Source: Magnetococcales bacterium
GTDB taxonomy: Bacteria; Pseudomonadota; Magnetococcia; Magnetococcales; JADGAP01
Assembly: GCA_015231965.1 (NCBI GenBank)
Contig: JADGAP010000002.1
Span: 1-52,985, forward strand
Direction: 5' to 3'
Length of the DNA stretch: 52,985 nt
Of this stretch, positions 1 to 52,985 are shown in pieces. The notes beneath the pieces were generated by a model. The model saw nothing but the letters and a program-made list of their open reading frames with translations. It was not told the origin of the DNA and searched no databases. Position numbers and translations under genes: made by a program. Every line of letters starts with the position of its first letter. Positions within the stretch are counted from its first letter, which is position 1.

Positions 1-2
1 GC

Positions 3-437
3 CCCCCCCAGGAGATCCCCTCCCGGTTGATGCTTGACCCCGCCCAACTGCGCCGCATCTCGGCGGAAAAAGAGGCGGAACGCTACTCTGGAACCCCCGG
101 GAAAGATCCCGGCGTCGCCCTCAGCGCCCGGGAAGACCGCCACGCCGCCTACCTCTCCCGCCTCCACGAACAACTGCGCAACGCCATGCGCTATCCCGAA
201 TCCCTCAAGGGACTCTCGGGCAAGGTGCGCATGACCATAATAATCTCCAGAAACGGCACCCTGGAGAGCGTCAAACTCCTCGCCTCCTCCGGGGCCGAGG
301 CGTTGGATCAAGCGGCCCTGGCCTCGGTCCACAACGCCGCCCCCTTCGCCCCCCTCCCCGACGCTTGGAAACTGGAACGCATCCCCTTCACCTTCAACCT
401 GGAATACTTCGCCGACAAGGTCCGGCTGGGGCGGTGA
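3..437 (+). CDS. TonB-family energy transducer, C-terminal domain; the 5' end runs off the window
   Basis: The frame is open from the window edge. The C-terminal segment YPESLKGLSGKVRMTIIISRNGTLESVKLLASSGAEALDQAALASVHNAAPFAPLP fits the TonB_C signature (YP...G.V.v.f.i...G.v..v.v..SSG...LD.AAl.av). Confidence 0.7.
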   Translation, partial: PPQEIPSRLMLDPAQLRRISAEKEAERYSGTPGKDPGVALSAREDRHAAYLSRLHEQLRNAMRYPESLKGLSGKVRMTIIISRNGTLESVKLLASSGAEALDQAALASVHNAAPFAPLPDAWKLERIPFTFNLEYFADKVRLGR

Positions 438-469
438 GGGACTTTTTTCGGGGGACTCTTCCTTGCTCC

Positions 470-1000
470 CTCAATCTCCTTGGGTGTGCAACCAACTCCC
501 CCACGACGAAACCGTCATTCCCGCGAAAGCGGGAATCCAGCGGCTTTCAAGGTGTCCGAGATACGCGAAATGACGCGCAATGACGAATAAATCGAATAAT
601 AAATCATGGAGATATAACATTTTATGGATGTTCCAATTAAAAATGGCGCATGACCTCAAGCGGCGTCAGGGGATGCAACCAATTTTTCAAACACACCATC
701 GTCATTCCCGCGAAAGCGGGAATCCAGGGGCGGGGGAGGAAAATGCAGGCGTCGCCACGAGGAACCAAGCTTCTTTTCCGTTTGTTTGACGTGAGCCATT
801 CGCCTATTGGCTTTCCTGGATTCCCGCCTTCGCGGGAATGACGGTCCATTTTGGGGAATGAGTTCTTTGCTCCATCAATCTTCCAATGCGCCAATCTGAA
901 ATGGAATGACTATACGCTCCTTCGGGTTCTCAAAGTCACTGGATTCCCGCCTTCGCGGGAAGGACGATTTCATTCCGGGAATGGATTCCGTGCTTCTTCC
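470..1000. repeat. Cluster of nested or partial copies of a hairpin-bearing interspersed repeat family
   Basis: Four copies of the ~28-nt unit CCGTCATTCCCGCGAAAGCGGGAATCCAG or its complement lie at 512-540, 701-727, 816-844 and 939-966. Flanking modules (TGCAACCAA..., TTCCA(A/T)TTnAAAAT(G/T)GCGCAT) recur at 16.1 kb, 43.4 kb and 52.9 kb. Confidence 0.85.
699..846 (+). mobile_element. MITE-like element, copy 1 (~148 bp, terminal inverted repeats)
   Basis: Left end CGTCATTCCCGCGAAAGCGGGAATCCAG (701-727) and right end CTGGATTCCCGCCTTCGCGGGAATGACGG (816-844) are inverted repeats. The internal ~90 bp is the reverse complement, at roughly 85% identity by eye, of the internal part of the copies at 15945-16089 and 43488-43610. 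Confidence 0.8.
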
Positions 1001-1082
1001 AGCTTCCGATGTGCGATTTTGGATTGAAACCACGATATCGCGCAATGCGCGTTCCCGCTGCTATACTCAACCCGAGCGCGGG

Positions 1083-1655
1083 TTAGGCCCCCGCCGCCGC
1101 CAATTTCTCCCCGGCTTCGGCGAGGCGCTGCTCCAGCAGCCGTTCCAGGCGGGGATGGTCGCCCCGCAGACCGTCCAGCACCTGGGCGCACCACTCCAGA
1201 TACTCCCTCTGCCGCTCCATCGACCATCCCACCGGCGGACTTTGAATCATGTCGCCGATGTTGCAACTCATGTCCGCCAGCTTGACCGCCCGAGCCCCCC
1301 AGGACTTGTGGGGGGCGTGGACGATCTGCAACCGCTTGCGCTCCCCCTTGGGTAGACTTTTGTCATCGGAGACCTCCCGCACCAGGGCCAGCACCGCCGG
1401 ACCGAAGGAGGCTTGCAACTCTTCCGGCGTGGTGGCGGTGTCCTCCAGGGTGTCGTGGAGCAGGGCGGCAAGGATGACCTCCAGCGCCTCCACGCCGCCC
1501 ACGTTGCGCACCGTCTCCGCCACCGCCACGGGATGGTTGATGTAGGGCACATCCCCCGCGCTCTTGCGCCGCTGCCCCTGATGCTTGACCGCCGCGAAGG
1601 AGACCGCCCGCAACACCCATCCCAGAGGATCCAGGGGCGCTTCCGCAGGGCTCAT
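1083..1655 (-). CDS. Mesh1/SpoT-type HD-domain (p)ppGpp pyrophosphohydrolase (small alarmone hydrolase)
   Basis: KHQGQRRKSAGDVPYINHPVAVAETV ... AALLHDTLEDTATTPEEL ... VSDDKSLPKGERKRLQIVHAPHKSWGARAVKLADMSCN is near-collinear with the Mesh1/HDDC3 signature (RRK..PYINHP..VA, LLHDTVEDT, DDK.LPK.ERKRLQ...AP..S.GAKLVKLADK). Its ATG overlaps the stop of the upstream pilin-like gene (ATGA). Confidence 0.88.
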   Translation of the reverse strand: MSPAEAPLDPLGWVLRAVSFAAVKHQGQRRKSAGDVPYINHPVAVAETVRNVGGVEALEVILAALLHDTLEDTATTPEELQASFGPAVLALVREVSDDKSLPKGERKRLQIVHAPHKSWGARAVKLADMSCNIGDMIQSPPVGWSMERQREYLEWCAQVLDGLRGDHPRLERLLEQRLAEAGEKLAAAGA

Positions 1656-2890
1656 GGGGCGACGGTGATGCTGAACCGGCGGGAGATGATGCGGTCTCGA
1701 CTTCCCGCCGCGACGGTTTGATCGTTCGGCTGATTGTCATCCCGAACGAAAATTTCCAGGTTGGTGGAACCCGCAGTGGTGCTTCCGATCAGTAGGACGG
1801 AATCCGATTGGGTCCAGTTGACTTCATCCTGATTGGCCCGGCAGTTGGCGTCCGACTGGATGTTGGCGGTATCGCCCGCATTCCTCAATGTCAACCCTTG
1901 AGCGGTATTGATGTTCGCGCACCAACGATAGGCCCCCCCCGCCGCCCGTTGAACGCCGCCCATGGCGGCGATGCGCAAGGGGTTGACAGCAGCCGTGTAA
2001 CTCACGTTGGGCTGGAAGGTGGGCAAGGAGTCCGTGGTAAAGCGGAATTGCTCCTCCATGGCCACCTTGGGGCATTTGAGTCGGCCCATCAACTCGCCGA
2101 AGGAGACGGCGGTCACCACGTCGTCGTAAATGGCGGGATTGGCGGCGCTGACATTCGGCCCAGTGCTGATGGCCCGGTTGGGGTCGGCAAAGACCACGCC
2201 GAGGGCGGCGGTATTGGGGGTGTTGAAGGTTTGATCCGGCCCGGAACTGGCGATGACGATCGCCTGATTAACGGTGACGTTGTTGGCGTCAACCGTGCGC
2301 AGGAAGGTGGTATTGGTCAGGCCGCTTTGAATGGGCTTTTGCAGGATGTTGCAAAAATTGCCCAGGGAGGTGGCGTTTCCATCCGCGCCCAGGTCGGCCC
2401 CGATGGCGACATTTCGGTAGATGGCGTAGCGATAGTTGGAATAGTAGGGATCCTGGTTATCGTTGTTGCCAGCGACAGTCCGTTGCATGCCCAGGGTGGC
2501 GTAAGGCACGGCACCAGTGCTGTTGGTGCAGGTTGCTCCGGTGAGGGCCTCCGTGCCGGTGGTCACTCCGGCGGTTTCGGTGGCGGGGCAGGGCAGGCGG
2601 CGGTTGTTGATGGCGAAATTGACCACCGACTCGGCGATCAACGCCTCCGTCGCTCGGTTTTTCTGAACCTGGGCGTTTTCCACCATGTTGGTGCCAAAGC
2701 CCACCCCCAGGCTGATGAGCAGACCCAGGATCACCAGCACCACGGAAAGCTCCACCAGGGTGAAACCGGACTTTCGCCCCCAACGGAGCAGCCCACCCAA
2801 GGTGTCGAAAGTGGATCGAAGCAGTCGTTTCATGAGTGGGCTTCTTTCTTCCGCGCCAACCGCCGTTGGTCCGTGGTAGGGCATCTTCAC
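1652..2890 (-). CDS. Large prepilin-type (type IV pilin / T2SS pseudopilin-like) protein, paralogue C
   Basis: Class III signal motif G|FTLVELSVVLVILGLLISLG, then the shared motifs NRRLPCP, GAVPYATLGM and YDDVVTAVSFGELMGRLKCP, six Cys shared with the two paralogues, and a beta-rich C-terminus. The start is uncertain: GTG 2890, ATG 2884 or ATG 2833. Confidence 0.8.
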   Translation of the reverse strand: MKMPYHGPTAVGAEERSPLMKRLLRSTFDTLGGLLRWGRKSGFTLVELSVVLVILGLLISLGVGFGTNMVENAQVQKNRATEALIAESVVNFAINNRRLPCPATETAGVTTGTEALTGATCTNSTGAVPYATLGMQRTVAGNNDNQDPYYSNYRYAIYRNVAIGADLGADGNATSLGNFCNILQKPIQSGLTNTTFLRTVDANNVTVNQAIVIASSGPDQTFNTPNTAALGVVFADPNRAISTGPNVSAANPAIYDDVVTAVSFGELMGRLKCPKVAMEEQFRFTTDSLPTFQPNVSYTAAVNPLRIAAMGGVQRAAGGAYRWCANINTAQGLTLRNAGDTANIQSDANCRANQDEVNWTQSDSVLLIGSTTAGSTNLEIFVRDDNQPNDQTVAAGSRDRIISRRFSITVAP

Positions 2891-2906
2891 CCCTAAGATC
2901 GGAGTC

Positions 2907-4136
2907 TTATTGGATCTTCACGTTATAGGTCCGGGTGACATTTTCACCATTGCTCGTAACGGTCACCGACACCACGGGATAGGACCCAATTGTATAAGGC
3001 GGCGGCGAGGTCGCGGCGATATTAAGGGTAATCGCTTGAGTTGGCGCGGTGGGAGGGGTGATGGTCGTCTGCGCGGGACACAGCGCCGGAGCTGCGGTCA
3101 CGGTGTACGTGATCAAACCGGCCAACGGCGTGTAGCAGACAGAATATGTTCCATTTCCCCCATCAAACGCCACGTTCAAAGTGGTGTCAATTGGGCCCGG
3201 AGTCCCAGCCACCTGATAATCATCCGTGGAATTAAGAAACGGTAAGAACGCATCCGCTACGATCGGGGTAAGCCGCAACGTCGTCTGTTGCTTGCGGCCC
3301 TGGCAGCCCAGCTTGCCCATGAGGTCGTTGAACGTGGGGGCGATGATCTGATCGTTGTATTGCCCCCCTGCTGGCGCGACGTCTTCTGCGGTCAGCGCCC
3401 GGGAGGGGTTCTCCAGCGATGAGCTGTTCCCGATGTTGGCTCCATCAAAGAGATCGCCGTCCACGTCGCCGTCCCGATTGTCAAATCCCGCGCTGATCAG
3501 GGCGTAGGGGCGGTTGTTGGTGTTGGGTAGTCCGACGGACGCCGTGGAGATGTTGAGAAAAGTGGCGTTGTCCGCCGTATTGGCGATGGCTTCGAGGCGG
3601 GTGCAGAACACGCCCAGATCCGAAACGCCCCCAACGGTCGTGGCGTCATTGATCAGATTGGTGGCGTTGTTGGCGGCGTTGTTGTAGACGACGTAGGCCA
3701 TGTCTCGGCGGTAGGCGTCCTCTCCATTGGGCAACCCCAGATCAAGGAAGGGCATGTCGCCGCGCGCGTTGGCGCAGGAGGCCGGAGGGCCGACATTGCG
3801 ATTTTCTCGGCCATCGTTATCCGTATCAGGGCAGGGCAGCCGTTTGTTGGCCAGGATGAACCCTTCCACCGCCTTGGCGGCGAGCTCCATCGTCTCGCGG
3901 TTTTGGTTGAACTTGGCCGAGGTGGTCTTGCGCGGGGCCACCGAGGCGGCAATGGAGATGAAAATGCCGATGACCACCATCAGCATGGAGAGCCAGACAA
4001 TGCCCACCCCCGCCTGCGACGCATGCCAAAGTGGCGCGCGGTATCCTGGGCGAATTTGGGAGGCTTTAGATTGAATGGGGTTCACGGGCGGATCCTCGTT
4101 ATTCATCCCAGTCCTGTCCCTGATGCCGCTTACCAA
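2907..4136 (-). CDS. Pilin-like paralogue B, with a degenerate N-terminal pilin motif
   Basis: Shares NKRLPCPDTDNDG, GDMPFLDLGL, YNDQIIAPTFNDLMGKLGC and the six-Cys pattern with its neighbours. The N-terminal hydrophobic helix reads AG VGIVWLSMLMVVIGIFISIA, lacking G-F-T-L-x-E (no Glu5). Alternative start ATG 4106. Confidence 0.7.
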   Translation of the reverse strand: MVSGIRDRTGMNNEDPPVNPIQSKASQIRPGYRAPLWHASQAGVGIVWLSMLMVVIGIFISIAASVAPRKTTSAKFNQNRETMELAAKAVEGFILANKRLPCPDTDNDGRENRNVGPPASCANARGDMPFLDLGLPNGEDAYRRDMAYVVYNNAANNATNLINDATTVGGVSDLGVFCTRLEAIANTADNATFLNISTASVGLPNTNNRPYALISAGFDNRDGDVDGDLFDGANIGNSSSLENPSRALTAEDVAPAGGQYNDQIIAPTFNDLMGKLGCQGRKQQTTLRLTPIVADAFLPFLNSTDDYQVAGTPGPIDTTLNVAFDGGNGTYSVCYTPLAGLITYTVTAAPALCPAQTTITPPTAPTQAITLNIAATSPPPYTIGSYPVVSVTVTSNGENVTRTYNVKIQ

Positions 4137-5323
4137 CTGAAGACTCGCGAAACGATATTATCCCGGGTATTCGTTACGTTGAATCCTGCGGCCTGATCCC
4201 CGGCTTGATTATCATCGCGCACGTAAACCCGTACCGAACGTCCAGAGCCGCCAGTGACCGTCACAGAAACGCCGGAAACCCAGTTGGTTTCACCTTGGCC
4301 GACGCAACCTCCCGTGGTTCCATTTACCGCCTGGGACGTGTAAACCGTATCGGTGCTGCCATTGAGATTCTCGAAGCACCATCTGTAATGGCGGGTGGTC
4401 GTATTGGGGGTGCCGCCATCGATATAAACACCAGTCTCCGCAGCAGTGACGGACTCGTTGACGATGCGCAAGGTCTTGGGGGCGGCGATTTCGCCGCATT
4501 TGAGGCGGGCGGCCAGTTCGCCGAAGGGCATGGCCACCACTTGGTCGTCATACTGGTATAAGGCGATGGCGGTTTCGGACTGGGCTTCGCCGCCCCGCGG
4601 GCGGGTGGGATCGTCGAACAACAGAGCGGCGGTGCCGTTGTTGTTGCCGTCGAACTTGTTGCCGTCAGCATCGGAACTGCCCATGCCGGCGCTGGCGACC
4701 AGGAAAGCCTGATTGACCTGATTGGCGTTATCCGTGGTGTTGAAGCGTTGAATTCGCAAGGACGTGACCACAGGTCCGCCGTTGGCGGGCGAGGTCACTC
4801 GCAGGCCGTTTTGCAACGACTGACAAAAGTAGTCCAATCCTCGGGGAGGCGTGAGGGCCGTCGCCGGATTGATGGCCAGATCGACCTGGGAGGCATTCAC
4901 CGCCACATCGCTGAACGGCGCATAGATCACGGGGAATTTGAAGACGTCCAGACCGCTGTCCAGCCCCACCGTGAGGAAGGGGAATCCCCCCCGAGCGGCG
5001 GCGCAAACGCCCGAAGCGTTTCCAGCATCCTCCACGCCATCGGTTCCGGTGTCGGGGCAAGGGAGGCGGCTGTTGGTCTGGATGAAACCGATGAGCGCGT
5101 CGCGCATGGTCTCCAGTCGCTCCTGGTTGGCTCCGGCGCGGGAGGAGCCGATCATGCCAGGGACCAGCTTCATCGCCACCGAGATCAAGGCCCCGAGGAT
5201 CACCAGGACGATGGAGAGTTCCACCAATGTGAAGCCGGGGCGGGAACGCATCCGGCGGGGGGCGACGCTGGGCGCGGCGCGGCGGGGAAAAAAGGATCGG
5301 AGCATCACGACACTCCCGTTCAA
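4130..5323 (-). CDS. Large prepilin-type protein, paralogue A
   Basis: RSRPG|FTLVELSIVLVILGALISVA prepilin motif, then NSRLPCPDTGTDG, GGFPFLTVGL and YDDQVVAMPFGELAARLKCG. A GGGAG Shine-Dalgarno sequence favours ATG 5305 (MLRSFF...) as the true start. Confidence 0.8.
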   Translation of the reverse strand: MNGSVVMLRSFFPRRAAPSVAPRRMRSRPGFTLVELSIVLVILGALISVAMKLVPGMIGSSRAGANQERLETMRDALIGFIQTNSRLPCPDTGTDGVEDAGNASGVCAAARGGFPFLTVGLDSGLDVFKFPVIYAPFSDVAVNASQVDLAINPATALTPPRGLDYFCQSLQNGLRVTSPANGGPVVTSLRIQRFNTTDNANQVNQAFLVASAGMGSSDADGNKFDGNNNGTAALLFDDPTRPRGGEAQSETAIALYQYDDQVVAMPFGELAARLKCGEIAAPKTLRIVNESVTAAETGVYIDGGTPNTTTRHYRWCFENLNGSTDTVYTSQAVNGTTGGCVGQGETNWVSGVSVTVTGGSGRSVRVYVRDDNQAGDQAAGFNVTNTRDNIVSRVFSW

Positions 5324-5593
5324 GCGGTGGCGGCATCAGAGGAGGGAAGGGGCTCTCCGCGGAGAAAACCATTCCCACTCTGGGATTTTACGTCGGCGCC
5401 TCGAACTGTGCAATGCAACGCGCTATTTTTCCAAGGCATCGTCCCATTATCGGCTAGCCGGGGCGGAGGGGGAGGGATGTTACCTTTTGTTGCGCCCCCC
5501 CATCCGGTTGCAGACCGACTTGTACCCTTGGACCGGGCGGGGCGGGAAATGATTCCAAGCTTTTTACAGCAGGGCGGCGGAGGCGACTCCGAG

Positions 5594-6199
5594 TCAGGCC
5601 ACCCCCCCCAGCCGCGCCCGGTGCAGCGGGGTGTAGACCGATCCTCGGGGGGTGAGGGTGGAGCGGAGCAGCCGGATCTCCCCGGCGCTCCAGGAGGTTT
5701 GCACGGGGGGAAGGGCGTCGGGGATTTCTGGGGAGAGGAGGGGGGGCTCCTGGGTCCGGGCGAGGGTGAGATGGGGCTGGAAGGGCTTGGCGTCGTCCCC
5801 CGGCAGGCGGCGGGCCAGCTCCCGCGCCAGGGCGACGAGGGTGCCGGGGGGATCGTCGGCCACCCCCAACCAGAGGACGCGGGGGCGTGCGAAATGGGGA
5901 AAGGCCCCCCACCCCCCGAGGGTGAGGGTCAAGGGGGGATGGGCGGCGGCGACTTCCTCCAGGATGCGGCGGAATTCCGGCAGCAACGACGCCCCGGTTT
6001 CGCCGATGAAGCGCAAGGTCAGGTGGAGCTTGGCGGCGGCGCTCCAGTTCCACCCCGGAGGCAGCAACGGGCGGGCGGCCTGGACCGCCTCCATCACCGC
6101 CTGCCGCGCCGCCTCGGGGGGATCCAGCGAGACGAAGAGCCGAAGGGCCTCCGGGGCGTTCTCCCGTTGCGGCGCGGAGGATCTTCCTTCCCCTTTCAT
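5594..6199 (-). CDS. thpR: RNA 2',3'-cyclic phosphodiesterase (2H phosphoesterase)
   Basis: Two H-x-T-x motifs (HLTLRF and HLTLAR) at ThpR/LigT spacing. Start chosen at ATG 6199, preceded by GGGAGGAAG; the ORF track extends to 6295. Confidence 0.8.
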   Translation of the reverse strand: MKGEGRSSAPQRENAPEALRLFVSLDPPEAARQAVMEAVQAARPLLPPGWNWSAAAKLHLTLRFIGETGASLLPEFRRILEEVAAAHPPLTLTLGGWGAFPHFARPRVLWLGVADDPPGTLVALARELARRLPGDDAKPFQPHLTLARTQEPPLLSPEIPDALPPVQTSWSAGEIRLLRSTLTPRGSVYTPLHRARLGGVA

Positions 6200-6385
6200 C
6201 GCTTCCTCCCATGATCGGCGCATGGCCTCTCTTCCCATGACCTGTACTACTATCCTCGAGAATCTTCGCGACTTGCGCGGATTTTGTTGGAACATAATGA
6301 AGGGAGAGCCGAGAAAAACATGGGATCAACCAAGACGGAGCTTATTTTGGCTGTTAAATTGTCTTGACGATGGGGGCCGCTTCAC

Positions 6386-8218
6386 TCACCCGCCCCACGC
6401 CGTGATCCGTTGTCCGCCGCGCACCGCGTTGCCCAACCACGCCTCCTCCGCCCCCCGCACCTGATCCACGGTGAGAAAGGCCTCCCGCGCCCCCAGGGTC
6501 GCCATCCGCTCCGCCCGCCACAACCCCGGCAACACCCCCTCGGCCACCGGCGGAACCCACCACGCCCCCTCCCGCTTGACCAGCAGCGAACGAAGACACC
6601 CCTCGGTGACGCCCCCCCGGGTGTTGACGAACAACGCCTCATCCCACCCCCGAGAGCGGGCCAGGGCCATGGCTTCGTCGAAATCCCCCCGGCGGGTGGT
6701 TTTGTGGCGCCAGAGGGGATCGTCGCCGTCCCGTCGCCCCTCGGCCCAGCCCACGATCAACCCGCCGTTCGTCAAGAGGATCGGCGCTTCCCGACAGCGG
6801 ACAAGACATTCCCCCGCCGGGGTCAACTCCAGGCGCACCACCCAGCCGGACTCCCGGGGGCCGCGCCACCCCGCCGCCCCCGCCAGCACGGCGGCCCGGG
6901 CCTCCGACCCCCGCCAGGGGAGGCCCAGCGCCCGGGCCGAATCCCCCATGCGCCGTAGATGGCGTTCCAACCAGGGAATCCCGCCGTCGGGGGCGATGCG
7001 CAGGGTTTCGATCAAGCCGGGGGGATCGGGGGCCTGGCGCAGGAATCGGGCTTTGTCCGCCAACTCCTCCCACTCCCGGTCCGGCTCCGATTCGGCGACG
7101 ATGCCGCCCCCCAGTCCCAGGCGAGGGGGCGCGTCCCGGTGCCGGGCGACGGTGCGGATGGCCACGTTGAAGATGAAATCCCCCCCCGGACGGATCACCC
7201 CCACGCTCCCGGTGTAGATCCCGCGAGGCTTCCCCTCCACCTCGGCGATCTCCCGCATCACCCGGTGGCGCGGGGCGCCGGTGATGGAGGCGGCGGGGAA
7301 AAGGGCCGCCATCAACGCTGCCAGCCCGACGCCAGGACGCTGCTCCCCCAGCACCCGGCTTTCCAGGTGATGCACCGTGGGGAAACTCCGCCGGGCAAAG
7401 AGGTGGGGAACCCGAATCGAGCCGATTTGACTCACCCGGCCCAAATCGTTGCGCGCCATGTCGACGATCATGACGTGTTCCGCCCGATCCTTCTCCGAAG
7501 CCTCCAGGGCCGCCGCCCGCTCCCTATCCTCCCCACCCCGCCCCCGGGGGCGGGTTCCCTTGATCGGCGCGGTGGTCAGGGTCGAACCCTGGCGCATCAG
7601 CAGCAGTTCCGGCGAAAAGGAAAGAATGTGGGTGAGTGAAGAATGACGACCTTCCTCGTCCGCATCGTCCCCCAGGGCGACCAGGGCGGAAAAAGGGTGG
7701 CGGTGGCGGGTGTGGAGGGCGGCGAAAAAGGCGGCGGGGTCGGGGATGGGGGAAAGTTGCGCGGCGGTGGTCCAGTTGACCTGATAAAAATCCCCCCGGC
7801 GGATCCCCGCGTCGATGCGGGCCAGGGCGCGGCGTTGTTCCGTCTCCGTCACCTCCAGACGCCACGACAGGGCGGGGGGCGGGGGAGCCTCGGGAAAGAT
7901 CATGGGAGCGGACGACCCAAAGCTCGCTCCCCAGGCGAGCCACTCTCCGGCGCGGGGGGGCAGGGCAGGGAGATTCCAGGCCGCGCCCGCCTCGTAGGTC
8001 AGGCAGAGGGCAACCCACTGTCCGGCCATGGCTTGGGACTCGGCCCACTCCAGCAGGGGCGTCACCTCCTCCGGGTGCCAGGCGATGCGGCGTTGCGTCG
8101 GGTGGTTCAGGCGCAGGGGTTCGCCCCATGGGGCGAAGTCCACCACGACGTGGGGGGGGCGGGGACATCCTCGGAACATTGTCGGGCAGGAGGAGACGTC
8201 ATCGACCACGATTCTCAA
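6386..8218 (-). CDS. pabB: Aminodeoxychorismate synthase component I fused to an aminodeoxychorismate lyase-like (class IV aminotransferase) domain
   Basis: Chorismate-binding signature SFSPELLL...APIKGTRPRG...SEKDRAEHVMIVDMARNDLGRV...SITGAPRHRVMREIAEVEGKPRGIYTGSVG...GGGIVAESEPDREWEE. A ~200-aa C-terminal extension (LIETLRIAPDGGIPWLERHLRRM...GVTEG...VLPGLWR) resembles PabC/IlvE. Start is TTG 8218 or ATG 8179. Confidence 0.8.
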   Translation of the reverse strand: MRIVVDDVSSCPTMFRGCPRPPHVVVDFAPWGEPLRLNHPTQRRIAWHPEEVTPLLEWAESQAMAGQWVALCLTYEAGAAWNLPALPPRAGEWLAWGASFGSSAPMIFPEAPPPPALSWRLEVTETEQRRALARIDAGIRRGDFYQVNWTTAAQLSPIPDPAAFFAALHTRHRHPFSALVALGDDADEEGRHSSLTHILSFSPELLLMRQGSTLTTAPIKGTRPRGRGGEDRERAAALEASEKDRAEHVMIVDMARNDLGRVSQIGSIRVPHLFARRSFPTVHHLESRVLGEQRPGVGLAALMAALFPAASITGAPRHRVMREIAEVEGKPRGIYTGSVGVIRPGGDFIFNVAIRTVARHRDAPPRLGLGGGIVAESEPDREWEELADKARFLRQAPDPPGLIETLRIAPDGGIPWLERHLRRMGDSARALGLPWRGSEARAAVLAGAAGWRGPRESGWVVRLELTPAGECLVRCREAPILLTNGGLIVGWAEGRRDGDDPLWRHKTTRRGDFDEAMALARSRGWDEALFVNTRGGVTEGCLRSLLVKREGAWWVPPVAEGVLPGLWRAERMATLGAREAFLTVDQVRGAEEAWLGNAVRGGQRITAWGG

Positions 8219-8577
8219 CCACCCGCCCCCGTCTTGCGGAAAAAGGGGGCGTCAACCAAAGAGCGATACAATAGGCTCCTGCCATGGGGTGCTTTCACCT
8301 TGGCGGAAGGCGAGCAACGAACCCTGTCGGCCCAAAATGCGCGGCCAAGACCAGCGTCAAGAATGGCTTTCTTCACGGTAAACAGCGGTTCAAGAGGCAA
8401 CGCGTGCGGTTGCCCGTACACCCCCGCTTGCTGGTTCTCCCGCTTCAGACGGAAGAGCGTTGTGGTTTCAAAATCACGGGAGAGGGGCGACCGGATCATG
8501 AGCCTCTTCGCCCGATTCCATGGGAACGGAGATATGGAGGAGACCGTGTCGCCCTTTAGTTGACACTCCCGAAAGAA

Positions 8578-10098
8578 TTACACCACGCCCTTGTTTTTAC
8601 CCAGGACGATGGCGTTGTTGACCAGTTGGTGGACGCCGCCCACGGTGTCCATGGGGATATCGTAGTAGGGCAGCACCTTGGAAAACTGCGCCTTGCAGAT
8701 GGCGCAAATGAGGGCCAAAAAGTTGACCTTGTCGTGTTTCATCACCTGTTTGAGGGCCGTGACCCGGGGGAGCATCCCCTTGATCCGGAGGTCCATCAGT
8801 TCGTCGGTGAGCAGACCGCCGCCGCCGCCGCAGCAGAAGGTTTTTTCATGGATGGTGTCGGCGTCCATGTCGGCGTAGTGGTTGCAGGTGGCCCGGATCA
8901 GATCCCGGGGGATGGTGAACTGACCGCCCGGGGTATCGCCCATGCGGGAGGCGCGGGCGACGTTGCAGGAGTCGTGAAAGGTCACCACCTTGTCGTCGTT
9001 GGTCTCTTTGTCGAAGGTCAGCCCGCCCCGCTTGTAGAGGTCGTTGGTGAACTCGCAAATGTGCTGGGGCACGGGATACCGGGGATCCAGGGTGTCGAAG
9101 GGGCCCACCAGGGTGTTCCAGAAGCTGTAGGCCACCCGCCAGGCGTGACCGCACTCCCCCACCACGATGCGCTTGACCCCCAACTCCCGGGCCTGCTCGG
9201 CGATGCGGGAGGCAATTTTGCGCTTCTGCTCGTAGCTGCCGATGAACATGCCGAAGTTGGCCGCCTCGGAGGCGATGGAGCTGAACGAATAGCTCACCCC
9301 GGCGGCGTGGAACACCTTGGCGTAGCCCATCAGCGACTCCACGTGGGGGGCGCTGAAAAAGTCGGCGGAGGGGGCGACCATCAACACCTCGGCCCCCTTG
9401 ACGTCCACCGGCAGGCGGACTTCTTGGCCGGTGGCGTCGAGGATTTCATCCTCCATGAAGCGCAGCGTGCCGTTGAGGGCCGGCTTGGGGATGCCCAGGT
9501 TGTTGCCGATGGTGTGAACCTTGCCGATGATCTCCTGGGAGTATTTATGCCCGACGCCGATGGCGTCCATGATCTCCCGGGCGGCCATGGTGATTTCGGC
9601 GGTGTCGATGCCGTAGGGGCAGAAGACCGAACAGCGGCGGCACTGGGAACATTGATGGAAGTAGGTGACCCACTTTTTCAGGGTCTCCTCGTCAAAGTCC
9701 CGGGCGTTGACCAGTTGGGGGAAGAACTTGCCGCTGGGGGTGAAATAGCGGCGATAGACGCTCCGCATCAACTCCGCCCGCTGCACCGGCATGTTGTTGG
9801 GGTCGCCGGTGCCCAGGAAGTAGTGGCATTTGTCGGTGCAGGAGCCGCACTTGACGCAAATGTCCAGATAGACCTGCAGGGAGCGATATTTTTCCAGCAG
9901 ATCCTTAAGCTTGTCCACCCCGGCCTGCTGCCAGTTCTCCACCCGCGCCCCGGGGAAGCCCAGGGGGACCATGTGCTTCTCCTGAGCCGGGAAGATGGCC
10001 AGATGCGCGGTGGCCCCCTCGTGGAGTTCGGGGGTTTCGATGTCTTCCTTCACTTCTGGAACGTCATGATTGGCCACGAGAGAAGCTCCTTGTCGCAA
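8578..10098 (-). CDS. dsrK: DsrK / HdrD-like Fe-S heterodisulfide-reductase-type subunit
   Basis: Two ferredoxin-type clusters (CVKCGSCTDKCHYF, CSQCRRCSVFCPYGID) plus a CCG-domain motif (FCCGGGGG). Lies immediately downstream of dsrM and dsrC. Confidence 0.8.
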   Translation of the reverse strand: MRQGASLVANHDVPEVKEDIETPELHEGATAHLAIFPAQEKHMVPLGFPGARVENWQQAGVDKLKDLLEKYRSLQVYLDICVKCGSCTDKCHYFLGTGDPNNMPVQRAELMRSVYRRYFTPSGKFFPQLVNARDFDEETLKKWVTYFHQCSQCRRCSVFCPYGIDTAEITMAAREIMDAIGVGHKYSQEIIGKVHTIGNNLGIPKPALNGTLRFMEDEILDATGQEVRLPVDVKGAEVLMVAPSADFFSAPHVESLMGYAKVFHAAGVSYSFSSIASEAANFGMFIGSYEQKRKIASRIAEQARELGVKRIVVGECGHAWRVAYSFWNTLVGPFDTLDPRYPVPQHICEFTNDLYKRGGLTFDKETNDDKVVTFHDSCNVARASRMGDTPGGQFTIPRDLIRATCNHYADMDADTIHEKTFCCGGGGGLLTDELMDLRIKGMLPRVTALKQVMKHDKVNFLALICAICKAQFSKVLPYYDIPMDTVGGVHQLVNNAIVLGKNKGVV

Positions 10099-10176
10099 TC
10101 CATCATCCGGTCGTCGAACCGCCGGGGGCGGTCATCGCGTCGTCACATCCGGCCCGTCGGGGACGGGGGGGGGCCG

Positions 10177-10878
10177 TCAGGGGGCGGCCCAGGGGTTGAC
10201 GTGGCGATGTTCCCGCGGGGTGTCGGTCTGGTTGCGGGATGGGCTGAAGAAGAGGCCGCCCAGGTGCATCAGCTTGCTGAAGGGAAAGATCGCCAACAAC
10301 ACCAGCACCAGCGCGAAATGGACGGCGAAGAGAACATCGCCGGGCGTTTGGAAGCCCCGTAGCGTCACCCAGCCCACCATCGCCTCCTTGATCGAAACGA
10401 TGTCGGGGCGAAAGGCGAATTTCATCAGCAGACCGGTGCCGCCGATGGCCAGCAGCAGCATGAGCATCAGGTAGTCGGCGGGGGAGGAGATGTAGCGGGT
10501 GCGGGCCACCCAGAAGCGGCGGATGAGCAACATGCCCAGCGCCCCCACCATGACGATGCCCGCGATAACGCCGAAAATTTGCACCTCGGCGAACCAATGG
10601 GGCATGTCGGCGAAATAGCGCACGTGGCGCAGCAGCACCAGGACCAGGGCGGCGTGAAAGGCGTAGCCGAAGAGCCACGTCCATTTGTTGCCCTTGAACA
10701 GGCTGTTGAAAAAGGCCACTTCGGTGAACAGACGCCACGCCACGCCGATCTTGGTCAACGGCGCGGGGGTGGTGGGGATCAGCAGGGGCGCGGGGGAGCG
10801 GGCGTACTGGAAGATTTTCCAGGCGAACCCCGCCAGGAAGATGGCCAAGGCCAAGTAGGCGAGCAGCGACATCAACAT
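10177..10878 (-). CDS. dsrM: DsrM (NarI-like dihaem b membrane subunit)
   Basis: 233 aa with about 5 hydrophobic helices, conserved His in helices (FHAALVLVLLRHVRYF, AVHFALVL), and a position between dsrC and dsrK. Confidence 0.75.
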   Translation of the reverse strand: MLMSLLAYLALAIFLAGFAWKIFQYARSPAPLLIPTTPAPLTKIGVAWRLFTEVAFFNSLFKGNKWTWLFGYAFHAALVLVLLRHVRYFADMPHWFAEVQIFGVIAGIVMVGALGMLLIRRFWVARTRYISSPADYLMLMLLLAIGGTGLLMKFAFRPDIVSIKEAMVGWVTLRGFQTPGDVLFAVHFALVLVLLAIFPFSKLMHLGGLFFSPSRNQTDTPREHRHVNPWAAP

Positions 10879-11178
10879 CCGGGCATCCCCCGAAAAAAAA
10901 ACGCGCGCTCAAGCAACCCAGGCGGCCTCGGGGTTACGGGCGGGGGGCCGTCGGGCGCTCATGCCCGCTGGTGAACTCTTTGGATCCCGGGGGGGACAAT
11001 ATCCCTCATGGGCTCAGGGATATCCTCTCCCGGCGTCAAGTTCGGCATGCGGTCGGCGGAACGCCGTGAAGGAAAATCCGGCCATCGCCCTGCTCTCCGA
11101 CAACGCGGGGCGGGGCGATGGCCGTGGAGTTCCCGTCCCGTCCGTCCAGGACGGAGGGGACGCCATGCCTTGCAACGG

Positions 11179-11514
11179 TCAGACGCAGCCGGTGGGCTTG
11201 GGCAGGCCGGCGATTTTGCAGGCCTGCTTGGCGGGCCCGCCCGGATAGAGGTCGTACAAGTACTTGGTGTTGCCCTTTTCCTTGCCCAACTTTTTGCCGA
11301 TGGCCTTGGTCAGGATGCGGATCATGGGAGCGATTTTGTACTCGTCGTAGTACTCCCGCAGGAAGTTGACCACTTCCCAGTGGGATTCGGTCATCTCCAC
11401 GCTCTCGGTTTTGGCGAGATAATGGGCGACTTCTTCGTTCCAGTCCGCGAGATTGATGAGGTAACCATCCTCGTCGGTCTCGTAGGTTTTGCCGCTGAGT
11501 TCAAAGCTCGGCAT
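11179..11514 (-). CDS. dsrC: DsrC/TusE-family sulfur relay protein with both C-terminal cysteines
   Basis: 111 aa. LADWNEEVAHYLA...LTESHWEVVNFLREYY...YLYDLYPGGPAKQACKIAGLPKPTGCV ends in the Cys-x10-Cys-Val arm typical of true DsrC. ATG 11514 is preceded by GGAGGAG. Confidence 0.85.
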   Translation of the reverse strand: MPSFELSGKTYETDEDGYLINLADWNEEVAHYLAKTESVEMTESHWEVVNFLREYYDEYKIAPMIRILTKAIGKKLGKEKGNTKYLYDLYPGGPAKQACKIAGLPKPTGCV

Positions 11515-11979
11515 GATCGCTTCTCCTCCAAAACGTAGTCGTTGACACCCTGTCCGCCTGCCGTGGCGTTTCAACCGAATGCACGGCGGGATTCTTCTTG
11601 CTCCAACATCCTGCCGTGGCCATCCCCGGAGGGCGTGCTGGCGGCGGAAAAAGCGAATGGACTGATTCAACAAGACCTTTTCAGGCGGGGTGCGCCCCGG
11701 GGGGCGGATTTTCCCGAGCCTTGGCCAGAATCGAACATTAGCATATCATGATTTCCTAACGTGAGGCAAGGGAAGGCACCAAGGGGCCGCATTTCCCCGC
11801 GACGGGCTCGACTCCGGGGGGTGCCCCGCCTTTCCCGCCCGATTCCCGCCGCCGTTCGGGGGCGGAATCCTGGCGCAGCTTTCTCATGGCTGTTATAACC
11901 CCAAGTAGACAAGCGCGCCAGGGAGATGGATGATCCTTCTTGCAACGAACCATTCCATGTTTAGACTCACTTCGGGAGG

Positions 11980-12294
11980 ATGACCGTGAAACCGCAACAT
12001 CACGTCTTTATTTGCATGAATCGCCGCCCGGAGGGACATCCTCGGGGTTCGTGCCAGGCCCTGGGTGCCGGGGCGGTCCTGGACGCCTTCGCCGCCGAGG
12101 TGGAAAAACGGGGATTGTTTGAAAAAGTTTTTATCACCGGCACCTTTTGCATGGGGCCGTGCGACAAGGGGCCGACGGTGGTGGTCTATCCCGAGGGGGT
12201 TTGGTATGGCAAGGTGACGCCCCAGGACGTTCCGGAAATTTTCTCCAAGCATTTGGAAGGCGGGGAACTGGTGGAACGGCTGCGCTTGATGTAA
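11980..12294 (+). CDS. Thioredoxin-like [2Fe-2S] ferredoxin
   Basis: HHVFICMNRRPEGHPRGSCQALGA ... TFCMGPCDKGPTVVVYPEGVWYGKVTPQDV is the (2Fe-2S) ferredoxin-domain pattern (C-x..-C ... C-x3-C). GTG 11986 is an alternative start with better spacing from GGGAGG. Confidence 0.8.
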   Translation: MTVKPQHHVFICMNRRPEGHPRGSCQALGAGAVLDAFAAEVEKRGLFEKVFITGTFCMGPCDKGPTVVVYPEGVWYGKVTPQDVPEIFSKHLEGGELVERLRLM

Positions 12295-12320
12295 TACCCC
12301 TGCGGCGCCCTGGGGATGGT

Positions 12321-12465
12321 TAGGGCCTGTTCACAATTGAGTTCCGGAGGCCTTCAGGCAAGGCGTGGGGCCTCGAGCAGCGCAGCATACACGCAGTATG
12401 TGAGCAGCGAAGAGGCCCCACAACGCCGCATCAAGGTCTTCGGGGCCAATTGTGAACAGGCCCTA
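12321..12465. repeat. 145-bp long-hairpin (MITE-like) element
   Basis: Perfect 19-bp terminal inverted repeats TAGGGCCTGTTCACAATTG (12321-12339) and CAATTGTGAACAGGCCCTA (12447-12465). The interior is also imperfectly self-complementary. Confidence 0.75.
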
Positions 12466-12477
12466 GGTGCCCCACAC

Positions 12478-12512
12478 AAAAAAAAGCTCCCGACATGGGG
12501 AGCTTTTTTTTG
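12478..12512. terminator. Bidirectional rho-independent terminator between the ferredoxin and MucR genes
   Basis: A8-GCTCCC-GACAT-GGGGAGC-T9: a GC stem flanked by an A-run and a T-run. Confidence 0.8.
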
Positions 12513-12620
12513 TGACCACGTTATGCCCCACGCAACGCACCGGTCAACACCATCCATGGAACTGTGCGCGCACCCCTGACTCTCCTCCCACGGTTGGGAG
12601 GGAAAAACGGCGGCGACCGT

Positions 12621-13154
12621 TTACTCGGCGGCGGGAGCGGCCTTGCGGCGACCACGACCGGCGGCGGCGACCTTGCGGGATTGACGCAGCTTGTCCCCCA
12701 AACCGGCGTTGATCGCCAGGGCGCGACGACGGGCCGAATAGCCCCGGGCCACCATGGGAAAGTCCTTGTCCAGATTGAACATTTTGCGGTAGGCATCCAC
12801 TTCCATGGTGTGTGAGCGCTTCAAGTGACCGCGCAACGCCTGGCAGGGTTTGCCGCAAATCATGCAGGTCACCGCCTCTTCCGTCACGGCCTCGTCCACG
12901 GGCACCGCCGGTTGGGGAGTGGCGGCGCGACGGGTGCGGGTGCGGCGGGGTTCGGGGGCGACGGTCTCGGCTTCCGCTTCCGACGCATCCGGCTCGGCGG
13001 CGGGAGCGGCGACGCCCGGACCGGAGAGTTCCGCCAACACGGCGTAAACCTGCCGAATCAGATCCGGCACGTCTTGGCGGGGAATGGCTTGGTTGGAAAG
13101 GAACGCGCTGACGATCTCCTGCGTGTGTTGCAATAGTTCCAACGACATGGGCAT
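12621..13154 (-). CDS. MucR/Ros-family zinc-finger transcriptional regulator
   Basis: N-terminal LLQHTQEIVSAFLSNQAIPRQDVPDLIRQVYAVL. C-terminal CMICGKPCQALRGHLKRSHTMEVDAYRKMFNLDKDFPMVARGYSARRRALA matches the Ros/MucR Cys2His2 finger and flanking basic region. Confidence 0.85.
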   Translation of the reverse strand: MPMSLELLQHTQEIVSAFLSNQAIPRQDVPDLIRQVYAVLAELSGPGVAAPAAEPDASEAEAETVAPEPRRTRTRRAATPQPAVPVDEAVTEEAVTCMICGKPCQALRGHLKRSHTMEVDAYRKMFNLDKDFPMVARGYSARRRALAINAGLGDKLRQSRKVAAAGRGRRKAAPAAE

Positions 13155-13799
13155 CTCCAGTTCTTAACAAAAAAAGACCTCGCCTGAAAAATCGTTTTAA
13201 AGGTCCATCCGGTTGCTGTCAAGATTAATTTTTACTGTTTGTATTTTCATCGGCTTTTCCCATCATCGAAGGCATTATCCGATACCCTTGGCGATACGCG
13301 AGGTTCCCTCCGGTTATGAAGGGGCAATAGTGTCGAAAGCGGGCGTCGCCTCTCAATGTTTGGGAACTGGACTTTAGAGTTTCAGAAACAATGCGTGGCC
13401 GTTGAAAAAATATCCTTGACAGGGTTCGTCAACCGAGGATTCCGCCATGAATCCCCAGGGATGCGGCAATATTCCCCGCATTCTTTTCCATTGGATCACT
13501 TTTCTCGCTCAATCGCTACCTCTTCGATCTGTCCCCACCTTCGTTGGTAACCGTTCGTCCCAGTAAAACGATTCAGGCAGGCTGAAGCACCGAAACATCC
13601 AGTTTGGGCAGGATGGCCCCTCAGATCCGCCTCGACAACCTGCCCCAGGAAGTCCAGGACATTGCGGTTCTGCAAGCGACAGGTGGCGGACACCGTCGGG
13701 ATACGTTCTGCGAAGCGGCTGCCAGCCGCGCTGTCGGTTCCGAATCAGCCTTTGCGCCAGGGTGCCGCCGGTCGTATTACCGCCGCCCATAGCCACGCC

Positions 13800-14372
13800 T
13801 TACTTCCGCGCCTTGATCCACTGCTCCTCGGCTTGCTGGAGCAGGTCCATGTCGTGGCGCATCCGTTCGCGAAGCCGTTTGTTTTCCTCCATCAGACGCT
13901 TGATCTCGGCGCGGAAGGGCTCGCTGGCCGACTGACGCGCCCGCTTTTTGAGATCGTCATTTTTTTCCGCCCGTTCCGCCCGTTGCATCGCCTCGCGGCG
14001 TTGGGCCATCCACTGACGATAGGCGTTGAGGCTGGCGTGAAACTTCTCCCGGTCCTCCTCGAAGATCAAACGCCACTGGGCGGTCTTGGTCTCCCAGTAG
14101 AGTTCCGGCTTCCACCAGCGTTGCCACCGCTCCTTCCAGCCGTCATCGGCCAGCAACGCCGGATCCAGGGAGGCCTCCTCCTCCCGGGCGCAGCCGCCCA
14201 GCAGCGTCAGCAGGGCCACCCCCGCCGCCGCCCGCAACACCTCTCGCCTGCCTCGGGGGGAAAAGCTATTCACGCTGGAACCATGAGGGATGCGTCCATT
14301 CGCCGACGCCGCCGGGGGGCGGTGAAAGGGGGGAGGGAGGGGGGCGTCACTCGTCCGCCGGACCCCGACCAT
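13800..14372 (-). CDS. Hypothetical lipoprotein, charged and coiled-coil-rich
   Basis: Lipobox ALLTLLGGC followed by a Lys/Arg/Glu-rich helical sequence. Start is uncertain: ATG 14372 overlaps the upstream gene by 26 nt, and GTG 14273 is the alternative. Confidence 0.5.
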   Translation of the reverse strand: MVGVRRTSDAPLPPPFHRPPAASANGRIPHGSSVNSFSPRGRREVLRAAAGVALLTLLGGCAREEEASLDPALLADDGWKERWQRWWKPELYWETKTAQWRLIFEEDREKFHASLNAYRQWMAQRREAMQRAERAEKNDDLKKRARQSASEPFRAEIKRLMEENKRLRERMRHDMDLLQQAEEQWIKARK

Positions 14373-15834
14373 CGTATTCGTTCAATTTGTTGCGCAAGGT
14401 GCGGATGGAGATGCCCAGCAACTCCGCCGCCCGGGTGCGATTGCCCGCCACTTCGTCCAGGGTGCGGCGGATCAAAATTTCCTCCATCTCCCGCACCGTG
14501 GTTCCCACCGGCAGGTGGATTCCCGCCCCGCCGCCGGAGCCTCCGACGGAGCCCGCCCCGCTCCCCGCCGTCGCCCCGAATCCACCCCCGCCGCGCCCGT
14601 AGGCCGCCGCCGCCGCGCCATGATGCGCCGCGCCGACCGCAGCGGGTGGAGGCTCCCATGCCCCCGTGTCGCCCCCGGATGAGGAGAAGACCGCCGCCCC
14701 CTCGATCATGAGATCCAGCGGCGAGACCACCAACCCCTCCGCCACCAACAACGCCCGCTGAATCACGTTCTCCAGTTCGCGAATGTTTCCCGGCCAAGCG
14801 TAGGCCCGGAGGGCCGCCATCGCCTCGGGGGAAAAGCGAATGTCGTTGCGCCCCAGCTCGGCCACGAACCGCTTGCGAAAATGTTCCGCCAGCAAGACCA
14901 CATCCCCCGGACGCTCCCGCAACGGCGGCAGACGCACCGGAAAGACGTTCAGGCGATAAAACAGATCCTCGCGGAAACGGCCATCCGAGGCCCATCCCTT
15001 GAGATCCCGGTTGGTGGAGGCCAACACCCGCACGTCCAGTTGAATGGGACTGCGTCCCCCCACCGGATCCACCTCGCCCTCCTGCAACACCCGCAACAAC
15101 TTGGCCTGGAGGTTGAGGCTCATTTCGGAAATTTCATCCAGCAGGATGGTCCCTTTTTGCGCCTGGAGAAACTTACCCTTGCGATCCGCCATCGCCCCGG
15201 TGAAGGCCCCCTTGGCGTGGCCGAAGAGTTCGGACTCCAGCAAATTTTCCGGCAGGGCGGCGCAGTTCACCGCCACGAACGGCCCATCCCGCCGCTCCGA
15301 CACCTGATGGATGAAACGGGCGATCAACTCCTTGCCCGTGCCGCTCTCCCCCTGGATCAACACCGTCGCCTTGGACTGGGCCGCCCGCCGCACCTGGGTG
15401 AGCAGGCGCTGCATCCCGGCGTCGGCGCTGATCAAATGACGGCCCCGCCCCAACTCAGGATCGAAAAATTGATCGGCGTACCGCCCCAACAACCCCTGGA
15501 TCACCTCGCCGGAGGCGGGGAGCATCACATAGTCCGCCGCCCCCGCGTCGATGGCCGCCCGGGCCTCCGCCACCCCGCCTTTGGCCGAGGCGGCGACAAT
15601 GGGCGTACCGCGAAACAGAAACACCAACTCCCGAACCGTCTCCAGCGGATCCCCCGCCCCCTCCTGCAACACCACCACCAGAGAGGGTTGGCGCATGGCC
15701 AGCCGCTTTTTGGTCTCCTCGGCGTCGGAGAGGATCAGCACCTCGCGTCCGGCGGAACGAAACGACTCCGCCAGCGCAGCGAACTCCCGCCCGCCGCCGC
15801 CCACCATCACGATCTCCTTGCCGCCCGCGCTCAT
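14347..15834 (-). CDS. Sigma-54-dependent transcriptional activator with a degenerate (FleQ-like) receiver domain, AAA+ core and Fis-type HTH
   Basis: VLIQGESGTGKELIARFIH (Walker A), ESELFGHAKGAFTGA (GAFTGA loop), C-terminal NRTRAAELLGISIRTLRNKLNEY. In the N-terminal REC-like fold, GGGG replaces the DD pair and LVVVLQEG occupies the phospho-Asp position. Alternative starts 15876 and 15912. Confidence 0.85.
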   Translation of the reverse strand: MSAGGKEIVMVGGGGREFAALAESFRSAGREVLILSDAEETKKRLAMRQPSLVVVLQEGAGDPLETVRELVFLFRGTPIVAASAKGGVAEARAAIDAGAADYVMLPASGEVIQGLLGRYADQFFDPELGRGRHLISADAGMQRLLTQVRRAAQSKATVLIQGESGTGKELIARFIHQVSERRDGPFVAVNCAALPENLLESELFGHAKGAFTGAMADRKGKFLQAQKGTILLDEISEMSLNLQAKLLRVLQEGEVDPVGGRSPIQLDVRVLASTNRDLKGWASDGRFREDLFYRLNVFPVRLPPLRERPGDVVLLAEHFRKRFVAELGRNDIRFSPEAMAALRAYAWPGNIRELENVIQRALLVAEGLVVSPLDLMIEGAAVFSSSGGDTGAWEPPPAAVGAAHHGAAAAAYGRGGGGFGATAGSGAGSVGGSGGGAGIHLPVGTTVREMEEILIRRTLDEVAGNRTRAAELLGISIRTLRNKLNEYDGRGPADE

Positions 15835-15944
15835 CGCCGCTCCATCCGCCGCCTTCCGCCCCGCCGTCCGATACATCCCATGGATATAACAGATAGAGCA
15901 ATTCCAAACCATTTTTACACATTGCTAGCCACAAATTTTACGCT

Positions 15945-16121
15945 CGTCACTCCCGCGAAAGCGGGAATCCAGGAAAGCCGATAGGCGAAAGGCTCCCTTC
16001 AAACAAACGGAAACAGGGCTTGGCTCCTCGTGGCGAGGTCTGTATTCCCCTCCCCCGCCCCTGGATTCCCGCTTTCGCGGGAATGACGGTTTCATCGTGG
16101 GGGCGTTGGTTGCACACCCAG
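15945..16121 (-). mobile_element. MITE-like element, copy 2, plus adjoining TGCAACCAA module
   Basis: Inverted repeats at 15945-15972 and 16061-16089. The interior is about 85% identical to the reverse complement of copy 1. 16090-16121 matches the reverse complement of 478-511. Confidence 0.8.
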
Positions 16122-16197
16122 ACGCGGTTTGGCTTGAGGTCAAAATTTCGATTGTAACGACTATAAAAGGCCAAAGATCGATCCCCTGAAGCGGGGT

Positions 16198-18897
16198 TCA
16201 CTTCACCATCTCCAACTGTTGGGCGATCTCTTCCGATACTTTGGACCATGCGCTCCTGGGATACAACAGCTTGGCCTCCTGATAGTGTTTTTGCGCTTCG
16301 TCCAGCTTGTTTTTGCGTTGCAGGATATCCCCCAGCCGCATGTGGGCCAGGGCCTTGATTTCGGGATTTTCCGCCCCCTCCGCCACCTGGGCGAAGGCCT
16401 CGGTGGATTTATCGTCCCCTTTCCACGATTGCAACAGGCTGGCGTACCAAAAATAGTCCATCCCCTCGCCCACCGGACGGTTGAACAGGAGATTTTCCAA
16501 ATTGCCCACCGCCTCGGGAAAACGCCCCCGCCCCTCTTCCGCCTTGGCCAGCAGGCGCAGGCGATGGGCCTGCCCCTCGTCGTCCAGCAGATCGTCGGGC
16601 ATCCGCTCCAGCAGCACCAGCACCGCTTCCCACTCTTGCCGCTCCGCCTGACGGGAGGCGGCGTTGAGTCGGATGCGGGCCTCCTCGGGAAAAAGATCCT
16701 TCCGATGGGCTTCCACCCCCAGGGGCGACCCCACCGCCAACATTTTGCCCAGTTTGAGCATCTCCGGCGCTGGGGAGACGTCCACCCCCTTGACCAGATC
16801 CACCGCCCGGTCGTAAATCCCCATGCGCATCAGCGCCTCGGCCAGCAGGATGCGGGCGTCGGTGAAGGCCGATTCCTTGCGCCAGTCGGCCCCGAAGGCC
16901 TCCGCCAGGGCGACGGCGAACTCGGGACGATCCTCCTTCAGGGCGCTCTTCATCCCTTCCACCATGTAATGGTGCTTGAGGATATGCACCCGCTCCACCA
17001 CGCTCTGCCGGGAGGTGAGGGTCAGCAAGGTGTTGAGGGTCTGGATGCTCTCCCGATGGCTGCCCGAATCCCCCTGCAACGACGCCACCGTGATGTAAGC
17101 CTCCACCACCGCGTCGTTGAACGAGGAGGAGTGGATGATGCTCCACAACTCCTTCAGGCGGGGTTCCAGCTCTTTCGCCTCGTCCATTTGCAGGCGGTGG
17201 ATTTTGGCCCAGATCGCCTGATCCGAGTCGGGATACTCGAGCAGCAGATGGTTGAGCAGATCCAGCGCCGCGTCGTTGCGCTTGAGCCGACGGTTGCTCT
17301 CCGCCGCCCGCAGCATGGCCCGGGGGGCCAACTCTGGATCCTTGGGATAGTTGTTGAGAAAAATGGCGAAACGGTGCAACGCCTCCTCGTAGCTGCGGTT
17401 TTCATAAAAAATCTCCCCCACGTCCAACAGCCAGTCGGGGTGGTTGGAGAGGCGGTGCCAGTGGTCCCGCGACAGCTTGCGCAGGGCGGCGGCGGCCTTT
17501 TCCGGATCCCCCCGGTCGGCCTCCAGGCGGGCCAACAGATAGTTGGCCTCGGCGCTGAAATCGCCGTTGGCGGTGTCCAGGGGAAACACCCCATGCAACA
17601 AATCCTGCGCCTTTTCCCATTGTTGCAGCCCCAGCAGGGCTCGGCCCCGTTCAATCTGCACCTCGGGGGAATTTTTCGGCAGGTTGGGGTCGTTCATGAT
17701 GGCCATGGCGTTCTCAAACTGCTTCACCCGGTTGAGCAGCTTGAGCTGTTGCAAACGAAACAGGGGATAGCGATGGTTGTTGGGTTGGCGCACCATCGCC
17801 TCTTCCAGCTTGGCCAGCGCCCAGGAGGGCTGCCAGTTCATCTTGGAAGCCAGTTCCACCCGGTAGAGTTCGATCAACTCCCGGTTGGCGGTGTCGGGAA
17901 AAACCTCCAACAACCCCGAGAGATAGCCCAGGGCCTTGGCGAAGTGGTAATCTTTTTCTGCCTCCTTGGCGGTATCCCAATAGTAGGCCTCGTCCACCGC
18001 AACCTTGTTGAGAATCACCTTGTTGGGGCCGTTGACAAAGACTGGGGTGAGGCGGTTCAGGGGTTCGGGATGGCCTTTTTGCAGGCTCTCCTGGCGGCGG
18101 CGGATGATCTCTTCCGCCTCCTGTTGCCGCCCGATTTGGTGGGCGGCGCGAATTTCCACCACCAGGGTTCCGGCTTCGGAGCTGCGGTAGAAGTGGACAT
18201 CGGAGGCGGCGGGGTCCAGGCCGATCTCCGCCTCCACCTGGCTTCCCTGAAAGGCCTGGGCGTGGAATTTATCCACCAGCCCTTCGGGTGCCACCTCGCG
18301 CCAGCCCTGGTCGAGGCTGGACCCCTGCCACTCCAGCCGCACCACCCGGGCTCCGAAGTCCACCGATTTGCGCACCCAGCCGTGGCCGGTGTAGGAGAGC
18401 AGCAACAAGGTGGCGTCTCGTCCGGCCAGCACCCGTCCTTCCAACAGCCGGGTGGGGCCCACCGCCAGGGCCACCGGATAGCGTTCAAATTCCAGGCGGA
18501 ACAGCCCCTCCTTGCTCAGGTTGTCGCGAAAGTCGAGAAAGGGCTCTTTGAGGGTGATGTTGAGGTAGATGCCCATCTTGCCCCCGGGAATCTCCTCCAC
18601 CTTGACGCTTTCGAGAAAGCGGGTCTTCTTGGGGTCGAAATCGCCGACGAAGGGGAGGGCCAGCAGACCGGTGATGGTGATGCGGAGGCTTTTGTCGCCG
18701 GTGAGGGCCAATTGGGGGCGGGGTTCGCCGGGGGGGAGTTGAAACGACAGCACATCCCGCTTGCCGAACTCCTCGGCGGCGTAGTTCATCACGGTATAGA
18801 AGGCGCGGGCGTCGGGGGTCCACGCCAGCAGGAGCGCCAGAAACAGCAGCGGTCGGACGCGGCGGAGGAGGGCGGCGAGGGAGCGGGAGGGAATCAT
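16198..18897 (-). CDS. Large secreted tetratricopeptide-repeat protein (899 aa)
   Basis: N-terminal signal peptide (LLFLALLLAWTPDARA|F), then many TPR-like A/Y/L-patterned helical pairs (e.g. AKALGYLSGLLEVFPD, EALHRFAIFLNNYPKD, YQEAKLLYPRS). Confidence 0.75.
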   Translation of the reverse strand: MIPSRSLAALLRRVRPLLFLALLLAWTPDARAFYTVMNYAAEEFGKRDVLSFQLPPGEPRPQLALTGDKSLRITITGLLALPFVGDFDPKKTRFLESVKVEEIPGGKMGIYLNITLKEPFLDFRDNLSKEGLFRLEFERYPVALAVGPTRLLEGRVLAGRDATLLLLSYTGHGWVRKSVDFGARVVRLEWQGSSLDQGWREVAPEGLVDKFHAQAFQGSQVEAEIGLDPAASDVHFYRSSEAGTLVVEIRAAHQIGRQQEAEEIIRRRQESLQKGHPEPLNRLTPVFVNGPNKVILNKVAVDEAYYWDTAKEAEKDYHFAKALGYLSGLLEVFPDTANRELIELYRVELASKMNWQPSWALAKLEEAMVRQPNNHRYPLFRLQQLKLLNRVKQFENAMAIMNDPNLPKNSPEVQIERGRALLGLQQWEKAQDLLHGVFPLDTANGDFSAEANYLLARLEADRGDPEKAAAALRKLSRDHWHRLSNHPDWLLDVGEIFYENRSYEEALHRFAIFLNNYPKDPELAPRAMLRAAESNRRLKRNDAALDLLNHLLLEYPDSDQAIWAKIHRLQMDEAKELEPRLKELWSIIHSSSFNDAVVEAYITVASLQGDSGSHRESIQTLNTLLTLTSRQSVVERVHILKHHYMVEGMKSALKEDRPEFAVALAEAFGADWRKESAFTDARILLAEALMRMGIYDRAVDLVKGVDVSPAPEMLKLGKMLAVGSPLGVEAHRKDLFPEEARIRLNAASRQAERQEWEAVLVLLERMPDDLLDDEGQAHRLRLLAKAEEGRGRFPEAVGNLENLLFNRPVGEGMDYFWYASLLQSWKGDDKSTEAFAQVAEGAENPEIKALAHMRLGDILQRKNKLDEAQKHYQEAKLLYPRSAWSKVSEEIAQQLEMVK

Positions 18898-18973
18898 GGA
18901 CGGGCGCGGGTTCCTGGTCGGTGTCGCCGCCGGAGGGGTGGACGGTGGGTCGAATCGCCGGCCCCGGCCAAGA

Positions 18974-20032
18974 TCAACCGGCGGCGGCCCGTTCCAACGG
19001 CTCCAGCCCCTTCTTTTTGATCTTTTCCACCAGGGTGGTGCGATTCAGATTCAATAATTGGGCCGCCTTGTTTTTGTTCCATCCGGTGCGTTCCAGGGCA
19101 GAGAGGATCAGGCGGTTTTCGTAATCCTCCACCATGCGGTTGAAATCCACCTCCTCGCCGTCCAGGTCCAGGTCGTCGCTCTCCAGGGACAGGGGGCCGG
19201 CGGGAATGGCGAAGGCGGCGGCAGGGATGGTCTGGCGGGGGTCTTCTTCCAGAGGCATGGCGTCGTTGAGATTCCCTTCGCCTTCCAGCATGCGGGCGGG
19301 CAGATCGGAAAAACGGACCTCCCCCTCGCACAGGATCATCAACCGCTCCATCAAATTTTCCAGCTCCCGCACGTTGCCCGGCCAGCGGTAGCGTTGGAAG
19401 AGGGCCATCACCGCCGGAGGAATGACGACGGCGACCCGTTCCTGGGTTTCGGTGAACTTTTTCAAAAAATGTTCCACCAGGGCGGGGAGGTCGGTGGGGC
19501 GTTCGCGAAGGGCGGGGGCGTGGAGGGGAACCACGTTGAGGCGGTAGAAGAGATCCTCGCGGAAACGGTTTTCCGCCACCTCTTTTTCCAAATTTTTGTG
19601 GGTGGCGGCGATAATGCGCACATCCACCTTGACGGCCTTGACCGAACCCACCGGCTCGATCACCTTCTCCTGGAGGACGCGGAGCATCTTCACCTGGAGT
19701 TTGGGGCTCATGTCACCGATTTCGTCGAGGAAGATGGCCCCCCCCTGGGCCAGCTCGAAGCGGCCCGGACGGGTGTAGACCGCCCCGGTGAAGGCCCCCT
19801 TGACGTGGCCAAAGAGTTCCGATTCCAGCAGATCCTCGGGGATGGCCCCGCAGTTGACGGGGATGAGGGGCTTGTCCTTGCGCGGCGACTGCTGATGCAC
19901 CGCGCGGGCGATCAGCTCTTTGCCGGCCCCCGTCTCTCCCTGGATCAGCACCGTGGAATCGGAGGCGGCTACCCGCTCGATGAGCCTGAACAATTTTTGC
20001 ATGCAGGGCGCTTTGCCGGTGATGCCGTACAC
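18974..20032 (-). CDS. Sigma-54-dependent activator lacking any N-terminal sensory or receiver domain (AAA+ plus HTH only)
   Basis: Starts directly at the AAA+ module: [70 protein letters not shown]-terminal [22 protein letters not shown]. Confidence 0.85.
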
Positions 20033-20168
20033 TCAAGCCTCCCCTCCGCGTCAATGTCAAAAAATCAACAGGGGCGATGCTACGGCAATTCGTCCGTTGG
20101 AACAAGTCCATCTCTTATAAGCGGCGATTTTTTAGGCCGGGTTCGTCGAGGGGAGAGGCGTCCACAAT

Positions 20169-21131
20169 ATGACACTTGAGACGAGAAAACGGGGAAACGC
20201 CCCACCACCCCTCGGGACGCGGTTGGGGGAGTGGGTGGAATGGGCGTCAATAAGACTGCAACACGCGGGGGTTCGATGTGAAAGCGGGCACCAGACGCCG
20301 GAGGCGGAGGCGGCCTATCTGGTCTGTTTCGCCCTGGGGTGGCCGGAGGAAGAGGTGGAAGCCCGATGGGACGAAGCGGTCCCGGCGGCCCGTTGGGAGG
20401 CGGCGCGAAAACTGGTGGAACGTCGGATCCGGGAGCGCAAACCCGCGGCGTATCTCACCCATGAGGCGTGGTTCGCCGGACATCGGTTTTATGTGGACGA
20501 GCGGGTGTTGATCCCCCGTTCCCGCATCGAAATCCTCATCGACGACCCGGTGTGGTTGCGCAAATTGTTGGGCGGACGGGATCCAGAGCGGGTGTTGGAC
20601 CTCTGCACCGGCAGCGGCTGCATCGCCATCGCCTTGGCGCTGGCCTGGCCCGTTTGCCGGGTGACGGGCGTCGACCTCTCGCCCGAGGCCCTGGAGGTGG
20701 CGGAAAAAAATCGTCGGCTGTTGGGGGTGGCGGATCGGGTGCGGTTGGCGCGGAGCGATCTTTTTTCCGGGCTGGCGGGGGAGCGGTTCGATCTGATCCT
20801 CACCAATCCCCCCTATGTGCCCAACGCCACCTGCGACGCCTTGCCCCGGGAGTATCTCCACGAGCCGGACCTCGCCCTGCGGGGCGGCCCCCTGGGGTTG
20901 GATCTGGTGGAGCCGCTGCTGCGCCAGGCCCCCGACTTCCTCACCCCTGACGGGGTGGTGATCCTGGAAGTGGGGGACGAGGTGGAGGCGGTGATGCGTC
21001 GTCTGTGGCCTGGCCTGCGCGGCCGATGGCTCCGCTTTGATTTCGGCCTGAGCGGCGTCCTGACCGTGGGGCGCAAGGCGCTGGAACGTTGGCGTCGGGG
21101 TGCCCCGCCAAGCGGCGGATTTCCCGCATGA
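20169..21131 (+). CDS. prmB: Ribosomal protein L3 glutamine N5-methyltransferase (HemK-family, NPPY)
   Basis: AAYLTHEAWFAGHRFYVDERVLIPRSRIE, VLDLCTGSGCIAIALA, DLILTNPPYV, HEPDLALRGGPLGLD. The N-terminal region and the ~320-aa length fit PrmB better than PrmC, but discrimination by eye is weak. Confidence 0.6.
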   Translation: MTLETRKRGNAPPPLGTRLGEWVEWASIRLQHAGVRCESGHQTPEAEAAYLVCFALGWPEEEVEARWDEAVPAARWEAARKLVERRIRERKPAAYLTHEAWFAGHRFYVDERVLIPRSRIEILIDDPVWLRKLLGGRDPERVLDLCTGSGCIAIALALAWPVCRVTGVDLSPEALEVAEKNRRLLGVADRVRLARSDLFSGLAGERFDLILTNPPYVPNATCDALPREYLHEPDLALRGGPLGLDLVEPLLRQAPDFLTPDGVVILEVGDEVEAVMRRLWPGLRGRWLRFDFGLSGVLTVGRKALERWRRGAPPSGGFPA

Positions 21132-21186
21132 CAAGGGATCGCGCCCGAGAAAAGGCGTAGGGGGTGCGTTGCCGAAGGCGACCTCG

Positions 21187-21321
21187 GGCCGGATTGTGAC
21201 CAACGTGCGGGAGACCGGCGTGGGTCTGGGGGGCGACGAATTTTGCCTCCTCTTGTTGGGACTCTCCGACCCCAAGGATGAGTCCCCCGAAAGAAACCCG
21301 CTCGCGCTGCGGATCGGGTGA
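21187..21321 (+). pseudogene. Short GGDEF-domain fragment (diguanylate cyclase remnant)
   Basis: GRIVTNVRETGVGLGGDEFCLLLLGLSDPKDE resembles the active-site strand of GGDEF domains (D..aR.GGDEFa.LL). No upstream or downstream remainder of the domain is present. Confidence 0.4.
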
Positions 21322-21418
21322 TCGCTCCAGGGGGCGTCGGAGCGATTTGCGTGTGTCGTGGAGCTTTTCAGCGTGAGACGGAGCTGTTTTGCCTCCTTGC
21401 GAGGGGATTTCTCCCCTT

Positions 21419-21973
21419 TTACGCCGCCTTTTGGGCCATTTCCGGCGATTTTTCCAGCAATCGGGCGCAACTGTAGCGTAGGAACCGCTTCACATTGCAG
21501 GCCAGGGCCTTCATCCTGACCGCGAAAGCGACTCGCAAGAGCCCTCGCGTCCACACCTTGGCCAGTCCGTGCGCCGTCTTGAGTTCCGCATTGACCGACT
21601 CGATCCCCCGCTCCTCCAGATCATCCAACGCCGGAACCAGGGCGTGCTGATCGCTCACATGCGCCGGTGATAGGCCCGTCTCCTCCAGAGTCAGGTCGAG
21701 GGCGTAGTGGTAGCGCATATCAAAATGAAGCGACCCCATCAGTGCCTCGTCCGTCAGGTCGAACATCTCCTTCAGCACCGAAAGGGACACCAGAATCGCC
21801 ACAGGAACGTTGGGCCGCCCCAGACTGGCAGGATACAGGCCAGCCAATTCGCTCTCCGGGATCCTCTTCAGCACCCGAGTGCGGAAAATATGCGGCCAAC
21901 TCCGTTCCAACACTTCACGGCACCCATCCGGCATCCAGAAATGCGCCTCGTCCAGACTAATTTGACGGTCCAT
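21419..21973 (-). mobile_element. Internally deleted IS5/IS1182-type transposase (N-terminal DUF772-like region fused in frame to the C-terminal tail)
   Basis: N-terminal LYPASLGRPNVPVAILVSLSVLKEMFDLTDEALMGSLHFDMRYHYALDL matches the InsH N-terminal domain. C-terminal ERGIESVNAELKTAHGLAKVWTRGLLRVAFAVRMKALACNVKRF matches the IS5/IS1182 C-terminus. The DDE catalytic core between them is missing, leaving only 184 aa. Confidence 0.65.
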
Positions 21974-22379
21974 CGGTCGGAAAATGTGCTTTCATCCCCA
22001 TGGATTCATTGACAATTCATAGGGAAATCATACCACAAACGCCTCGCCGACGCATGGGCCGGCACCCTCTCGCGGCGACTTTTGCGGGGGACTCAATGAA
22101 GAATATGGCGAAATGTGACTGCGGGTCCTGGGGGATCATCCCCCTGGCGGGATCCAGAGCCTGCCCCCGCGAAGGCGGGGGGTAGAGCCCTGGGGTTTTG
22201 ACTTTCGCATTTTGGCGCGCTTTCAAGTGAAGCCAAAGCGTTTTTTGCTTTGGCGTAGCGCGCCCAATCGTCGCCGAAGGCGACCAGATTTTTGCAAAAC
22301 TTGCCCCTTTGGTTGCGGCTCCGTCGAGATGTGTAGCATGATCGGGAAGCGGTGGGTTAGGGGCGGGTAAGGAGGCGGC

Positions 22380-23414
22380 ATGGGACTGGGAGGGCATCTG
22401 ATCTGGACCTCGGTGATGCGGGCCCTGAGCGAGCAACGGGGCGGCCCGGTGCTGGTCTGCGCCCGGCCGGGATTGAGCGATCTGCTGCGGGGGAGGCTGT
22501 GGGATCGCGCCTGCTCCTATCGCGAGGATGCCATCTTTCGCGGCAATCCCTGCCTGATCTTCCCCGAGACGCAGCCCAAATCCCTGCCGGAACGCTGGCT
22601 GGACCGGGGATTCTGGGGGGCGATGCGGCGGCTCGGGCTGACCCGCGCCGTGGAAGGGTGGATCTTCCGCCGCGCCCTGCGCCGGGCCGACGCCGGGGAG
22701 CCTCTGGCGGTCCACGTGGATATGCTCATCCATTCCTACGCGGCGGACGAAAAGAGAGACAGATTCCTCTGGCGGTGCCAGGGCCAAGGTCGGGCCGCCG
22801 ACGCCCTCGCCGCCCCCTTTGGCGTGGAGCGCGCCGCCCCGGGGTGCGAACTCCATTTCACCCCCGAGGAAGAGGTGGAGGCGGAGACGCTGTTGGCAGA
22901 GGCGGGATTGACCCCCGGCGGCTTCCTCGCCATCGAGCCAGAGACCAACCGGGAGTGGTTCGGCGATCTGCGCGCCTGGCCCTTCGAGCGTTGGCGGGAG
23001 GTGGTGGAGCGACTGCGGATCCTTCACCCCGAACTGACCTTGGTCCAGGTGGGAACCGCCGACTCCCGCCGTCTGAGCGGGGTGATCGCCCTCAACGGGC
23101 GCACCACGTTCCGTCAGGCGGCCCTGCTCCTGCGCTCCGCCCGACTCTTTCTCGGAACCGAGGGGGGCATGATGCACGCGGCGGCGGCGGCCCCGAATCT
23201 GCCGGCGGTGATTTTGTGGGGGGGGCTGACCCTGCCGGAGTTCGCCGGTTATCCGGATCGCCACCGCATTTTGCATCACCGTTTGGAGTGCGCCCCGTGT
23301 GGACTCAAGGGAAACTGTCCCCACGATGTCGCCTGCATGAAGGCCATCACCCCCGACGAAACCCTGGCGGCGATCACCCAACTGTTGCAGGCCCCCCCCG
23401 CCACCACGACGTAA
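22380..23414 (+). CDS. Glycosyltransferase family 9 (heptosyltransferase-like)
   Basis: LNGRTTFRQAALLLRSARLFLGTEGGMMHAAAAAPNLPAVILWGG is the GT9 C-terminal signature (L.G.t.l.el.ali..a.l.ig.DSG.mHlAaA.g.P.v.lfG). TAAGGAGG lies upstream of the ATG. Confidence 0.75.
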   Translation: MGLGGHLIWTSVMRALSEQRGGPVLVCARPGLSDLLRGRLWDRACSYREDAIFRGNPCLIFPETQPKSLPERWLDRGFWGAMRRLGLTRAVEGWIFRRALRRADAGEPLAVHVDMLIHSYAADEKRDRFLWRCQGQGRAADALAAPFGVERAAPGCELHFTPEEEVEAETLLAEAGLTPGGFLAIEPETNREWFGDLRAWPFERWREVVERLRILHPELTLVQVGTADSRRLSGVIALNGRTTFRQAALLLRSARLFLGTEGGMMHAAAAAPNLPAVILWGGLTLPEFAGYPDRHRILHHRLECAPCGLKGNCPHDVACMKAITPDETLAAITQLLQAPPATTT

Positions 23415-23437
23415 AGACGATATAAAGGGAGTCCCCG

Positions 23438-24346
23438 GTGATGAAGGTTGCGGTCGTGGTTCCCGCCTTCAACGAAGGAAAGATCATCCAACGCACCCTG
23501 CGGGCGTTGCGGGGACAGGTACCCCGTTTCGCCGAGGCGGGCCTGGAACTGAACCTCTGGCTGGTGGACGACGGCTCCACCGACGACACCGCCCAACAAG
23601 CCCAGGAGGGCGGGGTGGATCGGGTGATCACCCACCGTCGCAATCAGGGCTTGGGGGCGGCGGTGCGCAGCGGCTTCAAGGCCGCCCGGCAGGCGGGCAT
23701 GGACATCCTGATCAAATTCGACGCCGACCTGCAACACGACCCCGACGACCTGCTGCCGCTGCTCCAGCCGATCCTGCGCGGCGAGGCCGACGTGGTCTAC
23801 GGCAATCGCTTCCCCCGCATTACCTATCGCATGCCGCTGGTGCGCAAGGCGGGCAACATCGTCTTCACCGGCCTGATGCGCTGGCTCACCGGTTGGCCGC
23901 TGGAGGATGGTCAACCGGGACTGCTGGCGGTCAACCGGGCCTATCTCCAGTGCTTCTACCTGCCCGGCGACTACAACTACACCCAACAGGTGCTGATGGA
24001 CGCCTACCGCAAGGGGATGAGTTTCGCCCACGTGCCGGTGGCCTTTCATCCCCGCACCACGGGCAAGTCGTTCATCTCCTTCCGCTACCCCTTCAAGGTG
24101 CTGCCGCAAATTTTCATGGTGCTGATCGCGGTGCGCCCCCTGAAGGTCTTCGCCCCCATCGGACTGCTCTTCTTCCTGCTGGGCGCGACGCTGTTCACCG
24201 TGGAATTTTTCCAATGGCTGCTGGGCGACGCCCCCAAGCCGGTGAACCACGTCAATCTGGTGCTGGGCCTGACCCTCTTCGGGTTGCAAACCCTCTTTTT
24301 CGGCGTCCTCGCCCACCTGATCGTCGAGTTCAAAAATCGCGAGTGA
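23438..24346 (+). CDS. Glycosyltransferase family 2 with C-terminal membrane helices
   Basis: VVVPAFNEGKIIQRTLRAL...WLVDDGSTDDT...NQGLGAAVRSGF...IKFDADLQHDP (DxD). C-terminal hydrophobic helices resemble polyprenyl-phosphate sugar transferases. Confidence 0.8.
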   Translation: MMKVAVVVPAFNEGKIIQRTLRALRGQVPRFAEAGLELNLWLVDDGSTDDTAQQAQEGGVDRVITHRRNQGLGAAVRSGFKAARQAGMDILIKFDADLQHDPDDLLPLLQPILRGEADVVYGNRFPRITYRMPLVRKAGNIVFTGLMRWLTGWPLEDGQPGLLAVNRAYLQCFYLPGDYNYTQQVLMDAYRKGMSFAHVPVAFHPRTTGKSFISFRYPFKVLPQIFMVLIAVRPLKVFAPIGLLFFLLGATLFTVEFFQWLLGDAPKPVNHVNLVLGLTLFGLQTLFFGVLAHLIVEFKNRE

Positions 24347-24380
24347 ACGCCACCCCCCCCTAGGAGCGGATGGAAACGCC

Positions 24381-25652
24381 ATGGATCCTTTTCATTTCAA
24401 ACTGCCGGCGAATTACAGTTTCAAGCAAGGCGATCTGTACGACTTTGACGCCGCCATCTCGTGGTACGACTGGACCGCGACCTCTCAACCCGTGGACATT
24501 GATTTGAGACCTTGCACCCGCGCCAATTACAACGCCTTGTCGCTGCTTGTTCTGTATGTTTGGGAGTTGCACGCCAGGGGGTGTCGCATCGCATTCAAGA
24601 CCGATGAACGGGGGGACGAAAACGCTTCCCGCGCGTGGAAGATGATGGGGGCCAAGGGGTGGTGGCACGTTTTGCAAAACAGTTCCAACAATTTCAGGGC
24701 AAGCCAATACAAACCCCTGCTCGCCATCCGGGACCGGGGGGATTTTTCCAAGGCCTTATCCAAGGTGGAGGCGTTTGTCTCCGAATTCAATGTGGAATAC
24801 GAGAACACCCTGCGCTATGTGTTGTCGGAGTTGCTTTATAACACGCTAGAGCATGGCGTGGCGTACCGAAACATCGATGGACGTTCGACCCGCATTCCGT
24901 CCCTGATTCAATTCACATGGTATCGTAGACGAAACGAGCTGCAGTTTTTGATCGCCGATCTGGGCGTGGGCATCAAAAATCATCTGGAGCAGAATAAATC
25001 CTACCAGCCATTCGCCAGCGACGCCGAGGCCATCCTGTTTGCGTTGCGTCCCCAGGTTTCGGGAACCTTTGGGCGGAACGATCCCTACCGCAACAAGGAC
25101 AATGCGGGGGTCGGACTGTACTTATCCAGTCAAATTGTTCGCCGACTGCGCGCCGATCTGTACATCATCTCGGGCAACGGATTGGTGCATGTCTCTCCCA
25201 CGGATGTCACCAGTCAATCCCTTCGCCATGCGTGGCCGGGAACGTTTGTCCTGTTTGATATTCATCTCTCGCCCCATCTGGATATCAACTTCCACCAAAT
25301 GATGAGCGAATTACGGGAATCGGCCCGGCGGGAAGTCCATAACGGGCATTCCGCCGAGGAGGAGAATATTTTCTATTTCAGTCTGGAAAATTATTTTGGC
25401 CGTCACGCCGAGGACAAGGCATCCGCCATTCTCCATCGCGACCGCTCCCTGATTCCCGCCGTCGACGCGGGAAAGACCTTGCGCCTGGATTTTGACAACG
25501 TGCAAGCGGCTCCCCACAGCTTTCTCAGCGCCCTGCTGGCCACGCCGGTCAAACGTTTGGGCATGGCGGCGTATAAGAAGATCAAAATTTTGAACGCCAC
25601 GCCCGAAATTCGGGAAACGATCGACTACATCCTCGACGAAAACACCTCGTAA
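24381..25652 (+). CDS. Orphan GHKL (RsbW/HATPase_c-like) ATPase fused to a C-terminal STAS-like (DUF4325-type) domain
   Basis: N-box SELLYNTLEHG, G1 box IADLGVGI, G2-like NAGVGLYLS. C-terminal TLRLDFDNVQAAPHSFLSALLATPVKRLGMAAYKKIKILNATPEIRETIDYIL has the DUF4325/STAS-like pattern (v.lDF.gV....sF...L). Visibly lower G+C than its neighbours. Confidence 0.6.
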   Translation: MDPFHFKLPANYSFKQGDLYDFDAAISWYDWTATSQPVDIDLRPCTRANYNALSLLVLYVWELHARGCRIAFKTDERGDENASRAWKMMGAKGWWHVLQNSSNNFRASQYKPLLAIRDRGDFSKALSKVEAFVSEFNVEYENTLRYVLSELLYNTLEHGVAYRNIDGRSTRIPSLIQFTWYRRRNELQFLIADLGVGIKNHLEQNKSYQPFASDAEAILFALRPQVSGTFGRNDPYRNKDNAGVGLYLSSQIVRRLRADLYIISGNGLVHVSPTDVTSQSLRHAWPGTFVLFDIHLSPHLDINFHQMMSELRESARREVHNGHSAEEENIFYFSLENYFGRHAEDKASAILHRDRSLIPAVDAGKTLRLDFDNVQAAPHSFLSALLATPVKRLGMAAYKKIKILNATPEIRETIDYILDENTS

Positions 25653-25731
25653 CCTTGAGGGCGGCAGATGGGGACGGGCGGACGTTGCGTCTCCTCTCGG
25701 AGCGCCGCCAAGGTTTCCCGGTCGTTGATCT

Positions 25732-27042
25732 TCAAAAGGTAAACACGTCCTTCTCCTTGGGGGCGTGGCAGTGGGTGGCGGACTGGAGTTCCCGCAGCAG
25801 GGATTGGGCGTGGGCCAGTTTGGCGTCGATGGCGTCGTCGCTCTGGTCGGGGTCGTGGTGGTGGAGGAAGAGATTTTTCACCCCGGCGTCGTGGGCCAGG
25901 CTGACCACTTGACTGACGTTGGAGTGGCCCCAGCCCATTTTGGGGCGGTATTCGTGGTCGGCGTAGGTGGCGTCGGTGATCAGCACGTCGGTCCCCTGGA
26001 CGAAGTGGATCAACTTGTTGCGGTAGGATTCGCTGTAGTGGGGGGTTTCCGGGGGATAGAGTTCGTTGTCGGTGACATAGCACAGGGAGCGGTTGCGGTA
26101 CTCCAGGCGATAGCCCAGGCAGGCCCCGGGATGGCTCAACAGCAGGGTGCGCAGGGTGATTTCCGGGGTCAAAGCGAAGCTCCCCTCCCGCAGGTCGCGA
26201 AAATAGACCCTGGCTCCGAAGGCTTTGATCTTCACCGGAAAATAGGGGCCGTCCATCTGGTTGGAGATCAGCTCCCGCATGGTGGTGTCGCCGTGGTAGG
26301 CCCCGCAAATTTCAAATTCGTTGCCCTGCATGTAGAGGGGAACGAAAAACGGCAGGCCGTTGATGTGGTCCCAATGGGGGTGGGAGATGAGAATCCGCGC
26401 CTCGATGGGCAACTTTTTTCGGCGCAGCAGATCATCGGCCAGGGGTTTGATGCCGGTGCCGCCATCGAAAATGAAAAAATCCCCCTTGGGAAATTGGGCG
26501 GTGATGCAATTGGTGAAGCCGCCATACTTGAGGGTTTGGGGGCCGCTCATCGGCAGGGTGCCCCGCACCCCCCAAAATTGCACGTCGATGGCATCGACGA
26601 GAATGCGCCCGAGATCCGCGATAAACCGCTCTGCCTCGATGGGCTTGGTGAAATAGCCGTCGGCCCCCAGGGATTGAGCCCGCTTGCGGTCGAATTCGTA
26701 GGCCTTGGCCGAGACGAAAATGACCACCCGGTCGTGCAACTCCGGACGGCTGCGAATCAGGCGACACAGCTCCATGCCGTCCATTTCGGGCATCATCACA
26801 TCCAGCAAAATCACCTCCGGATGCTCCTCCTCGATGCGGACCATGGCCTTGCGGCTGTCGTTCTCCAGGGTGACGATGGCCCCTTCCGCTGTCAGGATGG
26901 TCTGCATCACCTGGGTGTAAAAGGGATCGTCGTCCACCACCAGGATGCGGCGGCGCTGCAGCGGGGCGTTTTCCGAGGGGGTGGCGTGAGGCACGGCGGG
27001 CTCCTGACGGAGGGTTTGAGACGGGTGAACCATTCGTTGCAT
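25732..27042 (-). CDS. Response regulator receiver fused to an MBL-fold metallo-hydrolase domain
   Basis: REC domain: RILVVDDDPF...VILLDVMMPEMDGMELC...FVSAKAY...GADGYFTKP. MBL domain: FIFDGGTG...ILISHPHWDHINGLPFF (HxHxDH) ...HHHDP. Confidence 0.85.
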   Translation of the reverse strand: MQRMVHPSQTLRQEPAVPHATPSENAPLQRRRILVVDDDPFYTQVMQTILTAEGAIVTLENDSRKAMVRIEEEHPEVILLDVMMPEMDGMELCRLIRSRPELHDRVVIFVSAKAYEFDRKRAQSLGADGYFTKPIEAERFIADLGRILVDAIDVQFWGVRGTLPMSGPQTLKYGGFTNCITAQFPKGDFFIFDGGTGIKPLADDLLRRKKLPIEARILISHPHWDHINGLPFFVPLYMQGNEFEICGAYHGDTTMRELISNQMDGPYFPVKIKAFGARVYFRDLREGSFALTPEITLRTLLLSHPGACLGYRLEYRNRSLCYVTDNELYPPETPHYSESYRNKLIHFVQGTDVLITDATYADHEYRPKMGWGHSNVSQVVSLAHDAGVKNLFLHHHDPDQSDDAIDAKLAHAQSLLRELQSATHCHAPKEKDVFTF

Positions 27043-27119
27043 GAACGCAAAATTCGCGTCTGGCCTGGATGGAGCCGAGGAAGGGCGGCGTGATGGCTAG
27101 GAGGAGCGGGCGGCGCGGA

Positions 27120-27818
27120 CTACCCGCGAGAGCCAAAAATGGCACTGCCCACCCGCACCAGGGTCGCCCCTTCCTCGAGGGCTATTTCGTAATCCTGACT
27201 CATTCCCATGGAAAGCTCCTCCAGGGGCATCCCGGTGGTCTCCCGCAACGCTTCGGCCAACCGGCGCAAGGCGCGAAAATAGGGACGCGCCTCTTCCGCC
27301 GTCGGGGTGAAGGGGGGAATGGCCATCAAGCCTCGCAGCCGCAGTCCCGGCAACCCGGCGATGTGGAGCGCCGCCGCCGCCGCCTCCTCCGGGGAAAAAC
27401 CGGCCTTTTGCGGTTCGTTCCCGATGTTGATCTGCATCAGCACCGGCAGCGGCGTCGCGAGGAACTCCAGGCGACGGCGGGAAAGCTCCTCGGCCAGGGG
27501 CAGGGCGTCGAGACTCTCCACCATGTCGAACAGCCGCGCCGCCTCCTTGGCCTTGTTGCGCTGCAAGGGGCCGATCAAATGCCATCCCGCCCCCGAACCT
27601 CCCGTCCCGGCGATTTGGGAAATTTTCTCCCGGGCCTCCTGGACGTAATTTTCGCCGAACAGGGTCTGACCCGCCGCCAACGCCTCTCCCACCGCCGCCG
27701 CCGGTTGGTGCTTGGAAACCGCCACCAGCCGGACCGAGGCGACCTCCCGCCCCGCCCGCTCGCAGGCCGCCGCCATCCGCCGCCGCACCATGGCCAGTTG
27801 ATCCGCAATCAGGCTCAT
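27120..27818 (-). CDS. yggS: YggS-family pyridoxal-phosphate homeostasis protein
   Basis: VRLVAVSKHQP...FGENYVQEA...WHLIGPLQRNKAK...LMQINIG.EPQKAGF...LRGLMAIPP...LSMGMSQDYEIALEEGATLVRVGSAIFG. ATG 27818 is preceded by GGAAGGTGA. Confidence 0.9.
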   Translation of the reverse strand: MSLIADQLAMVRRRMAAACERAGREVASVRLVAVSKHQPAAAVGEALAAGQTLFGENYVQEAREKISQIAGTGGSGAGWHLIGPLQRNKAKEAARLFDMVESLDALPLAEELSRRRLEFLATPLPVLMQINIGNEPQKAGFSPEEAAAAALHIAGLPGLRLRGLMAIPPFTPTAEEARPYFRALRRLAEALRETTGMPLEELSMGMSQDYEIALEEGATLVRVGSAIFGSRG

Positions 27819-27910
27819 CCTATCACCTTCCCTGTGCCATTTCCTGGCTTTTTGACGCCGCCTCAAGGGGGGATTCTTTTCATTTCAGGCTTTGATAATG
27901 GATCCGAGCA

Positions 27911-27924
27911 TGATAAATTTATCA
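27911..27924. promoter_or_regulatory. Perfect 14-bp palindrome TGATAAATTTATCA; candidate operator of the downstream two-gene cassette
   Basis: The sequence is its own reverse complement. It lies 3 nt upstream of the AAAGGAGGA ribosome-binding site of the 27943 gene and just downstream of a GATAAT -10-like hexamer (27894-27899). Confidence 0.5.
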
Positions 27925-27942
27925 CGAAAAGGAGGACATTGC

Positions 27943-28698
27943 ATGGAACGGGATCTGCCAGAGGAGGCGCGGTTCATCATTCGGGGTCCGTACACGCCGG
28001 ACAACGTCCCGATGGATTTGCTCGCCCAGTTCATGCTGCAATTGGCCAAGCTGACTGGAGAGAAAAAACACGTCCATTTCGTTGGTCTTGAAGAAGGCAG
28101 TTTGATGATCAAGGAGCGCATCGAACCTCCTGCCAAGCTCAAGGTCAAGGAGCGGTTCGCCCTTTTAGATAATTGCGCCAAAGGGTTGGGGAACGACCCG
28201 GTTTATGACGAGACCGTGGCGTTGCTTGAAAAACACGGCACCACCGGAGAGCTTTGTTATGGGGATTCGCCCCAGGTCATTCCCTTTCCCGGTCCTCAAT
28301 ATCTTGCCGCCCGGGACGTTCTTACCGTCACCCAAGAGGGAAGTCTGGATGGCGTCGTTGTCACCCTCGGCAACCGGAGCGCTGCGGAGAATAAGCCGAC
28401 AACCGTCACCTTGAAGGATGGCCCCAGAATTTACTCTTGCACCGCCTGTAGAACAGTGGCTCGGGATTTGGCCAAGCACTTTGATGGCCCCGCGTTGCGA
28501 GTTTACGGTCAAGGAACCTGGAAACGCCTGTCTGACAAGGGGTGGGTGGTGGATGAGTTTCAAATCGAACGATTTGATGTCCTCGTTGATCAACCGCTTG
28601 AAGAAATTCTTCGCGAGATGGGCAAGCACTTCCAAGGATGGCGCGCACTCGAGAATCCGTGGGAGGAGTTGCGGCGCATCCGGTATGGAGACGATTGA
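27943..28698 (+). CDS. Hypothetical 251-aa protein, no family recognised; upstream partner of a PIN-like nuclease
   Basis: Strong AAAGGAGGA Shine-Dalgarno sequence 6 nt upstream of ATG 27943. The stop TGA is immediately followed by the ATG of the next gene (GAT TGA ATG). AT-richer than its surroundings. I can match no motif. Confidence 0.6.
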   Translation: MERDLPEEARFIIRGPYTPDNVPMDLLAQFMLQLAKLTGEKKHVHFVGLEEGSLMIKERIEPPAKLKVKERFALLDNCAKGLGNDPVYDETVALLEKHGTTGELCYGDSPQVIPFPGPQYLAARDVLTVTQEGSLDGVVVTLGNRSAAENKPTTVTLKDGPRIYSCTACRTVARDLAKHFDGPALRVYGQGTWKRLSDKGWVVDEFQIERFDVLVDQPLEEILREMGKHFQGWRALENPWEELRRIRYGDD

Positions 28699-29235
28699 AT
28701 GGCGATCCTCAGTGAGTCCACGGCGGTCATCGACTCATCATTATTATTGTTTCTGGCTGATCCGATGTGTTCACCACCGTTGGATCCTGATACAAACCAT
28801 CCCATCGAGCGAGCGCGTGATCGGATTGAACACCTAATTCGTGAATTGGGCAATCGCCGCACCGTGCTTTTGATTCCAGCGCCGGTTCTTGCCGAATCCC
28901 TGGTTCGAGCCGAAGCGGGTTTTATGCCGATGCTCAATCATGCGCGAAATGTTCGCATCGTTCCTTTTGATTACTTGGCGGCGGAAGAGTGCGCATCGTT
29001 GCTGCGCAGACAATTGGAAAACAAAGAGAATGCATCCACGATTCCCCAGAGTAGGCAATGCGCCAAGGTTGATTTGCAAATCGTCGCCATCGCCCGCACC
29101 CGCCACGCGGAAGTTTTATACACCCAGGACGCTGGGATGCGAAAGCTCGCCACCCATTACGGACTGGATGTTAAATCCTTGCAAGACATCGCCCCCCCTC
29201 AAATCCAACTCCCTCTTCCCCTGGAAAAGGAATAA
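28699..29235 (+). CDS. PIN-like domain nuclease (putative toxin or effector)
   Basis: Acidic-residue pattern typical of PIN: AVIDSS (Asp), IPAPVLAES (Glu), KVDLQIVAIAR (Asp), LYTQDAG (Asp), within an alternating beta-alpha pattern. 178 aa. Confidence 0.6.
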   Translation: MAILSESTAVIDSSLLLFLADPMCSPPLDPDTNHPIERARDRIEHLIRELGNRRTVLLIPAPVLAESLVRAEAGFMPMLNHARNVRIVPFDYLAAEECASLLRRQLENKENASTIPQSRQCAKVDLQIVAIARTRHAEVLYTQDAGMRKLATHYGLDVKSLQDIAPPQIQLPLPLEKE

Positions 29236-29280
29236 GCTCGTTCCGTCTTCCGTCGCATCCGCCATTTAGCCAAATTTCCG

Positions 29281-29308
29281 AAAAAAAACGGGCGGATTGC
29301 TCCGCCCG
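29281..29308 (-). terminator. Rho-independent terminator downstream of flgE (minus strand)
   Basis: On the minus strand: CGGGCGG-AGCAAT-CCGCCCG followed by T8. A second GC hairpin, CACCCGCCC-GGGTCAG-GGGCGGGTG, lies at 29338-29362. Confidence 0.75.
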
Positions 29309-29367
29309 GAAGTCTGGGGAACCTGCCTTGGGGAATCACCCGCCCGGGTCAGGGGCGGGTGGGATCA

Positions 29368-30870
29368 TCACCGCTTCATGTTGACCAACTCTTCGAGCAT
29401 GCCGTCCACCACCGAGACCACCCGGGAGTTGGCCTGGAAGGAGCGTTGAATGGAGATCATGCGGACGAATTCGTCGGACATGTCCACGTTGGACTGTTCC
29501 AGCGAGTTGGAGTTGATGTTGCCGAAACCCGCCGCCTGAGGGGTGCCCATGATCCGGCTGCCGGACTTGAAGGTTTCGACGAACAGGTTGGAGCCGATCT
29601 GGTCCAGGCCGCTTTCGTTGGGGAAGGAGGCGAGGATCAACTGATAGAGGGGCCGCACCTGACCGTTGTCGAAGGAGCCGATGATCTTGCCGTCGGGGTT
29701 GACCGACAATCTCTCCAGAAAGCCCGCCGGGAAACCGTCCTGGGAAATTTTGAGGGTGGCGAAGCCGGCGGCGAACTGCACCGTGCCGTCCTGACCGGTG
29801 AGCCCCACGTCATCCTTCAGGCTGGAGTCGGTGAACTCCAGGTAGCTGGCGGAGCTGGAGTCGGTGTCGTAGGTGCGGTAGTCGTTGGAGGAGTCGTACA
29901 AATGGGTGGAGCCCAAGGTGGGGCCCATGGCGCCGCCGAAGTTGAAGATGACCTCTTGCGGGGCCACGCCGTTGTCCCAGTTGAAGGTCATGGGCACGGA
30001 GCCTTCGTTCTGCAACAAACCGGCGGAGGTGAAGGTCATGACGCCGTGGGTGTAGACCGCGCCGGCCAACTGGGTGCGCACGTGGGTGCCGAAGTCGGTG
30101 GTTCCATCCAGGTCGGTGTCGTCCACGGCGGTCAGGTTGTTCACGCCGTGTTTATTGGCCGCGCCTTCCAGGTCCGTTGAATCCACCACGGCGTGCCACT
30201 CCCAGGTGTTGGAGGCGGTCTTGACGAACTGGACCTCGATGTTGTGACCGGCGCCCACCGAGTCGTAAACCCGCAAGGAGGTGGCGAAGTTGTAGCTGTC
30301 GGGATCGGTGGGGTCGTAGGTGGCGGTGGGGATGGAGGCCTCGGCGTCCAGGTTGACCGACACGTTCACCGTGCTGGTGGGCTGGGAGGGGACCTTGGTG
30401 CCCGACAGGTCGATATCGGTCATGGCACCGCTGATGGGGTCGCCCTCGGTGTCCAGGGTCAACCCTTGCACCACAAAACCGGTGTTGGTCACCAGCTTGC
30501 CGTCCAGGGCGCGTTTGAAGTCGCCGGCGCGGGTGTAGTAGGTGGAGACCTGATTGTTGCCGGCGTAGTCCTTGACGATGAAGAAGCCGGTGCCGTCGAT
30601 GGCCACGTCGGTGACGGTGGAGGTGAACTCGAAGGCCCCCTGCTTGAAGCTTTGGGCCACCGAACCCACCCGCATGCCGTTGCCCACCTGATTGGAGCCC
30701 TGGGCGGCGTTGACGCCGATGGTCTGGGAGAGGATGTCCTCGAAGGTGACGGAGCTTCCCTTGTAGCCCACGGTATTGGCGTTGGAAAGGTTGTTGCCGA
30801 TGACGCTCATGGCATTGCCCATGTTGGCGAGAGCGCTGGAACCGGCGAACATTGCATTCATGATGGACAT
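29368..30870 (-). CDS. flgE: Flagellar hook protein FlgE, paralogue 1
   Basis: N-terminal MSIMNAMFAGSSALANMGNAMSVIGNNLSNANTVGYKG and C-terminal LEQSNVDMSDEFVRMISIQRSFQANSRVVSVVDGMLEELVNM are the flagellar rod/hook conserved termini. The 500-aa size and the flgD gene upstream fit FlgE. Confidence 0.88.
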   Translation of the reverse strand: MSIMNAMFAGSSALANMGNAMSVIGNNLSNANTVGYKGSSVTFEDILSQTIGVNAAQGSNQVGNGMRVGSVAQSFKQGAFEFTSTVTDVAIDGTGFFIVKDYAGNNQVSTYYTRAGDFKRALDGKLVTNTGFVVQGLTLDTEGDPISGAMTDIDLSGTKVPSQPTSTVNVSVNLDAEASIPTATYDPTDPDSYNFATSLRVYDSVGAGHNIEVQFVKTASNTWEWHAVVDSTDLEGAANKHGVNNLTAVDDTDLDGTTDFGTHVRTQLAGAVYTHGVMTFTSAGLLQNEGSVPMTFNWDNGVAPQEVIFNFGGAMGPTLGSTHLYDSSNDYRTYDTDSSSASYLEFTDSSLKDDVGLTGQDGTVQFAAGFATLKISQDGFPAGFLERLSVNPDGKIIGSFDNGQVRPLYQLILASFPNESGLDQIGSNLFVETFKSGSRIMGTPQAAGFGNINSNSLEQSNVDMSDEFVRMISIQRSFQANSRVVSVVDGMLEELVNMKR

Positions 30871-30935
30871 GGGAGTCTCCTGCCGTCCTTGATCCTATTT
30901 TCGTCTGGATGCAAAAATTATTGCAAATTCAACGC

Positions 30936-32468
30936 CTACTTCTTCATGTCCCGCACTACCTGGGTCATTTCGTCCGTGATTGTGATAATCCGGGCGTTGG
31001 CCTGATAGGTGCGCTGCAGGGCGATCATGCGGGTGAACTCCTCGGCCATGTCCACGTTGGAGTGTTCGATGGCTCCGCCGGTCATCTTGCCCGCGCCGCC
31101 TTGTCCGGCCACCGCGACGGTGCGGGTTCCGGAGTAGGGGGTGGCGACGAAGAGATTGTTGCCCTTGGCTTCCAACCCCAGGGGATTGGTGAAGAGGGCC
31201 ACCGGGAGCTGGTACAGGGAGCGGGAGGTGCCATTGCTGAAGTGGCCGGTCATGACGCCCGCGGTATTCATGGTGATGCGATCCAACCGCCCCTCGGGAA
31301 AGCCGTCCTGGCTCACTTCCAGGGTGGAGTATCCCGCCGCGTACTGCACCGTTCCCAGTCCGCCGGTGGTTCCCGTGTCATCTGCGGCGGTGGCGGCGGC
31401 GAAGGTCATGTAGGTGGAGGAGGTGGGAGTCAGATCGAACCCGGTGTAGTCGTTGGTGGAGTCGGCGGTGTGGGCCTGGCCCAGGGCGTCGCCCATGGCG
31501 TCGCCGAAGTCGAACAACACTTCCTGGGGGGTGACGGCGTTGTTCCAGTTGAAGGTGATGGGGGTGGAGCCCTCGGTTTTCAACTGGCCCGACGGGGTGA
31601 AGGTCAACAGCCCGGTGGTGTATTCGCTGGAGATGGCGGCCCGCACATGGGTTCCCTCGTCCAGGATTCCGTCCAGGTCGGTGTCGTCCACGGCGGTGAG
31701 ATTGCCGATGCCGCGCTGGGTGGAGTCCAGATCGGAGCTGGGGAGGGCCACGTGCCACTCCCACTGCAAGCTGCCAATTTTGCGGAACTGCACTTCCACG
31801 TCGTGTCCCTCGCCCTGATTGTCGTAAATCCGCGCCCCGGTGGAGAAGTTGTAGGTTTGCGAATTGTTGGGATCGTAGCTGGTTCCGGAGAGATCCTCGT
31901 CCTCGGCGTCCAGGTTGACCGACATGGTGACCGTGGTGGTGGGCTGAGCCAGGGAGAGGATGCGGGAGGGGGAGATGTCCACGTCGGTGAGGGCGCTGCT
32001 CACCTGGGCTCCGGTGTTGTCCAGTTCCCACCCTTGCAGCACCATGCCTCGCTTGGTGGAGAGCTTGATGGTCTCCAGGTCGGCGTCGCCGACGGTGGAT
32101 TCGGTCAATTTCACGAAGTCGCCGGCGCGGGTGTAGTAGGTTTTGGTGGAGTTTTCGTTGCTGTAGTCCTTGACGATGAAATAGCCCTGGCCGTTGATGG
32201 CCATGTCGGAGGTGTTGTCGGTCATCTGGAACGAGCCTTGGCGGCTGTTGCGGCTCACGCCGTCGAGGTGGACGCCGTTGCCCATTTGGGTGATGCCGGA
32301 GGCTTGGGTGGTTCCGATATTTTGCGAGAGGATATCGGCGAAGTTGGCAATGGCCCCCTTGAAACCGGTGGTGGAGGCGTTGGACAAATTATTGCCAATA
32401 ACGCTCATGGCCTGGGCCATGCTGTTCAACCCGCTGGCTCCCGTGTACATGGCGTGGATGATGGACAT
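30936..32468 (-). CDS. flgE: Flagellar hook protein FlgE, paralogue 2
   Basis: MSIIHAMYTGASGLNSMAQAMSVIGNNLSNASTTGFKG ... IEHSNVDMAEEFTRMIALQRTYQANARIITITDEMTQVV. Collinear with paralogue 1 through the central domains (NLTAVDDTDLDG..., ...TFNWNNAVTPQEVLFDFG). Confidence 0.88.
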   Translation of the reverse strand: MSIIHAMYTGASGLNSMAQAMSVIGNNLSNASTTGFKGAIANFADILSQNIGTTQASGITQMGNGVHLDGVSRNSRQGSFQMTDNTSDMAINGQGYFIVKDYSNENSTKTYYTRAGDFVKLTESTVGDADLETIKLSTKRGMVLQGWELDNTGAQVSSALTDVDISPSRILSLAQPTTTVTMSVNLDAEDEDLSGTSYDPNNSQTYNFSTGARIYDNQGEGHDVEVQFRKIGSLQWEWHVALPSSDLDSTQRGIGNLTAVDDTDLDGILDEGTHVRAAISSEYTTGLLTFTPSGQLKTEGSTPITFNWNNAVTPQEVLFDFGDAMGDALGQAHTADSTNDYTGFDLTPTSSTYMTFAAATAADDTGTTGGLGTVQYAAGYSTLEVSQDGFPEGRLDRITMNTAGVMTGHFSNGTSRSLYQLPVALFTNPLGLEAKGNNLFVATPYSGTRTVAVAGQGGAGKMTGGAIEHSNVDMAEEFTRMIALQRTYQANARIITITDEMTQVVRDMKK

Positions 32469-32541
32469 GACAACCTCCGCTTCTCGACTCGATGCGCCGC
32501 GCCGGTGGGGCGGCGTTTGAGGCCAATCTGGGGGCCTGGGG

Positions 32542-33255
32542 TCAGGTGGTGATGCGACGCACCTTGTCCATGGCGACTTTCATGCCGTTCATCTCCAGCA
32601 TCACGCCCTTGGAGGCGTCGTTGCTGACGCCGGAGACCGTGCCGCCGCCCAGGGGGGTGACCTTGGTCTCTTCGGCGTTGGCGTCCATCAGACTGACCTC
32701 GAAGCGATAGATGCCGTCGCCGAGGCTGGAGTCGTTGACGTTGACGTTGCTCTCCCCGGCGGCGTACTTGGCCGGGTCGATCCATTTCACCTTTTGACCG
32801 TACTGGTCGAAGACGGTGATGCTGGCGTTGGCGGGCAGGGAGAGTTCAAAACCCAGGCTTCCCTTGCCGTCCTTCATGGAGAAGCGGTCCCCTTCCACCA
32901 CGATGTTTTTACCCAGGTAGCTCACGCCCTGATTGATGCCGGTGGTCGATTGGGCGTCCACCAACTGTTGCAGCAGGGTGTTGGTTTGGCTGGACTGTTG
33001 CAGGGTGGACAGTTGCGCCATCTGGCTGGTGACCTCGGCGTTTTCCATGGGTTTCATGGGGTCCTGGTACTGCAACTGGGCGGTTAGAAGATTGATGAAG
33101 TTGGTTTGCAGCTCTTCCGCCGACTTGTTTTTGTCCACATAAGTGGGGCCGCCGGTTTTGTATTCCGGAATCGAGTTGATGGTCCCGCTGGAGGTGGTGG
33201 AACCGGTATTGGGAACCGTGATGCTCGACATGGGATTCACCTTGCCTTGGGTCAT
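32542..33255 (-). CDS. flgD: Flagellar hook capping/assembly protein FlgD
   Basis: FINLLTAQLQYQDPMKPMENAEVTSQMAQLSTLQ is the FlgD N-terminal signature. The C-terminal beta-rich FlgD Ig-like region follows. Confidence 0.88.
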   Translation of the reverse strand: MTQGKVNPMSSITVPNTGSTTSSGTINSIPEYKTGGPTYVDKNKSAEELQTNFINLLTAQLQYQDPMKPMENAEVTSQMAQLSTLQQSSQTNTLLQQLVDAQSTTGINQGVSYLGKNIVVEGDRFSMKDGKGSLGFELSLPANASITVFDQYGQKVKWIDPAKYAAGESNVNVNDSSLGDGIYRFEVSLMDANAEETKVTPLGGGTVSGVSNDASKGVMLEMNGMKVAMDKVRRITT

Positions 33256-33315
33256 TGGGGGGGCTGATCGTTTTTTCCGGTCTTGTGCCTCCCCCTTGGT
33301 CTTGTCCTATAATAG

Positions 33316-33332
33316 ATCAAAGGCCGTGCCAA
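33316..33332 (-). promoter_or_regulatory. Candidate sigma-54 (-24/-12) promoter for flgD-flgE-flgE
   Basis: The minus strand reads TTGGCACGGCCTTTGAT. TGGCACG-N4-TTGA has correct -24/-12 spacing, but the -12 element is GA instead of GC. It lies ~60 nt upstream of the flgD ATG, with AT-rich DNA immediately upstream. Confidence 0.45.
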
Positions 33333-33617
33333 TGTTGAAAATTTACGCAATGCATTGAAATATAATTGATCTTCAAGGAGGACAGGGTTTCGTTGGGGGG
33401 AGTTTTCGGGTGGCCTCGGGCAAAAATTTCCCGCTCAAGTCCGGGCAACTCTTGCCGACGCGGGGTGTGGCGGCGTGGAAAGGGGGGGAAGGATGGGGCG
33501 CGGCAGGGGGAGAGGGGCTGCGGGCGGCGCGAGTCAAGCTTGCGCAAAGGGCACCCCCTGCGTAAACTGGCGGGATTTACACAAAATCCACGACCTTATG
33601 GAGTTGGGGGAGGGGTG

Positions 33618-34112
33618 ATGAAGCGGCGGATGATCCTGGCGGTGGGCGCATTGGCGCTGGGCATGTGGGTGGCACCGGGCGAGGTTCTGGCGCAAACGGC
33701 GATTTACAAGGGGGGGGCGTTCATCGTGCGCAAGGTGGGCAAGGTGTGCAAGCTGGAGGTCGCCCTGACCCCGGGCAAGGGCAACAAGGGGCGGGCGATT
33801 CTCACCTTGTTCAAGGGGGACAAGTTTCATTCCGAGTTGATCACCGAGCGGCAGTCCATCGGGTCGGCGCAGGGGGCGGTGAAGATCGGGTTTGACAAGG
33901 GCAAGGCCGTTGACCACCCGCTGCTCAAGGATGCGGGCAAGGATGACAACTGGCGCTGGCGTTATTTGGGCAACAGCAAGGGGTTGATCGACGAGGTGCG
34001 CAAACGCGACGAGATGACCCTCCGGTTTTCCAACGGCAAGAAGGATTTTGCCTTCCAGACCCCCTTGGCGGGGAGCGGCAAGGCGGTGCAGGCGCTGGAA
34101 AAATGCAAGTGA
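33618..34112 (+). CDS. Hypothetical secreted/periplasmic protein (164 aa)
   Basis: Signal peptide MKRRMILAVGALALGMWVAPGEVLA|Q. GGGGGAGGGG lies upstream of ATG 33618. No confident family assignment. Confidence 0.55.
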   Translation: MKRRMILAVGALALGMWVAPGEVLAQTAIYKGGAFIVRKVGKVCKLEVALTPGKGNKGRAILTLFKGDKFHSELITERQSIGSAQGAVKIGFDKGKAVDHPLLKDAGKDDNWRWRYLGNSKGLIDEVRKRDEMTLRFSNGKKDFAFQTPLAGSGKAVQALEKCK

Positions 34113-34131
34113 GCGATCGCCGTCTCTTGCA

Positions 34132-34881
34132 ATGCCAGGGTGGGAACTCTTCCGCGTGAGGGATTTGGACGCATTCTCCTGGAAAGCCGCTCTGGAGGGG
34201 GGGTGTTTTGTCACCGGGACCGACACCGGGGTGGGCAAGACGGTGGTTGCGGCGTGGTTGGTGCGGCGCCTGGGGGGGTGTTATTGGAAGCCGGTGCAGG
34301 CCGGGCGGGATCCCGAGGGGGACGACGGCGAAGTCGTGGCCCGATTGGCGGGGGTTTCGCAGGATCGGATTTTCCCTCCGCTCTACGCCTTCGATCTTCC
34401 CCGCTCCCCCCACGAGGGGGCGGGTCGGGCCGGGGTGAAGATTGACTTGAATCATTTTGTCTTGCCGACGTCCTCCCGTCCGCTGGTGGTGGAAGGTGCC
34501 GGCGGGGTGATGGTTCCCCTGGGGAACGGTCATTATTTCATTGATGTGATGAAACGTTTGGGATTGCCCGTGGTGGTGGTGTGTCGCACCGCCTTGGGGA
34601 CCATCAACCATTCGTTATTGACCCTGGAGGCGTTGCGGAGTCGGGGGATTGGGGTGGCGGGGGTGATTTTTCATGGTCCGCCGGATGAGGAGAATCGGCG
34701 AGCGGTGACGGAGATGGGGCGGGTTCGGGAGTTGGCGTGGATTCCGTGGCGGGAGCGGTTGACGGCGGAAGGTGATTTGGTTCAGCGGGAAATGGACGAC
34801 TGCGGGTTGCCGTTAGAGCAGTTTCAATTGAAATTTGCACATGCGGAGATGGCAGACGCAAGGAACCCATGCCCAAAATGA
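34132..34881 (+). CDS. bioD: ATP-dependent dethiobiotin synthetase
   Basis: CFVTGTDTGVGKTVVAAWL (BioD P-loop), YWKPVQAG, VVEGAGGVMVPL, LPVVVVCRTALGTINHSLLTLEAL. The start is uncertain (ATG 34132, or a downstream TTG). Confidence 0.8.
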   Translation: MPGWELFRVRDLDAFSWKAALEGGCFVTGTDTGVGKTVVAAWLVRRLGGCYWKPVQAGRDPEGDDGEVVARLAGVSQDRIFPPLYAFDLPRSPHEGAGRAGVKIDLNHFVLPTSSRPLVVEGAGGVMVPLGNGHYFIDVMKRLGLPVVVVCRTALGTINHSLLTLEALRSRGIGVAGVIFHGPPDEENRRAVTEMGRVRELAWIPWRERLTAEGDLVQREMDDCGLPLEQFQLKFAHAEMADARNPCPK

Positions 34882-34886
34882 ACCGT

Positions 34887-34936
34887 CCTTCCCGCCCCCG
34901 AATGCTTAAATCGGGGGCGGGAAGGGCGTTTTCGTC
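34887..34936 (+). terminator. Rho-independent terminator after bioD
   Basis: Perfect 15-bp stem CCTTCCCGCCCCCGA / TCGGGGGCGGGAAGG with a 9-nt loop, followed by GCGTTTTCGT. Confidence 0.7.
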
Positions 34937-34990
34937 GTAATAAAGTTGGTTGCACCACCAGGTGCCGTTTGACCTGATGTGCAATTCTGA

Positions 34991-35350
34991 ACTGGAACTA
35001 CGAGACTTCGGGAACTCAAGCCGATGCTTCGGGGATGGTTCTCCTATTTCAAGCATGGACCCAGGCAGACATTCCGTGAGGTTGACGGTTTTGTGAGACG
35101 AAGATTACGGGCGCTGCTGCGCAAGCAGGAAGGAAGACCGGGGCAGGGTCGCGGTTTGTCGGATCATCAACGCTGGCCAAATGCCTGCTTCGCTGAGCGG
35201 GGGTTTTTCACCATGGGGGAAGCCCACCGGTTGGCGTGCCAATCCCGATGAGGAAACCACTTTTTGGAGAGCCGTGTGCGGGAAAACCGCACGCATGGTT
35301 CGGAGGTAGGGGAGGGGAGACCCCTTCCCTACCCCTATCGGTTGGGGTGC
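34991..35350 (+). mobile_element. 3' remnant of a group II intron (maturase C-terminus plus domains V-VI)
   Basis: ELKPMLRGWFSYFKHG...VDGFVRRRLRALLRKQ...HQRWPNACFAERGFFTM is the X/maturase C-terminal signature. The reading frame is cut at 34988-34990 by a stop. Domain V and a domain VI-like hairpin follow. Confidence 0.8.
35269..35301 (+). ncRNA. Group II intron domain V hairpin
   Basis: GAGCCGTGTGCGGGAAAACCGCACGCATGGTTC compares with the canonical GAGCCGUAUGCGAUGAAAGUCGCACGUACGGUUC. The AGC triad, AC bulge and A-rich apical loop are all present. Confidence 0.8.
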
Positions 35351-35426
35351 GGTTTCGGGTCGCCGGGGGTTCAGGGGGACCTTCCCCCCCCGCCCCCCCC
35401 CCGAATTCCGCCGCGACGGAAGAATC

Positions 35427-36827
35427 CTACGCCGAGCGCGAGAAGACCAGGAAAGCGATGGTCAAATAGTTGATGGACCCCGCCATGTCGATGAGGGCCA
35501 AGGCCATGGGACCGGCGGCCACCGCCGGGTCGACCCCGATGCGCTTGAAGAAAAAGGGCAGGGACATGGCGATGGCGGAGGCGATGGTGATGCTCAAGGC
35601 CATGGCCGGACCCAGGGTGAGGGAGAGGGAGGGGTTTTGAAAAATGGCGTAGGAGGCGGCGGACAAACAGATGCCGTAGATCGTCCCCTGCACCAGATTG
35701 GCCCCCAACTCCTTGAACAACAACTTGAAGAAGTGGGAACTCTGAATCGTCCCCAAGGCCAGGCCCCGCACCACCACGGCGCCGGTCTGGCTGCCGGCGT
35801 TGCCCGACATGCCAATGACGATGGGGAAGAAAAAGGCCAGTTGCACCACGGCGGACAAGGTCTCCTCGAAGCCGTCGAGGATGGCCGAGACCAGCAGGTA
35901 GGCGACAAAGGCGGTGATCAGCCAGGGCACCCGGGTGGTAAAGATGCGGAACGGCGACTGGGCCAGGATGTTGGCATCCTTGGAGCCGATGCCTGCCATC
36001 TTCATCAACGAACCGGTGTTCTCCTCCTGGATGACGTGGATCACGTTGTCGATGGTGATCTGCCCCACCAGCACCCCCAACTCGTCCACCACGGGAACGG
36101 CCAGCAGGCGGTAACGGGAGAGCAGCTTGGCCACCGCCCCCTGGGGGGTGTTGACCTCTGCCTTGATCAGTCGGGTCTTGGTGAACTCCTTGATCGGCTT
36201 GTTGGGGTCGGCCAGGATCAACTTGCGCAACGAACAGACCCCGGTCAGTCGTTGCAGGTCGTCCACCACGTAAAGATAAAAAATGGATTCGTGGGAGGAG
36301 AGCCCCTGCACCGCGTTGATCGCCTCGGCGGCGGTGGTGGATTCCGGCATGGCGAAGATCTGGGTGTCCATCAATTCGCCGGCGGTGTCGCTTTGGTAAA
36401 CGGACTCCACCTCCGCCGACGGGGCGGCGGGTTCCTCGTTCATGGCCTCGTTCAGCCGTTGGGACGCCTCTGGACCCAGGCCGCAGATGCGCCGTTGCCG
36501 GAGCTCGGCGGGGAGGACTTTCAGCACGGGAATGATTTGTTCCAGGGGGCAATGGCTCAGGATGAAATTGCGCTGCCCCTCCGACATTGCCTCCAACACC
36601 TGGGAGGCGTGGCTGGCCGGGGAGAGGAAGGCGAAGACCTCGTTGGCCTTGTGTTCGGGAAAACTGTTCAGCACGGAGGCGATGTCGGCGGGGGCGAGTT
36701 TGCTCAAAAGCTGGGTCAAATGGGTCGCCGATCCCCGCCGATGCAGACGCATGATGGCTTCGGAGATCTTGGCGTTGATCGGGGGTTGGGCGGTGGGGCC
36801 CGTATTGTCCAGAACCATCATGGCCAT
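35427..36827 (-). CDS. mgtE: Magnesium transporter MgtE, paralogue 1
   Basis: MgtE N-domain (LLSKLAPADIASVLNSF...), a CBS pair (ELMDTQIFAMPESTT...LLAVPVVDELGVLVGQITIDNVIHVIQEE), and a C-terminal 5-TM MgtE domain (GMSGNAGSQTGAVVVRGLALG). Confidence 0.88.
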   Translation of the reverse strand: MAMMVLDNTGPTAQPPINAKISEAIMRLHRRGSATHLTQLLSKLAPADIASVLNSFPEHKANEVFAFLSPASHASQVLEAMSEGQRNFILSHCPLEQIIPVLKVLPAELRQRRICGLGPEASQRLNEAMNEEPAAPSAEVESVYQSDTAGELMDTQIFAMPESTTAAEAINAVQGLSSHESIFYLYVVDDLQRLTGVCSLRKLILADPNKPIKEFTKTRLIKAEVNTPQGAVAKLLSRYRLLAVPVVDELGVLVGQITIDNVIHVIQEENTGSLMKMAGIGSKDANILAQSPFRIFTTRVPWLITAFVAYLLVSAILDGFEETLSAVVQLAFFFPIVIGMSGNAGSQTGAVVVRGLALGTIQSSHFFKLLFKELGANLVQGTIYGICLSAASYAIFQNPSLSLTLGPAMALSITIASAIAMSLPFFFKRIGVDPAVAAGPMALALIDMAGSINYLTIAFLVFSRSA

Positions 36828-36904
36828 GGCGATTCTTTCTTCTCAAGTCGAATGCGATTCCGGGGGCCGAGGTTTCAGCCCGTCTTCTTCAGGTCGGCGC
36901 GGCT

Positions 36905-38299
36905 TTAGAATCCGTAGACCACCGAGGCGATGACCAGATAATTGATCACCCCCAGCACGTCGATGGTGGTGAGGACGTAGGGACCGCCGCCCACCGCCGG
37001 ATCATGCCCCAGGCGTTGCAGCAAAATGGGGAAGGTGGCGGCGATGACCCCGGCGTAAATGATGTTGGAGAGGATGCTGACCCCCACCACGAAGGCCAGG
37101 GTCCAACTTTTGAACACCACGATGGCGTAGGTGGAGAGGCAGAGCCCGTAAAAGGCCCCCACCAGCACCCCGACGCTGGTCTCCTTGACCAGCAGCTTGA
37201 GGTAGTCGCTGACCTGGATGACGCCGGTGGCCAAGCCCCGCACCGCCACCACGGCGGCCTGACTGCCCACGTTGCCCGCCATGCCGAAGATCATGGGCAT
37301 GAAAAAGCTCAGTTGGATCACCTGGGACATGGTGTCCTCGAACCGCCCCAACACATAGGCGGCGAGCAGACCACCGAGGAAAGGCGCCGCCAACCAGGGC
37401 AGGCGGGTCTTGGCCACGGTGATGAAGGACTGGGTGAGGAAGCCCAACTTTTCCGTGTCCACGCCCACGGTTTTGAGCATCGACTCGGTGTCCGCGTCCT
37501 GGATGACGAGGATCAGGTCGTCGACGGTGATGATGCCGCGCAACACCCCTTGATCGTTGACTACGGGGATGGCCATGAAGCCGTGGCGGGTGACCAGTTT
37601 GGCCGCCTCTTCCTGGGGGGTGTCCACGTTGACGGTGTGGACCCGGGTCTCCATGATGTCCCGCACTCGCTTGTGGGCCGGGGAGAGGAGCAACTGGCGC
37701 AACGAGCTGACCCCCACCAGCCGTTGTTGATCATCCAACACGTAGACGTAGGCGGCGAACTCCTGGGAGGGCAGCTCCCGCACTGCTTGAATGGCGGCGC
37801 TAGCGGTGGTGTCTTCCGGCAGGGTGAAAAAGCGGGAGTTCATCAGGCTGCCGGCGGTGTCCGGCAGATATTGCAGCAGATTCTGAACTTCCTTGCGCGT
37901 CTCCTTGCGCAGGGCGTTCATCAGGTGGTCGCCCACCTCGGGGCTGAGTTGGCCGATGATGCGGCTGCGGGTGTCCGGCGGCAGGCTCTCCAGGATGGGG
38001 ACGATGCGTTCCAGGGCGCCAATGGAGACGATGTGGATCTGCAACTCCTCGTTCAGATCCTGCAACGTCTCTCCCGCCTGCTGCGGCGAGGCGATCATGT
38101 CGAACAATTCGGCGGCGTCCTCCAGATCTTCGGAGGAGTTGATCACCAGGGCGATGTCGGGGGGGAGCAGGCGACTGAGAATGCGCGTCAGTTGATCCGT
38201 GGCACCCTTTTTATGCAAGCGGTGGATGGTCTCCACGTACATGGGGGGATGGTTGGGTTCGGTGACCTTGGGGGGGTCCTCAACCGCGATCATGCTCAT
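36905..38299 (-). CDS. mgtE: Magnesium transporter MgtE, paralogue 2
   Basis: Same architecture (ILSRLLPPDIALVINS..., FMAIPVVNDQGVLRGIITVDDLILVIQD, GMAGNVGSQAAVVAVRGLATG). Start chosen at ATG 38299 after AGGAAGGA; the ORF track extends to 38476. Confidence 0.88.
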   Translation of the reverse strand: MSMIAVEDPPKVTEPNHPPMYVETIHRLHKKGATDQLTRILSRLLPPDIALVINSSEDLEDAAELFDMIASPQQAGETLQDLNEELQIHIVSIGALERIVPILESLPPDTRSRIIGQLSPEVGDHLMNALRKETRKEVQNLLQYLPDTAGSLMNSRFFTLPEDTTASAAIQAVRELPSQEFAAYVYVLDDQQRLVGVSSLRQLLLSPAHKRVRDIMETRVHTVNVDTPQEEAAKLVTRHGFMAIPVVNDQGVLRGIITVDDLILVIQDADTESMLKTVGVDTEKLGFLTQSFITVAKTRLPWLAAPFLGGLLAAYVLGRFEDTMSQVIQLSFFMPMIFGMAGNVGSQAAVVAVRGLATGVIQVSDYLKLLVKETSVGVLVGAFYGLCLSTYAIVVFKSWTLAFVVGVSILSNIIYAGVIAATFPILLQRLGHDPAVGGGPYVLTTIDVLGVINYLVIASVVYGF

Positions 38300-39136
38300 G
38301 CGAAATCCTTCCTGGCGTTCATGGCTTGTGACCGGCGCCCCCGGACCAACGGCAGGGGGCGGCTTTGTGGAGAACCCGGCGGCGGGGTCTCCACCAATCC
38401 AAACAGGTTTCGCCCCATGGCGCGGAGGCGAAAGGTTCGGGACGACGTCCCTCGTTCCACCGGAGGGCGCGCCCACGCGGCGGGGCGACGCTTCGCGCCC
38501 CGGGGAACGGGAAAACGGCGGGCGTCCTCGATCCTCGCGTCAGGAAAAACCAACCCGAGCCGATGGCCTGAGGGATGCCAACAGGGCGTCCTCAACCACG
38601 TCACATGGCTTCAAACAAGACAATGGGGGGGTAACGCGTCTCTTCCCTGGGGTGTTGCGGGTCAGGGAAGCAGTTTCGAGCGAGGCAAGCGGGGAAGGGG
38701 CAGGGGAAAAACGGAGGCTTAGCCGAACGTCTTCACCGACTTACCGGGCTGCGAAACTGGGGGTGTGAGCGTCCATACATCCTCCAAGGGTAGGTTTCCG
38801 ATGCCCCGGATGTTCGTGTTTTTTAGGGCGCGTGTCAAGTTGGAAATACATTTTTACAGCGCAATTCCAAGGAGTCCCACAACCATTTCCGTGTTCATGT
38901 TCTTGGGGTTAGAACATTATCGACATGTTCAACAGTATAACTACCGTTCGTTATGTTTCCGCGACGTTCCATCCGACCCGAGGGTGCCATGGAGTGGCTG
39001 GATGATCTTTTCACGAGGCTGGTCTTGATAACAGGGGGGCGATTCGGCTACCCTTCCATGTTAGTTCTGGGATTTTACAGATCGTGCGCGGCCTTCCTGG
39101 CCGCCGGAATCCCCCCACGAGAGCGAGGTTCATGAC

Positions 39137-40015
39137 ATGTCCGACTCCGACTCCACCAACGTCGGCATCGATCCGTTCAAGGATATTTTGTTAGCTTCGG
39201 ACGGCTCGGAGTTTGGCGCGGGAACCGAGCGCATCGGCTTGGAGCTGGCCCAACGACACGGGGCGCGGCTGCATGTGTTTCGCCTGCTCACCGCCTCGCC
39301 GGGGACCGACGAGGGGTTGACCGAGGAGCAAGAGGCCAACTTGCAGATGGAGCGCATGACGGAGTTGTGCGCCGATCGGGGGGTGGAGTGTATTCCCCTG
39401 TTGCGTCCCGGCAATGGCGACCCCGGCCTGGCCATCGTCGCCGCCGCCAAGGAGATCGGGACTCAACTGGTGATCATGGGTCGGCGGGGCAGGCGCGGCC
39501 TAGCCAAGCTGATGGTGGGCGAGGCCACCGCCAAGGTGATCGAGAAGGCGGAATGTTCGGTGCTGGTGGCACCGCGGCTGGTCTCCTACTGGAGCAACGG
39601 CGTGCTGCTGGTGCTGGAGGATCCCCCCCAGGGGGAAGGAGACGCCGCCGCCATCGCCGCGTTTCATCTCGCCCTTCACGCCCGCATCCCCCTGACCATC
39701 CTGATGATGGCCGAGGAGCAGGACAACGATGCGGAACGTCGGGAGACCAATCAGACGGTCAACCGGCTGGTGGCCATGGCCCATCTCCAGGGGGTGGCCT
39801 GCGAGGGGATGGTGCAGTTTGGCGACATCGACGAAATCGCCTTGGAGACGGCCCGGCAGCGGGCGGCGGATTTGATCGTCTGCGAGCCCCGCGACCGTTC
39901 GGTCATCGAAAAATTGTTCAACGCCAACAACATCATTAAGCTGATCGGTCAGGTTCATTGCCCGGTGCTGGTGGTCAAGCCCGTCGCCGCAGGTGCCGCC
40001 CCCGCAGTCGATTGA
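39137..40015 (+). CDS. Tandem-domain universal stress protein (UspA family)
   Basis: Two Usp repeats, each ending in the ATP-binding-type motif (LVIMGRRGRRGLAKLMVGEATAKVIEKAECSVLVAP, and ...LIVCEPRDRSVIEKLFNANNIIKLIGQVHCPVLVV). Confidence 0.85.
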   Translation: MSDSDSTNVGIDPFKDILLASDGSEFGAGTERIGLELAQRHGARLHVFRLLTASPGTDEGLTEEQEANLQMERMTELCADRGVECIPLLRPGNGDPGLAIVAAAKEIGTQLVIMGRRGRRGLAKLMVGEATAKVIEKAECSVLVAPRLVSYWSNGVLLVLEDPPQGEGDAAAIAAFHLALHARIPLTILMMAEEQDNDAERRETNQTVNRLVAMAHLQGVACEGMVQFGDIDEIALETARQRAADLIVCEPRDRSVIEKLFNANNIIKLIGQVHCPVLVVKPVAAGAAPAVD

Positions 40016-40057
40016 GCCCCCCCCGGAGCCGCTGGATCGCGACGCCCATCCTCTCAT

Positions 40058-40097
40058 AAAAAAAGGAGACCATGCCCGCCGTGGTTTCCTTTTTTTT
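40058..40097. terminator. Bidirectional rho-independent terminator between the usp and GGDEF genes
   Basis: A7-GGAGACCA-(9 nt loop)-TGGTTTCC-T8. Confidence 0.75.
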
Positions 40098-40158
40098 GTA
40101 TGGTTTTACTTCTCGACGAGGATTTTTCCGAGTAGCAAGGTCCGTGGTCCGCCCCACT

Positions 40159-41313
40159 TCACGCCGGGGCGGGCTGGGCCTCCGAGGGGGGATCATCCAG
40201 CGCCACTTGGTTGCGTCCGCCGTTCTTGGCCCGGTAGAGGGCGGCGTCGGCGCGGCGGTAGGTGAAATCCCACCCCTCCTCCGGCTGAAGTTGGGCCACC
40301 CCCACGCTCACCGTCACCCGTCCCACCCCCGGCGCGGGAGAGGCCATCTCCGCCACCCGACGCCGCAGTTTTTCCGCCAACACCCGCGCCCCCGCCAAAT
40401 CCACATCTCCCGCCAACACCGCGAACTCCTCGCCCCCCATGCGGAACAGGGCGTCGCAGGCCCGCAGCGTCCGCCGCGCCTCTTCCGCCACGGCCACCAG
40501 CACCCGATCCCCGGCGTCATGGCCGTGATGATCGTTGACCCGCTTGAAGTGGTCCAGATCAAAAATCAGCAGCGAAACCGGTGTGTTGTGGCGTTGCGCC
40601 TCCTTGAGCCGGAGATCGGTGAGGACGCCGAAGGTAAAGCGATTGTACGCCCCGGTCAGGGGGTCATGATGGGCCAGACGCTCCAGGCGATCCCGCACGA
40701 ACCGCTTGACCAGCCAAATGATCATCCCCAGGGCCAGGATGTCCACCACGATCAAGCCCAGGGCCATGGTGAAATAGCGTTGTTTCGATTCCGCCTCCCG
40801 CTGCACCGCCAACACCATGTCGTTGGCCCAGTTCCAGCAGCGTTCGCTCTCTTCCATCATGCGACGTTCCAACTCCGGCGTTTTCGCGACGCGATAGGCC
40901 AGGATGGTCCGGCGCAGGGCGTGCCACCCATCCTCCAATGGCATCAACGTCTCCAGCCCCTCTCCTTCCATGGGCTTCACCGCCAGGGCGTTGCGATCCC
41001 GGTCCATTTGCCGCAGCAAGGCCTGGCGCTCCAGGTCGGTGGTGGGGGGAAGGTCGTCGTCCTCCCATCCCTGCTTGCCCACCAGGGCGTGAATGCGCAC
41101 CGAAACCTCGGTCAGCAGGGCGTCGTCGGGGGCGTGGCTGCGCTCCAGCTTGACCACCCGTTGCAACAATCCCCGCACCTGTCCACTCAAGTTGACCCGA
41201 TGAGCATCGCCTCGCACCTGCTCCAGCGCATAATACAGTATTAAACTGTTAATGCAGGCAATAAGCAGCACCAGCGCCGCCGCCGACATTAAAAACGTCG
41301 AGATGTGTTTCAT
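40159..41313 (-). CDS. Membrane-anchored diguanylate cyclase (GGDEF) with an N-terminal periplasmic helical sensor
   Basis: HHDPLTGAYNRFTF...LLIFDLDHFKRVNDHHGHDAGDRVL...LFRMGGEEFAVLA...VSVGVA...ADAALYRAKNGGRNQV. Two TM segments flank a helical sensor (NLSGQVRGLLQRVVKLE resembles PilJ/NarX-type sensors). Start ATG 41313 (MKHISTF...). Confidence 0.85.
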   Translation of the reverse strand: MKHISTFLMSAAALVLLIACINSLILYYALEQVRGDAHRVNLSGQVRGLLQRVVKLERSHAPDDALLTEVSVRIHALVGKQGWEDDDLPPTTDLERQALLRQMDRDRNALAVKPMEGEGLETLMPLEDGWHALRRTILAYRVAKTPELERRMMEESERCWNWANDMVLAVQREAESKQRYFTMALGLIVVDILALGMIIWLVKRFVRDRLERLAHHDPLTGAYNRFTFGVLTDLRLKEAQRHNTPVSLLIFDLDHFKRVNDHHGHDAGDRVLVAVAEEARRTLRACDALFRMGGEEFAVLAGDVDLAGARVLAEKLRRRVAEMASPAPGVGRVTVSVGVAQLQPEEGWDFTYRRADAALYRAKNGGRNQVALDDPPSEAQPAPA

Positions 41314-41533
41314 GCCAAGTAGGCCTGTCCCCGACTTGGACCGCTCCAGTGAGAGGGGAGGAGGGGGAGAGCGATCCATTCCCGTCCAGTTTACCACTTC
41401 ACCATCAAGAATAACAATGCAACTCATTCAGCGTCCCCATGGCGGGGGGAGGGTTTACTTTCGCGGCGTTCCGGGGTAAGGCTATGGGCCGTGAACTCCT
41501 CGAAAACCCCCAGCGCGCTCCCGGGTCCGAAAC

Positions 41534-42220
41534 ATGGCGGAGAGCGGGAGATCGACCATGCCTCGCTTGATTTTGGCGGGATTGATCGCGGCCCCGTTGT
41601 TGGAACTCTACCTGATGGCCCGGGTGGGGATGCGCATCGGCGCGGGCTGGACCGTGGCCATATTGGTGATTTCGGTCTTTTTGGGCACGGCGTTGATCCG
41701 TCGGGCGGGGATGAAAACCTTTTTATCCTTTCAGGATCGGGTCGCCCGAGGCGAGCCCCCCGGCGAGGCCCTGGCCGACGACGCCATGCTGATGCTGGGC
41801 GGGGCGCTGTTGGCCCTGCCGGGATTTTTGAGCGACGCGCTGGCCCTGCCGCTGCTTTTTCCCTGGACCCGCAAGTTGGTGCGCACCGGACTGTTGGGCT
41901 TTTTGTCCCGCCATTTTCACTATCATGCCACCCAGCGGGTGGTCCGTCCGGACGAGGAGTGGTTCCGCAAGCAGCGCAACCCCGCCGGGGAACAGGGTGG
42001 CGTGGTGATCGAGGGGGAGTATCAGCGGGAAGCCGGAGAGGATGAAGATAAAGATGAAGACGATGGCAGCGCGAGGGCGTCCCACAGCGCCGACCAGGGG
42101 ATGACCCCCTCGCGCACCAGGCGCATCGGCTCCTCCAGCAGCGACACCACGGTGGAAGGGGCGGCGGATGTGGCGGAATCCTCCCCATTCTCCCCCAGGG
42201 TCAACACCTCGGCCACCTGA
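41534..42220 (+). CDS. fxsA: FxsA-family inner-membrane protein
   Basis: PLLELYLMARVGMRIGAGWTVAILVISVFLGTALIRRAG...ALLALPGFLSDALALPLLFPWTRKL...VIEGEYQRE. The recognisable family region ends near 42060, and the ORF runs on to 42220. Confidence 0.75.
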   Translation: MAESGRSTMPRLILAGLIAAPLLELYLMARVGMRIGAGWTVAILVISVFLGTALIRRAGMKTFLSFQDRVARGEPPGEALADDAMLMLGGALLALPGFLSDALALPLLFPWTRKLVRTGLLGFLSRHFHYHATQRVVRPDEEWFRKQRNPAGEQGGVVIEGEYQREAGEDEDKDEDDGSARASHSADQGMTPSRTRRIGSSSSDTTVEGAADVAESSPFSPRVNTSAT

Positions 42221-42723
42221 TCGACGGACCAGCGGCGGCGAATCTCTTCCGCCGAGACGGCGGGGGGGTGACCGGCGGGATTGGCGCTGGTGGAAACCAA
42301 CGGCCCCCCCCAGGCGGAAAGCAGCGCCTGCACCAGCGGGGCTGGCGACCAGCGCACCGCCACCCCGCCCTCTGGACCTTGAATCCACGCCGGGGCCTCC
42401 AGGGCCGCAGGTAAAACCAAAGTCAACGGGCCCGGCCAAAAGCGCTCCATCAACCGCCGGGCGGTGGACGAAGGGGGGCGGGTGAGGCCGGTCAAGGCGG
42501 CGGGTTCGGGAATCAGTACGATAAACCCCTTGTCCCCGTCCCGCCCCTTGAGGCGGCGCAATCGCTCAACCGCCAGGGGTTGGAAGGGGTCCACTCCCAG
42601 ACCGGGAAGGGTTTCGGTGGGACAGGCGATGATCTCGCCCCGTCGCAAGGCCGCGACGGCCCGTTCCACGGCGTGTCGCCGCTCCGGCGTGAGGGGCGGA
42701 AGGGGAAACGCCCCCGAAGTCAT
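42022..42723 (-). CDS. tsaC: L-threonylcarbamoyladenylate synthase (YrdC/Sua5-family, TsaC type)
   Basis: IIACPTETLPGLGVDP...RLKGRDGDKGFIVLI...FWPGPLTLVLP...VAVRWSPAPLVQALL...PLVSTSANPAGHPPA...PSTVVSL. Its ATG overlaps the stop of the Sel1 gene (ATGA). Confidence 0.8.
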   Translation of the reverse strand: MTSGAFPLPPLTPERRHAVERAVAALRRGEIIACPTETLPGLGVDPFQPLAVERLRRLKGRDGDKGFIVLIPEPAALTGLTRPPSSTARRLMERFWPGPLTLVLPAALEAPAWIQGPEGGVAVRWSPAPLVQALLSAWGGPLVSTSANPAGHPPAVSAEEIRRRWSVDQVAEVLTLGENGEDSATSAAPSTVVSLLEEPMRLVREGVIPWSALWDALALPSSSSLSSSSPASR

Positions 42724-43301
42724 GGGGTGACGGGTTTCCAATTTTTCGCCAACCGCTCCCCTTCTTCCCGTTGGGGGGCGGGCAGGTTCCTGGCCAGGTC
42801 GGACAGGGCGGTCTTGGCGTTGGCGTGGCCCCGGGCGGCGGCGACGCTGAACCACATGTAGGCCTGGATCGGGCTGGGATCGACGCCCAACCCCTTGGCG
42901 TACATCGCCCCCAAGGCGTTTTGCGCCGGGCTGAATCCCTGCATCGCCGCCTTGCGGAACCATTTGGCCGCCTCGCTCAGATTGCGCGACACCCCCTGAC
43001 CATTGAAATAGAGACCGCCCAGGGCGTTTTGCGCCGCGGGCAGACCCCGATCCGCCGCCATGCGGAACCATTGGGCCGCTTCCACCGGATCCTTGGCGGC
43101 CCCTTGGCCGAAGGCGAACCAGTTGCCCAGCGACAATTGGGCGTTGGCGTCCCCGGCTTCCGCCGCCTTGCGCAGTTCGGCGACGCCCCGGGCGTTGTCG
43201 CCCTGCTGGAAGGCCTGCCGTGCGTTTTCCATGGGACCCGCCATGGCGATGGCCGCTCCAGCGGCCAGGATCAAACCCGTCAACATCCAACGCTTGTGCA
43301 T
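42720..43301 (-). CDS. Secreted Sel1-like repeat (SLR/TPR) protein
   Basis: Signal peptide MHKRWMLTGLILAAGAAIAMA, then repeated A..G...AQ..LG..Y..G.GV..d...A..W...AA units. Confidence 0.8.
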   Translation of the reverse strand: MHKRWMLTGLILAAGAAIAMAGPMENARQAFQQGDNARGVAELRKAAEAGDANAQLSLGNWFAFGQGAAKDPVEAAQWFRMAADRGLPAAQNALGGLYFNGQGVSRNLSEAAKWFRKAAMQGFSPAQNALGAMYAKGLGVDPSPIQAYMWFSVAAARGHANAKTALSDLARNLPAPQREEGERLAKNWKPVTP

Positions 43302-43405
43302 GGCCTGCCCCCCATAACGAACCGAGACGCCCCTCGAAAACGCTTCCTCCCCCAAGGTATCGGTTTCCCGCCTTCCGGATCAACCGCAAAAAGCAACCCA
43401 TAGAG

Positions 43406-43610
43406 CCATTCCACTTTATAGTTGTTCCATTTAAGATTGGCGCACCATGGGCTTGAGGGAGCAAGGAACTCATTCCAAAAAATAAACCGTCCTTCCCGCG
43501 GAAGCGGGAATCCAGAAAAGCCGATCGGTGAATGGCTCCCTTCAAACAAACGGAAAGGGGGCTTGTTTCCTCGTAACGATCTCTGCATTTCCCTCCCCCT
43601 TCCCTGGATT
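43406..43610 (-). mobile_element. MITE-like element, copy 3, with its flanking module; right end truncated
   Basis: 43406-43487 matches the reverse complement of 845-915. 43488-43516 is the hairpin unit CCGTCCTTCCCGCGGAAGCGGGAATCCAG. The interior matches copy 2. The right inverted repeat stops after CTGGATT at 43610. Confidence 0.75.
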
Positions 43611-43800
43611 AGGGAAGGGTACACGTGGGTGGTTGACGCGGATCTGAAGAGCTATTTTGACACGATACCGCATGAACGGTTGATGGACCGGGTGAAAGAG
43701 AAGATCAGCGACGGAAAGGTGCTGGGATTACGGGATGGTTTTCTCCAGCAGGGGATCATGGAAGGCATGAAGACAAGGAATCCCCCCAATGGCCCCGACT
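43611..43800 (+). pseudogene. Group II intron reverse-transcriptase fragment (RT finger/palm region only)
   Basis: YTWVVDADLKSYFDTIPHERLMDRVKEKISDGKVLGLRDGFLQQGIMEG matches RT blocks 2-3 of intron-encoded proteins (vvDaDik.fFDsI.H..Lm..l...i.D.rvl.Li...L.aGvme). There is no start, and the downstream RT blocks are absent. Confidence 0.75.
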
Positions 43801-43854
43801 TTTTTCCAGGGGACTCTTTGTCGGGCGGGGCGCGGCAACCGGTGAGGCCGGGGG

Positions 43855-44916
43855 TCAACCGGCGGCGGAACGGGGCGGCGCGTCGAGGGCGGCGTCGGCC
43901 TCCTCGACGCCCCATCGGGGGCGGGCGTTCAACCCCATGGCGCTGTGCTGCCCCCGTTGCAACCGCCGCAGCCCCGCCAGGGCGATCATGGCCCCGTTGT
44001 CGGTGCAGAGGGAGAGGGCGGGAAAGCGCACCGTCACCCCCACCGCCGCCGCCCGTTCCGCCAACCGGCCGCGCAGGCGTTGATTGGCCCCCACCCCCCC
44101 GGCGACCAGCAGCCGATCCACCCCCTCCCGGCGACAGGCCGCCAGGGATTTGTTGGTCAGCACCTCCACGATCGCCTCCTGATAGGAGGCCGCCGTATCC
44201 CGCCGAAAGAACTCGCCCGTCTCCCCGACGTGGGCCGTCAGATGGAGCCGCAGGCTGGTTTTGAGTCCTGAAAAGGAAAAGTCTGGATTGCTCTTGTCAC
44301 GCAGCGCCCGGGGGAAAGCGAAAGCGGCGGGGTCGCCTCCCTCCGCCAGGCGGGAGATGGCCGGTCCGCCGGGATAGCCCAGCCCCAGCAGGGTCGCCCC
44401 CTTGTCGAAGGCCTCGCCCACCGCGTCGTCCAGACTCTGCCCCAGCAGCCGATAGACCCCGAAGGCCGCCGCATGAACCAGCAGGGTGTGACCGCCGGAG
44501 ACCAGCAGCCCGATAAAGGGAAAAATCCCTGCGTCCCCGGCGTCGGGATCCTCCAGCAGCGGGCTGATCAAGTGGCCTTCCATGTGGTGAATCCCCAACA
44601 GCGGGAGGCCCGTCGCCAGGGCCAACCCCTTGGCCGCCGCCACCCCGGTAAGCAGCGCCCCGACCAATCCCGGACCCGCCGTCACCGCCACACCGTCCAG
44701 CGCCGCCACCGGGGTGTCGGCCTGGCGCAACGCCGCCGCGATCACTGGTCCGATGTTGCGAATGTGGGCCCGACTGGCCAACTCCGGCACCACCCCGCCG
44801 TAGAGGGCGTGCATCTCCACCTGGGAGTGGACGACGTTGGAAAGCACCCCCGCCACGCTATCCACCACCGCCGCCGCCGTTTCGTCGCAACTGGTCTCGA
44901 TGCCCAAGAGCCGCAT
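43855..44916 (-). CDS. tsaD: tRNA N6-adenosine threonylcarbamoyltransferase
   Basis: MRLLGIETSCDETAAAVV...HSQVEMHALYGGVVPELASRAH...GPGLVGALLTGV...IHHMEGH...LLVSGGHT...GVGANQRLR...LCTDNGAMIA. Confidence 0.92.
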   Translation of the reverse strand: MRLLGIETSCDETAAAVVDSVAGVLSNVVHSQVEMHALYGGVVPELASRAHIRNIGPVIAAALRQADTPVAALDGVAVTAGPGLVGALLTGVAAAKGLALATGLPLLGIHHMEGHLISPLLEDPDAGDAGIFPFIGLLVSGGHTLLVHAAAFGVYRLLGQSLDDAVGEAFDKGATLLGLGYPGGPAISRLAEGGDPAAFAFPRALRDKSNPDFSFSGLKTSLRLHLTAHVGETGEFFRRDTAASYQEAIVEVLTNKSLAACRREGVDRLLVAGGVGANQRLRGRLAERAAAVGVTVRFPALSLCTDNGAMIALAGLRRLQRGQHSAMGLNARPRWGVEEADAALDAPPRSAAG

Positions 44917-45176
44917 GACGCCCGCCCTCCCCCTCGCTCATCCTCCCGCCCCAAAACGCCCCGGACGTGGTCGCAGTGTACGGCGAAACCCAACCTTCCC
45001 ACCACCATCCACGCCGCATCCATGGGGGGGGAGAGGATCGAAGGGGGGGAAGAGGGCGATGGCGGGCGAACGGCGCCGCGTCGTCGAGGGATTTCCCGGA
45101 TTTTTGCTGGAAGCGCGGGGCAAAGCGGGGAATACTGATTCCTTCCAGAAAGCTTGGGGCGGCGAGGAGTTTCACC

Positions 45177-45491
45177 ATGGGCGGAACGCGACGATCATCG
45201 GCCAAGGGCGACGGCGCTCCCGACGCCGAAACCCTGCTGCGGGAGTTGGAAGTGGAGTTGGCCGCCCCCTCTCCCTTTCATCCGGCGGCCCCGGACGCTC
45301 CGGCGGCGGTGGAGGCCTCCCGCGCCGCGGAGATGACCCCGGACCCCGACCGCCCCTGGAAGGCCGCCCCCCCCGCCGCACCGGAGTCCCCCCGCGGCGG
45401 CGGCGAAAGCGGCCTGGGGCTTTCGGAAAAACAGACTTTGCGCGCCGCATGGCAAGCCTTGTCGGAAAAATTGAGCGACGACGTGGCGTGA
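45177..45491 (+). CDS. Hypothetical Pro/Ala-rich small protein (104 aa)
   Basis: ATG 45177 is preceded by GAGGAG, and the gene sits between the divergent tsaD and hemC. No family recognised. The composition could also be a high-GC artefact. Confidence 0.35.
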   Translation: MGGTRRSSAKGDGAPDAETLLRELEVELAAPSPFHPAAPDAPAAVEASRAAEMTPDPDRPWKAAPPAAPESPRGGGESGLGLSEKQTLRAAWQALSEKLSDDVA

Positions 45492-45564
45492 GCCCCCCCG
45501 GGCGGGTGGCGGCGCCAGATCCTTCCCATTCACCCCCTGACACCCTGAATCCGAGAGTCCGACC

Positions 45565-46512
45565 ATGAGTTTTTCCCGCGCGTTGCGCATTGGCACCCGG
45601 GGCAGCCTGCTGGCGTTGTGGCAGGCCCGTTGGGTTCAATCCCGACTTCAGGCGGTTCATCCCGGCCTGGAAGTGGTCTTGGAGATCATCAAAACCCAGG
45701 GGGATAAAATTCTCGACGTCCCCCTGGCCCAGGTGGGGGGCAAGGGGCTCTTCGTCAAGGAGTTGGAAGAGGCGATGCTGGAAGACCGCACCGATCTGGC
45801 GGTCCACTCGATGAAGGACGTGCCCGCCGAATTTCCCCCCGGCCTGGGGCTGGCGGCGGTGCTGGAGCGGGAGGATCCCCGGGACGCCCTGCTGTCGGTC
45901 CACTTCAACAGCCTGGACGAACTGCCCCAGGGGGCGCGGGTGGGCTCGTCGTCGTTGCGGCGGCAGAGCCAGATCAAACGGTTGCGCCCGGATTTGCAGG
46001 TGGTTTCGCTGCGCGGCAACGTCAACACCCGCATCGCCAAGCTGGAGGCGGGGGAGTTCGACGCCATCCTGCTGGCCGCCGCCGGGGTCAAGCGGTTGGC
46101 CATGACGCAACAGGTCAAGCAATATCTCGAACCGGATCAAATGCTGCCCGCCATCGGTCAGGGGGCGGTGGGGGTGGAGGCCCGGTTGGGAGACGAGGCG
46201 GTGCTGGCCCTGCTCCGCCCCTTGGACCACGCCCCCACCCGGATTTGCGTCGAGGCGGAACGGGCCTTTCTCGCCACCCTGGAGGGGGGATGCCAGGTTC
46301 CCATCGCCGGTCACGCCCAATGGCAAGGCGACGCCCTGCGGCTTCAGGGGCTGGTGGGGGATCTGGAGGGACGGCGGGTGGTGGAGGAGACCATGGAAGG
46401 CTCGGCCTCGGACCCCGCCGCCCTCGGCGTGGCCCTGGCTCATCGACTGCTGGATCAGGGTGCCGCCGCTATCCTGGCGGACGTGTATCACGGGGCGGCG
46501 GTTCGGACGTGA
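45565..46512 (+). CDS. hemC: Hydroxymethylbilane synthase (porphobilinogen deaminase)
   Basis: LRIGTRGSLLALWQA...IIKTQGDKILD.PL...GGKGLFVKELEEAML....DLAVHSMKDVP...GSSSLRRQSQ...LRGNVNTR..KL... Confidence 0.92.
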   Translation: MSFSRALRIGTRGSLLALWQARWVQSRLQAVHPGLEVVLEIIKTQGDKILDVPLAQVGGKGLFVKELEEAMLEDRTDLAVHSMKDVPAEFPPGLGLAAVLEREDPRDALLSVHFNSLDELPQGARVGSSSLRRQSQIKRLRPDLQVVSLRGNVNTRIAKLEAGEFDAILLAAAGVKRLAMTQQVKQYLEPDQMLPAIGQGAVGVEARLGDEAVLALLRPLDHAPTRICVEAERAFLATLEGGCQVPIAGHAQWQGDALRLQGLVGDLEGRRVVEETMEGSASDPAALGVALAHRLLDQGAAAILADVYHGAAVRT

Positions 46513-47330
46513 GCGGCGACGGGGTCGCCTCCCCCTCCCCCTCCTCACCCGGCCTGTTGCGCGGACGGCGCATCCTACTCACCCGCCCCCAGCCCGAATT
46601 GGACGAAACCGCCCAACGGGTGGCGGCGCTGGGGGGGATTCCCCTCCTCGCCCCGGCGATGGTCATCGCCCCGCCCCAGGAGGAGGCCCCGCTGCGCCAT
46701 GGATTGCAAACCCTGGCGGATTGGGACGGGATTTTGTTCACCAGCGTCAACGCGGTGCGGGCGGTGGAGCGCTTCCCCTTGCCCGACGTAAAACCATTGG
46801 CTTACGCCGTCGGCGGCAAAACCGCCCAGTCCCTGGAGGCGGCGGGATGGCGGACGGCCCCCCTGCCCCCCGGGGTGCGGGATGGGGCGTCGCTGGCCGA
46901 GGCGATGATCGCCGCCGGGGGCAAGCAGGGCGTGGCCGGTCGGCGTTATTTTTTCCCCCGGGCCGAGGAGGGGCGGGAGGAGTTGGCGGAACGGCTGCGT
47001 CAGGCGGGGGCCAAGGTGGAACTGGTCATCGCCTATCGGGCGGTGGCGTCCCACGCCATTCCGGAAGAGGCGGCGGCGCGGCTGTGCGCCGGAGAGGTGG
47101 ATGGGGCGCTTTTTTTCAGCCCCCGCACCGTCGCTTTGTTTCTGGCCCTGCTGACTCCCCCGATGCGCCAAGGATTGGCCCGGGCGGTGCTGGGGGCTCT
47201 GAGTTCGGCGGTGGCGGCGGCCCTGGCGGGGGGGGGCTTTCCCGGGGCGGTGGTTCCCGATCGCCCCGAGGCGGAAGCCCTGCTCGACCGGGTGGGGGTG
47301 CGGCTCCTGGAAGGTTCCGCCGTGGAGTGA
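46509..47330 (+). CDS. hemD: Uroporphyrinogen-III synthase
   Basis: The GTG overlaps the hemC stop (GTGA). RILLTRPQPELDETAQRVAALGGIPLLAPAM...WDGILFTSVNAVRA...YAVGGKTAQSL fits the HemD fold pattern and the usual hemC-hemD order. Confidence 0.75.
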   Translation: MSGDGVASPSPSSPGLLRGRRILLTRPQPELDETAQRVAALGGIPLLAPAMVIAPPQEEAPLRHGLQTLADWDGILFTSVNAVRAVERFPLPDVKPLAYAVGGKTAQSLEAAGWRTAPLPPGVRDGASLAEAMIAAGGKQGVAGRRYFFPRAEEGREELAERLRQAGAKVELVIAYRAVASHAIPEEAAARLCAGEVDGALFFSPRTVALFLALLTPPMRQGLARAVLGALSSAVAAALAGGGFPGAVVPDRPEAEALLDRVGVRLLEGSAVE

Positions 47331-47363
47331 CCGCTGGCCGGTTCGAGGGCCCTCGCCGCACGA

Positions 47364-47393
47364 CAAAAAAACGGGGCCCGAGGGCCCCGTTTG
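47364..47393. terminator. Bidirectional terminator between hemD and fccB
   Basis: A7-CGGGGCCC-GA-GGGCCCCG-TTT. The T-run is stronger on the minus strand (fccB side). Confidence 0.7.
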
Positions 47394-47425
47394 GCGTCAC
47401 GCCGAACTCGCGGTGAGAGCGAGGT

Positions 47426-48736
47426 TTAGGCGAAGGTGTCCGCCATGATGCTCTGATACCACCCTTCGGCGTAGATGGCTTCCTGCTTGCGGAAGGTATC
47501 CTTGCCCGCGCCCAGATCGGCGGAGGGGGGGGAGATGGCGGTGCTGGTGATCTTGAGCTTGCCTTCCGAAACGCCGCCGATATGGGCCACGGAGATGCCG
47601 TAGTCGGGGGTCAGGATGGAGTAGCAGGTGTTGGCGTAGGAGGGGTCGCCCGCTTCCTTGCCGGAGAGGGCGGCCACGATATTGGCGGCGGCCACCTTGG
47701 CTTCGGAGTTGGCGGCGTAGCCGGACTTGGGCAGGGCGTCCTTGTCGGTCAGACCAGCGATGGCGCAGGCGTCGCCGATGACGTAAACGTCCTTGTGCAG
47801 GGTCGATTCGCAGGTCGCGGGATTGACCGGGCACCACCCCTTGTCGTTGACCAGACCGCCCACGTGGGCGATGTGACCCGCCACCTGAGGCGGAATGACG
47901 TTGATGCAGGAGCTTTTGTACGTGTCGCCCATGTCGCCGGCGGTGACGGTCATGCCCGCCACGTCAATCTTGGTCACCTTGCCGCCCTCGGCACCCTTTT
48001 TCCACTCCACGTTCAGCCCCAACTCCTTCCAGCCGCTGACGAAGAGGGGCTGCTTGGCGAAGGCGTCCTTGGCGTCGAGGATGATGACCTTGGACTTGGG
48101 CTTGTGCTTCTTCATCCAGTGGGCCACCAGGCTGGCCCGTTCGTAGGGTCCGGGGGGGCAGCGGAAGGGATTCGGCGGGGCGACGATGATGAAGGGGTCG
48201 CCATCGGTCATGGACTCCAACTGCTTCTTGAGCAGCAGGGTTTGGGGACCGGCCTTCCAGGCGTGGGGCATCTTTTCCGCCGCTTCGGCGCTGAAGCCCT
48301 CGATGGCACCAAACTTCAGCTCGACGCCGGGGGAGACCACCAGCTTGTCGTATTCGAAGCTCTTGCCGCCCTTGGTGGTGACCTTCTTGGCGGCGGCGTC
48401 GATGCCGGTCACTTCGTCGATGACCACATTGATGCCGTGCTTCTTCAGACCCTCATAGCCCCAGGTCTGCACCTTCATGTCGCGATGGCCCACCAACACG
48501 GGGTTGGAAAGGGGGCAGGAGATATACTTTTCGTTCATCTCGATGAGGGTGACGTCGGCGGAGGGAAGCCCCTTCTTGACGTACTTGGCGGCCACGGCGC
48601 CGCCATAGCCGCCGCCCACCACCACCACGCGAGGAGCCGCGGCCCGCCCGATGCTGGGCAGATACAGACCGCTGGCGGTCACGGCGGCGGCGCCGCCGGT
48701 CAGTTTGAGAAACGTTCTACGAGTGAATTGGGACAT
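47426..48736 (-). CDS. fccB: Flavocytochrome c sulfide dehydrogenase, flavoprotein subunit
   Basis: Tat signal SQFTRRTFLKLTGGAAAVTA. FAD fold VVVVGGGYGGAVAAKY. C-terminal FCSD flavin-binding-like region. Lies directly downstream of a dihaem cytochrome c gene. Start ATG 48736 has GGAGG 9 nt upstream. Confidence 0.82.
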   Translation of the reverse strand: MSQFTRRTFLKLTGGAAAVTASGLYLPSIGRAAAPRVVVVGGGYGGAVAAKYVKKGLPSADVTLIEMNEKYISCPLSNPVLVGHRDMKVQTWGYEGLKKHGINVVIDEVTGIDAAAKKVTTKGGKSFEYDKLVVSPGVELKFGAIEGFSAEAAEKMPHAWKAGPQTLLLKKQLESMTDGDPFIIVAPPNPFRCPPGPYERASLVAHWMKKHKPKSKVIILDAKDAFAKQPLFVSGWKELGLNVEWKKGAEGGKVTKIDVAGMTVTAGDMGDTYKSSCINVIPPQVAGHIAHVGGLVNDKGWCPVNPATCESTLHKDVYVIGDACAIAGLTDKDALPKSGYAANSEAKVAAANIVAALSGKEAGDPSYANTCYSILTPDYGISVAHIGGVSEGKLKITSTAISPPSADLGAGKDTFRKQEAIYAEGWYQSIMADTFA

Positions 48737-48755
48737 CGATGGCATCCTCCGTGCT

Positions 48756-49376
48756 TCACTTGGCCTGGCTGGCATAGAAATGGGCGGTGGCTTTCAGCTC
48801 ATCCACGGAGAGCTTATCCACCTTCTCCTTCATCTTCTTCTCCTGGGGCACCTTGAAATTGGGATCCTTCAAGTCGGCCATTTTGATCAGGAGATAGTCC
48901 AGCCACTGCCCGGCCATGCGGGGGGTGCTTTCGTCTTGCTTGACGCCGCCCTCTTCATGGCATTTTTCGCATTGCTTGTCGGCGATGGCCTTGCCCTTCT
49001 TGGCCAGGGCGGGGTCCACCTTGGTATCTTCCACCATGTTGGGGTTGGTTTTGGCGTCGCCCCACTTGAGCTTGGAATAGAACTCGGCGATGGTCTTGAG
49101 CTCCTCGTCGCTGTATCCCTTGGCGACGCGGACCATGATGGTGGAGTGACGGGAACCGTCCTTGAACTCCTTCAACATCCCTTCCAGATGCTTGGCGGGC
49201 ATGCCGGCGATGGAGGGCATGGAGGGACCGGCGGAGACGCCGTCGGGACCATGACAACCCGCGCAGGTGTTGCTCAACATTTCGGGAGAGGCCCCGGCCA
49301 TGGCCGAACCGGCCAGCAGCAGGCCGCCCGCCAGCAACGCGCTGGTCAGAAGGGTCGTGCTCTTTTTTTTCTGCAT
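48756..49376 (-). CDS. fccA: Flavocytochrome c sulfide dehydrogenase, dihaem cytochrome c subunit
   Basis: Signal peptide plus two haem c motifs (CAGCH and CEKCH). Immediately upstream of fccB. Confidence 0.78.
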   Translation of the reverse strand: MQKKKSTTLLTSALLAGGLLLAGSAMAGASPEMLSNTCAGCHGPDGVSAGPSMPSIAGMPAKHLEGMLKEFKDGSRHSTIMVRVAKGYSDEELKTIAEFYSKLKWGDAKTNPNMVEDTKVDPALAKKGKAIADKQCEKCHEEGGVKQDESTPRMAGQWLDYLLIKMADLKDPNFKVPQEKKMKEKVDKLSVDELKATAHFYASQAK

Positions 49377-49468
49377 GAGATCCTCCGCTTCGTGTGGTCC
49401 CCCCGGGTGCGGCTCCCGTGAGAGGGACGATTAAACTTGCGCCCTTGGGTTACAGGGCGATCCGGGAA

Positions 49469-50047
49469 CTAGATGTCCCCCTGGGCCGCCCCGTCTTGAA
49501 TTTCCTTGATCACGGTCCACACCCGTTCCGCTTCCTTGCGCAGATCGTCCGGCAATTTTTTGCCGCCGTGGATCATCAGGTCCAGGCTCATGGTGTGCAG
49601 CCACAGCTTGCCGTTCTTGTCCTGCACCACGGCGATGCGGCAGGGCATGAAGGCGGTGTAGGCGTCGTTGTATTCCGCCATCATCTTGCCGACCATGGCG
49701 TCGCAGAACGAGAGGAAGGAGATGTGGCGATACTCCTTGTTGGTCATCGCCTGCACTTGCTTGTAGAACGGCGCCTCGCCCACGAACATAAAGTTCTTGG
49801 ACGCCGCCAAGCTTTTCAACGACTCCTTGACGTCATCCGCCGAAAGGCCGTCCTTCACCTGCACCGACCGCACCATGGCGGAGCCGGGGTCGCCGGTCTC
49901 CATCATTTTGCCCGCGAACTGCTTGTAGGTCGCCACGTATCCTTCGTCAAAGGTTTTGAGCATGGGGCCATACTTGAAATAGCCGTATCCCCCCGCCGCC
50001 ACCGTGGCCATGCCAATCAATGCGAACACCTTGCCGAAAAAGCCCAT
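49469..50047 (-). CDS. Membrane-anchored DUF302-domain protein
   Basis: N-terminal TM helix (FALIGMATVAAGGYGYF). AYTAFMPCRIAVVQDKNGKLWLHTM resembles the DUF302 core (lPCri.vye.dg.v.i..m). First gene of the apparent DUF302-fccA-fccB unit. Confidence 0.55.
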   Translation of the reverse strand: MGFFGKVFALIGMATVAAGGYGYFKYGPMLKTFDEGYVATYKQFAGKMMETGDPGSAMVRSVQVKDGLSADDVKESLKSLAASKNFMFVGEAPFYKQVQAMTNKEYRHISFLSFCDAMVGKMMAEYNDAYTAFMPCRIAVVQDKNGKLWLHTMSLDLMIHGGKKLPDDLRKEAERVWTVIKEIQDGAAQGDI

Positions 50048-50171
50048 CCCCGTTTTCTCCGATAGCTGACAGCCGCTGTTCCCGAGTCGTCAATCTTTTT
50101 ATGTCGCCTGATCAGGCGTGGGTCGTGATTTTTTTCCGTGTTGCGCCAACCGCCCCCTCCCGGACAGTTTG

Positions 50172-50205
50172 CTTCCTCCTTCCCTTCCCTTCCCTCCCTT
50201 CCCTT
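50172..50205. repeat. 34-nt pure polypyrimidine tract, (CCCTT)n-like
   Basis: CTTCCTCCTTCCCTTCCCTTCCCTCCCTTCCCTT contains only C and T on the plus strand, and lies 125-160 nt upstream of the DUF302 gene start. Confidence 0.9.
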
Positions 50206-50739
50206 GGCCGGGCTTGGGGCCGATGGCGTCGAAGGGCGTCAGGAACGCCCGCGCCGCCGCCGTGGATTTCGCCATCCCCCTTCCCCTTGGGGCGTGGGGC
50301 GGTCCGCCCCGGGGCCATCCAAGACATCGAGGGGTCCAACGAAATGACGAAGCCAATGACGGCAAAAAGAGGCGTCGCACAGGGGGGGTGAGGGGCTGAA
50401 TATTATTCCTTCCTAATATTAGTTGATTATAATATACATCCCAAGCGTGAAAAAACTCCTAGATGAAAGCAAATGCGCCCTTCATCCGTCAAGAGTTTTC
50501 CGAAGGGGACGACGAATCAGGGGAGAATTTATATTTGAGAAGAGGGATCATGCCGAGGTTGTTGCAATGCATCAAGAACTGGCCCGGACGCCGATGGGAA
50601 AAAACGGATCGTCTTTCTTGCCGCAAAGCGGGGCGGTGGAAGGTCGGGCGCTTTGCGCTTGCTCCGGGGGGATGAGAACGCTAACCTGAGGACGTCTTGT
50701 GAAAATTCATTGGGGTTTCCCGTCCTGGAGCGACAGACG

Positions 50740-52740
50740 ATGCGCATTCTGCTGATCATGCCACGCTTTGCCTCGCCCCATCAGCCCTACGATTTTCCCT
50801 TGGGCATCGCCTATGTTTCGTCGGCGTTGAAGCGGGCGGGACACGAGGTGCGGTGCATCAATCTCAACACCCGTTGGCGCCCCACCGCCGAGGTGGTGAT
50901 GGAGGAGGCGCGGCGGTTTCGGCCGAAGCTCTGCGCCACCGGCGGTCTGGCCAGTTCATTGGGGGATTTGCGGGAGATTCTGGCCGCCGCCAAGGGGGTG
51001 GACGCCCGCATCGTCACGCTGCTGGGGGGGGGATTGCTCACCTCCGATCCAGAGACCGTCGCCCGACTCATCCCCTTTGACGTGGGGGTGTTGGGCGAGG
51101 GGGAGGAGCCGGTGGTGGAGGCGGCGGCGGCGCTGGAGAGCGGCGCGCCGTTGACGGCGGTGGACGGGTTGGTCCTGCCCCAGGCGGATGGAACCTTGAT
51201 CCGCACCCCGCCCCGGCGGGTGGTCAAGAACATCGACAGCTATCCCTGGCCCGACTTCGAGGGGTTCGAGGCGGACAAACTGGTGGATCTGCTGCTGCCC
51301 TACGACAACTACGCCTACCACTATTTCGACCAGCCCCGAGCCTTGCCGATCATCGCCAGCCGGTCGTGTCCCTTTGGCTGCACGTTTTGTTTTCATCCCA
51401 ACGGGCGGGTCTATCGCGAGCGCAATCTGGAGGATTTTTTGCGGGAGGGGCGCTATCTCATCGAACGGTATCGCCTGAACATGCTGCTGGTGCTGGATGA
51501 GCTGCTGGCCTTCAAGCGGGAGCGGCTGCTGGCCTTTTGCGAGGGAATGAAGGCCCTGCGGGTCCAGTGGATGTGCCAACTCCACGTCAAGGTGGTGGAT
51601 GACGAAACCTTGATCCGCCTGAAGGAAGCGGGATGCATCTACCTGAGCCTGGGGTTGGAGAGCATGAGCCCGGCGGTGTTGTCCAGCATGAAGAAAAAGG
51701 CCGACCCCGCCCAGCTGGACCGGGCCTTGGAATTGACTCATCGCCACCGTCTGGGGATTCAAGGCAACTTCATCATCGGCGACCCGGCGGAAACCCCCGA
51801 AACGGCGGCCCAGACCCTCTCCTGGTGGGAGAAAAACCCCGTCTATCAGGTGAGTTTCACCCGCTTGAAGGTGTTTCCCGGCAGTCCGGTGTTTGAGGCG
51901 GCGGTGGCGCGGGGGGTGGTGACGGATCGGGCGGCGGCGTTGCAAAATCCCGGCATCAACCTGACCGGGATGGACGACGAGACCCTGGACGCCCTCTATC
52001 GGCGCATCGCCACCCTCAACATGACCTGTCTGGAGCCTTCGGCGCTGCGTTCGTTTCAGCGGCAGACGCCGGATCATCCGGCGCGGGGTCCGTTGTACGA
52101 GGCGGCGTGGGCCTGTCGTTGGTGCGGGGCGGAAAATCGCACCCGCAACCTCTCCCCGCCGGGGGAGGGGGCACCGGGGATCACCGACGATTGGGTGTTC
52201 CACCTCAGTTGCCGCACCTGCCTGGCCCGCTCCCACGTAATGAACGTGGCCCATGCCCAGCGCCTGGATCCCGCGGCCGAGGCGTTGCTGGCCCAGGGGG
52301 AGGCGGCTTGGCGTCAGGCGCGGGGCAATGGCGACGGGACGTTGGTGCGCCGGGCGGCGGAACATTTCAGCGAGGTGCTGCATCACCATTTCGACGGTGT
52401 GGTGGAGCGCGCCCCCTGGGCGGTGATTCAGGCCGCCCGACGACTGGGAGAGTTGCACTTGCGCTTCGGCTCCCTGGAGACCGCCTTGCTCGCCCTGCGC
52501 ATCGCCGTGTTGGGCAACCCCTGGAACGCGGAACATCATGTGATGTATGGCCAGGCCCTGGTCAAGGAGGGGAGTCCGGCGGCGGCGCGAATGCATTTGC
52601 GCACCGCCCTGGCCCTGCGTCCCGACGGCGAACGCGCCTGGCGCGACCCTCTGGAACGGCTCCTCGCCGCCCTGGAGCGGGTGGAGGGCGGCGCGGGGGG
52701 CGGCTATTTTTCCCCGGACGTGGCGGCCCGAGTGAGATGA
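50740..52740 (+). CDS. B12-binding-domain radical SAM protein with a C-terminal TPR-like extension
   Basis: N-terminal cobalamin-binding-like Rossmann fold (MRILLIMPRF...PLGIAYVSSALKRAGHEVRCINLN). Radical SAM cluster motif SRSCPFGCTFC. C-terminal helical repeats (ALLALRIAVLGNPWNAEHHVMYGQALVKEGSPAAARMHLRTALALRPD). Start chosen at ATG 50740. Confidence 0.82.
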   Translation: MRILLIMPRFASPHQPYDFPLGIAYVSSALKRAGHEVRCINLNTRWRPTAEVVMEEARRFRPKLCATGGLASSLGDLREILAAAKGVDARIVTLLGGGLLTSDPETVARLIPFDVGVLGEGEEPVVEAAAALESGAPLTAVDGLVLPQADGTLIRTPPRRVVKNIDSYPWPDFEGFEADKLVDLLLPYDNYAYHYFDQPRALPIIASRSCPFGCTFCFHPNGRVYRERNLEDFLREGRYLIERYRLNMLLVLDELLAFKRERLLAFCEGMKALRVQWMCQLHVKVVDDETLIRLKEAGCIYLSLGLESMSPAVLSSMKKKADPAQLDRALELTHRHRLGIQGNFIIGDPAETPETAAQTLSWWEKNPVYQVSFTRLKVFPGSPVFEAAVARGVVTDRAAALQNPGINLTGMDDETLDALYRRIATLNMTCLEPSALRSFQRQTPDHPARGPLYEAAWACRWCGAENRTRNLSPPGEGAPGITDDWVFHLSCRTCLARSHVMNVAHAQRLDPAAEALLAQGEAAWRQARGNGDGTLVRRAAEHFSEVLHHHFDGVVERAPWAVIQAARRLGELHLRFGSLETALLALRIAVLGNPWNAEHHVMYGQALVKEGSPAAARMHLRTALALRPDGERAWRDPLERLLAALERVEGGAGGGYFSPDVAARVR

Positions 52741-52890
52741 ACGGGAGGCGGCGATGGGGGCGGTCGGAACCTCTTTCCGTCCCAGGTCGGTCCATGGGGC
52801 GCTTGAGGCGGTGCCGAGCCCCTTGCGACCATGATCGCTTTGGGCGTGTTGACCTTGGAGCGATCCGTCGTATTTGCAGCATATGTATAG

Positions 52891-52985
52891 CCATTCCATT
52901 TTAAAATTACACATGTCGTCAAGCGGCGCTTGGGTTATGCAACCAACTCCTCAACCACGAAAACGTCATTCCCGCGAAGGCGGGA
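52891..52985 (+). repeat. Partial copy of the interspersed repeat family, running off the window end
   Basis: CCATTCCATTTTAAAATTACACAT...CAAGCGGCGCTTGGGTTATGCAACCAACTCC...CGTCATTCCCGCGAAGGCGGGA is collinear with 629-720 and 478-530. Confidence 0.8.

Follow-up and report, generated by a model that had tools for sequence, protein, structure and literature searches.

What does a kinase do that is fused to its usual substrate domain and encoded with no partner gene beside it? The question is raised by a gene at positions 24381-25652 (forward strand) of a 52,985-nucleotide stretch of DNA from a Magnetococcales bacterium (contig JADGAP010000002.1), which is called the window here. The gene is complete and encodes 423 amino acids plus a stop codon. 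The protein, termed K-S for its fused kinase and STAS parts, is a member of PHROG 5816 and is matched by the phrog_5816 profile over residues 8-422 (E 1.9e-142). An earlier note, made from the letters alone, had described an orphan gene for an RsbW-like GHKL ATPase joined to a STAS-like DUF4325 domain; the open reading frame is real, and the motifs quoted from it are all present. The K-S protein can be aligned over its full length with 32 homologues and possesses every residue that is invariant among them, and its AF2 model has a pLDDT of 86.1 and a pTM of 0.81. The protein is probably a self-contained switch that senses phage or stress. On balance, and with slightly more confidence than doubt, the gene can be read as intact and horizontally acquired, and as encoding a kinase-substrate switch on one chain, which would likely be triggered by ssDNA or DNA damage and would have an anti-phage role.

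The closest characterised relatives are of recent date. The kinases CapK and VapK were first described in 2026. They sense DNA damage and act through a separate STAS protein, which either has a DNA-binding domain of its own or holds a PIN toxin (PMC13373217), and both are activated by ssDNA (Chambers et al., EMBO J 2026; PMC13373217). VapKSC is a toxin-antitoxin and anti-phage system consisting of the kinase VapK, the STAS antitoxin VapS, and the PIN toxin VapC, and it is protective against phage Bas42 (PMC13373217). CapK and CapS, a STAS-wHTH repressor, are encoded upstream of CBASS, Bub, and Thoeris operons (PMC13373217). When activated by ssDNA, CapK phosphorylates CapS at S54; the phosphorylation is abolished in CapK N218A, and K237 and K239 of CapK are ssDNA contacts predicted from an AF3 model (PMC13373217). 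The cognate STAS partner is the only known substrate of either kinase (PMC13373217).

The order along the K-S chain is a STAS-like N-domain, a SpoIIAB/RsbW-type GHKL kinase, a long helix, and a DUF4325 STAS domain. The N-terminal STAS-like domain, a putative sensor, comprises residues 1-135 (24381-24785, forward strand as for all parts of the gene). In the alignment of homologues its W31, D41, and Y59 are invariant, and C45 and Y50 nearly so. The earlier speculation that the first ~130 residues form a further STAS-like module holds weakly: the AF2 models have a beta-alpha-beta-alpha secondary structure, the domain is collinear with the STAS domain of VapK, and all top Foldseek matches of the isolated domain model are STAS domains (3lkl at probability 0.97; Mglu, SLC26, TM1442, RsbV, and MlaB). 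However, the best E value of these matches is only 0.05. No match of the isolated domain reached E<=1e-3, and the STAS-likeness therefore rests on the consistent weak matches together with the VapK alignment.

The GHKL (Bergerat-fold) serine kinase domain of SpoIIAB/RsbW/CapK type covers residues ~136-298 (24786-25274) and was assigned from Pfam, Foldseek, and phrog_3364. In the K-S protein, HATPase_c scores 24.2 bits and HATPase_c_2 scores 21.3 bits, slightly short of the Pfam cut-offs; both families, and DUF4325, are matched by 32/32 aligned homologues. Foldseek retrieves SpoIIAB (1til, 1th8, 1l0o) at probability 1.00 and TM 0.66-0.69, which bears out the GHKL assignment, but the kinase is of CapK/VapK type rather than a classical RsbW. 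The N box ELLYNTLEHG (residues 150-159, 24828-24857) contains the invariant E150, N154, E157, H158, and G159, and N154 is aligned with the catalytic Asn218 of CapK in the segment SELIGNVRDHS. The G1 box DLGVGI (residues 193-198, 24957-24974) has invariant D193, G195, and G197. The G2 box NAGVGLYL (residues 241-248, 25101-25124) has invariant N241, A242, G243, G245, and L246; the ATP lid ahead of it is flexible (residues 234-242, pLDDT <50 in AF2). The catalytic positions N154, D193xGxG, and N241-L246 are thus conserved throughout the 32 sequences. A basic hairpin, W180-Y181-R182-R183-R184 (24918-24932), in which W180 and Y181 are invariant, is aligned by hhalign with YKGKRR of CapK (Y181-R184 being the matching part), where K237 and K239 were placed by manual residue count. 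From this likeness we infer that the hairpin may bind DNA.

The kinase is connected to the C-terminal STAS domain by a long helix in the AF2 secondary structure (residues 304-327, 25290-25361) with the invariants M308, R312, A315, and E318. The C-terminal DUF4325 STAS domain of VapS/CapS type (residues 329-423, 25365-25649) was assigned from Pfam, Foldseek, and alignments. Its Pfam match is above the cut-off (E 6.8e-7, 29.3 bits vs 23, residues 353-410), in agreement with the first assignment. In Foldseek it resembles RsbV/RsbS, and stand-alone phage DUF4325 proteins at TM 0.62-0.72, and it can be aligned with VapS and with the S protein of phage LYGO9. At the N-terminus of the STAS helix alpha2 lies His379-Ser380-Phe381 (25515-25523), with the predicted phospho-acceptor Ser380 in the middle. 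No aligned sequence departs from H379 or S380, and F381 is almost invariant. The [H/Q]-S-F motif is retained in most distant fused relatives. The stretches quoted for this domain in the earlier note are TLRLDFDNVQAAPHSFLSALL at residues 366-386 and KIKILNATPEIRETIDYIL at residues 400-418. The chain ends in a conserved EIRETIDxIxDENT, 1-2 residues past the last STAS helix. An output tail or wHTH is absent from the K-S protein, and Pfam gives no HTH match.

K-S is homologous to VapK/CapK in its first part and to VapS in its last. The profile phrog_3364 matches K-S (E 4.2e-28, residues 32-298), VapK (3.5e-38), and CapK (1.3e-11). By hhalign, the K-S family is aligned with VapK at a probability of 83% (E 9e-6), collinear over the STAS and kinase domains, and with CapK at E 8.6e-5. 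The hhalign match to the single VapS sequence is weak (probability 1.4%), yet the right motif is aligned; the kinship of the S domains is therefore argued from the common Pfam family DUF4325, to which VapS belongs at E 2.7e-17. The first 300 residues of K-S have the VapK architecture (STAS plus GHKL, no HTH), and the C-terminal DUF4325 domain has, like VapS, a conserved Ser that opens helix alpha2. In contrast to VapKSC, K and S form one polypeptide, no vapC gene adjoins, and the three-gene vapK-vapS-vapC operon with its PIN toxin is not present at the K-S locus. Moreover, the VapC-inhibiting C-terminal tail of VapS is missing, and the predicted acceptor Ser is shifted by one residue towards the C-terminus relative to VapS Ser48. 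The ssDNA-stacking aromatic is W68 in CapK and F54 in VapK. The position of VapK Phe54 (construct numbering) is non-aromatic in K-S, being aligned with the variable R47, and only nearby conserved aromatics, Y50 and W31, are kept; ssDNA sensing may therefore have been lost in the K-S family.

CapKS shares with K-S a GHKL kinase that follows a STAS domain and an N-box Asn (N218 in CapK, N154 in K-S), and the basic hairpin of K-S is aligned with YKGKRR of CapK. At the acceptor site, which is predicted for K-S, both have Ser-Phe, Ser380-Phe381 being aligned with CapS Ser54-Phe55. On the other hand, the STAS part of K-S has no wHTH, its kinase part has no N-terminal HTH, and the two are fused rather than encoded by two genes. 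Furthermore, the downstream gene is a convergent response regulator and not an immune operon, and no conserved downstream operon was found in the homologues (73 loci, 148 flanking ORFs). In K-S, a CapK/VapK-type kinase is thus fused to its putative DUF4325 STAS substrate, without the VapC toxin or the DNA-binding domain of CapS. The earlier note had named a known pathway of homologues as a counter-argument; split pairs do occur in the characterised CapKS and VapKSC systems (PMC13373217), and these make the first reading more specific without refuting it.

Older partner switches and phage proteins complete the comparison. SpoIIAB-SpoIIAA and RsbW-RsbV are the closest solved structures for the K-S kinase and STAS domains, and in them a Ser is phosphorylated where STAS alpha2 begins, a logic that K-S would share. 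Unlike these, K-S has no sigma factor or PP2C phosphatase, has an extra N-terminal STAS, and has kinase and STAS covalently linked; its gene is mobile, and it falls far short of the spIIAB cut-off. Split pairs are encoded in some temperate phages. Streptococcus phage LYGO9 has a pair without a PIN gene, a 'putative ATPase' and a 99-aa DUF4325 protein, and resembles K-S in having the two modules, no PIN or HTH output, and a place in the lysogeny/moron region of a prophage. In Francisella phage KIRK, a 293-aa protein is followed by a 112-aa DUF4325 protein in a comparable prophage position, which makes it a candidate pair only. In contrast to K-S, the phage pairs are two overlapping genes and have only ~24% identity to the K-S family. 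A Francisella paper in which STAS and RNA polymerase are mentioned has no bearing on K-S.

At the locus itself, a Shine-Dalgarno-like AGGAG (24362-24366, forward strand), read from the sequence, precedes the ATG by 14 nt. The upstream gene encodes a GT2 glycosyltransferase and has its stop codon only 34 nt away from the K-S gene. No sigma-70-like promoter for the K-S gene was found on the forward strand, and co-transcription with the glycosyltransferase genes is therefore possible. The downstream neighbour is the convergent gene for a receiver/MBL-fold response regulator, and no sigma factor, phosphatase, or STAS/PIN partner adjoins the gene in the window, as had been noted for the sigma factor and phosphatase. 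The label 'orphan' is apt in this respect, but 661 full-length homologues with up to 60% identity are present in the database. Two candidates from the surroundings were rejected. A 14-nt direct repeat (24344-24357 and 25591-25604) was dropped as an insertion scar because its second copy falls within the coding region. A PIN gene at 28699-29235, 3 kb from the K-S gene, was considered as the missing VapC; it has no similarity to VapC and belongs to its own cassette.

The base composition of the gene is foreign. The count of 26 G+C among the 60 nucleotides at 24381-24440 is exact, compared with 33-50 in the lines of yggS, and the whole ORF has a G+C content of 0.542 vs 0.628 for the window. Only 0.5% of the 1272-bp sliding windows have a G+C as low, and GC3 is 0.686 vs 0.78-0.90 in the neighbouring genes. 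The same holds for the family, since in 59/59 loci the K-S gene has a lower G+C content than the flanking DNA (mean difference -0.113). The horizontal acquisition suggested from the first count is thereby upheld at this locus and family-wide. The K-S family comprises >660 homologues with 39-60% identity in many phyla, and its spread is patchy; members from distant phyla are 50-60% identical. The mean column identity across phyla is 60%, and about 80 columns are invariant. Among full-length clusters at 50% identity, at least ~16 have this same architecture with no effector, and so do divergent subfamilies. The fusion of kinase and STAS, which had been called unusual, is thus real, but it belongs to a widespread conserved family and is no rarity. 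A PDB sequence search found nothing, the PADLOC-DB v2 models did not match K-S or three homologues, and NCBIfam gave only spIIAB (E 0.11, 12.4 bits vs a cut-off of 135).

No neighbour of the K-S gene is conserved in 73 loci. All-vs-all clustering of the neighbours (ORFs >=70 aa in the 73 loci, and ORFs >=30 aa within 1.2 kb) yielded lineage synteny only; in Pyrinomonadaceae this reflects K-S having inserted between the genes for acyl-CoA dehydrogenase and MeaB. No Pfam family recurs among the 148 ORFs that flank 45 dereplicated loci. PIN was not a recurrent neighbour in either survey, and sigma and PP2C families are absent from those 148 ORFs and from the neighbours in the window. Many copies are solo inserts amid housekeeping genes, and the distant fused relatives likewise stand alone. 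Other copies are carried on prophages and further mobile elements. Seven contexts were inspected. In the immunity regions of two Pseudomonas prophages, K-S is located directly 3' of a cI-type repressor, which carries its own Peptidase_S24 domain. One copy is on a P4-like element, and another is at the end of a T4SS conjugative element beside the anti-restriction gene ArdC. One adjoins PD-Lambda-5 (E 1.6e-119), one adjoins the 3HP system (Hp2/Hp3, with GAPS4 and Mrr), and one is in a toxin-antitoxin/SieB neighbourhood. These contexts make the defence-type role proposed earlier plausible. The Pfam tally of the flanks, however, contains many housekeeping neighbours and few integrase or HTH genes, and enrichment in defence islands is therefore anecdotal at seven contexts and statistically undemonstrated.

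A mechanism can be modelled by analogy on CapKS and VapKSC. Residues 1-298 would form a VapK/CapK-type module of a STAS-like sensor and a SpoIIAB-like GHKL serine kinase, and residues 329-423 a VapS/CapS-type DUF4325 STAS, joined to the kinase via the one long helix. In an unperturbed cell, the unphosphorylated C-terminal STAS would keep the K-S protein, or a partner, 'off'. ssDNA from phage replication or DNA damage would enter the groove between N-STAS and kinase and turn the kinase on. Ser380 on the tethered STAS would then be phosphorylated, in cis or between protomers, and the STAS domain would swap its partner to give an output. The source of the output would not be adjacent to the K-S gene, and the output itself would most likely be anti-phage or superinfection-exclusion, exerted on a host or phage protein. 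We infer the ssDNA activation, the phosphorylation of Ser380, and the defence role from the relatives described above.

A different reading of the output is that the kinase itself is the effector of a one-protein toxin-antitoxin or abortive-infection device, which is unlikely on present evidence. It departs from the favoured switch at the output step only. The tethered STAS would be a pseudo-substrate that plugs the kinase, and autophosphorylation of Ser380 would free it and lead to growth arrest, a sequence of events that we consider rather doubtful. The freed GHKL domain might, with similarly low probability, phosphorylate essential host or phage proteins or sequester them as SpoIIAB does sigma-F. 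No effector gene lies close to the fused or split forms that consist of K and S only, and under this reading K or S would therefore have to supply the output. SpoIIAB, the nearest solved fold to the kinase domain, is a kinase and anti-sigma factor, the very high whole-chain conservation fits multiple constrained interaction surfaces, and the post-cI position in the two Pseudomonas prophages is typical of abortive-infection genes. Against this, the only substrates known for CapK and VapK are their cognate STAS partners. K-S might thus, at a rather low probability, be a one-polypeptide immune device, in which phage ssDNA would cause autophosphorylation of the tethered STAS, the kinase would be unmasked, and the infection would be aborted. 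The unmasked kinase could conceivably act on a conserved host or phage factor, for instance a sigma factor, RNA polymerase, or a replication protein, and this too is put at a low probability.

Membership in a PHROG, the presence in prophage lysogeny modules beside cI or integrase, and the copy beside ArdC would also suit a regulator or counter-defence factor that serves the prophage or element, which seems improbable. Such a factor could be a DNA-damage sensor for the lysis-lysogeny decision, or a decoy that absorbs ssDNA or competes with host CapK/VapK-CapS/VapS; either role is hard to favour. A passive decoy has no use for invariant catalytic and acceptor residues, and the adjacent cI repressors sense DNA damage with their own Peptidase_S24 domain. 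Many copies, the present one included, are chromosomal solo inserts without a surrounding element, and some stand beside bona fide host defence systems. A conventional housekeeping regulator of RsbW/RsbV type, controlling a sigma factor or other regulator encoded elsewhere, is very improbable. Its case is the SpoIIAB/RsbW-like kinase fold, the RsbV/RsbS-like STAS fold, and the spIIAB match; that match is weak and the sequence nearer to VapK/CapK, and the lack of a nearby sigma factor or PP2C phosphatase here and in the homologues, the patchy distribution, and the foreign composition all argue against it. The missing VapC or wHTH output could finally indicate a non-functional, decaying relic of a vapKSC or capKS locus after effector loss, but the intact full-length frame, the columns invariant across phyla, and the recurrence of the effector-less architecture make this extremely improbable.

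The K-S family shows that the CapK/VapK-type kinase and its STAS domain are also widespread as an effector-less unit, fused in K-S and split in some phages. This unit travels with prophages, satellites, and conjugative elements, and many phyla contain it as a solo insert. The switch would then act on a target in trans, or else one of its own domains, kinase or STAS, would be the effector. The output, once found, would give a wider logic for bacterial immune signalling and partner-switching modules, and a function for much of Pfam DUF4325 and of PHROGs 5816 and 3364. If the one-polypeptide reading were true, K-S would be the first defence system with a GHKL Ser-kinase or anti-sigma-like effector domain, and a single-chain partner switch would act as an antiviral effector. 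Being small, single, and strongly conserved, the gene is easy to test. A tblastn search of plasmids and phages retrieved distant K-S relatives only. Some members of the family (P0123 and P0126) have an N-terminal extension, which was read by eye as IF2_N-like.

The K-S gene, a fused kinase-STAS reading frame, is intact in the ORF list of the window (24381-25652, forward strand) and encodes a protein of 423 aa. The motifs quoted in the earlier note were all found where it had placed them, namely the N box ELLYNTLEHG at residues 150-159, the G1 box DLGVGI at residues 193-198, the G2 box NAGVGLYL at residues 241-248, and the STAS-like strings at residues 366-418. Pfam DUF4325 covers residues 353-410 with 29.3 bits against a gathering score of 23, and HATPase_c and HATPase_c_2 score just below their gathering cut-offs. 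AlphaFold2 gives a confident model (pLDDT 86.1, pTM 0.81) made up of a beta-alpha-beta-alpha domain (residues 1-135), a Bergerat-fold domain (residues ~136-298) with a disordered ATP lid at 234-242, one long helix (residues 304-327), and a second small beta-alpha domain (residues 329-423). In Foldseek searches against the PDB, the kinase part matches SpoIIAB (probability 1.00, TM 0.66-0.69), CheA-P4, and Topo VI-B, and the STAS part matches RsbV and RsbS. The GHKL and DUF4325 assignments made from the first reading are borne out by the SpoIIAB fold, by the DUF4325 score, and by matches of DUF4325, HATPase_c, and HATPase_c_2 in 32/32 aligned members (best E 9e-11, 1e-8, and 1e-5, respectively). 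When the N-domain is modelled in isolation (pLDDT 82.3), its top matches are STAS domains only, including 3lkl (anti-sigma antagonist, probability 0.97), Mglu, SLC26, TM1442, RsbV, and MlaB. The second STAS-like module that had been speculated at the N-terminus is supported by the uniformity of these matches, but weakly by the fold itself, as none reaches E<=1e-3.

Separate kinase and STAS proteins operate in the CapK/CapS and VapK/VapS/VapC systems (Chambers et al., EMBO J 2026, PMC13373217). When ssDNA activates CapK (HTH-STAS-GHKL), this kinase phosphorylates CapS (STAS-wHTH) at Ser54, which takes CapS off DNA. The PIN toxin VapC is under the control of VapK (STAS-GHKL) and of VapS, a STAS protein with a short tail, and the system protects against phage Bas42. 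CapK N218, CapK W68, and VapK F54 are important for function in the same study, whose Appendix Table S2 supplied the comparison sequences. The family phrog_3364 is common to VapK (3.5e-38), CapK (1.3e-11), and residues 32-298 of the K-S protein (4.2e-28). In hhalign, residues 38-297 of the K-S family are collinear with VapK 40-285 over both domains (probability 83%, E 9e-6). Against CapK, N154 pairs with the catalytic Asn in the N box, and the basic hairpin Y181-R184 pairs with YKGKRR, so that by alignment it would be the counterpart of the predicted ssDNA contacts K237/K239. The correspondence is less clear at VapK Phe54 (construct numbering), which aligns with R47, a variable position in the K-S family; the conserved aromatics close by are Y50 and W31.

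On the substrate side, VapS matches DUF4325 strongly (E 2.7e-17). Phe381 is the only invariant column in the C-domain alignment of the K-S protein, VapS, the phage LYGO9 S protein, and distant fused relatives, and the residue preceding it is Ser in the K-S family, the LYGO9 protein, and the distant relatives. CapS Ser54-Phe55 is matched by Ser380-Phe381, whereas VapS Ser48 lies one position earlier than the predicted acceptor. The K-S chain stops directly after the last STAS helix and therefore has neither the wHTH of CapS nor the VapC-inhibiting tail of VapS.

By analogy, the K-S protein is best read as the CapK/VapK-CapS/VapS switch in stand-alone form on a single chain. Its N-terminal STAS and GHKL part would act as the sensor, the probable signal being ssDNA that arises in phage replication or through DNA damage, and the kinase would phosphorylate Ser380 on the tethered STAS domain, which may alter binding at the STAS or kinase surface. 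Two main outputs can be envisaged: the STAS domain may act on a host or phage target in trans, or the unmasked kinase may itself be the effector. Less likely, the protein serves the mobile element itself, in lysogeny control or as a decoy, or works as a classical sigma-factor partner switch, or the gene is a decaying relic. Several observations jointly disfavor these three readings: the catalytic and acceptor residues are invariant, the composition is foreign, sigma or PP2C partners are lacking, and the intact architecture recurs.

Phages also carry the two halves as separate genes, and among the BFVD fold matches are both GHKL proteins and stand-alone DUF4325 proteins of phages. In Streptococcus phage LYGO9, a 298-aa GHKL gene overlaps a 99-aa DUF4325 gene between lysin and integrase (L084 3447-4636). 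In Francisella phage KIRK, a 293-aa putative kinase and a 112-aa DUF4325 protein follow just after cI (Fhv_0046/0047). Both pairs lie in prophage lysogeny or moron regions without PIN or HTH output, and the LYGO9 pair, together with the putative KIRK pair, suggests that kinase plus STAS is a functional unit by itself.

The K-S protein had been called an orphan, which is true only of its lack of a partner gene: a search of 5.8 billion proteins returned 661 matches, the best being full length (about 420-445 aa) with 52-60% identity and coming from Nitrospira, Desulfobulbus, Pseudomonas, Janthinobacterium, Burkholderia, Thiodiazotropha, and Colwellia. It matches PHROG 5816 end to end (E 1.9e-142). 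Among species-representative genomes, 73 loci were recovered, spread over Proteobacteria, Nitrospirota, Acidobacteriota, Cyanobacteria, Verrucomicrobiota, Veillonella, Lachnospiraceae, Leptospiraceae, Actinobacteria, and Saccharibacteria. When 1.84 billion cluster representatives were searched with a profile, 1440 clusters matched at E<=1e-3 (64 at E<=1e-30), among them divergent ~420-aa subfamilies of the same architecture. The family alignment has a mean column identity of 60% and ~80 invariant columns. Some members carry an N-terminal extension of ~90-120 aa, such as P0123 (506 aa) and P0126 (543 aa). By eye, that of P0123 is IF2_N-type helix-turn-helix-like, and if so would recreate the CapK-like HTH-STAS-GHKL order before the fused STAS.

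The low G+C noted at the gene start is exact (26/60 in the first 60 nt) and extends to the whole ORF (0.542 vs 0.628 for the window), with only 0.5% of equal-sized windows this low and a GC3 of 0.686 vs 0.78-0.90 in the genes alongside. The K-S gene has a lower G+C than its flanks in 59/59 loci (mean difference 0.113). Seven contexts were inspected in detail. In two Pseudomonas prophages, the gene is directly 3' of a cI-type repressor and divergent from cro, the place that rexAB occupies in lambda. In Burkholderia, it lies in a P4-like integrative element that also carries genes for integrase, primase, AlpA, HNH, and resolvase, and in Desulfobulbus, it is found at the end of a conjugative element of the type IV secretion class. 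In Ca. Nitrospira kreftii, it stands between a PemK toxin and an immediately preceding PD-Lambda-5 system (L074 5543-7894; A protein E 1.6e-119 plus D12 methyltransferase). In Janthinobacterium, it follows gyrB and adjoins Hp2/Hp3, a GAPS4-type nuclease (PDDEXK_GAPS4), Mrr (Mrr_cat), and Fic (L078 7476-10271), the Hp2/Hp3 PADLOC models being presumably 3HP-system components. In a Bryobacteraceae genome, Gp49/HTH, PIN, and SieB genes are near. These contexts fit a defense or superinfection-exclusion role. The defense or mobile association is heterogeneous in an unbiased count of Pfam families among 148 ORFs that flank the gene in 45 dereplicated loci, which showed no recurrent family (HTH_3 4, HTH_31 3, Phage_integrase 2, Arm-DNA-bind_3 2, SLT 2) and included many housekeeping enzymes.

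As the earlier note claimed, no sigma factor or phosphatase gene adjoins the K-S gene in the window, nor does a STAS or PIN gene. Clustering of ORFs of at least 70 aa across the 73 loci revealed no shared neighbor beyond lineage synteny (largest cluster, 9 loci), and likewise none emerged among ORFs of at least 30 aa within 1.2 kb. Solo insertion was likewise seen for two divergent fused relatives. The Pyrinomonadaceae synteny reflects K-S insertion between acyl-CoA dehydrogenase and MeaB. Copies at this site (L014, L016, L020, L022, L025, L030, L056; Pyrinomonadaceae / Acidobacteriota) have G+C of ~0.40-0.45 vs ~0.60 in the flanks and look like an old single-gene insertion retained in the lineage.

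Within the DUF4325 literature found, one paper couples a PIN subgroup to DUF4325 genes and another lists the KIRK gene; the fused form is described in neither that literature nor PMC13373217, which was the only work found joining STAS and GHKL with anti-phage function. The family is widespread, compact, and easily testable.

Around the K-S gene, GT9 and GT2 glycosyltransferase genes lie upstream across a 34-nt gap. A convergent response regulator with receiver and MBL-fold (Lactamase_B_2) domains (25732-27042, reverse strand) follows after 80 nt; its G+C of 0.609 is native, and no evidence links it functionally to the K-S gene. About 2.4 kb upstream, a 183-aa ORF (21419-21973, reverse strand) with IS5/IS1182-type fragments (DUF772, DDE_Tnp_1_6) is probably a truncated transposase. 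A 14-nt direct repeat, TGAACGCCAC[C/G]CCC (13/14 identical), occurs at 24344-24357, overlapping the GT2 stop codon, and at 25591-25604, 48 nt before the K-S stop codon; chance is the probable cause, since the second copy is within coding sequence. A PIN gene 3 kb away was considered as a VapC and rejected, being unrelated to VapC in sequence and part of its own low-G+C cassette. This islet (27892-29235, forward strand, G+C 0.53-0.54) encodes a 268-aa protein without a Pfam match, translationally coupled to the 178-aa PIN-like protein. The two match phrog_19868 (1e-27) and phrog_21691 (1e-21), and they probably form a mobile pair of their own, of toxin-antitoxin or defense type.

Follow-up and report, generated by a model that had tools for sequence, protein, structure and literature searches.

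A widespread, mobile and obligate pair of genes, in which a PIN nuclease (gene B) is accompanied by a dedicated partner with an OB-fold (gene A), was found in a contig of a Magnetococcales bacterium, of which 52,985 nucleotides were analysed (referred to here as the window). The explanation proposed for this pair is that it works like a toxin-antitoxin or abortive-infection system with B as the effector and A as its partner, and the case for that explanation appears evenly balanced. The gene arrangement, the two predicted proteins, the conservation of the pair across genomes, and the elements that carry it each bear on this explanation and on its alternatives.

In the window, the cassette lies between yggS (27120-27818, minus strand; PF01168) and flgE (29368-30870, minus strand; FlgE_D2 and rod domains), beyond which a second flgE paralogue follows; both flanking genes run opposite to the cassette, and all features of the compact two-gene module that a preliminary description of this DNA had outlined are there, with slight shifts in some coordinates. 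Gene A (27943..28698, plus strand) is an open reading frame of 251 amino acids with a predicted pI of 5.4, and its Shine-Dalgarno sequence, AAAGGAGGA, can be read at 27928..27936 on the plus strand, ending 6 nt before the ATG. Gene B (28699..29235, plus strand; 178 amino acids, PIN-domain nuclease) begins, as had been stated, directly after the stop codon of A, with the junction TGAATG (28696-28701, plus strand) containing the TGA of A at 28696-28698 and the ATG of B at 28699; a GGAG within the 3' end of A (28687..28690, plus strand) is located 8 nt before this ATG. A plus-strand terminator for A-B is absent, and the sole convincing downstream terminator is the intrinsic terminator of flgE on the minus strand (29289..29308; stem 29308-29289 followed by a T run), which lies outside the cassette and is the hairpin that had previously been assigned to flgE.

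The cassette is also richer in A and T than its surroundings, as an earlier hand count had indicated: its GC content is 0.538 versus a window mean of 0.628 (sd 0.034, 1331-bp windows), which places it among the lowest 0.2% of 1331-bp windows by GC and makes it the lowest-GC 1.3 kb of the entire window. Similarly, GC3 amounts to 0.63 in A and 0.56 in B versus 0.82 in yggS and 0.90 in flgE, a gap of 0.2–0.3 between the cassette and its neighbour genes. With this foreign composition, the cassette is horizontally acquired. No transposase occurs near the cassette in the window and no meaningful inverted or direct repeats flank it; the features of an IS1595 passenger gene (tnp, terminal inverted repeats, and target duplications) are absent here and present in related loci. 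The yggS relatives found in metagenomes are at most 55% identical and too distant to serve as a cassette-free comparison for the insertion, and an exact look-up returned no record identical to A.

Gene B belongs to phrog_21691 and, as judged from its sequence, encodes a PIN nuclease whose D-E-D-D active site is intact. B itself scores 21.3 bits against PF01850 (cut-off 23.6; E 4.4e-4), 52 of 59 B homologues match this model (E <= 0.01; best E 1.5e-8), two relatives (P0006 and P0007) already carry a precomputed PF01850 match, and three homologues prefer PIN_4. The acidic tetrad on the plus strand consists of D12 (28732-28734), E66 (28894-28896), D125 (29071-29073), and D144 (29128-29130); these four residues are invariant in five B sequences, and among 59 sequences E66, D125, and D144 remain invariant while D12 is kept in at least 90%. 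The acidic, PIN-like pattern that had been recognised in B is consequently conserved among its homologues, and the long insertion described after the first Asp is reflected in the distance of 54 residues between D12 and E66 and in the Pfam PIN alignment, which begins only at residue 31, at profile position 4. A PDB sequence search with B gave nothing significant, with MJ1533 (PIN+KH) as the nearest entry at E 0.19. B is most likely a metal-dependent nuclease, specifically an RNase; PIN domains can act on DNA too.

Gene A, in turn, belongs to phrog_19868 (PHROG 19868 match, E 9e-28), a large unnamed family that comprises 1506 clusters at 50% identity. Scans of A against Pfam, NCBIfam, and PADLOC were empty and connect it with neither a known antitoxin nor a known housekeeping family; 73 relatives of A gave no Pfam match either, a sequence-profile search of the PDB with A returned 0 hits, and no A-B fusion proteins occur among the top 150 family representatives. 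AbrB, RHH, Phd, and HTH domains, whose signatures had already been reported as missing, are absent from A and its 73 relatives by Pfam and from the structure of A, in which there is no recognisable double-stranded-DNA-binding domain.

The earlier remark that no motif could be matched in A is superseded by an AlphaFold model (pLDDT 90.6), according to which A is confidently predicted to begin with a ferredoxin-like N-domain, to continue with an OB-fold in its centre, and to end in a helical tail. The ferredoxin-like alpha/beta domain covers residues 1-125 (27943..28317, plus strand; domain model pLDDT 91, pTM 0.82), contains the invariant residues G39, G52, S53, and R71, and gives weak generic Foldseek matches at E about 1e-2 to the aIF2-alpha C-terminal domain, Pop5, and designed ferredoxin folds. 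The OB-fold spans residues 127-213 (28321..28581, plus strand; model and Foldseek) and shows the barrel of five strands, with a helix inserted between the third and the fourth, that defines this fold, the DSSP order being E127-142, E153-159, E162-168, H170-177, E185-196, and E200-213, with pLDDT >90. Against the PDB, Foldseek matches it to Stn1, SSB, RPA, ExoVII, and the OB domains of Lys/Asp-tRNA synthetases (E 1.5e-4 to 5e-3, probability about 1.0). Four conserved basic and aromatic residues, R186, W193, R195, and W201, are invariant on beta4-beta5, and the OB-fold of A may accordingly be pictured as a binding surface for single-stranded nucleic acid. Residues 219-248 form the C-terminal helical tail (28597..28686, plus strand), in which W233 and R247 are conserved and the pLDDT of 82-83 is below that of both domains; this tail is the candidate B-binding segment.

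From these two proteins, a mechanism can be proposed in which A is translated first, coupled to B, as the dedicated partner of a VapC-like PIN-domain nuclease that acts as the effector. The C-terminal tail of A would bind B and hold it in check, the OB-fold would bind single-stranded nucleic acid, and this OB-fold could serve as a sensor that releases B upon the appearance of invader DNA or RNA or upon loss of the A supply; alternatively, it could direct B to its substrate. A toxic B, inhibited by A and released by nucleic-acid sensing for the purpose of defence, is what we infer from this arrangement, and the module would benefit its carrier elements by excluding superinfecting phages, by addiction, or by both. 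No toxin-antitoxin effectors are more numerous than the PIN nucleases, whose validation in phage defence is only recent; the A-B family thus offers a clean and compact test case for how PIN effectors are switched on. A, with about 1500 sequence clusters, is covered by no database family name and no catalogued defence model, and carries a nucleic-acid-binding-type OB-fold in place of a transcription-factor domain. Once shown, the ligand of A and its control of B would constitute a new regulatory logic for the PIN toxin field, and the same demonstration would probably provide a new entry for the catalogues of defence systems.

Related loci were gathered with an alignment of B, whose relatives occur in at least 353 of 185,579 species. 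In 78 of the 80 species-representative genome loci, the gene just before B on the same strand is A, one exception (L016) being cut by a contig end, and A also directly precedes B in 32 of 32 viral contigs; conversely, all loci found by starting from A carry B too. For each of the 87 loci measured, the distance from the stop of A to the start of B falls between -14 and +5 nt, with a 1-nt overlap as the commonest arrangement. The joint conservation and the translational coupling expected from the single locus are thereby extended to a broad set of genomes, and the pair is essentially obligate. None of the computational findings that the preliminary description had named as grounds for refutation turned up. 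When 613 neighbouring ORFs were clustered, only the IS1595 transposase recurred, and no third conserved gene stands beside the pair.

The strict two-way co-occurrence of A and B also fits an obligate heteromer, that is, a two-subunit PIN nuclease in which A would be indispensable for binding or targeting the substrate, B would be inactive or harmless by itself, and the activity, whether anti-phage or other nucleic-acid processing, would require the two together; we consider this alternative doubtful. OB-folds bind the substrate in many nucleases, as the ExoVII, RecJ, and SSB-like matches of A recall, and both the non-significant proximity of B to MJ1533 and the preference of three homologues for PIN_4 point in the same direction. 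Moreover, the same arrangement of functions is met in DS-5 and in single-chain PIN+TRAM or PIN+KH proteins. DS-5 (DefensePredictor) is a validated anti-phage system of a PIN ribonuclease and a DUF5830/AcrIF4-like protein, in which defence depends on a partner that is no antitoxin (PMC13092281), and this precedent favours the two-subunit nuclease. The A-B pair resembles DS-5 in having two genes, a PIN effector, and a larger partner other than a classical antitoxin; it is set apart by domain content, in that DUF5830 or any other Pfam match is absent from A and its family. YacL-type PIN-TRAM proteins and MJ1533 likewise couple a PIN nuclease to a small nucleic-acid-binding domain, but these fused proteins carry both functions on a single chain and are of a conserved housekeeping type, whereas here the functions reside on two coupled proteins and the pair is mobile.

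Against a two-subunit nuclease stand the partner-first order and the tight overlap, which are the classic antitoxin-toxin layout, and the condition of three individual loci. In L019 and L023, B is interrupted by nonsense mutations next to an intact A, although both are metagenome-assembled genomes and the mutations could be assembly errors, and a broken A was met in no locus. In L074, a 68-amino-acid ORF that overlaps the ATG of B replaces A; since this partner has no OB-fold, the OB-fold is not indispensable for B. The C-terminus of the 68-amino-acid protein, DDPYAELMRERG, resembles the tail of A only, a likeness with E about 1e-3 as a single targeted test and E 3.8 (not significant) against all ORFs. 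The nonsense mutations confined to B and the partner swap in L074 were counted in favour of the toxin-antitoxin-like reading, and the size of A, three times that of the usual VapB, together with the absence of VapB DNA-binding domains, was counted against it.

How closely the pair follows VapBC can be judged at its promoter region. A promoter-like site (27892..27919, plus strand) was located by a consensus scan, consisting of TTGATA, a 16-nt spacer, and an extended -10, TG-a-TAAATT, with the TTGATA/GATAAT position at 27892-27899; it has 9 of 12 consensus matches and a TG before the -10, which is a consensus match only, shuffles giving 1.2 such sites in the region. The perfect 14-bp palindrome TGATAAATTTATCA (27911..27924) overlaps this extended -10. 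No other perfect palindrome of at least 14 bp within the window is AT-rich; six of this length or longer occur there versus 4.9 +/- 2.5 in block shuffles, and by a rough calculation any one 120-nt upstream region has a chance of ~0.01 of containing a 7+7 zero-loop palindrome; the significance of the palindrome is therefore modest. No further copies are present in the window with up to three mismatches allowed, and its half-sites are similar to those of a Fur box, but with a spacing of 7-0-7 rather than 7-1-7.

A canonical VapBC type II operon, in which A would be an antitoxin that binds the DNA of the 14-bp palindrome, by itself or together with B, and thereby represses its own promoter, would explain a perfect palindrome over a promoter-like -10 just upstream of the ribosome-binding site, and it agrees with the VapBC-like gene order and coupling and with the PIN domain in B. 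It is nevertheless improbable, because A has none of the AbrB, RHH, Phd, or HTH domains by Pfam or structure, palindromes of such length are not over-represented in the window, and a scan of 120 nt upstream of A in ~85 other loci found no conserved palindrome, arms of at least 7 occurring in three distinct loci, at about the chance rate. In addition, the copies in phages and IS elements lack an upstream region that is theirs alone: behind cI in prophages, or behind the transposase in IS elements, the pair follows on the same strand at a distance of 20-180 nt and so probably has no separate operator there. The palindrome reported between GATAAT and the ribosome-binding site is thus present at 27911-27924, and the operator role ascribed to it lacks comparative support across the ~85 loci. 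Of the toxin-antitoxin or defence-like organisation first proposed, the coupled and mobile pair with a PIN gene is supported; A as an operator-binding antitoxin is not, and no double-stranded-DNA-binding domain can be recognised in it.

A looser kinship with VapBC persists in several respects. Both have a PIN effector with four acidic residues and a partner gene placed ahead of the toxin gene, overlapping or adjoining it (87/87 loci here), both form small mobile cassettes with a patchy presence on plasmids, prophages, and chromosomes, and A, too, may bind its effector through a C-terminal tail. The differences are that A has about 250 amino acids versus 70-90 for VapB, that it consists of a ferredoxin-like domain and an OB-fold instead of AbrB, RHH, Phd, or HTH, that a conserved operator was not found upstream of A (~85 loci), and that some 15-20 inserted residues follow the first Asp of B, whose Pfam PIN score stays slightly under the threshold.

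The pair is mobile and is carried by prophages, plasmids, and IS1595 transposons. The IS1595 transposase is found directly upstream of the pair in about 10 of 80 loci, and IS1595-family transposons of several phyla carry the pair as cargo; terminal inverted repeats of 24-40 nt enclose tnp-A-B in L022, L055, L059, and L063, exact 8-bp target duplications are present in L022 (CGAAATTC) and L055 (GAAAAATA), and L059 has a target duplication matching at 7/8. IS1595 elements can thereby be regarded as a simple vehicle that moves conflict modules between phyla. Among papers on IS1595 passenger genes, judged by title and abstract, none stood out as bearing on the A-B pair. On plasmids, the pair adjoins recombinases and IS elements.

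Such cargo positions within IS1595 elements, and further ones in prophage regulatory regions, would also be expected from an accessory function for the mobile element instead of conflict with other elements, for instance the processing of ssDNA or RNA intermediates during transposition, during replication, or in the control of lysogeny, and an OB-fold with a nuclease is a common combination in DNA metabolism; a weaker form of this explanation is a host housekeeping pair for RNA processing. Both are very improbable. The pair accompanies three unrelated kinds of mobile element and also stands alone in chromosomes, as in the window, and is therefore not specific to one mechanism; moreover, most IS1595 elements are not known to carry the A-B pair. 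The housekeeping form is opposed by the patchy distribution over species noted above and by the foreign composition of the cassette.

In temperate phages, the toxin-antitoxin-like or abortive-infection reading is approached from another side. In the Pseudomonas phages Ostro and Pacha_bin_1, the pair lies directly downstream of cI on the same strand and is thus probably expressed in the lysogen; the Ostro proteins are WXB47649 and WXB47648. Of 10 IMG/VR contigs tested, 5 have a gene for an HTH_3+Peptidase_S24 repressor upstream of the pair, and another 2 have one with HTH_3 alone. The lambda rexAB genes lie downstream of cI, and BstA adjoins the repressor locus, both being prophage defence genes expressed during lysogeny. 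The likeness of the pair to them is positional only, the proteins being unrelated: RexAB pairs a sensor with an ion channel, and BstA consists of one KilA-N-type protein. The pair is placed, in other words, where prophages keep their lysogen-expressed exclusion genes.

Structural and database comparisons extend this picture. Among viral structures, the full A model is matched best by a phage 'DUF6575 domain-containing protein' (Foldseek E 1e-8, 254 columns), and DUF6575 has recently been linked to phage defence (Vassallo et al. 2022, PMC9519451); the Pfam DUF6575 model, by contrast, is matched neither by A nor by its 73 relatives, and the TM-scores are low (0.24-0.32). Against PADLOC-DB v2.0, which includes PD-T4, PD-T7, and PD-lambda, A has no match, and B reaches only PDC-M11A at E 0.008 over 48 residues, with no significant model match. 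DARNA, a HEPN protein, and the phage Fc02 exclusion genes, which are small overlapping ORFs, were considered as relatives and rejected as unrelated.

A more specific form of the preferred explanation can be put forward tentatively, as a possibility rather than an expectation: the pair may represent a new anti-phage abortive-infection family, in which an OB-fold sensor would detect invader single-stranded nucleic acid, or a phage protein on it, and release the PIN RNase, and whose spread over at least 10 bacterial phyla or classes would be due to IS1595 transposons, to plasmids, and to the immunity regions of temperate phages. The association with mobile and defence contexts that had been anticipated is borne out by the cI-adjacent copies in phages, the IS1595 cargo, the plasmids, and some defence islands. 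Around the pair, ordinary metabolic genes predominate, which counts against the toxin-antitoxin-like or abortive-infection reading; PADLOC matches are scattered around some loci, and some loci lie in restriction or defence islands, such as L124-L127, where the pair is accompanied by Mrr, MmeI, and HsdR.

Re-reading of the region 27300-29700, together with an ORF listing, recovered every sequence feature from which the preliminary description had assembled a two-gene cassette: a TTGATA/GATAAT element (27892-27899), a perfect palindrome TGATAAATTTATCA (27911-27924) and a ribosome-binding site AAAGGAGGA (27928-27936), all read from the sequence, followed in the ORF listing by gene A (27943-28698, 251 aa) and gene B (28699-29235, 178 aa), which starts at the base right after the TGA stop of A. 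Judged by gene order across genomes, A and B form an obligate, translationally coupled pair whose co-occurrence is nearly complete. When homologous pairs were sought elsewhere, as had been proposed, an A homologue lay directly upstream of B on the same strand in 78 of the 80 fetched genome loci (at L016, one of the two exceptions, the contig breaks off) and was present in 32/32 IMG/VR viral loci; the reverse search from A homologues likewise found a B-sized PIN gene downstream at every locus. The distance from the A stop to the B start ranged from -14 to +5 nt in 87/87 loci measured, a 1-nt overlap being commonest, and clustering of 613 neighbouring ORFs gave no third conserved component. The window copies of A and B (27943-29235) share one reading frame with a single TGA between them, which is taken as incidental because most other loci overlap out of frame. 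With one genome scanned per species, relatives of B were found in at least 353 of 185,579 species, most numerously in Alphaproteobacteria, and further in Beta-, Gamma- and Zetaproteobacteria, Nitrospira, Acidobacteriota, Gemmatimonadota, Planctomycetota, Latescibacterota, Binataceae, Bacteroidia and one Streptomycetaceae MAG.

Gene B is a predicted PIN nuclease, in agreement with its first reading. The window protein scores 21.3 bits against the Pfam PIN profile, just under the threshold of 23.6, and PF01850 is matched by 52 of 59 homologues drawn from genomes, phages and plasmids (best E 1.5e-8). Its acidic tetrad D12, E66, D125 and D144 is invariant in the close homologue set; among the 59 sequences E66, D125 and D144 remain invariant and D12 is kept in at least 90%. 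The insertion described after the first Asp holds as to length, since the D12-E66 spacing exceeds the expectation of the Pfam profile by about 15-20 residues. Among solved structures, B has no significant sequence relative.

Gene A belongs to a large family without a name: an exhaustive search returned 1506 clusters at 50% identity (E <= 1e-3), almost all of them unfused proteins 240-260 aa long, compared with 75 in the profile search. The earlier statement that A carries no motif stands for Pfam, NCBIfam and PADLOC, none of which it matches, and 73 A relatives give no consistent Pfam match; it does match phrog_19868, of unknown function (E 9e-28). The statement does not extend to structure, because the AlphaFold model of A, built on a 73-sequence alignment, is confident (pLDDT 90.6) and divides into three. 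The first part, residues 1-125, is an alpha/beta domain (pLDDT 91 and pTM 0.82 when modelled separately) with weak, ferredoxin-like structural matches to the aIF2-alpha C-terminal domain and Pop5 (E about 1e-2); residues 127-213 form a classic OB-fold in the predicted model; and a helical tail, modelled with lower confidence, covers residues 219-248. Structural matches of the OB-fold (E 1.5e-4 to 5e-3, probability about 1.0) are Stn1, bacterial SSBs, RPA, ExoVII and the Lys/Asp-tRNA synthetase anticodon-binding domains. The invariant residues of A include R186, W193, R195 and W201, all on OB strands 4-5, which would fit nucleic-acid binding. The best viral structural match of the model is a phage protein annotated DUF6575 (E 1e-8), a domain listed as newly implicated in phage defence (Vassallo et al. 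2022, PMC9519451); this likeness is kept as a lead only, because Pfam scans of A and its 73 relatives gave no sequence-level link to DUF6575.

The reading with the best support makes A-B a module of the toxin-antitoxin-like or abortive-infection type, in which the PIN protein B is the effector and its dedicated partner A would restrain B via the C-terminal tail of A. Three observations hint at such restraint, short of proof. The gene layout is of the antitoxin-toxin operon type, with the partner first and tight coupling. At two loci, L019 and L023, B is interrupted by a single in-frame TGA, at differing positions, and A is intact; the reverse case, a broken A with an intact B, was never seen among the loci examined. 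Moreover, at the only complete locus with B and without an A homologue (L074:5789-6489), a 68-aa ORF overlaps the ATG of B and ends in DDPYAELMRERG, resembling the conserved end of A (ENPWEELRRIRYG in the window); the likeness reaches E of about 1e-3 as a single targeted test but 3.8 against all ORFs, which is not significant, and the 68-aa protein may be a minimal partner of B. The main rival would instead make A a targeting subunit that B requires, with B by itself harmless; DS-5 is arranged in this way, a PIN system whose validated defence activity depends on the partner, which is no antitoxin (PMC13092281). As a PIN-effector conflict module, A-B belongs in kind to a known class; what sets it apart there, and is uncatalogued in Pfam 2025, NCBIfam 2026, PADLOC 2023, PHROGs and the open literature, is the architecture of A, the large family and its obligate pairing, the carriage by IS1595 elements and the place beside cI. 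PHROGs labels both A and B 'unknown function'.

The A-B pair is mobile. In the Pseudomonas phages Ostro and Pacha_bin_1 it follows immediately after the cI repressor gene, on the cI strand and inside a lysogeny region ending with the integrase; in ten viral contigs tested, the gene just upstream encodes an HTH_3+Peptidase_S24 repressor in 5/10 and an HTH_3 protein in 2/10. Prophages house their lysogen-expressed exclusion genes at this position, lambda rexAB being the textbook case. In about 10/80 genome loci, an IS1595-family transposase gene (Zn_ribbon_IS1595 and DDE_Tnp_IS1595 domains) precedes A-B on the same strand at a distance of 20-180 nt. Four of these transposase-A-B units (L022:4067-6913, L055:4238-6749, L059:4083-6752 and L063:4166-6844) are 2.5-2.85 kb long and bounded by terminal inverted repeats of 24-40 nt, with the motif ATTATATACTTGAC common to three of the four and about 170-330 nt of non-coding DNA between the B stop and the right repeat. 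Direct repeats of 8 bp occur in the flanks of L022 (CGAAATTC) and L055 (GAAAAATA), and a 7/8 repeat at L059; enclosure within inverted repeats together with these duplications indicates that A-B is passenger cargo of elements that really transposed. Such elements occur in Nitrospira, Acidobacteria, Actinobacteria and Betaproteobacteria. Plasmid copies adjoin XerD, resolvase and IS3/IS5 transposases. Some chromosomal copies are located in restriction or defence islands. On JGI metagenome contigs (L124-L127), the pair sits in an apparent defence island with an Mrr-like nuclease, a DprA-like protein, DUF4145, an MmeI-type IIG enzyme and an HsdR/N6_Mtase-like protein, and at L123 a KAP NTPase is nearby; PADLOC reports scattered RM, DarG, AbiE, AbiT and Sir2 in A-B neighbourhoods, and the majority of neighbours are ordinary genes.

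The palindrome upstream of A is real, although its proposed role as an autoregulatory operator is thinly supported. Perfect palindromes of at least 14 bp are in no excess in the window (6 observed, 4.9 +/- 2.5 expected), and that at 27911-27924 falls on the extended -10 of the sole promoter-like site. No conserved palindrome was found upstream of A at other loci, where arms of at least 7 occur in 3 distinct loci, about chance level; the phage and IS copies lack an upstream region of their own, and A has no double-stranded-DNA-binding domain. The palindrome may nonetheless serve as a local regulatory site, a candidate for binding by a host factor or by A-B.

In the window, the cassette is foreign by composition, and its AT-richness was borne out: its GC of 0.538 is the minimum of the whole 53 kb (0.628 +/- 0.034 for equal-sized windows), and GC3 is 0.63 in A and 0.56 in B as against 0.82 in yggS and 0.90 in flgE. 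No transposase or flanking repeats were found around this copy. On the opposite strand it is flanked by the gene for a YggS-type PLP protein (27120-27818) and by those for a tandem pair of FlgE hook paralogues, and the sole good terminator past the cassette is on the minus strand and, as first read, serves flgE. The FlgE paralogues directly downstream (29368-30870 and 30936-32468, both minus strand; 500 and 510 aa) each combine N- and C-terminal rod domains with an FlgE_D2 domain. The window has a second low-GC patch (about 0.55; 24381-25652, plus strand), possibly a further acquired gene, whose 423-aa product combines a histidine-kinase-like ATPase domain with a STAS-like DUF4325 domain at the C-terminus; the patch sits between a GT2 glycosyltransferase gene and one for a 436-aa fusion of a response-regulator receiver domain with a metallo-beta-lactamase-fold (Lactamase_B_2) domain (25732-27042, minus strand).
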